Below are positions 1-12,023 of a DNA stretch of 12,023 nucleotides, one piece after another. Position 1 is the stretch's first letter, and every line of letters starts with the position of its first letter. The notes beneath the pieces are model-generated. The model did not search any database. It was not told the DNA's origin and saw nothing but the letters and a program-made list of their open reading frames with translations. This stretch comes from a virus. The stretch lies in the UHGV virus genome UHGV-1573643. One strand, written 5' to 3'. The position numbers and the translations under genes were made by a program.

Positions 1-545
1 TCATGCGCGTCGTGGTACTGACGATAAACATCCAGCAACAATGCAATTTCCATATCCGTCGCGGGAATACGTTCTTTATCAATAGCCAGGTACTTAATTT
101 GAACAACAGGGGAAGAATTATCGTCTTCTTCCTGCGGCTGTTCATCGCTTAACATTTCGTCAAGCTCTGCATCATTAAACCCAAGCAGATCAATATCAAA
201 ATCATCATCCATTAACTCTTTGACTTCTTCGGCCAGAAGCTGCATATCCCAGCCAGCATTTAAGGCCAGCTTGTTATCTGCAATCCTGTAAGCCTTCTTC
301 TGTTTTTCAGAAAGGTTACTCAACCGAATCGCCGGAACTTTATCCATTTCCAGAATTTCGGCTGCTGCAAGCCGACCATGCCCCGCAATCAGTTCATTCT
401 TTTCATCGATCAGCACAGGATTAGTGAAACCGAACTCACGGATACTGTTCACCAACTGTTCAACCTGCTCATCTGAATGAGTCCGTGAATTTTTGGCGTA
501 TCTGAGCAGCTTACCGACTGGTAAATATTCGATTTTTAGAGCCAT
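1..545 (-). CDS. ParB/Srx-like N-terminal domain protein, paralog 1 (partial; 3' end beyond window start)
   Basis: ATG at 545..543; open frame to position 1 with no stop (translated by hand: MALKIEYLPVGKLLRYAKNSRTHSDEQVEQLVNSIREFGFTNPVLIDEKNELIAGHGRLAAAEILEMD...). Clearly homologous to the 3212..3835 product (shared NP[VI]LIDE.N..IAGHGR.AAA, QKKAYR.ADN...LNAGWD, KIPATD). Not in ORF track because it has no in-window stop. Confidence 0.7.
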   Translation of the reverse strand, partial: MALKIEYLPVGKLLRYAKNSRTHSDEQVEQLVNSIREFGFTNPVLIDEKNELIAGHGRLAAAEILEMDKVPAIRLSNLSEKQKKAYRIADNKLALNAGWDMQLLAEEVKELMDDDFDIDLLGFNDAELDEMLSDEQPQEEDDNSSPVVQIKYLAIDKERIPATDMEIALLLDVYRQYHDAH

Positions 546-1102
546 TTTTTAACCGCCATAACACAACAGGTTAAAGAAAACTGTTTAACTTATTGATACT
601 AAAAGAGAAAAATGACGATCTTTTTACTCATAAAAAATCACACAAACCAGCATAATCATCTGATTTTATTAAGTTTTTATAAGTAAAAAGGATCTTGAGA
701 TGGTGTTTTGGTTAAAAGATTGGATGTATTTGCATGATTTATAACGATTTTTATCAGAACAACATCACATTGGTTAAAGATCTGCGCGTATCTTGATGAT
801 CTAAAAGAAAATTTTCTACTTTCTTTTTACCAGCACAAATACAGCAAAAAATCACGTTTTCCCGATATTTTTCAATGAGATGAGTAAATTTCTTTTACCG
901 CAACTTTTAACCTAACTTTTTTCACGTTTAGCTAGCCGAACATCGGGGTTCGAATGACCCGCATCCAACGCTTTTGGCCAGAAGGACCCAATTCTGCCGG
1001 ACGATGAAACGATGCTCGTGCTCCCCCACAGACAGCCAGCGAGCGACGCTACAGAACACAGTGAATACACTCTGCATAACAACACCATCAACCACACGAT
1101 GA

Positions 1103-1822
1103 TTAACGAGAGAAGGTCTTAGAAAGAATGTCATCAATAGCCTTTGTGACTTCATCAGCAAACGCATCCTCACCAGCACGCAGCGCCACGCCATGCCAAT
1201 CAAGACGCTGCGAATAGTTAGGTTGCTGGATAAACGTAAGGATCAACGTAGGACGCCGCCCAACGCGCTGCCAGACGCCTGGTTGAAGCGGGTTACTTGT
1301 ACCAGGTCGAACAACAAAAAACTCCGTAGACTTGCCCTGACGGCGATTTTGATGCGCATCTCGCTGAACTCTTAGGCCAGATAAGACCTGCTGTAATTGC
1401 CCCCGCGAAATATTCCCGTATTTGTCCAGCTTTGCGCCGGGACCAGGAGCAAGCTGCCAGCCGTTAGGCAAATATCCACCAGCCCTTAGCGCCCCTTCTG
1501 AGCGTTTGTACTGTCGTTGGCCACCTTCGATTTGCGGAGTCAACGTTACAGGGGCTGGCGTTCCTCCCCATTCACGAGCATACACAATGGCTGTAGGATC
1601 ACTCTTCTTTGCGGCCAAAACGTAAGTAGAGTTCTGAATCCACGGCGTGGGCCTGTCAAATACCCGATTAATTTCATTCTTAATCGCAGCCTGAGAAGCC
1701 TTTGCCGTTCTGGTTGCCGCAAGCGCCATTGCGAACGGCAATTCGCGTTCTTCAAGGCGCTGGAGTTGTCGTTGAATATCCTGAGAAGAAAAATCCATCT
1801 TTATCTCAATTCTGTCAGCCAC
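1103..1822 (-). CDS. hypothetical protein (239 aa), last gene of the ParB/methyltransferase operon
   Basis: ORF-track ORF; GTG start at 1822 preceded by AGGAGG (1828-1833 complement) with 5 nt spacer; starts 14 nt after the stop of the upstream fusion gene. No family recognised. Confidence 0.65.
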   Translation of the reverse strand: MADRIEIKMDFSSQDIQRQLQRLEERELPFAMALAATRTAKASQAAIKNEINRVFDRPTPWIQNSTYVLAAKKSDPTAIVYAREWGGTPAPVTLTPQIEGGQRQYKRSEGALRAGGYLPNGWQLAPGPGAKLDKYGNISRGQLQQVLSGLRVQRDAHQNRRQGKSTEFFVVRPGTSNPLQPGVWQRVGRRPTLILTFIQQPNYSQRLDWHGVALRAGEDAFADEVTKAIDDILSKTFSR

Positions 1823-1838
1823 CAGCGCCTCCTACACA

Positions 1839-3212
1839 CTACTTAATCAACGGCCGGAAAGCCGCCAGCACATCATCAGATCGTCCGATTGTTGAACCAC
1901 CAGGCAACGGCAACTCAAACTCAAAACGAACAGCTTTCTCCAGACTCGCCCAACTAAGGGAATCATCGTTAATGACGTGCAAATACCAGCTCTTACAGTT
2001 GAATATTGACCGCTTAATCCTGAAACCATGTACACGACACAACTGCTTCACTTCATCATCAGAGTGAAACTTCTGGTAAAACCAGTGCCCCTTCCGGTAC
2101 AACGCGGTAAAACCGTTATGATCAATAAAATAAAGCCGGCTTTTGGAACTCGCCGCTTGTGTTTGCTTCAGGACTGTTTCCAGCTCTCCACGGCTACGAC
2201 CAGAAAAGAATATTGACCCACCAGCTTTACACAGGCCTTTCAGAACCGTCAGAACGGACCATTCAGCCTCGACACTATCGACCGAGTTCAAAACGCTATC
2301 GCAAATCACGTAGTCGTAACGCCCTCGCGTTTTTAAGTCGTCCACCAGCGTATCAATCATTCGGTTTGTTGCAGCCCTATCCAGAGTGTTTCCAGCGCCC
2401 TTACGGCGGAAAAGCTCGAGATCATGCAGGTTATATCCCTTTGCCCTGAGCATTCGCGCGTAGTCTCCCTGCCCCGAACCAAAATCAATTCCTCTTGGCG
2501 TCTTGGCAATGATCGGGAGGATCAACGACTCATACAGATTTGATTTCAGGCTGCCACCATTACGCAACCGCATAAGCTGCGCATACGTCTGGATGTATGT
2601 TGTTTTCTCCAGATGAGAATACTCAAATACACCATAAGTTTTATTCAGATAACTTTGGTATTTTTCCTTCTCAACATCAGGGATCACAAACACCGTTAGC
2701 GGTGTGCGCGTCATTTTCGCTGCTAATGCATACTGAGCACAGTGAATAACCTCACCAGACTGAGTAGCAACACAACCACCCCACGGACCATACTTGATAA
2801 CCAGTTCCGCTATGTTCTTTCGAACATATGCCATTTTCGCGCGCATATTGCCTGAGATCTGGCTTGCCGATACCTGAACAAAACCATGCTTATCTTCCTG
2901 ACCGGACACCCTGCAACGCTCATCTCCGCTATCAAAATCCGTTCCGTTATGCAGTTGGTTAAACCGTACTTCGTCGTATACCGTCGTTTCACAGGGCAAC
3001 ACATACACCGCAGCACGCGTTATTCCCAACTTACGTAGCGCCTTCGTCCTTTGGTGTCCCGCCACCAGCAAATCGCCGCGCACTATCAATGGCTTCACAA
3101 GCCCCAGCTCCCTGACGCTTTCCGCCAGCCTCGCAAGATCATCCTCACCGATAAAACGCGGGTTATATTCCGCGCCGCGTAGGTGCGTTATGTCGTAATT
3201 GAGGTGAAGCAT
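1839..3212 (-). CDS. ParB/Srx-like N-terminal domain fused to class I SAM-dependent methyltransferase fold (about 457 aa)
   Basis: N-terminus KPLIVRGDLLVAGHQRTKALRKLGI parallels the ParB-like paralogs; C-terminal half has Rossmann MTase motif I IDFGSGQGDYARML, an acidic beta2 end (NLHDLELF) and YDYVICDSVLNSV. No DPPY/NPPY/DPPW motif, so substrate is unclear. Preferred start ATG 3212..3210 (GGAGG 9 nt upstream, TGATG overlap with upstream stop); alternative GTG at 3218. Confidence 0.8.
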   Translation of the reverse strand: MLHLNYDITHLRGAEYNPRFIGEDDLARLAESVRELGLVKPLIVRGDLLVAGHQRTKALRKLGITRAAVYVLPCETTVYDEVRFNQLHNGTDFDSGDERCRVSGQEDKHGFVQVSASQISGNMRAKMAYVRKNIAELVIKYGPWGGCVATQSGEVIHCAQYALAAKMTRTPLTVFVIPDVEKEKYQSYLNKTYGVFEYSHLEKTTYIQTYAQLMRLRNGGSLKSNLYESLILPIIAKTPRGIDFGSGQGDYARMLRAKGYNLHDLELFRRKGAGNTLDRAATNRMIDTLVDDLKTRGRYDYVICDSVLNSVDSVEAEWSVLTVLKGLCKAGGSIFFSGRSRGELETVLKQTQAASSKSRLYFIDHNGFTALYRKGHWFYQKFHSDDEVKQLCRVHGFRIKRSIFNCKSWYLHVINDDSLSWASLEKAVRFEFELPLPGGSTIGRSDDVLAAFRPLIK

Positions 3213-3835
3213 CAGCACACCTCCCCAGCCAGCAATGCGGATACAAATCCGATATAGCTGCCATTATCATCAACATAACGAGACACCGCGCAGTCAAAAC
3301 GATCCGCTTCCTCATCCGTTGCCGGGATTTTATGACCTCCAAATGACAGGTACTGAACTTTTACGCCTGATTTGGCCTCATCCTTCTCAAATGGGATATC
3401 CATACCCTCTGTGTCATCGTAGACCGCCGCACTCAATAAGTTATCCAGTTCGCGCTGAGTAAAACCAATTGAGTCCAGAGCAAAATCATCGGCCGCAAGA
3501 TCTGCAAGCTCCGCGCTTAACAGCTCTTCATCCCAACCAGCATTCAGCGGAATACGGTTGTCGGCCAGACGATATGCCTTCTTCTGATTCTCCGTTAGCC
3601 CTTCCAGAACAATGCAGGGAACATCATCCATCCCCAACTGAGTGGCCGCAGCAATTCGACCATGACCAGCAATTACAACGTTGTTCTCGTCTATCAGGAT
3701 CGGATTAGTCCATCCGTACTCCTGTATGCTGGCAACAATCTGATCTACCTGCTCCACGGAGTGTGTGCGAGCGTTCTTTTCATAACCAATCAACACAGAA
3801 AGTGGTAAAGAAACCACATTAAGATGTTTTGTCAT
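3212..3835 (-). CDS. ParB/Srx-like N-terminal domain protein, paralog 2 (207 aa)
   Basis: ORF-track ORF; motif ILIDENNVVIAGHGRIAAA and QKKAYRLADN typical of the ParB N-terminal (ParBc) fold; stop overlaps the start of the fusion gene. Confidence 0.8.
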   Translation of the reverse strand: MTKHLNVVSLPLSVLIGYEKNARTHSVEQVDQIVASIQEYGWTNPILIDENNVVIAGHGRIAAATQLGMDDVPCIVLEGLTENQKKAYRLADNRIPLNAGWDEELLSAELADLAADDFALDSIGFTQRELDNLLSAAVYDDTEGMDIPFEKDEAKSGVKVQYLSFGGHKIPATDEEADRFDCAVSRYVDDNGSYIGFVSALLAGEVC

Positions 3836-4067
3836 GCCGTTTATCCGCTAAAATCCCCTCGCTTGTGCAAGCAAGTGGGCCTCGGTTTGTATCCACGGCA
3901 CCCTGTGGGTATGAATGACTGTCGTCAGGTCGCAACTGACGGCGGTCGCCCACCTTCCAGTAATAAAAAAGCCACCAGCATTAACTCCACAGCGAGCTGG
4001 AGTTAATGAGGCAGCTTTGGTTTGCGCATTATCGCAGCCCCTGGTAAGCACAAGAGCTGCTGTAATG

Positions 4068-4099
4068 CTAAAAAAACAAAACCACCCGCAGGTGGTTTT
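4068..4099 (-). terminator. rho-independent terminator for the minus-strand moron gene
   Basis: Perfect 9 bp stem 4078-4086/4091-4099 (AAACCACC-CGCA-GGTGGTTT); on the minus strand it is followed by TTTGTTTTTT (complement of the A-run 4071-4080). Lies 28 nt after the stop at 4128. Confidence 0.65.
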
Positions 4100-4127
4100 A
4101 TAAATAAATAGCAAACAGGTATCTGCA

Positions 4128-4535
4128 CTAATCAGATAAACCAAACTTCTTCTTTGCCAATGACTTGAGAAGTTCTACACCAACATCCTTCATAACAGCC
4201 AATGGCTCATTGCTAATTTCTTTTAGTCTAGCGAAAACATCTTTGCTCTCTAGTGCACAGGCAAAATCCTGTCCCTCTGTAGTCAATCTAATATCTACAT
4301 CAACAGTCCTCATTCCTGCCAAAAAATTAACATAGCCAAGACGCAGAGGATCACGCGTTTCCATCTTCATATTGCTGATAAAACCTTGCTCAATCAATTG
4401 CATATAATGAAACATGCCCTTTTCTGAGGCTATATCAAACCCCGCGTCTCTTAGTTGATTTACTGTTATGAACGTGCTTTCTGAATCCAAAAACACAGTC
4501 AGCATCTTTTTTAGATAATCTAGATCGGTGCGCAT
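4128..4535 (-). CDS. hypothetical protein (135 aa), AT-rich moron with its own terminator
   Basis: ATG at 4535..4533 preceded by AAGGAGGG (strong SD, 5 nt spacer); visibly AT-richer than neighbours (by eye); followed by an intrinsic terminator. The ORF track's longer 4571 start lacks an SD. Confidence 0.7.
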   Translation of the reverse strand: MRTDLDYLKKMLTVFLDSESTFITVNQLRDAGFDIASEKGMFHYMQLIEQGFISNMKMETRDPLRLGYVNFLAGMRTVDVDIRLTTEGQDFACALESKDVFARLKEISNEPLAVMKDVGVELLKSLAKKKFGLSD

Positions 4536-4622
4536 TTTACCCTCCTTAAATGGAACGCAAATGTTACACAACCTTTAAAAAAAGACACATTGTTTTATTT
4601 ATGCCTCATTTTAATCGACCAA

Positions 4623-4775
4623 TTACTGCCTAAATTTATCAATAAATAATTGCTCCCGCTTACGCCGAAAAGCTCTCTGCGCCACTAAGATGCGCCACAG
4701 GACACCAGCGATAACCACCAGCGAGATACAAAAACACACGGCCACAACCATCAGAAAAATGCCAACACCATTCAT
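4623..4775 (-). CDS. small single-pass membrane protein (50 aa) with cationic C-terminal tail
   Basis: Hand translation MNGVGIFLMVVAVCFCISLVVIAGVLWRILVAQRAFRRKREQLFIDKFRQ; ATG overlaps the upstream stop as ATGA (4775..4772), indicating translational coupling. Below the 60 aa cutoff of the ORF track. Confidence 0.45.
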   Translation of the reverse strand: MNGVGIFLMVVAVCFCISLVVIAGVLWRILVAQRAFRRKREQLFIDKFRQ

Positions 4776-4978
4776 GAAACTATCCATTCTTCAATGAATA
4801 TCTCCAGTAATGTCAAGAGATACGCCGTCCCCAGCGCGGTTCCTACCGATATAGCTAAGACAAACCTCAAAGATAACGAGGTGTCTTTCGCTTTTCTCCA
4901 GACGTAAGCGCCAGCCAGAAATACCAACAAATCTCTTATTGGAAGCGGAAACCAGAACAAATCACTCGGCAAGTCCAC
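4772..4978 (-). CDS. small membrane protein (68 aa, two predicted TM segments)
   Basis: ORF-track ORF; GTG start at 4978 with GGAAGGA 8 nt upstream, embedded in the 3' end of the upstream gene; hydrophobic stretches LLVFLAGAYVW and FVLAISVGTALGTAYLLTLL. Confidence 0.5.
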   Translation of the reverse strand: MDLPSDLFWFPLPIRDLLVFLAGAYVWRKAKDTSLSLRFVLAISVGTALGTAYLLTLLEIFIEEWIVS

Positions 4979-4980
4979 GG

Positions 4981-5436
4981 TTATATCCTTCCATTCATTT
5001 TTATCGGATGACCAGATAGCCTTACGCAGTTGAGCTGTAAAGCTCCGGTATCAACTAAATAATCAACTAACATGATTAGAGATTCATATTCAGCCAGACA
5101 GCTAACCTGACGCATTCGACCGCCGTTGTTCTCCAGAATGTCGGCCACCTTTGCAGCCAACTCGCTTAGACAGGAGAACTTATTCCCATATATCGTTTTA
5201 TACTCGCGCTTCTGGCATTCTTCGGCTTGCGGCTGGTTATCGAGAGCTATCATCGACCGATAACTATCAAGGAAGTCCACAATCTCATTCAGGCACTCTT
5301 TGGCTGCCTCATCGTGACTTTTTCCGTATGCTTCATGGAGGACTTTCATCCTCATCATTGCTCCGTCACACATAATCGAAAGCGCGTAAAGCACATCACT
5401 AATCGCCATTTCTTTTTTGGTGCTTGTCGAAGGCAT
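4981..5436 (-). CDS. hypothetical protein (151 aa), first gene of a four-gene accessory cassette
   Basis: ORF-track ORF; ATG at 5436 with AAGGAG about 9 nt upstream; sits directly after an intrinsic terminator. No family recognised. Confidence 0.65.
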   Translation of the reverse strand: MPSTSTKKEMAISDVLYALSIMCDGAMMRMKVLHEAYGKSHDEAAKECLNEIVDFLDSYRSMIALDNQPQAEECQKREYKTIYGNKFSCLSELAAKVADILENNGGRMRQVSCLAEYESLIMLVDYLVDTGALQLNCVRLSGHPIKMNGRI

Positions 5437-5461
5437 CCCATGTTCTCCTTTGTCTGGATGT

Positions 5462-5487
5462 AAAAAAGCCCCGGCAATTGCCGAGGC
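5462..5487 (-). terminator. rho-independent terminator / attenuator between the two accessory cassettes
   Basis: 8 bp stem 5468-5475/5480-5487 with AATT loop; the single mismatch on the plus strand becomes a G-U wobble in minus-strand RNA; followed on the minus strand by UUUUUU (complement of 5462-5467). 24 nt after the stop at 5511. Confidence 0.6.
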
Positions 5488-5510
5488 TCGTTGTTCGTTA
5501 TCGTTACGGT

Positions 5511-5708
5511 TTAATGCTCGCGTCGTCCGGCGACAACTTCGGATTTGTATTTCAGATCGCCCAGCAAGAATTGCAGTTTAAGCATCTTTGCCGCCGTGTA
5601 GTTCCCTGATTCCACAACCTCTTTCATGAGGTCATAAACGGCCGCTACATCATCAGCCAGGAACTCTTTGCGTTGCTGCTCAGTCGCACGTTTGAAGGAA
5701 ATACGCAT
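5511..5708 (-). CDS. hypothetical small protein (65 aa), second gene of an overlapping pair
   Basis: ATG 5708..5706 overlaps the upstream TGA (5710..5708) as TGATG; ORF-track ORF (listed from alternative GTG at 5711). Confidence 0.55.
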   Translation of the reverse strand: MRISFKRATEQQRKEFLADDVAAVYDLMKEVVESGNYTAAKMLKLQFLLGDLKYKSEVVAGRREH

Positions 5709-5977
5709 CACTCATCATCTCCTGCCGCACATACAACCTCACAAAAAACATCAGCGGAATGTTTCTTCTTGAATGAATGACGCTCAAAACCGCACTCAAT
5801 ATCAGGCGCAAAAACATCCACCACATACGGTCTTTCAGAATGTTGGTTTTCCCAACGATAAACCGTAGTGACGTTGAAATGTTTTAACGCTTCACGGAAC
5901 TCAACGCTGCCCGTCAGGTTTTTTGAGGTCAGGTATTGCAGGAGGTTTTTTACTACTTCACGGTCTTGTACTTTCAT
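5708..5977 (-). CDS. hypothetical small protein (89 aa), first gene of an overlapping pair
   Basis: ORF-track ORF; ATG at 5977 with GGAGA 7 nt upstream; about 90 nt downstream of AT-rich motif copy A. Confidence 0.6.
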   Translation of the reverse strand: MKVQDREVVKNLLQYLTSKNLTGSVEFREALKHFNVTTVYRWENQHSERPYVVDVFAPDIECGFERHSFKKKHSADVFCEVVCAAGDDE

Positions 5978-6063
5978 CGGGTTATCTCCGGTTTAACCAG
6001 GGCGGGTATCGCTCGGTTTCGGGTATAACCTTAGGAATTTTTTTCCCACCTGTAAAGCACTTT

Positions 6064-6093
6064 TTATATAAATCTATAATTATATAATTCTAT
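6064..6093 (-). promoter_or_regulatory. AT-rich palindromic motif, copy A (candidate promoter/operator)
   Basis: TATATAAATCTATAATTATATAATTCTAT; contains the perfect palindrome AATTATATAATT; overlaps the stop of the MT-A70 gene and lies upstream of the 5977 start. Related copies at 7199-7233 and 11868-11893. Confidence 0.45.
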
Positions 6094-6677
6094 GGCACTT
6101 GCCAGAGAGCATCATGCAACTGGATACCTCCGTTGCACTGGTTGCCCCAGCCATGCCAGCCATCAGGTAAATCACCGCGAGCAAACAGCTCAATACGAGG
6201 AACATCACCTAACAGTCTTACCAGCTTGTCACGAACCACATCAGGCTTCCGTGAATGTTCCAGACGAGGCGATGTAAACGACTGAATGATCCCCGCATCA
6301 AGGCGGGTCGGCAGTTTGCCTTTTACCGCAAACAAGCAATCTTCACTGTTCGCACGAGTCATATGCCCCATCCCCATCACCAGCTTATCTGGCTGTCGGC
6401 TACCACATTTGTTCCATGTGAAGCCCTTCATGGTCATAAGCCTGAACCCCCATGCTTTCACCACCAGCAACGCTTCTTCTGGCTGAGTCGGAACCCACCA
6501 CATGGCCAACAAACACGATTCAGGATTAGCAAGTTGCCAGACAGGAATACGAGCAATCTCCTCAGCTTTCATCGTTGGATACTTAAAACCAGCTCCACGA
6601 TTCCCATCCTTACACTTGTCTTTGTATTCCCAGGGGGGATCTGCATAAATCAGATTAAACAATGCAATTGCCTCCAT
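6090..6677 (-). CDS. MT-A70 family N6-adenine DNA methyltransferase (195 aa)
   Basis: N-terminal motif LIYADPPWEY (DPPW catalytic motif of the MT-A70 family); ATG at 6677 with GGAGG upstream. Confidence 0.8.
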   Translation of the reverse strand: MEAIALFNLIYADPPWEYKDKCKDGNRGAGFKYPTMKAEEIARIPVWQLANPESCLLAMWWVPTQPEEALLVVKAWGFRLMTMKGFTWNKCGSRQPDKLVMGMGHMTRANSEDCLFAVKGKLPTRLDAGIIQSFTSPRLEHSRKPDVVRDKLVRLLGDVPRIELFARGDLPDGWHGWGNQCNGGIQLHDALWQVP

Positions 6678-6986
6678 GTTAGTTGTGCCTCCGGCGCTTA
6701 TCTCCGGCAGTCATAACGCTGGCCAGCTCTACAGCAAACACAACGAAAAGGGCACTAACCAGACTGATTAATGCCCTTGCCTGTTGTGTGCCGGATATCG
6801 CCCGACAACGCTGTTTTGGTAACACGGCTACAGTTCCGTGCCGCTCCAGCTTTTACCCCTTTGCGGATAACAGGCCCTGCCTGTAACTTAGCCCCACGTT
6901 CGCCCGAAATGCGCACCAGGCACGCATAAAGATGAGCACGAAGGAAGTAACTCCACCGCGCTTATCTTTATGTGTGAGAGTGAATT

Positions 6987-7061
6987 GGTGGCCCCTACCG
7001 GATTTGAACCGATGACCGTGCGATTATGAGTCGCCTGCTCTAACCACTGAGCTAAGGGGCC
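6987..7061 (-). tRNA. tRNA with CAU anticodon (Met, or lysidine-modified Ile2-type)
   Basis: Minus-strand sequence GGCCCCTTAGCTCAGTGGTTAGAGCAGGCGACTCATAATCGCACGGTCATCGGTTCAAATCCGGTAGGGGCCACCA folds as a cloverleaf: 7 bp acceptor stem GGCCCCT/AGGGGCC, D-arm GCTC/GAGC, anticodon loop CTCATAA, T-loop TTCAAAT, encoded CCA. The 5' half matches my recollection of E. coli ileX (not searched). Confidence 0.85.
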
Positions 7062-7067
7062 ATATTT

Positions 7068-7157
7068 GATCTGTTTGTCTGGTGTGGCGCCGCGCACGAA
7101 AATCCCAGCCAATAAATTCAGGATTTTTGGGCGCGGCGGCATATCAGACAAACATGG
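7068..7157 (-). other. long imperfect inverted repeat immediately 5' of the tRNA
   Basis: Arms about 36 nt (7068-7106 vs 7121-7157) with about 5 mismatches and a 14-15 nt loop (CAGCCAATAAATTCA); outer parts TGTTTGTCTG/CAGACAAACA and the GC-rich core pair. Confidence 0.5.
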
Positions 7158-7198
7158 TTGATGCGTGCGCTCATGAGAAAAGCGCATAGAATGTTGTA

Positions 7199-7233
7199 AC
7201 TATATATTTATATAATTATAGAAATATATATTA
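7199..7233 (-). promoter_or_regulatory. AT-rich palindromic motif, copy B
   Basis: Minus-strand reading TAATATATATTTCTATAATTATATAAATATATAGT shares the 14 bp core CTATAATTATATAA with copy A; directly 3' of the Rz1 stop and upstream of the palindrome and tRNA. Confidence 0.45.
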
Positions 7234-7440
7234 CTTGGGGCAGTTGATTTCCCATGCCCTGTTATGAGCCAGAATATCTTTCTTTGTCTGGCGGTCCATA
7301 ACATCGATATCGTGATCAGTCAGGTAGATGGGCTTTACCCAATCACAGGCGGTATCAACCACCACCGGGACGCTTCCACGACTCCCGCAGCTCGCGATCA
7401 ACATCGTCATCAGCCATATGGTTAACACTCTGCTGTACAT
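7231..7440 (-). CDS. o-spanin (Rz1-like outer-membrane lipoprotein), nested in and extending past the i-spanin gene
   Basis: Signal peptide with lipobox MYSRVLTIWLMTMLIASC; reading frame embedded in the 3' part of the i-spanin gene and extending 124 nt beyond it, the overlapped spanin architecture. Confidence 0.6.
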   Translation of the reverse strand: MYSRVLTIWLMTMLIASCGSRGSVPVVVDTACDWVKPIYLTDHDIDVMDRQTKKDILAHNRAWEINCPK

Positions 7441-7633
7441 TCCCCACCTCTTTTGTCACTTCTATACGCCGCTCCGCAGTGGCTTTTACGGCGGCTGCAT
7501 TCTCATTAATGCGCTGCTTTTCAGCTTCATCTTCGGCCTTTTCTCGCCCCTTCATACGACCAAAACCAAATGCGCCGAATGCAACCAATATAATGGTGCC
7601 GATAAATGACAAAACGGCTTTCAAACCAGTCAT
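7355..7633 (-). CDS. i-spanin (Rz-like, 92 aa)
   Basis: N-terminal TM segment AVLSFIGTIILVAFGAFGF followed by a charged periplasmic segment; ATG overlaps the endolysin stop (ATGA at 7633..7630). Confidence 0.65.
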   Translation of the reverse strand: MTGLKAVLSFIGTIILVAFGAFGFGRMKGREKAEDEAEKQRINENAAAVKATAERRIEVTKEVGNVQQSVNHMADDDVDRELRESWKRPGGG

Positions 7634-8172
7634 ACCACCACTCGCTCTTTCATCCAGCCATAGACAAACGACTCATTTGCTTCGCGTTTCTCTGCCAGGT
7701 CCAGATAACGGTCGCCCTGCGTACAGTTCAGGGCCGTCAGCATTACCCGTTCGCCGTCTTTTCCCCGATTCCCAAGATAAGCACGTAATGCCGCAATGGT
7801 GCGCGGGCCGATTCGCCCATCCACATCCATATCTGGATACAACTTCCCGCCACGGTTGAAAACATTCAACCAACGTTGAAGCATCTTCGTCGCCACAGTC
7901 GGCCCCATGTTGACGCCCGTATCGCACATCTCCGCCGCAATATCAGGGGAAAATTGCGCCACTTGGTCAAAACGAGGTCCATACCAATAATCACCTTCAA
8001 GAATCATCAGTGCCTGTTCGCGGGTTAAATCGCGCATATCGCCACGGTATCCATGAGCACGGGCAGTGTTCTGAGTAATGCCCCACATTGTTGGGCCTCC
8101 CTTGTCGTCAGGGTGATCCACATAGCCGCCCTCTTTTCCAAGAATGCTGTTAAAAATCTCATCTTTGGTCAT
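7630..8172 (-). CDS. endolysin, GH108-type N-terminal domain with C-terminal peptidoglycan-binding domain (180 aa)
   Basis: N-terminal ILGKEGGYVDHPDDKGGPTMWGIT matches the GH108 signature (EGGYV.DP.D.GG.T..GIT) as I recall it; position between membrane proteins and spanins. Confidence 0.8.
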   Translation of the reverse strand: MTKDEIFNSILGKEGGYVDHPDDKGGPTMWGITQNTARAHGYRGDMRDLTREQALMILEGDYWYGPRFDQVAQFSPDIAAEMCDTGVNMGPTVATKMLQRWLNVFNRGGKLYPDMDVDGRIGPRTIAALRAYLGNRGKDGERVMLTALNCTQGDRYLDLAEKREANESFVYGWMKERVVV

Positions 8173-8455
8173 GATTAAACCCTAATGCGTCAACTATCCG
8201 CGCCAGATTGCCCCTGAAATACAGAACAACGATGCAGATAATCAGATTTCCAATAACCACCAGCCAGTGGGATTCTTGATAAAGACCGAACACATAACGG
8301 AAGGGAACATTGGCGTATACAATGACGTAGATATAAGCCAGAAAGGAAACAAATGGACGATGCCTGGAGTCTTTCCGTCGATAAAGCATCAGCGCCATTA
8401 CTATTACTGTGCAAAGCACCGCATTAATCAGTGCTGACGGGTCACTGCTTACCAT
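8159..8455 (-). CDS. holin-like small membrane protein (about 98 aa, three predicted TM segments)
   Basis: Three hydrophobic segments; preferred start ATG 8455..8453 with GGAGG 8 nt upstream (ORF-track start at 8491 is TTG and lacks SD); overlaps upstream gene stop and endolysin start by about 14 nt each. Confidence 0.55.
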   Translation of the reverse strand: MVSSDPSALINAVLCTVIVMALMLYRRKDSRHRPFVSFLAYIYVIVYANVPFRYVFGLYQESHWLVVIGNLIICIVVLYFRGNLARIVDALGFNHDQR

Positions 8456-8837
8456 TTGAACCCCCTCCACGTAAGCGGGAAAGCATTCCAAAGATGCTAC
8501 CGAGATCCTGGCTGTTTACGAACGTGAGGATTTTAATGGTCAATGCAGCCACAATAACCGCACCAAGCGCATCCAGAGGACGATCGTTGTAGCTGGTCCA
8601 TTTGGCAAGAAATGAGCCAACTAACGGCGCTCCAATCACTCCAACAATGAACGATGTAAAGAAATAGCCAATCAGCTTGAGACGGCTAATATTCACCGCT
8701 GTAGCAACATAGAAAACAGCGCCAGCAAATGCCCCGAATACAACGCCGTAATCAATACCAGTTGCAATACCAAAAACGCTGGCACCCATCAGGCCACCAG
8801 CAGCAACGGCCGTACCGGAAATTGGTTCTGCTGACAT
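8442..8837 (-). CDS. holin-like membrane protein (131 aa, Gly/Ala-rich TM segments)
   Basis: ORF-track ORF; multiple hydrophobic segments; first gene after the tR'-like terminator; ATG at 8837. Confidence 0.65.
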   Translation of the reverse strand: MSAEPISGTAVAAGGLMGASVFGIATGIDYGVVFGAFAGAVFYVATAVNISRLKLIGYFFTSFIVGVIGAPLVGSFLAKWTSYNDRPLDALGAVIVAALTIKILTFVNSQDLGSIFGMLSRLRGGGSNGKQ

Positions 8838-8850
8838 TGAAATCCTCGTT

Positions 8851-8881
8851 AAAAAAAAAGCCCCGCCGAAAAAGGCAGGGC
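8851..8881 (-). terminator. tR'-like rho-independent terminator directly upstream of the lysis genes
   Basis: 8 bp stem 8860-8867/8874-8881 (G-U wobble in minus-strand RNA), loop GAAAAA, followed on the minus strand by nine U (complement of A-run 8851-8859); only about 13 nt separate the U-tract from the holin ATG. Confidence 0.7.
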
Positions 8882-9027
8882 TTCATAAAGCAACAAATTA
8901 CGCGGTAATCGCTTAACGCAGTTTTACTACGTTAAATGAAACACTACACCCAGTTACCACCTAAAACAAGGTTTTCCCATAAAAAAACCTTCATATCGTG
9001 GTTAATCGATCAATAAAAAAGCAATGT

Positions 9028-9207
9028 TCAACTTTTTACCAACCGAACATCCCAACCAGGACTTCCATAATATTCGCCGATATGCCACTGCTTAAGTTGA
9101 GTAATCTTCTCCAACTTAACTCCCATAGAGTCCAGTTTCTGCCATGTTTTCGGTTGTATGTGCTTCATTACCCGCTCTGAATATCTGAATACTGCTCGTA
9201 AGCGCAT
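9028..9207 (-). CDS. hypothetical small protein (59 aa) in the late leader region
   Basis: Hand translation MRLRAVFRYSERVMKHIQPKTWQKLDSMGVKLEKITQLKQWHIGEYYGSPGWDVRLVKS, ATG 9207..9205 to TGA 9030..9028; weak SD (GAGA). Below the ORF-track cutoff. Confidence 0.35.
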   Translation of the reverse strand: MRLRAVFRYSERVMKHIQPKTWQKLDSMGVKLEKITQLKQWHIGEYYGSPGWDVRLVKS

Positions 9208-9231
9208 GGTTTCTCACTACAGCTTATATAA

Positions 9232-9281
9232 GTGGTTTTTCCAGCGGTTTTGCGCCGCGCTGGGCTTTTTGCAAAAACCAC
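9232..9281 (-). other. nested stem-loop element in the 178 bp gap upstream of the leader ORF
   Basis: Outer stem GTGGTTTTT (9232-9240)/AAAAACCAC (9273-9281) enclosing inner stem CCAGCG (9241-9246)/CGCTGG (9258-9263); on the plus strand the inner stem is followed by GCTTTTTGC. Confidence 0.4.
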
Positions 9282-9385
9282 AATCCATCATCCCGTAATA
9301 TTTCATCAACCCCATCCGTCGGTTGCTGAGTCTCACCCACTGCCAGACGCTAGGGGCGTTTCTACGAACTAACAGAATCTTTGCT

Positions 9386-9997
9386 TTACGGTTTTTCATC
9401 GTTTTGCTCTCCTGCGTCTCCTTTGGTGCGAATTCCAGCGGCGCGCTCGGCTTCACTTTGTTCCCAAAACCACTTGTGAAGCTCCATGAGCTTTTCGTCA
9501 ATCGGTGCATATTTGCGATTAAAGTAGGCCTGAGCATCTTTCTCAGATTCGTCCGGCAATTCGCCTGGACCAAACAGTGTGTTATAAATCCATGCCAGTC
9601 CGCTTTTAGCGTCGCCAGTCGATTGCCATTCGATAATGGCAGCCTGCATGACCAGAATGTTTTTCCCGATTAATAGGTCCAGTTCTTTGTACCTGTTGCG
9701 GATGTATGCATTCTCGCTTTGTAATTTTGCGTTGCGCTTCTCTGCGGCTTCCAGCTCAACACGCAGCTTCCCTACCGTTAGCGCAATTTCCTCGTTCTCC
9801 TGGTCACGGCGTTTTATGTATTGCTGGTTTCTTTCCCGTTCATCCAGAAGCCCCAGCACAATGTGTGGCGTTATCAAGGACTCAAATTCGGCAACAGCTT
9901 GCTCGCCTCGCTTGTAATTCTTAATCCCACCTAAATCTTTCGCGTTCTGTGCCGCCTCACGCAGTGCCTGATAGTTAATTGCTGTGCTGTTAGTCAT
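9386..9997 (-). CDS. hypothetical coiled-coil protein (203 aa); possibly Ead/Ea22-like
   Basis: ATG 9997..9995 with GGAGG upstream, overlapping the upstream stop by 8 nt; charged heptad-like middle region (LRVELEAAEKRNAKLQSENAYIRNRYKELDLL); no cysteines. Family assignment is a weak recollection. Confidence 0.65.
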   Translation of the reverse strand: MTNSTAINYQALREAAQNAKDLGGIKNYKRGEQAVAEFESLITPHIVLGLLDERERNQQYIKRRDQENEEIALTVGKLRVELEAAEKRNAKLQSENAYIRNRYKELDLLIGKNILVMQAAIIEWQSTGDAKSGLAWIYNTLFGPGELPDESEKDAQAYFNRKYAPIDEKLMELHKWFWEQSEAERAAGIRTKGDAGEQNDEKP

Positions 9998-10334
9998 TCC
10001 AGGCCTCCAGCTCGTTCTGAATCTCCTCGTCAACCTCGTCATTGGTGGCGTCTTCGTTCAGATGGTCGCGCGCCTCTTTGAGATACTGTTCACGGCGTTC
10101 GTGGTACCAGGCAGAGAACTCCGGCGACCATCCTCGATTAGCCCCCTGAAAATCTACCATCGCATTATCCTCAGCCATACGCTCGACCATGCAATCCGCG
10201 GTGGTCAGTGCAACCTCACGGATGTACCCCCGCAGGTCACGCTTACGCCAATACGGGCTATATTTTGAGTCGCAGCGACCTTTAAATTCGACGGTCCAGC
10301 GACGGATGCAGCGTGCGTTAAGTGATTTGCTCAT
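9990..10334 (-). CDS. hypothetical protein (114 aa)
   Basis: ORF-track ORF; ATG at 10334 with AGGAAG upstream; 3 nt after the upstream stop. Confidence 0.65.
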   Translation of the reverse strand: MSKSLNARCIRRWTVEFKGRCDSKYSPYWRKRDLRGYIREVALTTADCMVERMAEDNAMVDFQGANRGWSPEFSAWYHERREQYLKEARDHLNEDATNDEVDEEIQNELEAWND

Positions 10335-10336
10335 AG

Positions 10337-11020
10337 TTATGCTTCCTGAATACGCTTAAACTCAATTACCCATACCCACGGGTTAGATAGCCAGTTCTCT
10401 TGCCCGTAAATACCGCGCCAGATATCACCAAAGCCAACGCGATAAACAGCTTCAGGTGGCGTAATCTTGTACGTCGCCGGAGTTGCGCCTTCTGCTTTAG
10501 CATCTGCCTCGCTCATGTCATGCAGCCGCTCCACACGCACGTCGGTAATTTCCAGCAAAATACGCGAAGCCCAGCGCGGCATGTGAATTGATGGACACCA
10601 CCCGCCATCAAACTTTTCATTCACAGTGTGAGGCTTCCAGTCGGCATCATCGGGTATCGACCATAAGCCATAATCCCCCGGTTTTTGCTCACAACTGGCC
10701 CGATAAATCCTTGCTGCGTTCTTCTCATCGCCACGACAAAGGTTGTCGTTCCAGTCCACACTGCAACCATCCTCATTGCCTAATATCGCCCACGCTTCAC
10801 GGACCCATATGCGATCACCAACGTTACCGAACGGGCATAAACCATGTTCAGGTGCATCCATAACGTGGGTATAGACACCATTGCGTTTCTTTGTCGGTTT
10901 ACGGATAACCAGGCAGTTATCGGCCCTGACATTTTTTACAGGTCGGCGAGTCTGCGTCTTCCTTCCTTCGAGGATGGCCCTAACCATATCGTCATTAAAA
11001 ACAACACCACGTTCTTTCAT
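10337..11020 (-). CDS. ASCH/PUA-like domain protein (227 aa)
   Basis: N-terminal MVRAILEGRKTQTRR matches the G.KT.E/T.R signature I associate with ASCH-type beta-barrel domains; ATG overlaps the upstream stop (ATGA). Confidence 0.65.
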   Translation of the reverse strand: MKERGVVFNDDMVRAILEGRKTQTRRPVKNVRADNCLVIRKPTKKRNGVYTHVMDAPEHGLCPFGNVGDRIWVREAWAILGNEDGCSVDWNDNLCRGDEKNAARIYRASCEQKPGDYGLWSIPDDADWKPHTVNEKFDGGWCPSIHMPRWASRILLEITDVRVERLHDMSEADAKAEGATPATYKITPPEAVYRVGFGDIWRGIYGQENWLSNPWVWVIEFKRIQEA

Positions 11021-11175
11021 TTAGAAGCCACCTTGTTCAATTTCCGGCGACAAGACACGCAATCATCAGGACTCTCAAAAGTGTCTGGCTCACGGTAATC
11101 ACCAAAATACATCCAACGGCCGCAAATGCTGGTCACTTCACCTTCATTAAAATAATGATGTTTATTCGCCTTCAT
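11017..11175 (-). CDS. hypothetical small Cys-containing protein (about 52 aa)
   Basis: MKANKHHYFNEGEVTSICGRWMYFGDYREPDTFESPDDCVSCRRKLNKVASK with C-x17-C-x2-C; start chosen at ATG 11175 to avoid out-of-frame overlap with the upstream gene; SD weak. Confidence 0.4.
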   Translation of the reverse strand: MKANKHHYFNEGEVTSICGRWMYFGDYREPDTFESPDDCVSCRRKLNKVASK

Positions 11176-11204
11176 TGGCCTGACCCATCCGGCATTTTTC
11201 TTGC

Positions 11205-11570
11205 TCACTTCAACTCCTCCCGACGACGTTCCTGAAGCTCTAGCATTGCGGCTCGGAAATCCTGCCACCATTCTTCATCGGCTACTGGGGTGTTCCGCTC
11301 CAGCACCTTGTCCGCATCGGCGATCAGGTTTGCCAGACTCTTGTCTGAAATCTTCGTTACCGGAGTCGTTGGTTGCTCAACCTGCCCGATAGGTTTTATC
11401 GTGCTCAAAAGGAGGCGACGGCGGGAAAGTGGTGCCCCACAACGACGGCCATCTTCCTTGCGATATGTTTCTTTCGGACCAACACACCAGGTTGTCGGCG
11501 TCTCGCGCAACTTCACTTTTTTCTCACCATCATTGGTAATGATTATTCCGGTATGTGTTTTGATGCTCAT
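11205..11570 (-). CDS. hypothetical protein (121 aa)
   Basis: ORF-track ORF; ATG overlaps the stop of the winged-helix gene (ATGA at 11570..11567). Confidence 0.65.
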   Translation of the reverse strand: MSIKTHTGIIITNDGEKKVKLRETPTTWCVGPKETYRKEDGRRCGAPLSRRRLLLSTIKPIGQVEQPTTPVTKISDKSLANLIADADKVLERNTPVADEEWWQDFRAAMLELQERRREELK

Positions 11571-11848
11571 GCCACAGCCCCTCTCAACGGCTTAACTTTG
11601 GCTAATAAGGTGTTAAACAACATGGAGTTAGGATTCATGCCAAATGGCAATTCCGGTTTAGCGGAGTAGTACAGGCAACCATTTATTTTCCTGGTTGTTA
11701 TCTGTCCTTCGGCAACCATGCTTCTCAGTCTGCAACGCATAGAGTTCTGCGACACACCAATGTGCTCCGCGATTACGTCCACTTTTGAACATGGGTGATC
11801 GGTCAGGAAATTAATCACATCTTGGGGGTTAATAATTTTGCGTTTCAT
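11567..11848 (-). CDS. putative winged-helix DNA-binding protein (93 aa), first gene of the operon
   Basis: Helix-turn-helix-like segment KVDVIAEHIGVSQNSMRCRLRSMVAEGQI; ATG 11848 with AAGGA 10 nt upstream (the ORF-track start at 11869 lies inside motif copy C and lacks an SD). Confidence 0.65.
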   Translation of the reverse strand: MKRKIINPQDVINFLTDHPCSKVDVIAEHIGVSQNSMRCRLRSMVAEGQITTRKINGCLYYSAKPELPFGMNPNSMLFNTLLAKVKPLRGAVA

Positions 11849-11867
11849 TGTCGAGGCATCCTTATAC

Positions 11868-11893
11868 ATTTATATAAATATATAATTCTATAT
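11868..11893 (-). promoter_or_regulatory. AT-rich palindromic motif, copy C (candidate promoter of the regulatory operon)
   Basis: ATTTATATAAATATATAATTCTATAT; equals copy A minus the 9 bp CTATAATTA; ends about 20 nt upstream of the 11848 ATG. Confidence 0.45.
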
Positions 11894-11916
11894 ACGGCGG
11901 GAGACGTCCCGCCGTA
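11893..11916 (-). other. perfect 10 bp hairpin (possible terminator of upstream gene or operator)
   Basis: TACGGCGGGA-GACG-TCCCGCCGTA; on the minus strand it is followed by the A/U-rich motif copy C, not a clean U-tract. Confidence 0.45.
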
Positions 11917-11948
11917 GGCTTACTGTCAGGCTTTCAATAGCGATTCTT

Positions 11949-12023
11949 TTAGATATCGGGCATCAGCCAGGGCGTTTGGAGTAATCTTGCGAACCCATGC
12001 ATTACGGGTTGGACTCCACTTAA
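11949..12023 (-). CDS. 3' end of an upstream gene (partial; 24 codons in window)
   Basis: Open minus-strand frame from the window edge to TAA at 11951..11949 (...LSGVQPVMHGFARLLQTPWLMPDI*). Too short to assess. Confidence 0.3.
   Translation of the reverse strand, partial: LSGVQPVMHGFARLLQTPWLMPDI

Follow-up and report, generated by a model that had tools for sequence, protein, structure and literature searches.

Genes and terminators of the locus

The window analysed here, 12,023 nt of the virus genome UHGV-1573643, is part of a family of phage-plasmids of ~46-49 kb that carry RepA, ParA and a P2-type tail and are hosted by E. coli, E. fergusonii, Salmonella, Citrobacter and Yokenella; the E. 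fergusonii plasmid NZ_CP057564.1 matches it at 100% identity over 2.77 kb. A literature search on the family returned nothing relevant, and vB_YpM_HQ103 was rejected as a member because it is a 32 kb P2-like phage. The accessory interval of interest is flanked on one side by a lysis module (two holin-family genes, an endolysin and both spanins, the Rz and Rz1 equivalents lying at 7633-7231) and on the other by a ParB/methyltransferase/packaging module. The large terminase gene is directly preceded by a separate candidate small terminase.

All features of the cassette are on the minus strand. A strong intrinsic terminator, T1 (5466..5489; 10 bp stem with 7 GC, then TTTTTT), is followed by four ORFs and by a further intrinsic terminator, T3 (4076..4101; 11 bp stem, then TTTTTTT). 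The first ORF, p151 (151 aa; 5436..4981), has the Shine-Dalgarno sequence AAGGAG 8 nt upstream, and the second, p68 (68 aa; 4978..4772), begins with GTG and has GGAAGGA 7 nt upstream. The start of p50 (50 aa; 4775..4623) overlaps the TGA stop of p68 as ATGA; an alternative in-frame ATG at 4787, giving 54 aa, fits the N-termini of homologues better, and from both starts p50 overlaps the 3' end of p68. The last ORF, p135 (135 aa; 4535..4128), has the Shine-Dalgarno sequence AAGGAGG and a GC content of 0.39, against 0.474 for the window. Beyond it lies a structured non-coding region (3836..4068, minus strand) that is conserved family-wide upstream of the ParB-like gene and contains two hairpins, a long terminator-like one with a T-tract (about 4018-3965) and one showing three compensatory base pairs (about 3943-3922).

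Both terminators, the four ORFs, the overlapping 68/50 pair and the strong Shine-Dalgarno sequence of the last gene are present where a preliminary description of the sequence had placed them. That description recognised none of the four proteins and saw in the locus the hallmarks of a prophage moron; taken as one terminator-insulated four-gene unit, expressed in the lysogen and acting jointly in superinfection exclusion, abortive infection or defence, this reading we now regard as very improbable. Its bracketing terminators are real, and T1 and T3 rank second and fourth in the list of our terminator scan, although terminator-like sites are not enriched in the window as a whole (14 found vs. 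11.6 expected).

The resident genes p151, p68 and p50

Genes for p151 and p50 were found in every examined relative with an intact locus, out to Salmonella, Citrobacter and Yokenella, and form a core pair of the phage-plasmid family, adjacent or overlapping. One relative (L009) has a deletion that removes p50, and a more distant one (L014) is without p151, p68 and p50. The p68 gene is confined to the E. coli group and L013, with no counterpart in the relatives from Salmonella and Citrobacter, and is inserted between p151 and p50 in one sublineage. The GC content of the three genes (0.447-0.458) is near the average of the window; unlike p135, they are not compositionally foreign.

The p151 protein is a family-specific soluble protein (phrog_14707) in which a helical hairpin at the N-terminus (residues ~1-64) is conserved and the C-terminal domain is exchangeable. 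Its relatives range in size from 67 to 323 aa, and the structure model is poor (pLDDT 62). In p151 relatives this hairpin shows a weak resemblance to the C-terminal portion of DUF1804, the Mu gp27 / D3112 Orf24 family of putative small terminases. DUF1804 was matched by 9/21 members of the p151 family, in all cases below the Pfam gathering score (29 bits), and the nine matches are not independent because the members are related; the best (17.7 bits, E about 0.0034-0.0036) covers only model positions 92-151. A further match of the family is to phrog_756, 'DNA binding protein', at E 3e-4.

The two small proteins p68 and p50 are real genes, as the preliminary description assumed. Between the p68 of the window and that of L013, 27/67 residues are identical and pS is 0.98 vs. 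a pN of 0.37, i.e. the sequence is conserved as a protein, and distant p50 pairs give dN/dS of 0.26-0.67. Divergent homologues were used because the close E. coli copies are too similar to be decisive; dN/dS values among the latter were dropped, frame controls having given similar ratios. In p50, one strong hydrophobic span leads into a basic tail that is conserved (RAFRRKREQ...; net charge +6), the pattern of a single-pass membrane protein, while p68, which is without annotation in RefSeq relatives, has two hydrophobic spans, weaker than that of p50. Searches of Pfam, PHROGs and NCBIfam gave no match for p68, sub-threshold noise only for p50 (e.g. CcmD, Vpu), and for neither a match to a holin, antiholin, Hok or exclusion family; a tblastn search of annotated phages with a p50 homologue was also without a match. 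The possibility that p68 and p50 are spanins was rejected, given the Rz and Rz1 equivalents already present in the lysis cassette.

T4 Imm and HK97 gp15 are small phage inner-membrane exclusion proteins, and two-TM proteins of pinholin size form a comparable class. Both p68, with two spans, and p50, with a span and a basic tail, share this class of size and topology, but, as conserved genes of the family core or of a sublineage, they are not variable cargo. We propose that p50 would be a membrane anchor of N-out/C-in orientation, made in a fixed ratio with soluble p151, and that p151, p50 and p68 may assemble into a small complex at the inner membrane that would act in the late programme of the phage itself. 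The one indication of a p151-p50 complex is the conserved adjacency or overlap of the genes.

The same arrangement could be read as coupling of accessory functions to a membrane anchor, p151, p68 and p50 then acting in lysis, by antiholin-type tuning of the holin at the membrane, or in DNA packaging. The location of the genes between the lysis and packaging modules, their conservation in the family, and the weak matches to phrog_756 and to DUF1804, the latter being the source of the packaging idea, agree with this. However, the lysis cassette already includes its holin-family genes, endolysin and spanins, L014 does without all three genes, and p151 itself was rejected as small terminase in view of the separate candidate directly before the large terminase. 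We consider accessories of this kind unlikely.

p135, a probable divergent member of DUF2513

The protein encoded by the last gene had been described as unrecognisable. On its own, p135 scores 19 bits (E 0.0019) against Pfam DUF2513 (PF10711), below the gathering score of 29.6 bits, and matches phrog_585 at 1e-25. Among relatives retrieved with a p135 profile, 48/75 match DUF2513 (best 9e-15), and proteins 99% identical to p135 are named DUF2513 at NCBI. By this transitive route, through the relatives of its profile, p135 is linked to DUF2513 as a probable divergent member with a predicted winged-helix fold. For the six local proteins, Pfam and NCBIfam gave nothing beyond the weak DUF2513 match; a PDB sequence search with p135 and the family profile gave nothing significant, BFVD no informative match, and a literature search on DUF2513 / PF10711 nothing relevant.

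The confident structure model of p135 comprises a winged helix and three C-terminal helices in a stand-alone protein of pI 5.2, as expected of a DUF2513 protein, whose mark is a chain of some 100-140 aa standing alone and built on a winged-helix core. Like the members of Pfam DUF2513/PHROG 585 (about 130-145 aa), p135 stands alone and has its winged helix at the N-terminus, but its subfamily is a divergent, enterobacterial one, marked by a C-terminal helix of very high conservation (...VGVELLKSYAKKKFGLSD). The family, which is itself without assigned function or solved structure, is compact, with 292 cluster representatives at 50% identity.

The nearest folds are the DNA-binding winged-helix proteins TubR, STIV F93, MarR, PadR and HxlR. 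One explanation would therefore be that p135 is a dimeric transcription factor of the MarR/PadR type that controls late genes of the phage or, by lysogenic conversion, host genes, with no direct part in defence or counter-defence. The winged-helix-type motif ...IRLTxxGxxF is consistent with this, and further DNA contacts could come from the C-terminal helix, which is basic (KKK) and conserved. The family is, however, acidic, with a median pI of 5.2-5.3, the recognition helix predicted for p135 carries a net negative charge (+1/-2), and the gene passes among phages whose regulatory circuits are unrelated. Sequence membership together with a basic DNA-reading surface, as in a MarR/PadR-type wHTH, was not found in p135. 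A regulator is thus a doubtful reading, though one deserving some weight. We favour instead a putative late-made binding protein, non-enzymatic and acidic and with a winged helix, as cargo that would act in phage-host or phage-phage conflict.

Exchange of a low-GC module

The DUF2513 gene lies within a module (4069..4647, minus strand) that consists of a new p50 C-terminus, an AT-rich leader of 87 nt, the gene and its terminator, and that has taken the place, through recombination, of the resident terminator and a phrog_1935 gene of most relatives. The breakpoints are sharp, one inside the last codons of p50, of which ~7 are part of the swapped segment, and the other just after the new terminator. 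T3 has arrived with the DUF2513 gene and is absent from the relatives carrying phrog_1935. The swap is found in 6/71 related E. coli plasmids, where near-isogenic plasmids, e.g. pGPT24-02-C with DUF2513 and the ATCC 25922 plasmid with phrog_1935, provide natural allelic replacements of one gene by the other.

The same DUF2513 subfamily is found in many unrelated lambdoid prophages, including some without p151, p68 and p50; there its gene begins 33-111 nt after that of a spanin and precedes the small terminase. At 32 IMG/VR loci, the upstream neighbours were spanin components in 18/25 distinct cases and the downstream neighbours of TerS type in 12/21. The homologues have a GC content of 0.38-0.40 vs. 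0.45-0.51 for the host loci, low in every host phage, and usually possess a terminator of their own, these terminators being non-homologous. Taken together, the DUF2513 gene and its terminator are a horizontally acquired low-GC unit.

In the moron concept of Hendrix and Juhala, lambdoid morons are located after lysis genes, e.g. lambda bor downstream of Rz. The DUF2513 unit resembles these as an extra gene of deviant GC with its own terminator, downstream of lysis genes and between modules that adjoin each other in relatives. Differences are that it replaced another cargo gene instead of being a pure insertion and that no promoter of its own, active in the lysogen, was detected in consensus scans. 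Of the four genes, only this unit combines presence/absence between adjacent genes, distinct GC and its own terminator, so the moron reading is retained in part for it and not for p151, p68 and p50. Conservation of the genes in all relatives, which the preliminary description had itself named as evidence against its reading, is seen for p151 and p50, wherever the locus is intact, and not for the DUF2513 gene. The differing histories of a p151/p50 core, a sublineage p68 and a DUF2513 gene that also occurs without them contradict a single four-gene cassette, and by the presence/absence pattern the four-gene moron is largely refuted as one unit, despite the foreign composition and variable presence of its last gene.

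Transcription of the locus

Insulation of the cassette by its terminators is doubtful. T1 is conserved family-wide and lies directly upstream of the p151 ribosome-binding site, abutting it in all relatives; there is no room for a promoter between the two, and p151, p68 and p50 must therefore be reached by read-through of T1. In some relatives T1 forms the 3' end of a non-coding element of ~270 nt that is deleted in the window; compared with Rfam, this element gave nothing at or above gathering score, only a sub-threshold isrJ-like match at the terminator end.

No sigma-70-like promoter was found by scanning the minus strand of the cassette. Upstream of the DUF2513 gene, in seven independent contexts, the promoter signal was no better than in shuffled sequences, 10-71% of which equalled or exceeded the best score of the seven regions; these scans are consensus-based, and weak or non-sigma-70 promoters would escape them. 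The lack of room for a promoter behind T1 and of a promoter signal before p135 argue against a moron expressed as one unit in the lysogen. Following a spanin gene at a distance of 33-111 nt and on the same strand, the DUF2513 gene looks like the tail-end member of a late transcript. We suggest that all four genes may be carried on the late (lytic) transcript, reached through antitermination or read-through, and not expressed from promoters active in the lysogen. Against the late-transcript view stands the private terminator: within a late operon under antitermination, such an element is classically taken to indicate that a gene is expressed independently in the lysogen.

Links to defence and counter-defence

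The combination of features that had been regarded as a hallmark of defence found no echo in PADLOC-DB v2, where p151, p68, p50, p135 and two upstream genes gave zero matches at E <= 1, a further point against the four-gene moron. In its favour is a rare fusion of DUF2513 to a CAP12/Pycsar TIR domain, with one clear case among 150 listed relatives. Homologues of Acb2/Vs.4 occur in the equivalent interval, from the lysis genes to ParB/packaging, of the phage-plasmid relative L014, and at another locus (L086) such a homologue adjoins a DUF2513-like gene. These two co-locations and the single fusion constitute the link to conflict, which points, indirectly, at least as much to counter-defence as to defence. 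Like the anti-CBASS sponges Acb2 and T4 Vs.4, p135 is small, acidic and non-enzymatic and is encoded in the same interval, but it has no sequence or fold similarity to them and the association is positional only.

In a bolder reading, which we think improbable, stand-alone DUF2513 proteins might serve as decoys for host effectors in which a DUF2513-like module is fused to TIR or DUF4062, or as their dominant-negative partners; alternatively, they might sequester the signal sensed by such effectors. In rough order, counter-defence would be the most probable single role of p135, short of an even chance, followed by a plain DNA-binding regulator, with exclusion or defence and something else again equal in third place.

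Implications for phage-plasmids and the DUF2513 family

The whole account, a resident p151/p50 layer with p68 in places and a swapped-in DUF2513 cargo, late-expressed and with a conflict role for p135, seems to us somewhat better than an even proposition. The locus is an ordinary cargo hotspot, for which a defence function is not supported. At its boldest, and this we think improbable, stand-alone DUF2513 proteins would be a widespread counter-defence family of temperate enterobacterial phages, made late along with the lysis genes and, on the evidence of our searches, uncharacterised; independently, p151-p50, joined in certain lineages by p68, would be a new phage-plasmid function anchored in the membrane, e.g. 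exclusion of re-infection.

A defence moron cannot be recognised from terminators, small membrane proteins and an AT-rich gene alone; at this locus, comparison of presence and absence among relatives separates the resident genes from a single mobile one. The presence of Acb2 between the lysis genes and ParB/packaging in relatives makes this interval worth mining for counter-defence genes, and with a confident fold, a fixed post-spanin position, natural swaps and rare TIR fusions, DUF2513 has become a family whose function is open to test.

Genomic context of the locus

The window matches circular plasmids of about 46-49 kb from E. coli and its relatives, which have also been isolated as myoviruses; Yersinia phage vB_YpM_39 shows 99.4% identity over the region, E. 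fergusonii plasmid NZ_CP057564.1 matches at 100% over 2.77 kb, and a relative is found in 71 complete E. coli genomes, nearly always plasmid-borne. The element is a phage-plasmid: alongside RepA, ParA and a toxin-antitoxin pair, a full relative carries a lysis cassette and genes for terminase, portal, capsid and a contractile tail of P2 type. All genes of the window lie on the minus strand. First in transcription order are two holin-family genes, a GH108 endolysin and two spanins (8837-7231), followed by a tRNA with anticodon CAT (6986-7061), an MT-A70 methyltransferase (6677-6090), p89 and p66, the four genes under study (p151 to p135), a ParB-like gene (3212-3835) and a ParB-methyltransferase fusion (1839-3218). 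The tRNA is called tRNA-Met by ARAGORN and in the Yersinia phage record and tRNA-Ile in the RefSeq relatives, the latter annotation implying lysidine modification. Across the family the 6 kb or so that precede the terminase contain three ParB/Srx-like genes (the third at about 9297-9872 in L007/L008), one of them the methyltransferase fusion; with the separate MT-A70 methyltransferase they are a dense late DNA-modification or nuclease-like set. A strongly AT-rich stretch (about 450-900, GC 0.29-0.32) is located downstream of a 239 aa gene (1822-1103), before the next ParB-like/terminase block of the relatives.

A terminator scan recovered both of the terminators that a preliminary description had placed around the four genes, at 5489-5466 before p151 and at 4101-4076 after p135 (both minus strand), and the ORFs of 151, 68, 50 and 135 aa are all present: p151 (5436-4981), p68 (4978-4772, GTG start), p50 (4775-4623) and p135 (4535-4128). 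The p68 stop and the p50 start share the string ATGA. An alternative in-frame p50 start, ATG 4787 (MDSF...), lies upstream of 4775, also overlaps p68 and better matches the N-termini of p50 homologues (MDYV..., MDHY...). The small proteins do carry hydrophobic spans, a single strong one followed by a +6 tail in p50 and two weaker ones in p68. The p135 gene has the strong SD (AAGGAGG) and AT-rich composition described, with a GC content of 0.39 vs. 0.474 for the window, and p151, p68 and p50 have 0.447-0.458. The observation at the locus is thus confirmed, and its earlier interpretation, as one moron-like cassette for exclusion, abortive infection or defence, is partly supported.

A swapped module carries p135

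In alignments with the relatives, identity ends within p50 near codon 43 (about 4648) and restarts at 4068, directly behind the T-tract that closes the 4101-4076 terminator. The swapped 578 nt comprise a new p50 C-terminus, an AT-rich leader of 87 nt, p135 and its terminator. Most relatives have at this place a different terminator and a phrog_1935 gene of 136 aa, or of 237 aa with a tail-fibre-assembly-like N-terminus fused. The first ~100 residues of the 237 aa ORFs (L004:4207-4920, L002:7118-7831 and L010:2496-3209) match tail-fibre-assembly proteins (Caudo_TAP, phrog_136), and PGAP cuts the ORF into a pseudogene and a hypothetical protein. The presence/absence comparison proposed earlier gave a split result: the exact p135 module is variable, occurring in six of 71 E. 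coli plasmids (98.8-100% identity) and in 7 PLSDB records (at least 80% coverage of a longer query), whereas p151 and p50 are present in all of fourteen relatives compared except L009, which has a deletion. A single four-gene cassette is therefore not what the locus holds; p151 and p50 are family-wide, p68 is limited to one sublineage and p135 sits in the swapped-in segment.

Resident genes p151, p68 and p50

The interval from the p66 homologue to the ParB gene was compared across fourteen relatives. A p151-family gene and a p50 homologue occur in all of these loci but L009, and are kept even in L012 and L013 (ParB only about 80% identical) and in the Salmonella and Citrobacter versions, where the order is a p151-like gene (194-251 aa), an abutting p50 homologue (55 aa), a terminator and the PHROG 1935 gene. 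No homologues of p151, p68 or p50 are present in L014, a more distant phage-plasmid with a 59% identical ParB. No contig seen to carry a p151-family member exceeds about 49 kb, and many measure 44-49 kb; the named hosts are E. coli, Salmonella, Citrobacter and Yokenella. Family members share an N-terminal domain of about 64 residues followed by a shuffled remainder, in forms of 99 aa, 151 aa and 190-320 aa, the last with added helical segments and a C-terminal SPAITV-like repeat. The N-terminal helical hairpin is the only confident part of the p151 AlphaFold model. This domain weakly resembles DUF1804 and phrog_756, an unconfirmed lead, as all matches are sub-threshold and the nine matching members are mutually related.

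Among the relatives compared p68 is confined to the E. coli group and L013, and the RefSeq relatives inspected all lack an annotation for it. It nevertheless evolves like a protein-coding gene, with 27 of 67 positions identical to its L013 homologue (pN 0.37, pS 0.98, synonymous sites saturated), and is probably a gene missed by annotation. Distant p50 pairs gave dN/dS of 0.26-0.67.

In all relatives, L012 and L013 included, one conserved string (GGGGCTTTTTTACATCCAGACAAAGGAGAACATGGGATG) spans the upstream terminator, the SD and the p151 start. A promoter does not fit in between, so expression of p151, p68 and p50 depends entirely on transcripts passing the terminator, which suggests that these genes are part of a late, antiterminated programme. 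Judged by its anatomy, p151 would be soluble, its helical hairpin being conserved, and p50 would be anchored by a single membrane pass and carry a basic tail that is also conserved; the start of p50 either abuts the preceding gene or overlaps it, and p68 is an additional two-span protein in one sublineage. Given this anatomy, the family-wide conservation, the absence from L014 and the late-region site behind a terminator, p151 and p50 (with p68 in one sublineage) may assemble into a small complex of the inner membrane that serves the late programme of the phage itself.

Conserved non-coding elements

An element of about 270 nt, conserved and non-coding (L006:2735-3040, L012:4300-4585, L013:4063-4370), sits between the terminator of the p66-like gene and the terminator before p151. 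Its body is missing from the window, where just the 3' hairpin is left (5489-5466). The L006 copy contains no ORF of at least 40 aa, and no Rfam family matched the element at gathering score; the final 60 nt gave a sub-threshold isrJ-like match (24 bits; gathering score 37). RNAalifold returned -76.7 kcal/mol, with just 2 compensatory pairs over three copies. The element is a candidate for a small RNA of these phage-plasmids, and the window's lineage has lost it by deletion.

The ParB-like gene is preceded by a structured leader (3836-4068, minus strand) that is conserved family-wide, with ten predicted pairs showing compensatory changes across 6 relatives. Half of the sequences have three consecutive pairs fully exchanged in a hairpin at about 3943-3922, and a long terminator-like hairpin with T-tract at about 4018-3965 was missed by a simple scan.

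The p135 protein and its DUF2513 relatives

Alone, p135 scores 19 bits against Pfam DUF2513, under the threshold of 29.6, and it matches PHROG 585 at 1e-25. A p135-subfamily profile found 292 cluster representatives among 1.8 billion proteins, nearly all stand-alone and of 130-145 aa, and 48 of 75 profile-found representatives match DUF2513. Within the literature library searched, no publication on DUF2513 function was found. The AlphaFold model, which is confident (pLDDT 93.8), is a winged helix (residues 1-85) followed by three helices, the last being very conserved and ending in KKKFGLSD. The main rival to a role in phage-host conflict is that p135 is a plain DNA-binding regulator; family members are acidic (median pI 5.2-5.3), and a net negative charge lies on the putative recognition helix, which argues against classical operator binding without excluding it.

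Close homologues of p135 (49-81% identity) are found on chromosomes of Citrobacter, Edwardsiella, Pantoea, Pectobacterium, Serratia, Hafnia and E. coli. The DUF2513 gene lies 47-102 nt past a spanin gene on the same strand in Citrobacter, E. coli, Pectobacterium, Serratia and C. youngae, with spanins of varying type (Rz, DUF2570/LysC or DUF2514) and, in most of these contexts, a terminase downstream; in Serratia a ParB-methyltransferase intervenes, as in the window. The Pantoea copy, in a decayed prophage, is the exception. In 32 IMG/VR loci, spanin components make up 18 of 25 distinct upstream neighbours, and small-terminase types 12 of 21 first sizeable downstream ORFs. The gene has a GC content of 0.38-0.40 vs. 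0.45-0.51 in each host and is followed by a terminator of its own, non-homologous between hosts. No sigma-70-like promoter above shuffled controls was found in seven independent upstream regions. Because of the post-spanin position, AT-richness, own terminators and lack of a promoter above shuffles, the unit looks like a portable 'gene + terminator' docking at the end of the lysis transcript. Of the four classical traits of a moron it shows three; the promoter is the one that fails. The moron label holds for the p135 unit in mobility, low GC and own terminator, and does not extend to a promoter or, by their GC content, to the other three genes.

Hints at function

PADLOC gave no match for any protein of the locus. 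Three indirect observations form a thin tie to phage-host conflict. The lysis-ParB interval of L014 encodes (5041-5508) a homologue of T4 Vs.4/Acb2, an anti-CBASS sponge (PDB 7uq2, E 1e-7). In contig L086 a DUF2513-like gene has an Acb2 homologue (2635-2892; PDB 8h2j, E 2e-7) 108 nt upstream of it, both behind holin, endolysin and spanins. The lysis-ParB/packaging slot therefore carries proven counter-defence cargo. Lastly, in the distant relative P0100 (278 aa; L059:355-1191), on a contig of 2 kb that offers no genomic context, a full-length DUF2513-like module is fused with a TIR domain of CAP12/Pycsar type (E 8e-21), so that the module is able to act as the non-catalytic part of an effector protein. 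Such fusions are rare; in P0178 (378 aa) the module is joined to a weak DUF4062-like region. From these sequence comparisons, the best single guess at what p135 does is a conflict role (counter-defence, or exclusion/defence).

The locus is an ordinary phage-plasmid cargo region of mosaic make-up, in which the p135 unit is genuinely mobile and moron-like and encodes a divergent member of a known domain family. Its main value lies in a clean natural allele swap and in hints of a possible conflict role for DUF2513 proteins.

What the first reader, a model, noticed from the sequence alone, without database searches (positions are those of the whole stretch)
5462..6093. TGATG-overlapping two-gene pair between promoter-like motif A and a terminator
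An 89 aa and a 65 aa protein overlap by one nucleotide (stop/start TGATG), sit about 90 nt downstream of AT-rich motif A and are followed 24 nt later by an intrinsic terminator. This compact, insulated bicistron has the layout of toxin-antitoxin or small regulator pairs. The products are unrecognised by me.
Basis: partly seen in the sequence, partly recalled or inferred. Interest (0 to 1): 0.5.

Follow-up and report, generated by a model that had tools for sequence, protein, structure and literature searches.

The report
Small phage-plasmid operon, not toxin-antitoxin
The two overlapping small genes are real and form their own promoter-to-terminator unit in a 48-kb E. coli phage-plasmid, but the first gene is swapped or deleted in viable relatives, so they are not a toxin-antitoxin pair; they look like an accessory operon of still unknown function.

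Summary
Observation confirmed. On the minus strand, gene A (5977..5708, 89 aa) and gene B (5708..5511, 65 aa) overlap by one base (TGATG). An AT-rich motif lies 87 nt upstream and a strong intrinsic terminator 21 nt downstream. Both genes are under purifying selection (dN/dS 0.07-0.36).

The window comes from a ~48-kb Enterobacteriaceae myovirus-type phage-plasmid (98% identical to Yersinia phage vB_YpM_39; over 60 E. coli plasmids).

The toxin-antitoxin reading fails:
- There are no TA, defence or Pfam hits.
- A is replaced by an unrelated gene (A') in some relatives.
- A is deleted in the isolated phages vB_YpM_41 and vB_YpM_44.
- All four A/A' x B1/B2 combinations exist.
- A-family proteins occur without B elsewhere.
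- One-base and four-base overlaps occur at 19 gene junctions of the plasmid.

What is there is an autonomous, moron-like transcription unit. It is driven by one of three near-identical ~150-nt promoter and leader cassettes per genome. B, a helical hairpin, is the conserved core. A is an exchangeable module that elsewhere sits beside orphan DNA methyltransferases on plasmids.

My best guess is an accessory establishment or host-interference function. This is inferred, not shown. Interest is modest; the repeated cassette is the more notable feature.

The parts
6065..6101 (-). AT-rich 'motif A': about four tandem 8-bp units (ATAGAATT ATATAATT ATAGATTT ATATAAAA). It begins at the stop codon of the MT-A70 gene and lies directly upstream of the -35 hexamer.
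   Evidence: TRF period 8, 3.8 copies. Eight such arrays occur in the full plasmid L002, three of them in the parA locus.
6028..6056 (-). Sigma-70-type promoter candidate: -35 TTTACA (6056..6051), a 17-nt spacer holding the inverted repeat GGGAAA-N-TTCC(T) (6047..6033), and -10 TAAGGT (6033..6028).
   Evidence: Read. The window copy has only 3 of 6 matches in the -10 hexamer, so the scan missed it. The orthologous copy TTTACA-17-TATGGT is the only promoter-like site found in L003 600-1600. Across lineages the -10 varies as TAAGGT, TATGGT or TATTCT and keeps TAnnnT. No transcript data exist.
5978..6027 (-). 5' leader with the Shine-Dalgarno sequence GGAG (5989..5986, 8 nt before the ATG). It is part of a ~150-nt cassette that is 85-97% identical between lineages whose synonymous sites are saturated.
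   Evidence: The leader folds at -26.6 kcal/mol, z = -3.1. The cassette is present three times per plasmid.
5708..5977 (-). Gene A, 89 aa (PHROG 6143). It is a stand-alone copy of an alpha2-beta3-alpha N-terminal module that in other elements is fused to varied C-terminal extensions.
   Evidence: pLDDT 79.5; 42 clusters. dN/dS is 0.09-0.36.
5743..5748 (-). T6 run inside gene A. Length variants here shift the frame and replace the last ~12 residues of A with a 21-residue tail that overlaps gene B (98-aa variants P0003 and P0004).
   Evidence: P0004 seen on 29 contigs. The position was read.
5511..5708 (-). Gene B, 65 aa (PHROG 6621), a soluble two-helix hairpin. Its Shine-Dalgarno sequence GGAG (5722..5719) lies inside the conserved GDDE C-terminus of A.
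   Evidence: pLDDT 90.7; helices 10-34 and 39-59. dN/dS is 0.07-0.23. The B2 allele is homologous: hhalign probability 98.4%, E 9e-15.
5460..5489 (-). Intrinsic terminator: GAGCCTCGGCAATTGCCGGGGCTT followed by a T run.
   Evidence: A terminator follows B in all 7 lineages aligned.

Best explanation
The pair is an autonomous, moron-like two-gene transcription unit of a ~48-kb Enterobacteriaceae myovirus-type phage-plasmid.

Shown:
- Both genes encode proteins under purifying selection.
- They are translationally coupled by a 1-nt stop/start overlap.
- The unit starts at a conserved promoter-like cassette and ends at a conserved terminator.
- The same ~150-nt cassette (AT-rich 8-bp array, TTTACA-17-TAnnnT, 5' leader, GGAG, ATG) occurs three times per genome. 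It drives exactly three gene families: A/A'/deltaA-B, a DUF3560 protein, and a 126-aa protein followed by an HTH_3 gene.
- B is the constant component.
- The upstream slot is exchangeable (A, unrelated A', or empty) and is dispensable for a plaque-forming phage.

Inferred:
- The three cassettes make a small co-regulated regulon read by host sigma-70 RNA polymerase. It is not under the CI-type repressor, whose ACCAC-N5-GTGGT operators lie elsewhere.
- The products are accessory establishment or host-/defence-interference factors rather than virion parts or a toxin-antitoxin pair. A-family genes elsewhere sit immediately after orphan DNA methyltransferases in plasmid accessory islands and next to the repressor gene of a lambdoid prophage. 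Here the operon lies between an MT-A70 methylase and a lineage-variable accessory region followed by ParB-methyltransferase genes.
- B most likely acts through protein-protein contacts as a small dimerising helical hairpin. Its net charge is not conserved (pI 9.0 in B1, 5.7 in B2), which argues against nucleic-acid binding.
For: Identity of the element.

Coding status.

Conserved synteny MT-A70 -> A -> B -> terminator -> variable genes -> ParB_N genes.

Cassette in three copies, and the list of genes it drives.

Promoter hexamers.

Terminator conservation.

Slot exchange and deletion.

B1/B2 homology.

A as an N-terminal module with varied C-terminal extensions.

A-like genes after N6_Mtase on a Serratia plasmid and a 149-kb plasmid contig. 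These two share 73% identical methylases, so they count as one module. An A-long gene lies beside hok and DUF4942 on a 98-kb plasmid. Another lies after a cI-like repressor in a lambdoid prophage.

A' homologues on about 24 small conjugative plasmids.

Orphan methyltransferases and uncharacterised small genes are enriched together with anti-defence genes in plasmid leading regions: PMC11541004, read.

CI-type operators elsewhere.
Against: - No transcript data exist, so the promoter, its timing and termination are predictions.
- The window's -10 hexamer (TAAGGT) is weak.
- The link to methyltransferases rests on only two independent contexts.
- Unlike classical morons, the unit is conserved across the lineage. 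Its G+C content (45-47%) is only slightly below that of its neighbours.
- The high conservation of the leader could partly reflect gene conversion among the three copies rather than function.
Confidence: 0.5

Rival explanations
1. Type II toxin-antitoxin module: one product poisons the cell, the other neutralises it and autoregulates the operon, stabilising the plasmid-prophage.
For: The layout fits: two small genes of 65-89 aa with a 1-nt overlap, their own promoter and terminator, on a plasmid replicon. An inverted repeat lies in the promoter spacer.
Against: - No TA or defence family match.
- A is replaced by unrelated A' with B unchanged, and all four A/A' x B1/B2 combinations exist.
- A is deleted and B kept in the isolated phages vB_YpM_41 and _44 and in L039.
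- A-family genes occur without B in several plasmids and prophages.
- The promoter and its inverted repeat are shared with two unrelated operons.
- The plasmid already carries an annotated RelE/ParE toxin with an HTH partner.
- Neither protein has a membrane segment.
Confidence: 0.04
2. A small transcription-regulator unit. B (possibly an atypical ribbon-helix-helix or hairpin dimer), with or without A (whose beta3-alpha part weakly resembles AP2/integrase-N DNA-binding domains), binds the cassette (inverted repeat or 8-bp array). It thereby feedback-controls the three cassette operons or switches on later genes.
For: - B is the invariant partner of an almost invariant cassette.
- The N-terminus of B1 (RISFKRAT) followed by two helices joined by a G-N-x-T turn is reminiscent of RHH proteins (my reading).
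- The unit sits between the early/lysis genes and the packaging genes.
Against: - No RHH or HTH family match, even at E <= 1.
- Helix 1 of B is 25 residues, long for an RHH.
- B2 is acidic (pI 5.7) with few N-terminal basic residues.
- The 8-bp arrays have a better candidate binder, the ParG-like RHH protein encoded after parA.
- The AP2-like resemblance is at noise level among PH-domain hits.
Confidence: 0.2
3. Virion assembly or packaging accessory factors, such as a chaperone or head-tail connector helper, expressed with the late genes.
For: The genes are co-oriented with, and about 5 kb upstream of, the terminase-portal-capsid genes.
Against: - PHROGs gives 'unknown function' and no structural-protein match.
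- The unit is cut off from the late genes by its own terminator and a variable accessory region.
- A is dispensable in isolated phages.
- A-family and A' genes occur on non-phage plasmids.
- The pair persists in a Yokenella element that lacks terminase, portal and capsid genes in the stretch fetched.
Confidence: 0.05

Closest known systems
Phage 'morons' (autonomous promoter-gene-terminator units inserted in lambdoid and other phage operons; concept from my own knowledge of Hendrix and co-workers)
   Same: It has its own promoter-like element and its own intrinsic terminator. It is inserted between co-oriented genes (the MT-A70 gene and the downstream accessory genes). It encodes small proteins that are not needed for particle formation, at least A.
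   Different: The unit is conserved in every lineage of this phage-plasmid found, rather than sporadic. Its base composition is close to that of its neighbours. Its promoter is one of three identical cassettes, so it is part of a regulon rather than a lone insertion.
Type II toxin-antitoxin operons, e.g. the RelE/ParE-HTH pair on the same plasmid (NZ_CP062206 8825..9471)
   Same: Two small genes with a 1-nt stop/start overlap on a plasmid replicon, and an inverted repeat in the promoter.
   Different: There are no toxin or antitoxin domains. The partners are freely exchanged or lost. The promoter is shared with unrelated operons. See the membership test.
Leading-region / establishment islands of conjugative plasmids (orphan methyltransferases with small anti-defence genes; PMC11541004)
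   Same: A-family genes lie directly after orphan N6 methyltransferases on Serratia and other enterobacterial plasmids, and here after an MT-A70 methylase. The genes are small, uncharacterised and modular.
   Different: This element is a phage-plasmid with no oriT or conjugation genes in the annotated record. No known anti-defence domain is present, and no activity has been shown.
Global repressor / centromere-binding RHH systems (omega of pSM19035; ParG-parH of TP228; from my own knowledge)
   Same: Arrays of short tandem repeats with 8-bp spacing lie upstream of parA and of several other operons, including this one. A ParG-like RHH protein is encoded after parA.
   Different: Binding is untested. 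The arrays abut -35 hexamers and could equally be UP-element-like promoter parts. This concerns the regulation of the pair, not the pair's own function.
PHROG 6143 and PHROG 6621 (phage protein families of unknown function)
   Same: A matches PHROG 6143 at E 4e-52 (model positions 1-88 of 218). B matches PHROG 6621 at E 1e-48 over its full length.
   Different: These families carry no functional annotation. A covers only the N-terminal 40% of the 6143 model.

Membership tests
Type II toxin-antitoxin system | At least one product belongs to a recognised toxin or antitoxin fold or family | tested here: not met
Type II toxin-antitoxin system | The two genes are obligate, co-inherited cognate partners | tested here: not met
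   A is replaced by unrelated A'. A is deleted with B kept in vB_YpM_41/_44 and L039. The combinations A+B1, A'+B1, A+B2 and A'+B2 all exist. A-family genes occur without B.
Type II toxin-antitoxin system | The operon is autoregulated through an operator private to it | tested here: not met
   The whole promoter and leader, including the inverted repeat, is present in three copies that drive unrelated genes. Binding itself was not tested.
Type II toxin-antitoxin system | One product is toxic and the other neutralises it | not testable with these tools
   This needs expression of each gene alone and together. The survival of natural A-less elements argues that B is not a toxin requiring A.
Phage moron (autonomous transcription unit) | Own promoter immediately upstream | tested here: inconclusive
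   TTTACA-17-TA(A/T)GGT is conserved, and it is the only promoter-like site scanned in L003. The window copy is below the scan threshold. No transcript data exist.
Phage moron (autonomous transcription unit) | Own factor-independent terminator immediately downstream | tested here: met
   A 10-bp stem with 7 G-C pairs and a T6 run. A terminator follows B in 7 lineages, with compensatory changes.
Phage moron (autonomous transcription unit) | Sporadic presence among related phages and/or atypical base composition | tested here: not met
   B is present in every related element found. G+C is 45-47% against 49-52% in the neighbours. Only the A slot is sporadic.
PHROG 6143 / PHROG 6621 | Significant match to the family HMM | tested here: met
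   E 4.1e-52 and 1.2e-48.
Plasmid/phage anti-defence or establishment genes | Genomic association with orphan methyltransferases or anti-restriction islands | tested here: met
   MT-A70 -> A here and in all relatives. N6_Mtase -> A-like on a Serratia plasmid and a 149-kb plasmid contig. This gives only two independent contexts.
Plasmid/phage anti-defence or establishment genes | Demonstrated inhibition of a defence system, or homology to a known inhibitor | tested here: not met
   No homology to any known family. Activity cannot be tested here.

The most novel reading that the evidence does not exclude
The 8-bp AT-rich arrays and the thrice-repeated 150-nt promoter and leader cassette mark a plasmid-wide regulon of this phage-plasmid. 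In this reading the ParG-like partition protein, or B itself, doubles as a global regulator in the manner of omega or KorB. It would tie plasmid partition to the expression of a set of establishment genes. The A/A' slot would be a swap site for new anti-defence or host-takeover proteins, and B would be a previously undescribed small hairpin factor common to all of them.
Probability: 0.15. Interest if true: 0.6.

Novelty: new member of a known kind. Interest (0 to 1): 0.3.

Why it matters
If the reading is right, the main value is negative. A layout that looks like a toxin-antitoxin module (two small overlapping genes with their own promoter and terminator, on a plasmid) is shown by natural swap and deletion variants not to be one. 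This is a useful caution for layout-based TA calls in phage genomes, where 1- and 4-nt overlaps are routine.

On the positive side, the work defines three things in a phage-plasmid that is common in clinical and animal E. coli, including ATCC 25922:
- a small regulon built from three identical promoter and leader cassettes;
- an exchangeable gene slot next to methyltransferases that is a reasonable place to look for new anti-defence proteins;
- a conserved 65-aa hairpin protein with no known relatives.

None of this answers a long-standing question.

Tried and rejected
1. Rosetta-stone idea: the long A-family proteins (150-256 aa) might be A+B fusions. An HMM of B against all 37 A-family sequences gave nothing (best 3.6 bits), so this was rejected.

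2. Excisionase / HTH_17 reading of the 'VTTVYRW' segment of A. There is only a PHROG 1553 hit at E 0.25, and AF2 places that segment in a beta-strand. Rejected.

3. A leader peptide in the 5' UTR. A 19-codon ORF ending in ATGA exists in L003, L004, L010 and L012, but its ATG is missing in the window. Rejected.

4. A known RNA family in the leader or terminator. Rfam found only the tRNA above threshold; isrJ (22.4 bits, against a gathering score of 37) over the terminator is a chance match.

5. A trans-acting antisense RNA against the shared leader. No complement of 12 nt or more exists elsewhere in the plasmid.

6. Control by the CI-type repressor. Its ACCAC-N5-GTGGT operators are at the immunity region, before the 124-aa gene and before repA, and not near the pair.

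7. A B-like partner after A-like genes in other elements. The 60-aa helical protein after the A-like gene in L051 looks similar by eye (GN-AA-x-x-LQLQ), but hhalign gives probability 0.2%. The genes that follow A-like genes in L023, L025 and L053 are unrelated.

8. Searches that returned little or nothing. A scan of species-representative genomes for the A family found nothing. AFDB Foldseek was unavailable. Literature searches found no study of this element's genes.

Full report
**What is in the sequence**

All genes of the window run on the minus strand.
- ORF A spans 5977..5708 (ATG, 89 aa) and ORF B spans 5708..5511 (ATG, 65 aa). The TGA of A shares its last base with the ATG of B.
- A GGAG lies 8 nt before A's ATG. 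Another GGAG, inside the last codons of A, lies 10 nt before B's ATG (read).
- The AT-rich motif occupies 6101..6065 and begins at the stop codon of the upstream MT-A70 methyltransferase gene. It is an 8-bp tandem array of about 3.8 units. Its degenerate pattern gives 16 matches in the window against none expected.
- A terminator with a 10-bp stem, 7 G-C pairs and a T6 run sits at 5489..5466, 21 nt after B's stop.

**Where the window comes from**

The window is 98% identical to Yersinia phage vB_YpM_39, a 49-kb myovirus. It also matches 47-50-kb non-mobilisable plasmids in 74 of 5,426 complete E. coli genomes, and plasmids of E. fergusonii, E. albertii and K. aerogenes.

The annotated plasmid NZ_CP062206 shows a phage-plasmid. 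It has RepA, ParA, an annotated RelE/ParE toxin gene with an HTH gene beside it, an XRE/CI-type repressor, a P2-like tail module, terminase-portal-capsid genes, and a lysis cassette.

The local gene order is: holins, GH108 endolysin, spanins, tRNA, MT-A70 methylase, A, B, a variable set of small genes, two ParB_N/methyltransferase genes, then the packaging genes.

**Are A and B real genes?**

Yes. Orthologous pairs were recovered from a metagenome contig, Hafnia, Yokenella and Salmonella. Synonymous sites are saturated (pS 0.63-0.9). dN/dS is 0.09-0.36 for A and 0.07-0.23 for B.

Both families are very small:
- About 11 clusters each among 5.8 billion proteins.
- 42 clusters for a profile of A among 1.84 billion representatives.
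- PHROGs 6143 and 6621, both of unknown function.

**What the proteins look like**

AlphaFold2 gives A a fold of two helices, a three-stranded sheet and a C-terminal helix (pLDDT 79.5). B is a two-helix hairpin (pLDDT 90.7).
- BFVD and PDB Foldseek give nothing significant for either protein.
- PDB sequence profiles give nothing.
- Neither protein has a membrane segment. A has pI 5.8. B1 has pI 9.0, but the allelic B2 has pI 5.7.

In the wider A family, the ~90-residue domain is the N-terminus of proteins of 150-256 aa. These carry at least three unrelated C-terminal extensions, none known to Pfam.

**Test of the toxin-antitoxin reading**

Five lines of evidence count against it.
1. There is no TA or defence family match.
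2. The overlap is not diagnostic here. The plasmid has 7 junctions with 1-nt overlaps and 12 with 4-nt overlaps.
3. The partners are not cognate.
   - In K. aerogenes (L010) and E. coli pMB9880_3 (L027), A is replaced by an unrelated 76-86-aa protein A' (BLASTP E 0.15). The leader, the overlap and B remain.
   - B exists as two alleles, B1 and B2 (36% identity, hhalign probability 98.4%).
   - All four combinations occur: A+B1 (window), A'+B1 (L010), A+B2 (Salmonella L022) and A'+B2 (L027).
4. A can be lost. In the isolated phages vB_YpM_41 and _44 and in an IMG/VR contig, the first 8 codons of A are fused in frame to a complete B. B expressed without A is therefore tolerated by a plaque-forming phage.
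5. A-family genes occur without B on Serratia and other plasmids, in a lambdoid prophage and in other phages.

**The promoter and leader**

Alignment of five lineages shows that the ~150 nt upstream of A is 85-97% identical, while third codon positions are only 25-58% identical. This stretch comprises the AT-rich array, AAAAAGTGCTTTACA, a 17-nt spacer holding AGGAAA-N3-TTTCCT, TA(A/T)GGT, and a ~50-nt leader ending in GGAG-N8-ATG.

The hexamers TTTACA and TAnnnT with 17-nt spacing fit a sigma-70 promoter. In L003 this is the only promoter-like site the scan finds. In the window the -10 hexamer (TAAGGT) falls below the scan's threshold.

The same cassette, identical up to the ATG, occurs three times in the full plasmid. 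Across all 54 loci it precedes only three gene families:
- A/A'/deltaA-B;
- a 355-357-aa DUF3560 protein;
- a 126-aa protein followed by an HTH_3 gene.

The AT-rich array alone occurs at eight places in the plasmid. Two lie before parA and one lies before the following 82-aa gene, whose product has a ParG-like ribbon-helix-helix C-terminus. The CI-type operators (ACCAC-N5-GTGGT) lie elsewhere.

The leader folds better than shuffles (z = -3.1), but the predicted pairs are not kept across lineages. It matches no Rfam family, and no complementary RNA target was found.

I therefore read the pair as one arm of a three-operon regulon. The regulator is unknown.

**The terminator**

A terminator follows B in all seven lineages, with two pairs changed on both sides.

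In most lineages there are two terminators about 250 nt apart. The window and its closest relatives lack the first terminator and the intervening non-coding stretch, and keep the second.

Downstream of the terminator the gene content differs in every lineage. In the window this region drops to 38-40% G+C.

**What it most likely does**

Nothing assigns a biochemical activity. What can be said is contextual.
- The A slot is exchangeable and dispensable.
- A-family genes lie directly after orphan N6 methyltransferases in plasmid accessory islands. One lies beside hok and DUF4942 on another plasmid, and one lies next to the repressor gene of a lambdoid prophage.
- A' has homologues on about 24 small conjugative plasmids near the korA-parA-parB region.
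- Orphan methylases and small uncharacterised genes cluster with anti-defence genes in plasmid leading regions (PMC11541004).

I therefore favour an accessory establishment or host-/defence-interference role for the slot gene. B would be a small protein-binding hairpin that is the constant component. This is inference; overall confidence is about 0.5 for the operon model and lower for the function.

A regulator role for B remains possible (0.2). A virion role is unlikely (0.05), and a TA role very unlikely (0.04).

**Novelty and verdict**

The TA interpretation is not supported. The proteins belong to already catalogued families of unknown function.

The unit is best filed as a conserved moron-like accessory operon, a new member of a known kind. 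The repeated promoter and leader cassette and the swap-prone slot are the more interesting aspects. Interest: 0.3.

Noticed in passing
window 5978-6101; L002 8656-8790, 40847-40965, 47858-47990: A ~150-nt promoter and leader cassette, identical up to the ATG, occurs three times per phage-plasmid. It drives three unrelated operons: A-B, a DUF3560 protein, and a 126-aa protein followed by an HTH_3 gene. It is far better conserved between lineages than the coding sequences.
   Followed up: yes
window 6065-6101, 7197-7245, 11863-11899; L002 3604-3706, 4385-4414, 8750-8779, 46735-46764: AT-rich arrays of 8-bp tandem units occur at eight places in the plasmid. Each abuts the start of a transcription unit, including parA and the ParG-like RHH gene after it. 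This suggests a shared promoter element or a global regulator/centromere-protein binding site.
   Followed up: partly
window 6986-7061 (minus strand): A tRNA with anticodon CAT sits between the lysis cassette and the MT-A70 gene, preceded by an AT-rich array. ARAGORN and GenBank call it tRNA-Met, whereas RefSeq annotates the plasmid copy as tRNA-Ile.
   Followed up: no
window 4128-5436 (minus strand): The region between the pair's terminator and the ParB_N genes holds a different gene set in every lineage. Here it has a 151-aa protein, two small hydrophobic proteins of 68 and 54 aa, and a DUF2513-like 147-aa protein. G+C falls to 38-40%. It looks like an accessory-gene hotspot.
   Followed up: partly
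L027 1158-1460; L003 1218-1530 (absent from the window): In most relatives two intrinsic terminators after gene B bracket about 250 nt of conserved non-coding DNA. The window lacks the first terminator and this stretch. No Rfam family matches it.
   Followed up: partly
window 5743-5748: A T6 run in gene A is a frameshift site. The 98-aa variants (P0003, P0004; P0004 on 29 contigs) have a different C-terminus that runs over the start of B. This is either real polymorphism or homopolymer sequencing error.
   Followed up: partly
L002 2302, 2405, 3156, 11951: Palindromes ACCAC-N5-GTGGT lie in the divergent region next to the XRE/CI-type repressor gene. One also lies before the 124-aa gene and one just upstream of repA, hinting that the repressor also controls plasmid replication.
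   Followed up: no
L012 (Yokenella regensburgei contig), 13920-18700: In this relative the 239-aa gene is followed directly by tail-type genes (sheath-sized 489 aa, tube) and an IncFII RepA. There are no terminase, portal or capsid genes in the stretch fetched. It may be a defective or satellite-like derivative that still keeps the A-B unit.
   Followed up: no
window 1839-3835 (minus strand): Two adjacent ParB_N-domain genes (207 aa and 459 aa) overlap by 7 nt. The 207-aa protein matches PADLOC MTase_II at E 6e-38 and the 459-aa protein more weakly (E 7e-8). Orthologues of the 459-aa gene carry a precomputed Methyltransf_23 hit. With MT-A70 upstream, the operon lies in a region with several methyltransferase-related genes.
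   Followed up: partly

Follow-up and report, generated by a model that had tools for sequence, protein, structure and literature searches.

Arrays of 8-bp A/T boxes at transcription-unit boundaries of an Escherichia coli phage-plasmid: probable operator/centromere sites of a ParG-like partition protein

Three all-A/T arrays in the 12,023-nucleotide stretch of DNA analysed here (the window) belong to a family of eight such arrays in a phage-plasmid of Escherichia coli (L001, approximately 48 kb), of which the window is a part. From sequence comparison, we think it probable that the arrays are operator/centromere sites of an 82-aa ParG-like ribbon-helix-helix (RHH) partition protein, linking segregation to several gene modules. 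A literature search found no paper on this array family, and the system is of a known kind, exemplified by ParG, omega, KorB and SopB of N15. The view of the element as an integrated prophage was dropped, as it is a phage-plasmid.

The limits of the three arrays were refined by their 8-bp register, giving the following:
6064-6095, no strand assigned: array A, four 8-bp A/T boxes, TTATATAA ATCTATAA TTATATAA TTCTATGG
7200-7231, no strand assigned: array B, four 8-bp boxes, CTATATAT TTATATAA TTATAGAA ATATATAT
11862-11893, no strand assigned: array C, four 8-bp boxes, TTATACAT TTATATAA ATATATAA TTCTATAT

The arrays are 32 bp long, A/T throughout, and each is equivalent to two abutting 16-bp quasi-palindromes of the form TTATA-N6-TATAA. 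The initial annotation had described three AT-rich palindromic copies, and these are real and lie at essentially the coordinates it gave, with palindromy of 83% over 28 bp in A, 95% over 30 bp in B and 94% over 24 bp in C. Its statement that B is inverted relative to A also holds, the orientation being called from the single box that bears C/G. The description of C as A minus 9 bp needs to be corrected, since both are four-box arrays that differ by one 8-bp box, and C has a further box on the other side. Within the window, the 16-mer TTATATAAATCTATAA with up to 3 mismatches has 11 matches against 0.11 expected, every one of them inside A, B or C, in agreement with the earlier judgement that this is not random AT-rich DNA. 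The 14-mer CTATAATTATATAA has 7 matches with up to 2 mismatches (0.04 expected), and TTTATATAAAT has 6 with up to 1 mismatch (0.39 expected). A, B and C are the only stretches of the motif type with at least 22 of 24 positions A+T in this 47% GC window; a further A+T run at 663-689 differs in sequence from the array motif.

All three arrays are placed after stop codons, as had been claimed. The end of a methyltransferase gene, its last codon and TAG (6090-6092), overlaps array A; array B shares 1 nt with the TAA (7231-7233) of a lipoprotein gene, and a tRNA gene is 139 bp downstream of the array. Array C lies between a GC hairpin, located 5 nt past the stop (11920-11922) of a DUF3560 gene, and the translation-initiation region of a winged-helix-like gene. 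The neighbouring features are:
6090-6677, minus strand: MT-A70 family methyltransferase gene, its 3' end overlapping array A
6986-7061, minus strand: tRNA gene, anticodon CAT, downstream of array B
7231-7440, minus strand: lipoprotein-like gene, 69 aa, with a LIASC lipobox; last gene of the lysis region, its stop abutting array B
11567-11848, minus strand: winged-helix-like gene (weak assignment), 93 aa, downstream of array C; candidate regulator of the initial annotation
11846-11863, minus strand: predicted initiation unit of the short parA type, AAGGATGCCTCGACAATG, directly downstream of array C
11894-11915, minus strand: GC-rich hairpin ACGGCGGGACGTCTCCCGCCGT after the DUF3560 gene; terminator-like, without a T-run

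A promoter consensus scan of 5900-7300 and 11500-12023 found no promoter, and none is recognisable downstream of arrays B and C. The unit that follows array C, (A)GGA-N-CTCGACAA(A)TG, is also found after the parA-proximal array in every lineage.

In the complete L001 sequence, all eight arrays fall within 3-20 kb, the plasmid/early half. Each keeps strictly to the 8-bp register and has G/C-containing DNA at its borders; matches to the 16-mer in this sequence number 29, compared to 0.76 expected. The family is densest at the parA/RHH locus, outside the window, where two arrays lie upstream of parA and a third in the spacer that separates it from the RHH gene. The remaining five, A, B and C among them, are dispersed. 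The parA gene encodes a small ATPase (217 aa, the small type Ib size), and just downstream is the gene for the 82-aa ParG-like RHH protein (L001 7663-7911).

Array A is at the head of a 122-nt cassette, of which the complete plasmid has three nearly identical copies (L001 2992-3113, 12459-12580 and 19476-19597). The cassette holds a predicted sigma70-like promoter, kept across four lineages. In the window, the parts of the cassette are:
5975-6095, minus strand: promoter-leader cassette, 122 nt (array, promoter, 5' leader, RBS, ATG)
6051-6056, minus strand: predicted -35 hexamer TTTACA, from conservation; a strict consensus scan was negative
6028-6033, minus strand: predicted -10 hexamer TAAGGT, likewise from conservation, 17 bp from the -35
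6032-6048, no strand assigned: second palindrome, TGGGAAAAAAATTCCTA, unlike the array, inside the promoter spacer and overlapping the -10
5995-6018, minus strand: leader stem-loop AACCGAGCGATACCCGCCCTGGTT, with two covarying outer pairs
5975-5991, minus strand: RBS (GGAG) and ATG of an 89-aa gene, at the 3' end of the cassette

The hexamers homologous to the -35 in the Serratia cassettes are TTGCAG, TTGATG, TTGCAA and TTGTGC, and the -10 equivalents are TATGGT in Salmonella and mostly TAATAT in Serratia. The second palindrome has the consensus TAGGA-N7-TCCTA; across 13 cassettes its T.GGA and TCCTA columns do not vary, and it is a putative operator of a further repressor. The two outer pairs of the stem-loop are A-U in Escherichia and Salmonella and G-C in Serratia. 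Array A occupies about -43 to -75, i.e., upstream of the -35 and off the core promoter; simple occlusion is not obvious from this position, and an activator site or UP-like element is equally possible.

Positional conservation among relatives, a check proposed in the initial annotation, was found when we made the comparison: a Salmonella plasmid (L002) keeps all eight array positions, in flanking DNA that is only about 70-87% identical to that of L001 where it can be aligned at all. The exact sequence TTATA-N6-TATAA occurs 9 times in the E. coli plasmid and 11 times in the Salmonella plasmid, while TTAAA-N6-TTTAA occurs 0 times and once, respectively. Two Serratia phage-plasmids have the reverse, with no TTATA-N6-TATAA and five copies each of TTAAA-N6-TTTAA, and their arrays are at homologous sites, namely in the cassettes, upstream of parA, at the equivalent of array C and, in one of the two, in the parA-RHH spacer. 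The equivalent of array C in Serratia precedes genes unrelated to the winged-helix gene. The change of both arms together at homologous positions points to a specific plasmid-encoded binding protein, as such a symmetric change would be expected for a dimeric protein with altered specificity, and would not be expected of a promoter hexamer or a host factor. The contrast between E-type and S-type arrays comes from a small number of independent lineages, and phylogeny is a confounder. In a metagenomic relative (L021), where the strand reads MHFNVDPEF, TATA- and TAAA-type boxes occur together, indicating that there is no simple residue-to-base code.

Two conjugative plasmids (L004 and pESA2, both MOBC/MPF_T) are otherwise unrelated to the phage-plasmid: apart from ParA (45% identity) and the RHH protein (41%), they share with it no more than a toxin-antitoxin pair of recent transfer and a weak match to RepA. 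Related A/T arrays are nevertheless present in them, both upstream of parA and in the parA-RHH spacer, and others are scattered through intergenic gaps of the T4SS and mobilisation regions. ParA and the small ParG-like RHH protein are the only proteins common to all of the array-bearing replicon types examined.

Assignment of the 82-aa protein to the RHH class is weak by sequence. A basic, disordered N-terminal tail is followed by the extended segment MAFNVDPEF and two helices; in an AF2 model (mean pLDDT 65), residues 1-46 lack regular secondary structure and the helices span residues 47-59 and 62-81, and a Foldseek search with this model found no match. The best PDB profile match is the RHH repressor SvtR (2kel, E=0.069). 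In an hhalign comparison, the protein falls in register with the RHH domain of ParG (1P94), at a probability of only 13%; it has no match in Pfam or NCBIfam.

The closest parallel is the type Ib ParF-ParG system of TP228, which likewise has a small Walker-type ParA followed by a protein of about 80 aa with a basic flexible N-tail and a C-terminal RHH-like domain, and arrays upstream of the ATPase gene with an 8-bp period, boxes in either orientation and an AT-rich context. ParG arrays are built of 4-bp boxes and 4-bp AT spacers (8-bp period, either orientation, one dimer per box), and in TP228 they double as operator and centromere, the operator and parH arrays both being centromere-proficient (PMC3130281). 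The boxes described here differ in being pure A/T (TTATA/TATAA arms, compared to ACTC in TP228) and in numbering four per array instead of 8 and 12, and an extra array lies in the parA-RHH spacer, with another five dispersed over the replicon; in addition, the 82-aa protein has no Pfam ParG match, and its similarity to ParG is not significant.

The omega protein of the Inc18 plasmid pSM19035, an RHH protein that regulates globally and binds the centromere as partner of the delta ATPase, recognises 7-bp heptads in direct or inverted orientation at several promoter regions. It is both transcriptional regulator and ParB of a ParA-type system. One partition protein with several operator arrays is also what we propose here, but omega has a Firmicutes host range, the repeat WATCACW with a 7-bp period, three target regions rather than at least eight, and neither a phage context nor portable cassettes. 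In the linear E. coli phage-plasmid N15, SopB binds four natural centromere sites (IR1-4) that are separate from one another and reportedly scattered over the genome. N15 is similar in having separate partition-protein sites and not one tandem centromere; its SopAB system is of type Ia with single 16-bp GC-rich inverted repeats, whereas a type Ib-like system with A/T multi-box arrays fused to expression cassettes is seen here. The three 122-nt cassettes resemble the CUP repeats of pKM101 (IncN), said to be promoter-plus-operator copies before different genes with a common plasmid regulator, although CUP elements are longer, unrelated in sequence, under a different regulator and without a link to a partition protein. 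MetJ binds tandem 8-bp met-boxes cooperatively as RHH dimers, and the Arc operator has two subsites spaced by one helical turn; 8-bp boxes and a 16-bp quasi-palindrome with arms 11 bp apart would fit either geometry, but MetJ and Arc are chromosomal or P22 regulators with other sequences and no partition role. KorB of the IncP plasmids RK2/RP4 is a partition protein and global regulator acting through 12 dispersed palindromic operators, some beside promoters and some far from any promoter. The scattered OB sites of KorB have been mentioned previously (PMC5016525). The proposed doubling of a centromere-binding protein as global regulator is the same, although KorB, a ParB of type Ia, is a large HTH/CTPase protein that recognises a single 13-bp palindrome and spreads or slides, as opposed to a small RHH-like protein and multi-box arrays.

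We considered several other explanations. The initial annotation had proposed a shared promoter or operator class, possibly read by the adjacent winged-helix protein; a class of cis-elements at transcription-unit boundaries is indeed what we see, but the proposed reader is not supported by the comparison. That the 93-aa protein would regulate itself from array C and control the other units is very unlikely: array C is immediately upstream of its gene, which is present in both the E. coli and Salmonella plasmids with E-type arrays, and the protein has weak winged-HTH-like Pfam matches (FaeA, E=0.007; HTH_24, E=0.015), all below threshold, but no homologue was detected in the two Serratia phage-plasmids or L004 and none is annotated in pESA2, all of which carry arrays at parA and elsewhere, and array density peaks at parA, not at the winged-helix gene. 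ParB/Srx proteins were rejected as the binder (no homologue in L004 or the Serratia plasmids), as was a 124-aa protein (no homologue in L004). Most improbable of all is that the arrays are dispersed operators of the CI-like XRE/S24 immunity repressor (L001 9226-9882), despite the precedent of the phage-plasmid P1, in which many scattered operons are under dispersed C1 operators. The repressor gene adjoins the par locus and is conserved, though diverged, in all of the phage-plasmid lineages; however, its divergent promoter region has no A/T array and instead has at least four copies of the palindrome ACCACA-N3-TGTGGT, with ACTACA-N3-TGTAGT-like copies in Serratia, and L004 and pESA2 have arrays and no homologue of the repressor.

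H-NS, IHF and Fis are also attracted to all-A/T DNA, and all-A/T tracts are typical H-NS and Fis targets. It may be that no dedicated plasmid protein is involved, and that UP elements, clusters of -10-like TATAAT or curved DNA to which H-NS, IHF or Fis binds have been copied with promoters, as the UP-element position of the cassette array and the TATAAT-like hexamers within arrays would allow. We find this quite unlikely, as a symmetric switch throughout the plasmid, by a single base in each arm (from TTATA to TTAAA), between lineages whose hosts are related enterobacteria is unexpected of generic AT-rich DNA, the Serratia-type boxes lose the resemblance to TATAAT while keeping their positions, the strict 8-bp phasing, fixed four-box length and sharp G/C boundaries favour a defined site, and arrays also fill intergenic gaps inside T4SS operons. 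It is unlikely, too, that the same RHH protein binds A, B and C as non-regulatory extra centromeres or passengers of duplicated cassettes, with the dispersed copies mainly supplying homology for module exchange. The separate sites of N15 and the two centromere-proficient arrays of TP228 are consistent with this, the three 122-nt direct repeats could drive recombination, and the homology blocks that the window shares with the Salmonella plasmid have an array or a cassette at one of their limits (the block 7069-7230 stops at B, and 5950-6913 starts at the cassette's 3' end). All eight arrays, however, are intergenic and immediately upstream of transcription or translation start regions, and the lineages conserve two distinct expression units with an array at the head, placed before different genes, suggesting selection for a regulatory link over a location-independent centromere function.

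The binder is, in our reading, most likely the 82-aa ParG-like centromere-binding protein, encoded outside the window. Several RHH dimers would coat each 32-bp array cooperatively, and the arrays at the par locus would combine the roles of centromere and autoregulatory operator, as those of type Ib partition systems do. Through the five dispersed arrays, further transcription units would come under the same protein, with A heading a portable cassette (promoter TTTACA-17-TAAGGT, structured leader and RBS), C heading a short parA-type operator/initiation unit before the winged-helix gene, and B placed between the lysis genes and the tRNA. Binding may repress, activate or only tether, and the dispersed arrays may double as extra centromere sites. 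If this proposal is true, plasmid segregation and several gene modules would have one regulator in common.

The three AT-rich copies reported in the initial annotation are present, and their number is far above chance. In the window, the 14-mer core has 7 matches against 0.04 expected, an 11-mer has 6 against 0.39, and the 16-mer TTATATAAATCTATAA, allowing up to three mismatches, has 11 against 0.11, all of them within the three copies. Read in an 8-bp register, each copy is an array of exactly four boxes, with G/C in the flanks:

Window 6064-6095, array A, boxes TTATATAA ATCTATAA TTATATAA TTCTATGG
Window 7200-7231, array B, boxes CTATATAT TTATATAA TTATAGAA ATATATAT
Window 11862-11893, array C, boxes TTATACAT TTATATAA ATATATAA TTCTATAT

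The palindromic character of the copies holds, as does the inversion of B relative to A, while copy C, described earlier as A without 9 bp, actually differs from it by one 8-bp box. The placement of the copies right after stop codons is also correct: array A overlaps an MT-A70 methyltransferase gene at its final codon and stop, the stop codon of the last lysis-region gene abuts array B, and array C lies past a DUF3560 gene, with a GC hairpin between the two. This hairpin (11894-11915) has a stem followed by ATATAGAATT with no T-run, and so lacks the form of an intrinsic terminator; a terminator scan of 11500-12023 found none. Strict sigma70 and terminator consensus scans around the three arrays returned nothing, and Rfam covariance models run against the window matched the tRNA only, with no match for the arrays or for the leader discussed below.

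Every long ORF in the window is on the minus strand, and there is a single tRNA gene, with a CAT anticodon, at 6986-7061. The window matches circular E. coli plasmids of about 48 kb (96-99% identity over 85-95% of the window length, in 51 complete genomes), as well as three isolated Yersinia myophages, vB_YpM_39, 41 and 44. Our reference plasmid, L001 (p48 of strain 1428, NZ_CP023368.1), whose region at about 13.5-25.8 kb is the reverse complement of the window, carries genes for RepA, ParA, a toxin-antitoxin pair, a CI-like XRE/S24 repressor and lysis, together with a full myovirus structural module. With plasmid genes and a full myovirus module on one replicon, the element is therefore a phage-plasmid, and its range takes in at least 51 complete E. 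coli genomes, Salmonella, Klebsiella and the isolated Yersinia phages. E. coli ATCC 25922 is among the carriers, with a member of 48,488 bp. We considered the SSU5/pSLy3 phage-plasmid group as its identity and rejected it, as that is a different, larger family; a literature search found no paper describing this phage-plasmid of about 48 kb. Upstream of the ParB/Srx-terminase late region (window 560-830, minus strand) is a non-coding stretch of about 560 bp and low GC (25-35%) in which TCTTT(T)AACC occurs three or four times (as AGATCTTTAACCAATG, AATCTTTTAACCAAAAC and TTTCTTTAACCTGTTG, among others); the stretch may be a late-promoter or activator region.

L001 was scanned for A/T runs and for the array 16-mer, giving eight arrays (starts 2992, 7924, 8632, 8705, 12459, 13676, 18340 and 19476). 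The 16-mer has 29 matches in the replicon where 0.76 are expected, and 26 of these are in arrays, always in the 8-bp register. All eight are confined to the plasmid/early half, and the structural genes contain none. Isolated partial matches to the 16-mer (TTATAYAAATCT...) inside tail genes, at L001 34430-34445, 37847-37862 and 40141-40156, are single half-sites slightly above the roughly 0.8 expected and are probably due to chance. The partition locus accounts for three of the eight arrays: two lie upstream of parA, and the third occupies the 43-bp gap that follows it:

L001 7955-8608, minus strand, parA
L001 7663-7911, gene for an 82-aa protein, beyond parA across the 43-bp gap

The remaining five are directly upstream of transcription or translation start regions. 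Multiple copies of a putative partition-protein site would thus lie at the promoters of other operons, which is, at the level of sequence, the pattern of KorB- and omega-type regulators; the conjugative plasmids L004 and pESA2 show this pattern too. Each of the arrays at 2992, 12459 and 19476, the last of which is window copy A, stands at the 5' end of one copy of a 122-nt direct repeat, and the three copies reach to the ATG of three unrelated genes.

We aligned 13 copies of this promoter-leader cassette (window 5975-6095, minus strand, for copy A) from four lineages: L001, the Salmonella Weltevreden plasmid L002, and the Serratia phage-plasmids L005 and L006. The order is the same throughout: a lineage-specific array, a 7-nt linker, the -35, 17-bp spacing, the -10, the leader, GGAG and the ATG. 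The -35 is TTTACA in E. coli and TTGCAG, TTGATG, TTGCAA or TTGTGC in Serratia, and the -10 is TAAGGT, TATGGT or TAATAT (the last in most Serratia cassettes, the usual Serratia combination being TTGCAG-17-TAATAT). TTTACA-17-TAAGGT falls under the threshold of the strict sigma70 scan; its position, spacing and key bases (TT.... and TA...T) are invariant in all 13 cassettes. On the basis of this conservation we predict:

Window 6056-6051, predicted -35 of the copy A cassette
Window 6033-6028, predicted -10 of the copy A cassette
Window near 6021, predicted transcription start, about 7 nt past TAAGGT

Array A thus covers about -43 to -75, a position that would suit an upstream operator, an activator site or UP-element competition, and not occlusion of the core promoter. 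The promoter spacer holds a second palindrome, TAGGA-N7-TCCTA (window 6032-6048), which overlaps the -10 and is unrelated to the array; its arms T.GGA and TCCTA are invariant in the 13 cassettes of the four lineages, and it is probably the operator of another repressor. Just upstream of the ribosome binding site, the leader has a stem-loop (window 5995-6018, minus strand) that matches nothing in Rfam and in which two outer pairs covary, being A-U in Escherichia and Salmonella and G-C in Serratia. For the genes that the cassettes precede, Pfam searches yielded DUF3560 and a sub-threshold DUF2513 match, and no other clue to function.

Array C heads a shorter unit, running directly into AAGGATGCCTCGACAATG, and its initiation region is also found behind the parA-proximal array in every lineage. 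In all lineages parA and the unrelated gene after the C-type array have (A)GGA-N-CTCGACAA(A)TG in common, at the following places:

Window 11846-11863, shared initiation region
L001 8609-8630, shared initiation region
L005 9010-9025 and 14093-14107, shared initiation region
L006 22095-22110 and 27712-27728, shared initiation region

The sharing would reflect duplication of an operator/TIR unit or else conservation of an mRNA target. The gene behind the C-type array is a winged-helix gene in the window (11567-11848, 93 aa), and unrelated genes take its place in Serratia. The array in front of parA contains a perfect TATAAT. Given this TATAAT and the same initiation region after the parA-proximal array, array C looks like a copy of a putatively autoregulated parA operator/promoter placed before other genes. 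Array B lies between the lysis genes and the tRNA, and a promoter search there identified none. The tRNA gene is called tRNA-Met by ARAGORN, and the identical L001 gene is tRNA-Ile (lysidine type) in RefSeq. It is flanked by long imperfect hairpins, one transcriptionally upstream (window 7085-7140, arms GCCGCGCCCAAAAATCC and GGATTTTCGTGCGCGGC) and one downstream (a 25-nt inverted repeat, 6921-6976), which may be processing or terminator structures.

The initial annotation had named the positions of the copies in relatives as one check on its reading, and these positions are conserved. L002 aligns with the window only in blocks, at 70-87% identity, and keeps arrays at 8 of 8 positions; in the Serratia phage-plasmids (the marcescens plasmid L003/L005 and Serratia sp. 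L006), arrays of changed sequence are at homologous places. Homology blocks between the window and L002 start or stop at arrays (7069-7230 ends at B and 5950-6913 begins at the cassette 3' end), which places the arrays at module junctions. The Serratia cassettes have the same promoter and leader as the 122-nt cassette, and the C-equivalent array is followed by the same ...AAGGA-N-CTCGACAATG initiation region. Both Serratia lineages have two arrays upstream of parA, and the marcescens plasmid also has one in the spacer between parA and the small gene, which lies at CP083756.1 32079-32321. This spacer is too short for an array in L006 and in Pantoea, the source of the one locus found in a scan of genome contigs, which has the same gene order and boxes like those of Serratia. 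The layout of two arrays upstream of parA and one after it is made of four-box arrays in L001 and L002; the marcescens plasmid and two conjugative plasmids, L004 (E. coli NZ_CP037908.1) and Cronobacter pESA2, have the same layout with A/T repeats of their own, less regular than four 8-bp boxes. The change in sequence is in the arms:

Exact matches per replicon to E-type arms (TTATA-N6-TATAA) and S-type arms (TTAAA-N6-TTTAA)
Window: E-type 3, S-type 0
E. coli L001: E-type 9, S-type 0
Salmonella L002: E-type 11, S-type 1
Serratia L005: E-type 0, S-type 5
Serratia L006: E-type 0, S-type 5

A replicon-wide, symmetric change of one base per arm is what would be expected from co-evolution of a dimeric DNA-binding protein and its sites; generic AT-rich promoter DNA would hardly explain it. 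We considered a simple code in which the variable strand residue sets the base of the arm (TATA with A/S/G, TAAA with N) and make no claim for it, because a metagenomic variant with H at this residue has mixed boxes.

We are highly confident that a plasmid-encoded protein recognises the motifs as its specific sites. The proposal of a shared operator class is supported, while the adjacent winged-helix protein, put forward with it as a possible regulator, is rejected as the main reader, having no homologue in the Serratia plasmids or L004 and none annotated in pESA2. The decisive comparison is with L004 and pESA2, MOBC/MPF_T plasmids unrelated to the phage-plasmid, which nevertheless carry related all-A/T arrays, such as the perfect palindrome CTATAAAAATATAATTATATTTTTATAG. 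These lie upstream of parA and in the spacer that separates it from the small gene, and others are scattered through gaps between T4SS and mobilisation genes. L004 has only four things in common with the phage-plasmid: ParA (45% identity), the next small protein (41%), a RelE/antitoxin pair and a weak RepA match. The HTH antitoxin of this pair, 97% identical between L001 and L004, was weighed as a confounder and rejected: the native arrays of L004 are unlike those of L001 even though the antitoxin is nearly the same, and other toxin-antitoxin systems are found on the Serratia plasmids. No homologue of the window's ParB/Srx-domain proteins is present in L004 or the Serratia plasmids, and L004 also lacks one of the 124-aa protein encoded upstream of parA. 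The CI-like repressor is rejected as the reader because it has distinct palindromes of its own, with at least four copies of ACCACA-N3-TGTGGT in its divergent control region. This leaves the ParA/small-protein pair as the one trans-acting candidate that every array-bearing replicon examined has, and the array-binding protein is probably a ParG-like partition protein. Its ribbon-helix-helix (RHH) lineage occurs in about 100 PLSDB plasmids.

Two further observations concern these loci. At least five copies of ACCACA-N3-TGTGGT are found around the CI-like XRE/S24 gene (L001 9883-10055 and 9150-9200, outside the window), presumably as operators of that repressor, and the Serratia relatives have ACTACA-N3-TGTAGT-like versions. 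On L004, a conjugative cfr plasmid, an IS26-truncated cassette copy (1441-1500) lies beside the 97%-identical RelE/antitoxin pair, which indicates recent exchange between phage-plasmid and conjugative plasmid.

L001 ParA has 217 aa, with Pfam CbiA/ParA/MipZ matches from residue 5; its best NCBIfam match, ParA_partition, scores 78.6 bits, under the 180-bit equivalog cut-off. It is a small Walker-type ATPase without an N-terminal DNA-binding domain, as in type Ib systems, and the iterated short repeats upstream of parA are in keeping with a type Ib operator/centromere. With a ParA of this size, the par locus is, as predicted from sequence, arranged like a type Ib partition system. In the 82-aa protein, a basic, low-complexity, disordered N-terminal half precedes an extended segment, MAFNVDPEF, and then two helices; in its AF2 model (mean pLDDT 65), residues 1-46 are without regular secondary structure and the helices span 47-59 and 62-81. 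A profile of four homologues searched against the PDB gave the RHH repressor SvtR (2kel) as its best match, a weak one (E=0.069), and did not recover 1P94, the entry against which our ParG sequence was checked, at E<=10. By hhalign, residues 40-78 are in register with the ParG RHH domain (35-73), with a probability of only 13%. The protein matches no Pfam family at E<=1 and no NCBIfam model, Foldseek of the monomer model gave no meaningful match, and a word-indexed protein search found close relatives only. Because of the lack of a Pfam match, the failure to recover 1P94 and the low hhalign probability, we regard it as ParG-like in architecture and not as a member of the ParG family. Distant ParA/RHH homologues on Yersinia pestis pTP33 (L007 3050-3130) and an Erwinia phage-plasmid (L008 12130-12200) have very different upstream repeats, TCATCAC and CATTCACTC, resembling the omega heptad and the ParG ACTC box; we set these homologues aside as a guide to the motif, such ATCAC/CACTC-like repeats being unrelated and uninformative.

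Binding of the partition protein at the arrays could repress, activate or insulate, or could just add centromere sites. We favour co-regulation, since all the arrays lie immediately before start regions. Closest in mechanism, along with ParG, are RK2, whose partition protein KorB has 12 dispersed operators; pSM19035, where the RHH partition protein omega regulates several promoters; the phage-plasmid N15, with four separate SopB sites; and CUP, the promoter cassettes of IncN plasmids. In architecture and in the 8-bp period of its arrays, the system is like TP228 ParG/parH-OF, where 4-bp boxes in either orientation alternate with 4-bp AT spacers, one ParG dimer binds per box, and the arrays are both operator and centromere (PMC3130281). 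The arrays described here are probably a further case of this known partition-protein operator/centromere logic. They differ from the known systems in that the boxes are pure A/T and fixed at four per array, that one array separates parA from the RHH gene, that arrays are fused to portable cassettes, and that the replicon is a phage-plasmid.

Phage-plasmids are common in clinical Enterobacteriaceae, and to our knowledge there has been little insight into how phage genes and plasmid functions are kept in step on them. We offer tentatively, as a possibility we ourselves doubt, that the RHH partition protein might be a replicon-wide master regulator in enterobacterial phage-plasmids and small conjugative plasmids. 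Arrays on two kinds of portable cassette would then tie accessory (possibly anti-defence) modules, a phage tRNA, a post-lysis unit and even T4SS genes to the segregation machinery and plasmid copy number, and would also be dispersed centromeres and recombination joints for module swapping, with specificity re-tuned by one symmetric base change per arm, TTATA to TTAAA. Array-headed cassettes mark module boundaries, which is useful for annotation and for understanding cargo swapping, and the E-type and S-type sites, which occur naturally together with matching variants of the protein, are a convenient system in which to study recognition of all-A/T DNA by RHH proteins. Should the arrays be read by the small partition protein, then segregation, the dosage of that protein and the expression of five or more further units would be tied together by a single protein, bringing the logic of KorB (IncP) and omega (Inc18) to a phage-plasmid and to a widespread group of small conjugative plasmids.

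Follow-up and report, generated by a model that had tools for sequence, protein, structure and literature searches.

The window, by which we mean the whole stretch of 12,023 nucleotides that was analysed (UHGV virus genome UHGV-1573643), encodes on its minus strand, in this order, two holins, a GH108 endolysin and Rz/Rz1, followed by a non-coding spacer of about 550 nt that contains a tRNA gene, and by an MT-A70 gene. After the MT-A70 gene, and on the same strand, come small ORFs, the genes of two ParB-N-domain proteins and then, across the origin of the record, the terminase and structural genes. All genes in the homologous region of the window are on the minus strand, and no plus-strand gene is annotated in the corresponding stretch (about 12.8 kb) of the phage vB_YpM_39. 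This gene order agrees with an earlier note on this DNA, which had placed a tRNA between the lysis cassette and the MT-A70 gene. A strong intrinsic terminator is located directly upstream of the holin start (8850-8885, minus strand; GAAGCCCTGCC...GGCGGGGCTTTTTTTTT). Its presence before the holin suggests a late operon dependent on antitermination and, together with the location of all genes on the minus strand, is compatible with one late transcript extending across the spacer.

The window is 99.5% identical to the Yersinia phages vB_YpM_39, 41 and 44 (49 kb), and about 60 circular non-mobilizable plasmids match it at 98-100%. These plasmids are of about 48 kb (mostly 46-52 kb among those listed) and their hosts are Escherichia coli, E. 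albertii, E. fergusonii and Klebsiella aerogenes. The near-identity to phages on the one hand and to circular plasmids on the other means that the element is a phage-plasmid, that is, a plasmid-borne prophage that has also been isolated as virions; the term prophage, used in the earlier note, thus calls for refinement. The family is common in E. coli and is found in clinical and animal isolates. A literature search returned nothing on vB_YpM_39, nor on tRNA-Ile of phage-plasmids. The pSLy3 group lies outside this family and belongs to the SSU5 supergroup.

From the lysis genes towards the MT-A70 gene, the following features are referred to below:

7192..7235, minus strand: AT-rich array, in which an 8-bp unit (TATAAWTW) is present four times in tandem, immediately before the hairpin-tRNA unit
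7166..7186, minus strand: HP0, a short hairpin (7 bp) that separates the AT-rich array from HP1, seen in the minimum-energy fold
7072..7154, minus strand: HP1, an imperfect hairpin with 34-nt arms (7072-7105 and 7121-7154) that are 85% complementary, and a 15-nt loop
6986..7061, minus strand: tRNA gene assigned to tRNA-Ile2, anticodon CAU, with the CCA end encoded (ARAGORN, Rfam and the PGAP label of an identical copy)
6921..6976, minus strand: HP2, an imperfect hairpin with 25-nt arms (6921-6945 and 6952-6976) that are 80% complementary
6787..6885, minus strand: conserved non-coding block downstream of HP2, about 94% identical to Salmonella relatives
6738..6795, minus strand: HP3, a terminator-like hairpin that closes the non-coding unit (core 6778-6748, then UUUUCGUUGUGU), from a terminator scan
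6680..6735, minus strand: MT-A70 leader with a weak rydB-like match (Rfam RF00118, 27.3 bits against a gathering score of 50)

The tRNA gene is well defined. ARAGORN calls a single tRNA in the 12-kb window, of 76 nt and with anticodon CAT, and the Rfam tRNA model RF00005 matches it over the full model length with 67 bits (gathering score 29), so that the CAU tRNA reported in the earlier note is recovered by both programs as a canonical cloverleaf. The label 'Met' that ARAGORN assigns reflects the CAT anticodon only. When the gene was compared by BLAST with 5,426 complete E. coli genomes, matches were obtained in every genome, at a median of two places per genome, and those listed were all annotated as tRNA-Ile; an identical copy on plasmid NZ_CP032259.1 is likewise tRNA-Ile according to NCBI PGAP. 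By these annotations, the gene is closer to tRNA-Ile2 than to initiator or elongator tRNA-Met genes. It is 89.5% identical to ileX of E. coli K-12, with the same acceptor stem (positions 1-7 and 66-72), D arm and positions 27-42, and its eight differences fall in positions 43-44, the T arm and position 59. The host genes ileX and ileY thus share with it the acceptor stem, the D arm and the anticodon stem-loop save position 43 (G27-A43 in the phage, G27-U43 in the host), and differ from it in the T-stem and the variable loop; within the T-stem, two pairs are changed on both sides relative to ileX and are therefore compensatory. The acceptor pairs C4:G69 and C5:G68, which are major identity elements for E. 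coli TilS and separate its substrate from tRNA-Met (PMC11947777), are present in the phage tRNA, as in ileX. Taken together, the annotation, the identity to ileX and the TilS pairs place the tRNA almost certainly, on every sequence criterion, in the lysidine-dependent tRNA-Ile2 class, which is the ileX-like type named in the earlier note. A 99-aa ORF that spans the tRNA (6888-7187) was rejected as a gene, since it overlaps the tRNA, is unannotated in relatives and is replaced in Salmonella.

Outside the family, the closest homologue of this tRNA is the tRNA-Ile (CAU) of P1-like phage-plasmids (about 90 kb), at 94.7-97.4% identity, which is also a lysidine-type tRNA on an extrachromosomal prophage of Enterobacteriaceae. 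Its setting is different: the P1-like gene begins a few bases past the stop codon of the upstream ORF and stands upstream of the dnaB/ban replication gene, whereas the gene described here follows the lysis genes. The comparison proposed in the earlier note, with the ileZ-argN-argO region of Stx-converting lambdoid phages, is less apt. There, three tRNAs lie between the late promoter and the stx and lysis genes, and the tRNA-Ile2, likewise phage-borne and in the late region, may help with rare codons. That cluster is upstream of the lysis genes; in the window there is no such cluster, but a single tRNA downstream of them.

On both sides the tRNA is closely bordered by the hairpins HP1 and HP2: on the minus strand, the distance from the end of HP1 to tRNA position 1 is 10 nt, and that from the encoded CCA to the start of HP2 is 9 nt. 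Both repeats had been seen in the earlier note, the 5' one at 7068-7157 with arms of about 36 nt, in close agreement with the extent of HP1, and the 3' one as a 13-bp core (6925-6937 with 6960-6972) that is complementary at 12 of its 13 positions, the odd one being G-T on the plus strand, and that lies within HP2. Their predicted folds were compared with those of 200 dinucleotide shuffles. On the tRNA strand, HP1 reaches -40.3 kcal/mol (z -5.9) and HP2 -28.7 kcal/mol (z -5.7); on the opposite strand, the values are -56 (z -10) and -31.8 (z -6.9), respectively. In none of the four cases did any of the 200 shuffles fold as well. The whole region of 291 nt has a fold z-score of -6.5, and its minimum-energy fold adds a long-range stem of 7 bp between 7159-7165 and 6912-6918. 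Only six local inverted repeats reach 18 nt or more in the 49-kb genome of a 99.5% identical relative, with HP1 in first and HP2 in third place. The two hairpins are unlike each other, and neither belongs to a known RNA family: even with permissive thresholds in addition to the gathering ones, Rfam yielded nothing for them beyond generic matches resembling microRNA precursors. HP1 has no second copy in the 49-kb genome. Of 61 plasmids with HP1, all except one have it at a single place per record, as do three phages; the 40 plasmids listed are all of about 44-52 kb. Dispersed repeats or MITEs of the REP or ERIC-like kind were therefore rejected as an explanation, because the hairpins are single-copy and restricted to the phage-plasmid family.

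The comparison with relatives does not bear out a view of the hairpins as attributes of the tRNA. A search with HP1 alone retrieved the phage-plasmid family and three Salmonella plasmids, the two listed at 72-76% identity. In the Salmonella relatives (L003, L004, L015 and, from IMG/VR, the contig L005), the region is devoid of any tRNA. What they share with the window is the AT-rich array, HP1, the conserved block, HP3 and the base of HP2, and they also have a hairpin in the place of HP0. Their HP2 is homologous to that of the window at its base, by position and in part by sequence, and has an apex expanded to about 100 nt. Three architectures can be distinguished, in which the AT block and the downstream block are separated by 383, 601 or 895 nt, the difference being confined to the interval between HP1 and HP2. 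Conversely, the tRNA-Ile of P1-like phage-plasmids has no flanking hairpins (no inverted repeat of at least 12 nt within 600 nt), and ileX is a stand-alone host gene with only a 12-bp terminator hairpin downstream. Furthermore, a 361-nt query made of the hairpins and the tRNA gave matches covering most of it in only 70 of the 5,426 E. coli genomes, all 40 listed matches being on records of about 31-57 kb with a tRNA-Ile beneath; the prophage tRNA-Ile copies in the other genomes are therefore free of these hairpins. The tRNA and the hairpins are thus separable in both directions, and on these comparisons the hairpins belong to a conserved non-coding backbone of the phage family and are not accessories of the tRNA. 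The present analysis contributes this arrangement, in which flanking hairpins that are conserved backbone elements bracket an interchangeable cargo of structured RNA.

The hairpins are maintained by selection, and the pairing of HP1 is conserved along with its position. HP1 is invariant in the 25 copies of the tRNA type, and among its four distinct sequences four pairs have changed on both sides and yet remain paired. In the alignment of these four sequences, the proportion of paired cells is 86% and falls to 23-51% if the partner columns are shifted; the mismatch at position 11 stays a mismatch in all four. The same compensatory changes would equally appear in a DNA palindrome or a single-stranded DNA hairpin. 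Scans of IMG/VR and metagenomes yielded only near-identical copies of the tRNA type and one variant of the Salmonella type, so that the covariation rests on two diverged lineages in the collections searched, and its statistics are thin. Searches with the MT-A70 protein mostly led to unrelated phages with a mosaic MT-A70 and added one relative of the Salmonella type, NZ_LN890526.1; another match, CP088505.1, was rejected as a relative for its unrelated context. No further relatives were found in a scan of genome contigs for the AT-rich array. We consider it likely that the hairpins are an RNA structure of the backbone.

In the Salmonella relatives, the slot of the tRNA is taken by a structured module of about 130 nt (L005 8190-8320; L003 1628-1758). 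The module is also present, at about 88% identity, in non-coding gaps of the unrelated temperate phages Citrobacter phiNP and Klebsiella P7641, and it was located at L038 2001-2126, at L039 2001-2106 and at the loci L040-L092. Exact copies of its 26-nt core occur in 54 IMG/VR contigs (36 distinct versions). When 18 versions are aligned, a closing stem and inner stems emerge, with seven pairs changed on both sides. Rfam gave no match for the module, and a full-text literature search with its core sequence found no paper. It can be regarded as a candidate for an undescribed RNA family, widespread in temperate phages of enterobacteria. A decayed class II tRNA, suspected by eye in the Salmonella cargo, is unsupported by ARAGORN and Rfam. 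As the Salmonella cargo is itself a structured RNA, it supports the view of the hairpin-bounded slot as a place for stable RNAs.

With regard to the role of the tRNA, the earlier note had suggested compensation for rare codons, and codon use makes this plausible. In vB_YpM_39, AUA accounts for 15.3 per 1000 codons genome-wide, and for 20.4 per 1000 (31% of the Ile codons) in the structural genes; early and lysis genes have about 8 per 1000. The rate in the structural genes is about four times that of E. coli, which is 4.9 per 1000 codons (PMC12514573). The structural genes of a Salmonella relative that lacks the tRNA have 14.0 AUA per 1000 codons (23% of the Ile codons); this comparison sets one genome with the tRNA against one without it and is confounded by G+C content (44.4% and 47.7%, respectively). 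The enrichment in AUA fits codon supplementation by tRNA-Ile2. Phage tRNAs for the decoding of rare codons are well known, and the present one is a further example, with a clear rationale in codon usage.

Directly upstream of the hairpin-tRNA unit, the AT-rich array is also shared, its 31-nt core being identical in the window and the Salmonella relatives save one A/T position. At least eight intergenic sites of the phage have such an array, in many cases immediately after a terminator and ahead of an operon (in L034, at 27459, 32488, 33196, 33269, 37023, 38240, 42935 and 44071), and a Salmonella relative (L037) has eight of them, some in the same intergenic gaps. Three of the copies are followed by a common sequence of about 30 nt (AAAAGTGCTTTACAGGTGGGAAAAAATTTC), and arrays flank the gene of a small ParA-type ATPase and of its 82-aa partner. 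The array shows no match to the sigma-70 consensus. It is probably an operator or a promoter, and the arrays resemble scattered operators or centromere sites recognised by a single regulator; we take their 8-bp period to recall the sites of ribbon-helix-helix proteins.

These observations can be brought together in a composite explanation, which is favoured on balance: a functional tRNA-Ile2 that tops up AUA decoding would be set between backbone hairpins with a processing or stabilising role. In this scheme, C34 would become lysidine through the TilS of the host, and the tRNA, once charged with isoleucine by IleRS, would read AUA, so that the phage tRNA would supplement a tRNA that is scarce in the host for the benefit of the AUA-rich late structural genes. 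HP1 and HP2 would bound a slot for a stable RNA, occupied by the tRNA in Escherichia and Yersinia and by the unrelated structured RNA of about 130 nt in Salmonella. The precursor may come from the late transcript or from a promoter in the AT-rich array, where a transcription start is presumed. Since the array is probably an operator or promoter, both sources may contribute, namely late read-through and a regulated start of its own. With a start of its own, HP0 and HP1 would make up a 5' leader of about 130 nt, and HP2, the conserved block and HP3 a trailer. RNase P and RNase E would cut in the AU-rich single-stranded linkers of 9-10 nt beside the tRNA, and the long helices would keep the folding of the tRNA independent of its flanks. 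After cleavage, the new 3' end of the upstream RNA may be capped by HP1, and the new 5' end of the downstream RNA by HP2.

Such a specific role of HP1 and HP2 in processing or stabilisation is the more tentative part of this explanation, conceivable rather than probable, although processing sites are still the likeliest of the readings offered in the earlier note. An analogy of mechanism is offered by the stems, processed by RNase III, that border stable RNAs or lie between cistrons, as in the stems of rRNA operons and the early sites of phage T7. As in these, long imperfect helices with mismatches, of at least about 20 bp, are found on either side of a stable RNA; the two cases differ in that there is no sequence relationship and that the structures described here are two separate local hairpins and not one long-range stem. 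The helix length of an RNase III substrate (about two turns, at least 20 bp) is reached by HP1, with 29 of 34 positions paired, and by HP2, with some 20-25 positions, so that both hairpins (34 bp and about 25 bp) would be long enough as possible substrates of the enzyme. A bolder extension, which we regard as doubtful, would make of HP1 and HP2 the borders of a dedicated and conserved slot for the expression of stable RNAs, with different RNAs exchanged between lineages and the helices as generic signals of release or insulation, for instance RNase III sites, comparable to the stems around rRNAs. If the hairpins are indeed processing or insulating signals, they would represent a simple natural design for the expression of a stable RNA inside a long phage transcript, and would provide a handle on how non-coding modules move between temperate phages.

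A different kind of explanation, in line with the recombination remnants named in the earlier note, would see HP1 and HP2 as features of DNA recombination: they might delimit a mobile cassette, be its scars, or form a landing pad for the insertion and exchange of the tRNA or other cargo. The lineages, with their three architectures, do differ in cargo precisely from HP1 (plus about 8 nt) as far as HP2, and the occurrence of the Salmonella module in unrelated phages implies that modules move. Several observations speak against it. HP1 is unlike HP2, the aligned sequences show neither direct repeats nor target duplications where the cargo joins its flanks, the neighbouring genes include no recombinase, and the hairpins are single-copy, restricted to the family and stay in place whatever the cargo. 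Moreover, compensatory change maintains the pairing, which a scar would not need, and homologous recombination in the conserved flanks explains the swaps of cargo equally well. Such a role is thus unlikely.

The functional form might also be the plus strand, as an antisense RNA, as a single-stranded DNA hairpin involved in priming or replication, or as a palindrome bound by a protein. In the window, both hairpins fold more stably on that strand, above all HP1, which is the reverse of what is predicted for an RNA element of the sense strand. The wobble-type mismatches are A-C on the tRNA strand and become G-U pairs on the plus strand; there are three of them in HP1 and two in HP2 of the window and one in HP1 of L005. 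The remaining mismatches are pyrimidine-pyrimidine on the sense strand and so purine-purine on the plus strand. In Salmonella, HP2 favours the sense strand by 9 kcal/mol (-52.4 against -43.2), and the two strands of HP1 differ by only 3-5 kcal/mol, so that the strand signal given by G-U against A-C is inconsistent between the lineages. There is no promoter-like site on either strand in 6500-7700, none of the genes annotated in the homologous stretch of vB_YpM_39 is on the plus strand, and arms of 34 nt far exceed the known half-sites of proteins. Given the inconsistent strand signal and the lack of a promoter-like site or gene on the plus strand, an antisense or single-stranded DNA role is therefore a minor rival, and rather improbable.

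Finally, the earlier note had considered terminators for lysis read-through, and it is very improbable that HP1 and HP2 stop read-through from the lysis genes or delimit the tRNA transcript in this way, because these stable stems, although located after the lysis genes, are followed by no U tract (HP1 by GAUCAAAUAU, HP2 by CCUGGUGCGC), the terminator scan flags only 6778-6748 on the minus strand, and HP1, lying downstream of the AT-rich array and upstream of the tRNA, would block expression of the tRNA from the array and from the late transcript alike; with no U tract and a single copy, the hairpins are neither intrinsic terminators nor dispersed repeats.

The remaining parts of the spacer are conserved to different degrees. 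At the HP0 position, the Salmonella relatives have a different hairpin, also of 7 bp. The conserved block downstream of HP2 is about 94% identical to that of Salmonella, against 71% nucleotide identity for the adjacent MT-A70 coding sequence, which reflects either a constraint stronger than that on the neighbouring coding sequence or a recent exchange. Small hairpins are predicted within the block. A 52-aa ORF on its plus strand was rejected, since most Salmonella substitutions are non-synonymous and both ends of the protein differ. Between HP2 and the block, a spacer of 17 nt (6886-6902) carries a cluster of 12 substitutions in five of the 25 copies of the tRNA type, which suggests the replacement of a short patch and not a series of point mutations.

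The stem of HP3 is kept in the Salmonella relatives, with two compensatory pairs and an expanded apex. Its base (CACAAC...GTGCYCTTTTCGTTGTG) is common to the hairpins that flank the module of about 130 nt in Citrobacter phage phiNP (L038 1878-2004 and 2235-2350), and the GTTGTG tail is also the 5' strand of the closing stem of the module in most of the other phages that bear it; this sharing of a base hints at alternative pairings or shared module boundaries. In the MT-A70 leader, the rydB-like match recurs in the relatives at 25.7-29.1 bits, below the gathering score as in the window, and the leader of the Salmonella type (L003 and L005) includes a 19-nt stretch identical to the rydB consensus (UGCCGGAGAUAAGCGCCGG), at which the window has the same sequence.

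Follow-up and report, generated by a model that had tools for sequence, protein, structure and literature searches.

A conserved intrinsic terminator abutting the lysis genes of an Escherichia coli phage-plasmid, with a very divergent Q21/QuuD-like early protein as candidate antiterminator

How are lysis genes expressed when a strong intrinsic terminator ends a few nucleotides before their first start codon? This question is raised by a locus within a 12,023-nt stretch of DNA, referred to here as the window, which originates from a phage-plasmid of ~48 kb of E. coli/E. fergusonii and in which the minus strand carries all genes. At least 80% of the window is present in 51 complete E. coli genomes, including that of the reference strain ATCC 25922 (plasmid NZ_CP009073), and the family, with about 65 plasmids, is frequent in E. 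coli and its relatives. The pSLy3 group was rejected as a member, being a separate family of ~100 kb. Our literature search on the regulation of this plasmid family, and of related Yersinia phages, returned nothing, and lysis control in this phage-plasmid family is without prior annotation. The lysis cassette consists of two holin genes, a GH108 endolysin gene and spanin-like genes, and its upstream end is organized as follows.

8848-8884, minus strand: intrinsic terminator, with a stem-loop at 8884-8857 (GAAGCCCUGCC/UUUUUC/GGCGGGGCUUU) and a U9 tail at 8856-8848, from a terminator scan and RNA folding.
8442-8847, minus strand: first lysis gene, encoding a 131-aa holin (Pfam Phage_holin_8, E 1.7e-37), with its Shine-Dalgarno sequence GAGGA at 8847-8843 and its ATG at 8837.
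8491-8159, minus strand: second holin gene (Phage_holin_3_7).
8172-7630, minus strand: endolysin gene (GH108).

The terminator scan returned an 11-bp stem with seven G-C pairs followed by T9, which folds at -20.5 kcal/mol (z = -5.1), with none of 200 shuffled sequences folding as well. The last U of the tract is at 8848, which leaves 10 nt up to the holin ATG, and the sequence that follows it (AAC, GAGGA, TTTCA and the ATG) has space for a Shine-Dalgarno sequence alone. In addition, a consensus scan found no sigma-70-like site on the minus strand in 8838-9230. Given a strong terminator and no room for a promoter behind it, the lysis genes require read-through. A previous sequence-only reading had proposed a strong terminator right before the lysis genes, no promoter space before the holin, and a read-through logic in the style of lambda pR'-tR', and all of these are borne out by our results. 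The read-through logic is strengthened by the conservation of the terminator, whose pairing survives between lineages through compensatory changes, one of them double and two single, and which precedes two unrelated lysis cassettes, namely, Phage_holin_8/GH108 and, in Salmonella, L008 and Klebsiella aerogenes, a 97-aa holin/lysozyme cassette. The terminator likewise abuts the holin Shine-Dalgarno sequence in distant relatives, whose version of a 125-aa protein (see below) is 53-64% identical to that of this element. Further downstream, gene modules of the window are separated by another three strong terminators on the same strand (6778-6748, 5489-5466 and 4101-4076), so that processive read-through is needed in general.

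The terminator forms the end of a conserved intergenic element, referred to as the leader, whose parts are listed below.

8848-9025, minus strand: the whole leader, 178 nt, from alignments.
8956-9002, minus strand: two-tier hairpin I, with a lower stem ACCAC (9002-8998)/GUGGU (8960-8956) and an upper stem 8991-8982/8977-8968, then GUUUUAG.
8915-8971, minus strand: nearly invariant 57-nt block (CCTTGTTTTAGGTGGTAACTGGGTGTAGTGTTTCATTTAACGTAGTAAAACTGCGTT), from alignments.
8913-8935, minus strand: hairpin II, UUAACGUAG-UAAAA-CUGCGUUAA, at -10.3 kcal/mol (z -4.0).
8885-8912, minus strand: variable spacer with a U-rich stretch (UUGUUGCUUUAUG) just before the terminator, from alignments.

The leader (9025-8848) is better conserved than its flanking genes, and its conservation starts at most 5 nt past the stop codon of whatever gene stands upstream. 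Across five lineages, the 57-nt block varies at only eight positions (8962, 8961, 8960, 8953, 8950, 8938, 8937 and 8922), whereas the coding DNA flanking the leader is ~70% identical, with saturated synonymous sites. The region 9030-8838 is structured beyond chance (-59.9 kcal/mol, z = -4.55), which agrees with the unusually structured leader described before; the hairpins themselves, however, fold at 9002-8956 and 8935-8913, and the one formerly placed at 8900-8912 is a 3-bp stem at chance level (z -1.7). In the Salmonella lineage, the upper stem of hairpin I (8991-8968; -8.3 kcal/mol, z -2.7) has two changes that affect both sides of the pairing. The lower stem does not vary, unlike the loop and the 5-nt spacer behind ACCAC, both of which are hypervariable. 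When genome contigs were scanned with the gapped pattern of this hairpin, only chance matches in unrelated phyla were found. Hairpin II provides no covariation information because its core stem is invariant. The spacer at 8885-8912 differs between lineages yet retains the motif TTG(Y)T(R)(Y)TT, which we take to resemble the U-rich part of an Hfq-binding module. The prophage-repressor operator ACCAC-N5-GTGGT is enriched on the plasmid, with seven sites against 0.69 expected; as a component of the leader it was ruled out, for the leader has separated half-sites only and the single match in the window is not significant.

Upstream of the leader lie two open reading frames, which account for the 59-aa ORF and the nested stem-loop of the previous reading.

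9028-9207, minus strand: 59-aa gene (phrog_9594), usually upstream of the leader, not obligatory.
9217-9399, minus strand: 60-aa ORF (phrog_1380), which holds a nested stem-loop at 9232-9281 and belongs to an Ea22-region mosaic that also occurs in Stx phages.

The 59-aa ORF is a real gene, which stays open in Salmonella and other lineages with a dN/dS of 0.19-0.33, but it is not required: in pMB9880_3 and L010, the same leader lies behind a different gene, which rules out the 59-aa protein as an obligatory missing factor. Similarly, the nested stem-loop exists (-20 kcal/mol, z -2.7), but its 5' arm is missing from the closest relative, p48, which places it outside the conserved control region.

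Which factor, then, could open the terminator? Searches with Pfam and PHROGs, covering the upstream proteins of the window and the other non-structural proteins of p48, detected no Q, N or other antiterminator family. A candidate gene was found outside the window, 1.1-1.5 kb past its right edge. It belongs to the same long leftward operon, ~4.3 kb upstream, and some ten accessory genes intervene. In pRHB23-C02_4 (L045), for instance, this gene lies at 2179-2556 and the holin starts at 6894, again with about ten genes between, and every relative likewise has it among the early genes, near the repressor rather than adjacent to the terminator. It encodes a 125-aa early protein (WP_001250512.1; phrog_5285, listed function unknown), which gave no hmmscan match to PF06530 even at E 0.1; QuuD and the Q of mEp390, used as positive controls, scored 179-184 bits.

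Remote homology to Q21/QuuD was nevertheless recovered once relatives of the 125-aa protein were included. A close-family profile collected 131 relatives among 1.8 billion proteins, and PF06530 was matched directly by 12 of the 116 that were scanned (best E 3.7e-6), with others matching sigma-70 region 4 or ECF families. Q21 (6JNX/6P18) was the best PDB match of the family profile (E 2.2e-5, the next being 0.11), in an alignment that covers the N-terminal part and not the helix-turn-helix. Q21 still came first in the PDB (E 1.5e-4) with a strict profile of 37 members, each at E <= 1e-15 and none individually QuuD-like. Comparison with a QuuD alignment by hhalign gave 94.8% probability (E 5.5e-8, 112 colinear columns), and 66% and 45% for strict subsets; the close-family profile alone gave a weak hhalign signal against QuuD. 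The predicted model of the protein has a pLDDT of 77, with residues 21-47 below 50, and Foldseek placed Q21 first, but at E 0.66 and TM 0.45-0.52. By fold, it is matched best by sigma region 4 domains, and a search of a viral fold library returned unnamed or sigma-like proteins only. Taken together, the profile comparisons indicate that the 125-aa protein is a very divergent, remote homologue in the Q21/QuuD (PF06530) family. The statement that no recognizable Q is present holds within the window and for direct Pfam and PHROGs scans; that late control might do without a Q-type protein does not follow, since the element's own early protein, encoded 1.1 kb past the window edge, is such a homologue.

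From the E. coli to the Salmonella lineage, the 125-aa protein retains 92% identity, its neighbours being ~70% identical, and it thus stands out against them as the leader block does. It also occurs in a plasmid without the 59-aa gene (L038/L010). Relatives with a near-identical predicted recognition helix have a different leader before the holin, with an AT-rich box. The binding site that they have in common with this element, where AT boxes are found as well, may therefore be these boxes rather than the 57-nt block.

Within the 57-nt block, we could read three hexamers by which a Q-type factor might be loaded.

8964-8969, minus strand: candidate -35 hexamer TTGTTT, read from the sequence, invariant in all lineages.
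8941-8946, minus strand: candidate -10 hexamer TAGTGT, read from the sequence, invariant, retaining T1, A2 and T6.
8929-8934, minus strand: candidate sigma-dependent pause element TAACGT, -10-like, at ~+1 to +6, invariant.

The hexamer TTGTTT, which matches three of six consensus positions and falls below the scan threshold, stands 17 nt upstream of TAGTGT; the two together match 6 of 12 sigma-70 consensus positions, and the scan returned no site above its threshold. Characterized pR' promoters have strong, constitutive activity. Counted from the first base of the candidate -10, TAACGT begins 12 nt further on, and at lambda pR' the offset of the pause element is ~13 nt. A Q cassette and a general requirement for a sigma-dependent pause element have been described (bioRxiv 10.1101/651190). 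All eight variable positions of the block fall outside the three hexamers, for which a post hoc calculation gives a chance of ~0.03. The GGTG-repeat motif of the block, with its two repeats at 8960-8953 and 8950-8943, has no further copies elsewhere on the plasmid. The conserved region reaches ~55 nt upstream of the candidate -35, and a hairpin in it shows compensatory changes, suggesting transcription of this upstream part into RNA.

On these grounds we propose, and give an even chance to, a lambda-style antitermination at a lysis gate, operated by a displaced, unannotated and very divergent Q21/QuuD-type factor that loads in the 57-nt block. The strong terminator set against the holin ribosome-binding site would gate the lysis cassette, and the lysis genes would be expressed only once RNA polymerase has been made termination-resistant. 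The antiterminating factor would most likely be the 125-aa early protein, and its loading site most likely the invariant block at 8971-8915, read as a weak sigma-70 promoter (-35 TTGTTT, 17 nt, -10 TAGTGT) whose spacer holds direct repeats containing GGTG and which is followed by a pause hexamer resembling a -10 element, TAACGT, at ~+1 to +6 from a predicted transcription start. As long as the factor is absent, transcription would yield a terminated RNA of ~85 nt; in its presence, transcription would run into the lysis genes and through the further same-strand terminators downstream.

The chief rival reading takes the leader to be primarily an Hfq-type small regulatory RNA, either released by cleavage from the upstream mRNA, of which it would be the 3' end, or made from an unrecognized start of its own; we regard this as possible but unlikely. 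Such an RNA would comprise, in order, stem-loop I, an invariant seed (AACUGGGUGUAGUGUUUCAUU) that is G/U-rich and single-stranded, then stem-loop II, a U-rich segment and the U9 terminator; the latter would be first of all the 3' end of the RNA, and lysis read-through would be left to polymerase modified elsewhere, for example at an early promoter or at AT-box sites. The best Rfam match of the leader is indeed GcvB (RF00022), at 8852-9009, with 36.3 bits (E 2.4e-6 for that search) over the whole model, such that SL1, R1, SL2 and the terminator of GcvB align with the leader, and in three homologous leaders GcvB again ranks first, alone or tied (L004, 32.5 bits; K. aerogenes lineage, 25.7; Salmonella lineage, 21.7). 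However, no leader reaches the GcvB gathering score of 42, and an Rfam search at the gathering threshold gave no match; for the Salmonella leader, the score is that of generic noise anchored on a terminator (VqmR 22.1, GlmZ 19.9), and in the leader of the window 48 model positions of R2/SL4 are replaced by 4 nt. In the consensus fold the invariant G/U-rich stretch is mostly unpaired between the hairpins, with just a weak 4-bp helix inside, as a seed would be, yet full invariance over 57 nt, hairpin loop included, exceeds the usual need of a seed, and antisense targets of the leader on the plasmid are 10-11-mers only, at about the chance rate and with no extended complementarity. The two both-sided changes in hairpin I and the onset of conservation directly after the upstream stop codon, as for a 3'-UTR element, speak for an RNA, whereas no credible promoter was found upstream of 9009. 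There is also a precedent, since the short terminated late transcript StxS is an Hfq-binding small RNA (PMC7547250). It is tempting to combine both functions: a GcvB-like phage-plasmid RNA might reprogramme host mRNAs for amino-acid transport and metabolism through its G/U-rich seed, while its terminator serves as the lysis gate opened by a displaced Q21-like subfamily, so that small RNA in the plasmid state and lysis upon induction would be two outcomes of one unit. We consider this combined scheme improbable, more so than the small RNA by itself.

Other readings dispense with a dedicated antiterminator protein. The leader RNA might confer terminator resistance in cis, like put of HK022, with no phage protein needed. 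The put RNAs of HK022 are two adjacent stem-loops just downstream of the promoter, which act in cis on polymerase. The leader likewise has two conserved stem-loops just upstream of the terminator, and its sequence, not its pairing alone, is invariant, as expected of an RNA that contacts polymerase; but these stem-loops are ~20 nt of invariant single strand apart, no promoter was found upstream of them, as the put anatomy needs, and no Rfam cis-regulatory family rises above noise. Moreover, a constitutive cis antiterminator right before its own terminator would render the latter pointless, and the leader core is constant while the terminator arms change between lineages, so that this reading appears very improbable; the same difference excludes an antiterminator/terminator switch by alternative pairing. 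It might also be that there is no dedicated antitermination at this site, the terminator ending an early/accessory operon and lysis being fed by leak-through, or that the 125-aa protein, in the manner of a sigma region 4, activates initiation instead of antiterminating, maybe at the AT-rich boxes. The sigma region 4 fold matches, the early position of the gene, away from the late genes, and the AT-rich boxes with TATAAT-like repeats that precede several modules are in line with this. Nonetheless, little leak is expected from a -20.5 kcal/mol hairpin with a U9 tail, and many lineages retain the terminator directly at the start of the holin gene, which favours regulated read-through; the specific sequence signal is to the N-terminal region of Q21 and not to a helix-turn-helix, and neither an AT box nor another promoter lies between terminator and holin in this lineage. 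We therefore hold this account to be decidedly improbable, if somewhat less so than a put-like RNA.

If antitermination by the 125-aa protein is correct, ~130 clusters of 'hypothetical' proteins (phrog_5285) would become a subfamily of Q-type antiterminators, the early-gene position of the factor would widen the known layouts of Q systems, and the 57-nt block would represent a compact loading site. The sub-threshold likeness to GcvB implies that the control region possibly also makes a host-acting small RNA, as StxS is in Shiga-toxin phages.

Among known systems, the proposed arrangement can be compared with that of the lambdoid Q proteins (phage 21 Q, PDB 6P18/6JNX; QuuD), with which it shares an intrinsic terminator between the control region and the first lysis genes, a candidate factor that is a remote Q21/QuuD homologue with a predicted sigma-region-4-like DNA-binding domain, a -10-like hexamer just past the candidate promoter, and further terminators downstream. 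It differs in that the gene for the factor is an early one by the immunity region, ~4.3 kb and about ten genes upstream, that the 125-aa protein fails the PF06530 model, that 10 nt, and not hundreds of nucleotides, separate the end of the terminator from the holin ATG, and that the candidate promoter is weak by consensus. In Pseudomonas aeruginosa, AlpA (PDB 7XYB) is the antiterminator of the alpBCDE lysis genes. There, alpB is directly preceded by a terminator, the factor binds an element located between -35 and -10, and this single factor can serve more than one locus (PMC7969949). An intrinsic terminator directly before the first lysis gene is thus common to both, whereas AlpA is chromosomal, its gene adjoins its main target and the binding motifs are unrelated; we found no sequence relation between AlpA and the 125-aa protein. 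StxS, the short PR'-tR' transcript of Shiga-toxin phages, is alike in layout, a short terminated RNA just upstream of late genes and a by-product of antitermination, although the RNA is putative here and has no sequence similarity to StxS. Finally, the leader differs from GcvB in being plasmid-borne between phage genes, with no adjoining gcvA, but both have a two-tier stem-loop at the 5' end, a second hairpin, a terminator with a long U tail, and a G/U-rich linker, which reads GGUGUAGUGUUUCAUU in the leader and GAUGUUGUGUUUGCAAU in GcvB.

Every gene of the window lies on the minus strand. At 99% identity, the window matches circular ~48 kb plasmids from E. coli and E. fergusonii that double as phages, such as p48 of strain 1428 (hereafter p48) and pRHB23-C02_4. 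The plasmid of ATCC 25922 belongs to the same phage-plasmid group, three Yersinia myophages are ~98% identical to the window across the common parts, and at least 80% of the window is present in 51 complete E. coli genomes. Transcription is directed leftward in a single long run, which begins at the CI-like repressor region.

Gene order along the leftward run
After the CI-like repressor region: early genes (Ref nuclease, DUF1064, a 125-aa protein, DUF3560, a winged-helix protein, Ea22 and others)
After the early genes: lysis cassette
After the lysis cassette: tRNA, MT-A70 methylase and ParB-like genes
After the ParB-like genes: terminase, head and P2-like tail genes

The tRNA (anticodon CAT; 7061-6986, minus strand) separates the lysis genes from the MT-A70 gene; it is tRNA-Met according to ARAGORN, and its homologue is tRNA-Ile (lysidine type) in RefSeq. 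The early operon also encodes a small protein of phrog_2358 (function unknown; 11271-11017, with a 52-aa core at p48 29366-29208) with a C-x21-CxxC pattern, which we considered as an Ogr-like zinc-finger regulator; a family search gave no match.

The lysis genes stand directly behind an intrinsic terminator on the minus strand, formed by an 11-bp stem (8884-8857) and a U9 tail reaching 8848, with a fold energy of -20.5 kcal/mol (z = -5.1). This confirms the sequence-only reading, which had a terminator abutting the holin start and no room for a promoter between them: only AAC, GAGGA and TTTCA separate the tail from the ATG at 8837, where a 131-aa Phage_holin_8 protein starts, followed by a Phage_holin_3_7 protein and a GH108 endolysin. 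A consensus scan of the minus strand found no promoter in 8838-9230. In more distant relatives (L019, L033-L035, L034 and L037), a terminator again lies against the holin Shine-Dalgarno sequence, preceded by an AT-rich box and not by this leader. Three further strong intrinsic terminators on the coding (minus) strand, at 6778-6748, 5489-5466 and 4101-4076, lie between gene modules, which fits a requirement for processive antitermination over the entire operon; together with those before the holins, they make terminator-punctuated transcription a design feature of the family. The proposal that lysis expression comes from read-through is, at the level of sequence comparison, well supported. L019-type relatives also have, ahead of the AT box, terminator and holin, ~400-500 nt of non-coding sequence that is conserved, G+C-rich and apparently structured (L019 14484-14900, L033 ~16800-17130, L035 ~19390-19720); L019, the sole locus of the three scanned against Rfam (E <= 0.05), gave no match.

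The conservation of the leader (9025-8848, minus strand) was evaluated in a Salmonella Weltevreden plasmid, two IMG/VR lineages (L008 and others) and a Klebsiella aerogenes contig, whose common backbone is ~70% identical in nucleotides and saturated at synonymous sites. Each time, the intergenic element is conserved far above the neighbouring genes. Conservation starts no more than 5 nt from the stop codon of the gene before it, which is usually the 59-aa gene but another gene in pMB9880_3 and L010. A 57-nt block (8971-8915) has only eight variable positions over five lineages, the spacer 3' of it varies freely, and the covariation check showed that the terminator changes in sequence across lineages with its pairing kept, by one both-sided and two one-sided changes. 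The leader is part of the backbone and not of the lysis cassette, since the terminator is followed by an unrelated 97-aa holin and a lysozyme in the lineages of Salmonella, L008 and Klebsiella.

As a whole, the leader out-folds 200 of 200 shuffles (z = -4.55). The significant structures are a two-tier hairpin (hairpin I, 9002-8956) and a second one (hairpin II, 8935-8913); thus, the structured leader described from sequence stands, but its hairpin coordinates were only approximate, and the one at 8900-8912 is trivial. Likewise, the nested stem-loop at 9232-9281 exists, but it lies inside a 60-aa ORF and its 5' arm is absent from the nearest relative. This ORF and the Ea22-like gene upstream of it (9230-9860) match the early-left region of Stx-converting phages such as 933W and Sakai at ~95% identity, as part of a mosaic with a boundary near 9230. 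The 59-aa ORF, in turn, proved to be a genuine gene (phrog_9594; dN/dS 0.19-0.33). Among ~98% identical plasmids, two patches within otherwise invariant sequence vary: the five bases after ACCAC (8993-8997, minus strand), with six forms (GATAT, AATAT, GATTT, AGAAT, ATTGT and ATTTT), and the loop and 3' arm of hairpin I (8972-8981, minus strand).

No Q family matched any protein of the window, nor, by direct scan, the other non-structural proteins of p48. The earlier statement that no Q is recognisable therefore holds inside the window and for direct family scans, but not beyond the window edge, where a protein probably related to the Q21/QuuD antiterminators (PF06530) is encoded. This is the 125-aa early protein WP_001250512.1 (p48 31731-31354; pRHB23-C02_4 2179-2556), whose gene starts 1.1 kb past the right edge, ~4.3 kb upstream of the terminator. 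It does not reach the curated threshold of Pfam, and its function is given as unknown. Its close family (31 proteins, at least 57% identity) yielded a profile that retrieved 131 full-length relatives among 1.8 billion representatives; PF06530 was matched directly by 12 of 116 relatives, and sigma-70 region 4 or ECF models by others. Against all PDB sequences, the family profile placed phage 21 Q first (E 2.2e-5; next match 0.11), over the N-terminal LExWxxW...S..A region and not the helix-turn-helix, and a stricter profile of 37 members (each at E <= 1e-15, none individually QuuD-like) also ranked Q21 first (E 1.5e-4). Profile-profile comparison with the QuuD alignment gave 94.8% probability (E 5.5e-8) over 112 colinear columns, strict subsets gave 66% and 45%, and the narrow family alone gave a weak signal in the same register; Foldseek ranked Q21 first, but not significantly. 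We therefore regard the protein as probably belonging to the Q21/QuuD lineage, as a very divergent member, and this displaced protein as the likely antitermination factor. Its identity between the lineages of E. coli and Salmonella is 92%, so that protein and leader block are conserved together, and it is present also where the 59-aa gene is missing.

The main rival, which we regard as a lead only, is that the leader is an Hfq-type small RNA resembling GcvB (RF00022). GcvB was the best match in a permissive Rfam scan (8852-9009; 36.3 bits, E 2.4e-6 for that search), below its gathering score of 42, so that the leader does not qualify as GcvB. Hairpin I aligns with SL1, the G/U-rich invariant stretch with R1, hairpin II with SL2 and the terminator with SL5; R2/SL4 is deleted. 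For the homologous leaders GcvB again ranks first or shares first place, at lower scores (32.5, 25.7 and 21.7 bits), and in the Salmonella leader it is indistinguishable from generic small-RNA matches anchored on the terminator. The consensus fold looks like that of an Hfq-type small RNA, with two hairpins joined by an invariant, mostly single-stranded linker, then a U-rich spacer that varies and a long-U-tail terminator, and StxS provides a precedent for short terminated late transcripts serving as functional small RNAs (PMC7547250). No promoter was found upstream of 9009, so a GcvB-like RNA would need to be processed from the upstream mRNA. A switch by alternative pairing is excluded, because the leader core and the terminator arms do not co-vary; a leader acting as a put-like cis RNA, and lysis expression by plain leak-through of the terminator, are both unlikely.

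Other repeated elements are dispersed over these plasmids. AT-rich boxes of 8-bp repeats (TTATATAA / TTATAGAT) precede several gene modules, with at least six per plasmid; they are present in all lineages, including the distant relatives L019, L033 and L034. By analogy with P1 C1 operators or omega-protein heptad arrays, they could be dispersed promoters or operators; they could also be antiterminator loading sites. A ~115 bp element, made of an AT box, AAAAAGTGCTTTACAGGTGGGAAAAAATTTCCTAAGG...ACCGAGCGATACCCGCCCTGGTTAAACCGGAGA and an ATG, has three copies in p48, one directly 3' of the Q-like gene, and at least two in the Salmonella and L008 lineages; distant relatives have another repeated leader (TTGCGCATTAGGACTAAAAGTCCTATTATC) after AT boxes. 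Both look like a promoter with a structured 5' leader.

Dispersed boxes and repeated elements
11894-11868, 7233-7201 and 6089-6061 (minus strand): AT-rich boxes in the window
p48 40766, 35057, 31298, 30085, 25422 and 24278: AT-rich boxes
Window 6093-5975; p48 31298-31171 and ~40766-40650: ~115 bp element

The palindrome ACCAC-N5-GTGGT probably serves the CI-like repressor as its operator. Three perfect copies lie in the immunity region (p48 33723-33737, 33826-33840 and 34577-34591, outside the window), and there are seven sites in all, versus 0.69 expected; the lysis leader has just its two half-sites, 37 bp apart, as the lower stem of hairpin I. In L019, a related phage-plasmid whose Q-like protein is ~60% identical, a P1/P7-type C4 antisense RNA, a1b1 targets and isrK (1405-1605), all above Rfam gathering thresholds, adjoin a Rha-family gene, which suggests that the wider family has a module for RNA-based immunity.

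The invariant block itself may be read as a pR'-like unit, with the following candidate elements.

Candidate elements of the 57-nt block
8969-8964 (minus strand): candidate -35, TTGTTT
Between the hexamers: candidate spacer of 17 nt, holding GGTGGTAA and GGGTGTAG, 11 nt apart
8946-8941 (minus strand): candidate -10, TAGTGT
8934-8929 (minus strand): candidate -10-like hexamer, TAACGT, at about +1 to +6

The last hexamer, a candidate pause element, resembles that of lambda in sequence and offset. Without the factor, a terminated RNA of ~85 nt would be produced. All eight variable positions lie outside the three hexamers (chance ~0.03, calculated post hoc). Against this reading, only six of 12 sigma-70 consensus positions are matched, conservation reaches 55 nt further upstream with a compensated hairpin, and the gene of the candidate factor is early and distant. 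Moreover, relatives with an almost identical predicted recognition helix have an AT box before the holin and not the 57-nt block, so that the early promoter or the AT boxes could be where loading occurs. A pR'-like loading unit nevertheless seems the most likely role of the block, whose extent, from about -37 to +20, would be about what a Q-loading site needs, as generally described for Q cassettes (10.1101/651190). The AlpA system is a precedent for this, with its binding element placed between -35 and -10 and a terminator immediately upstream of the lysis gene (PMC7969949).
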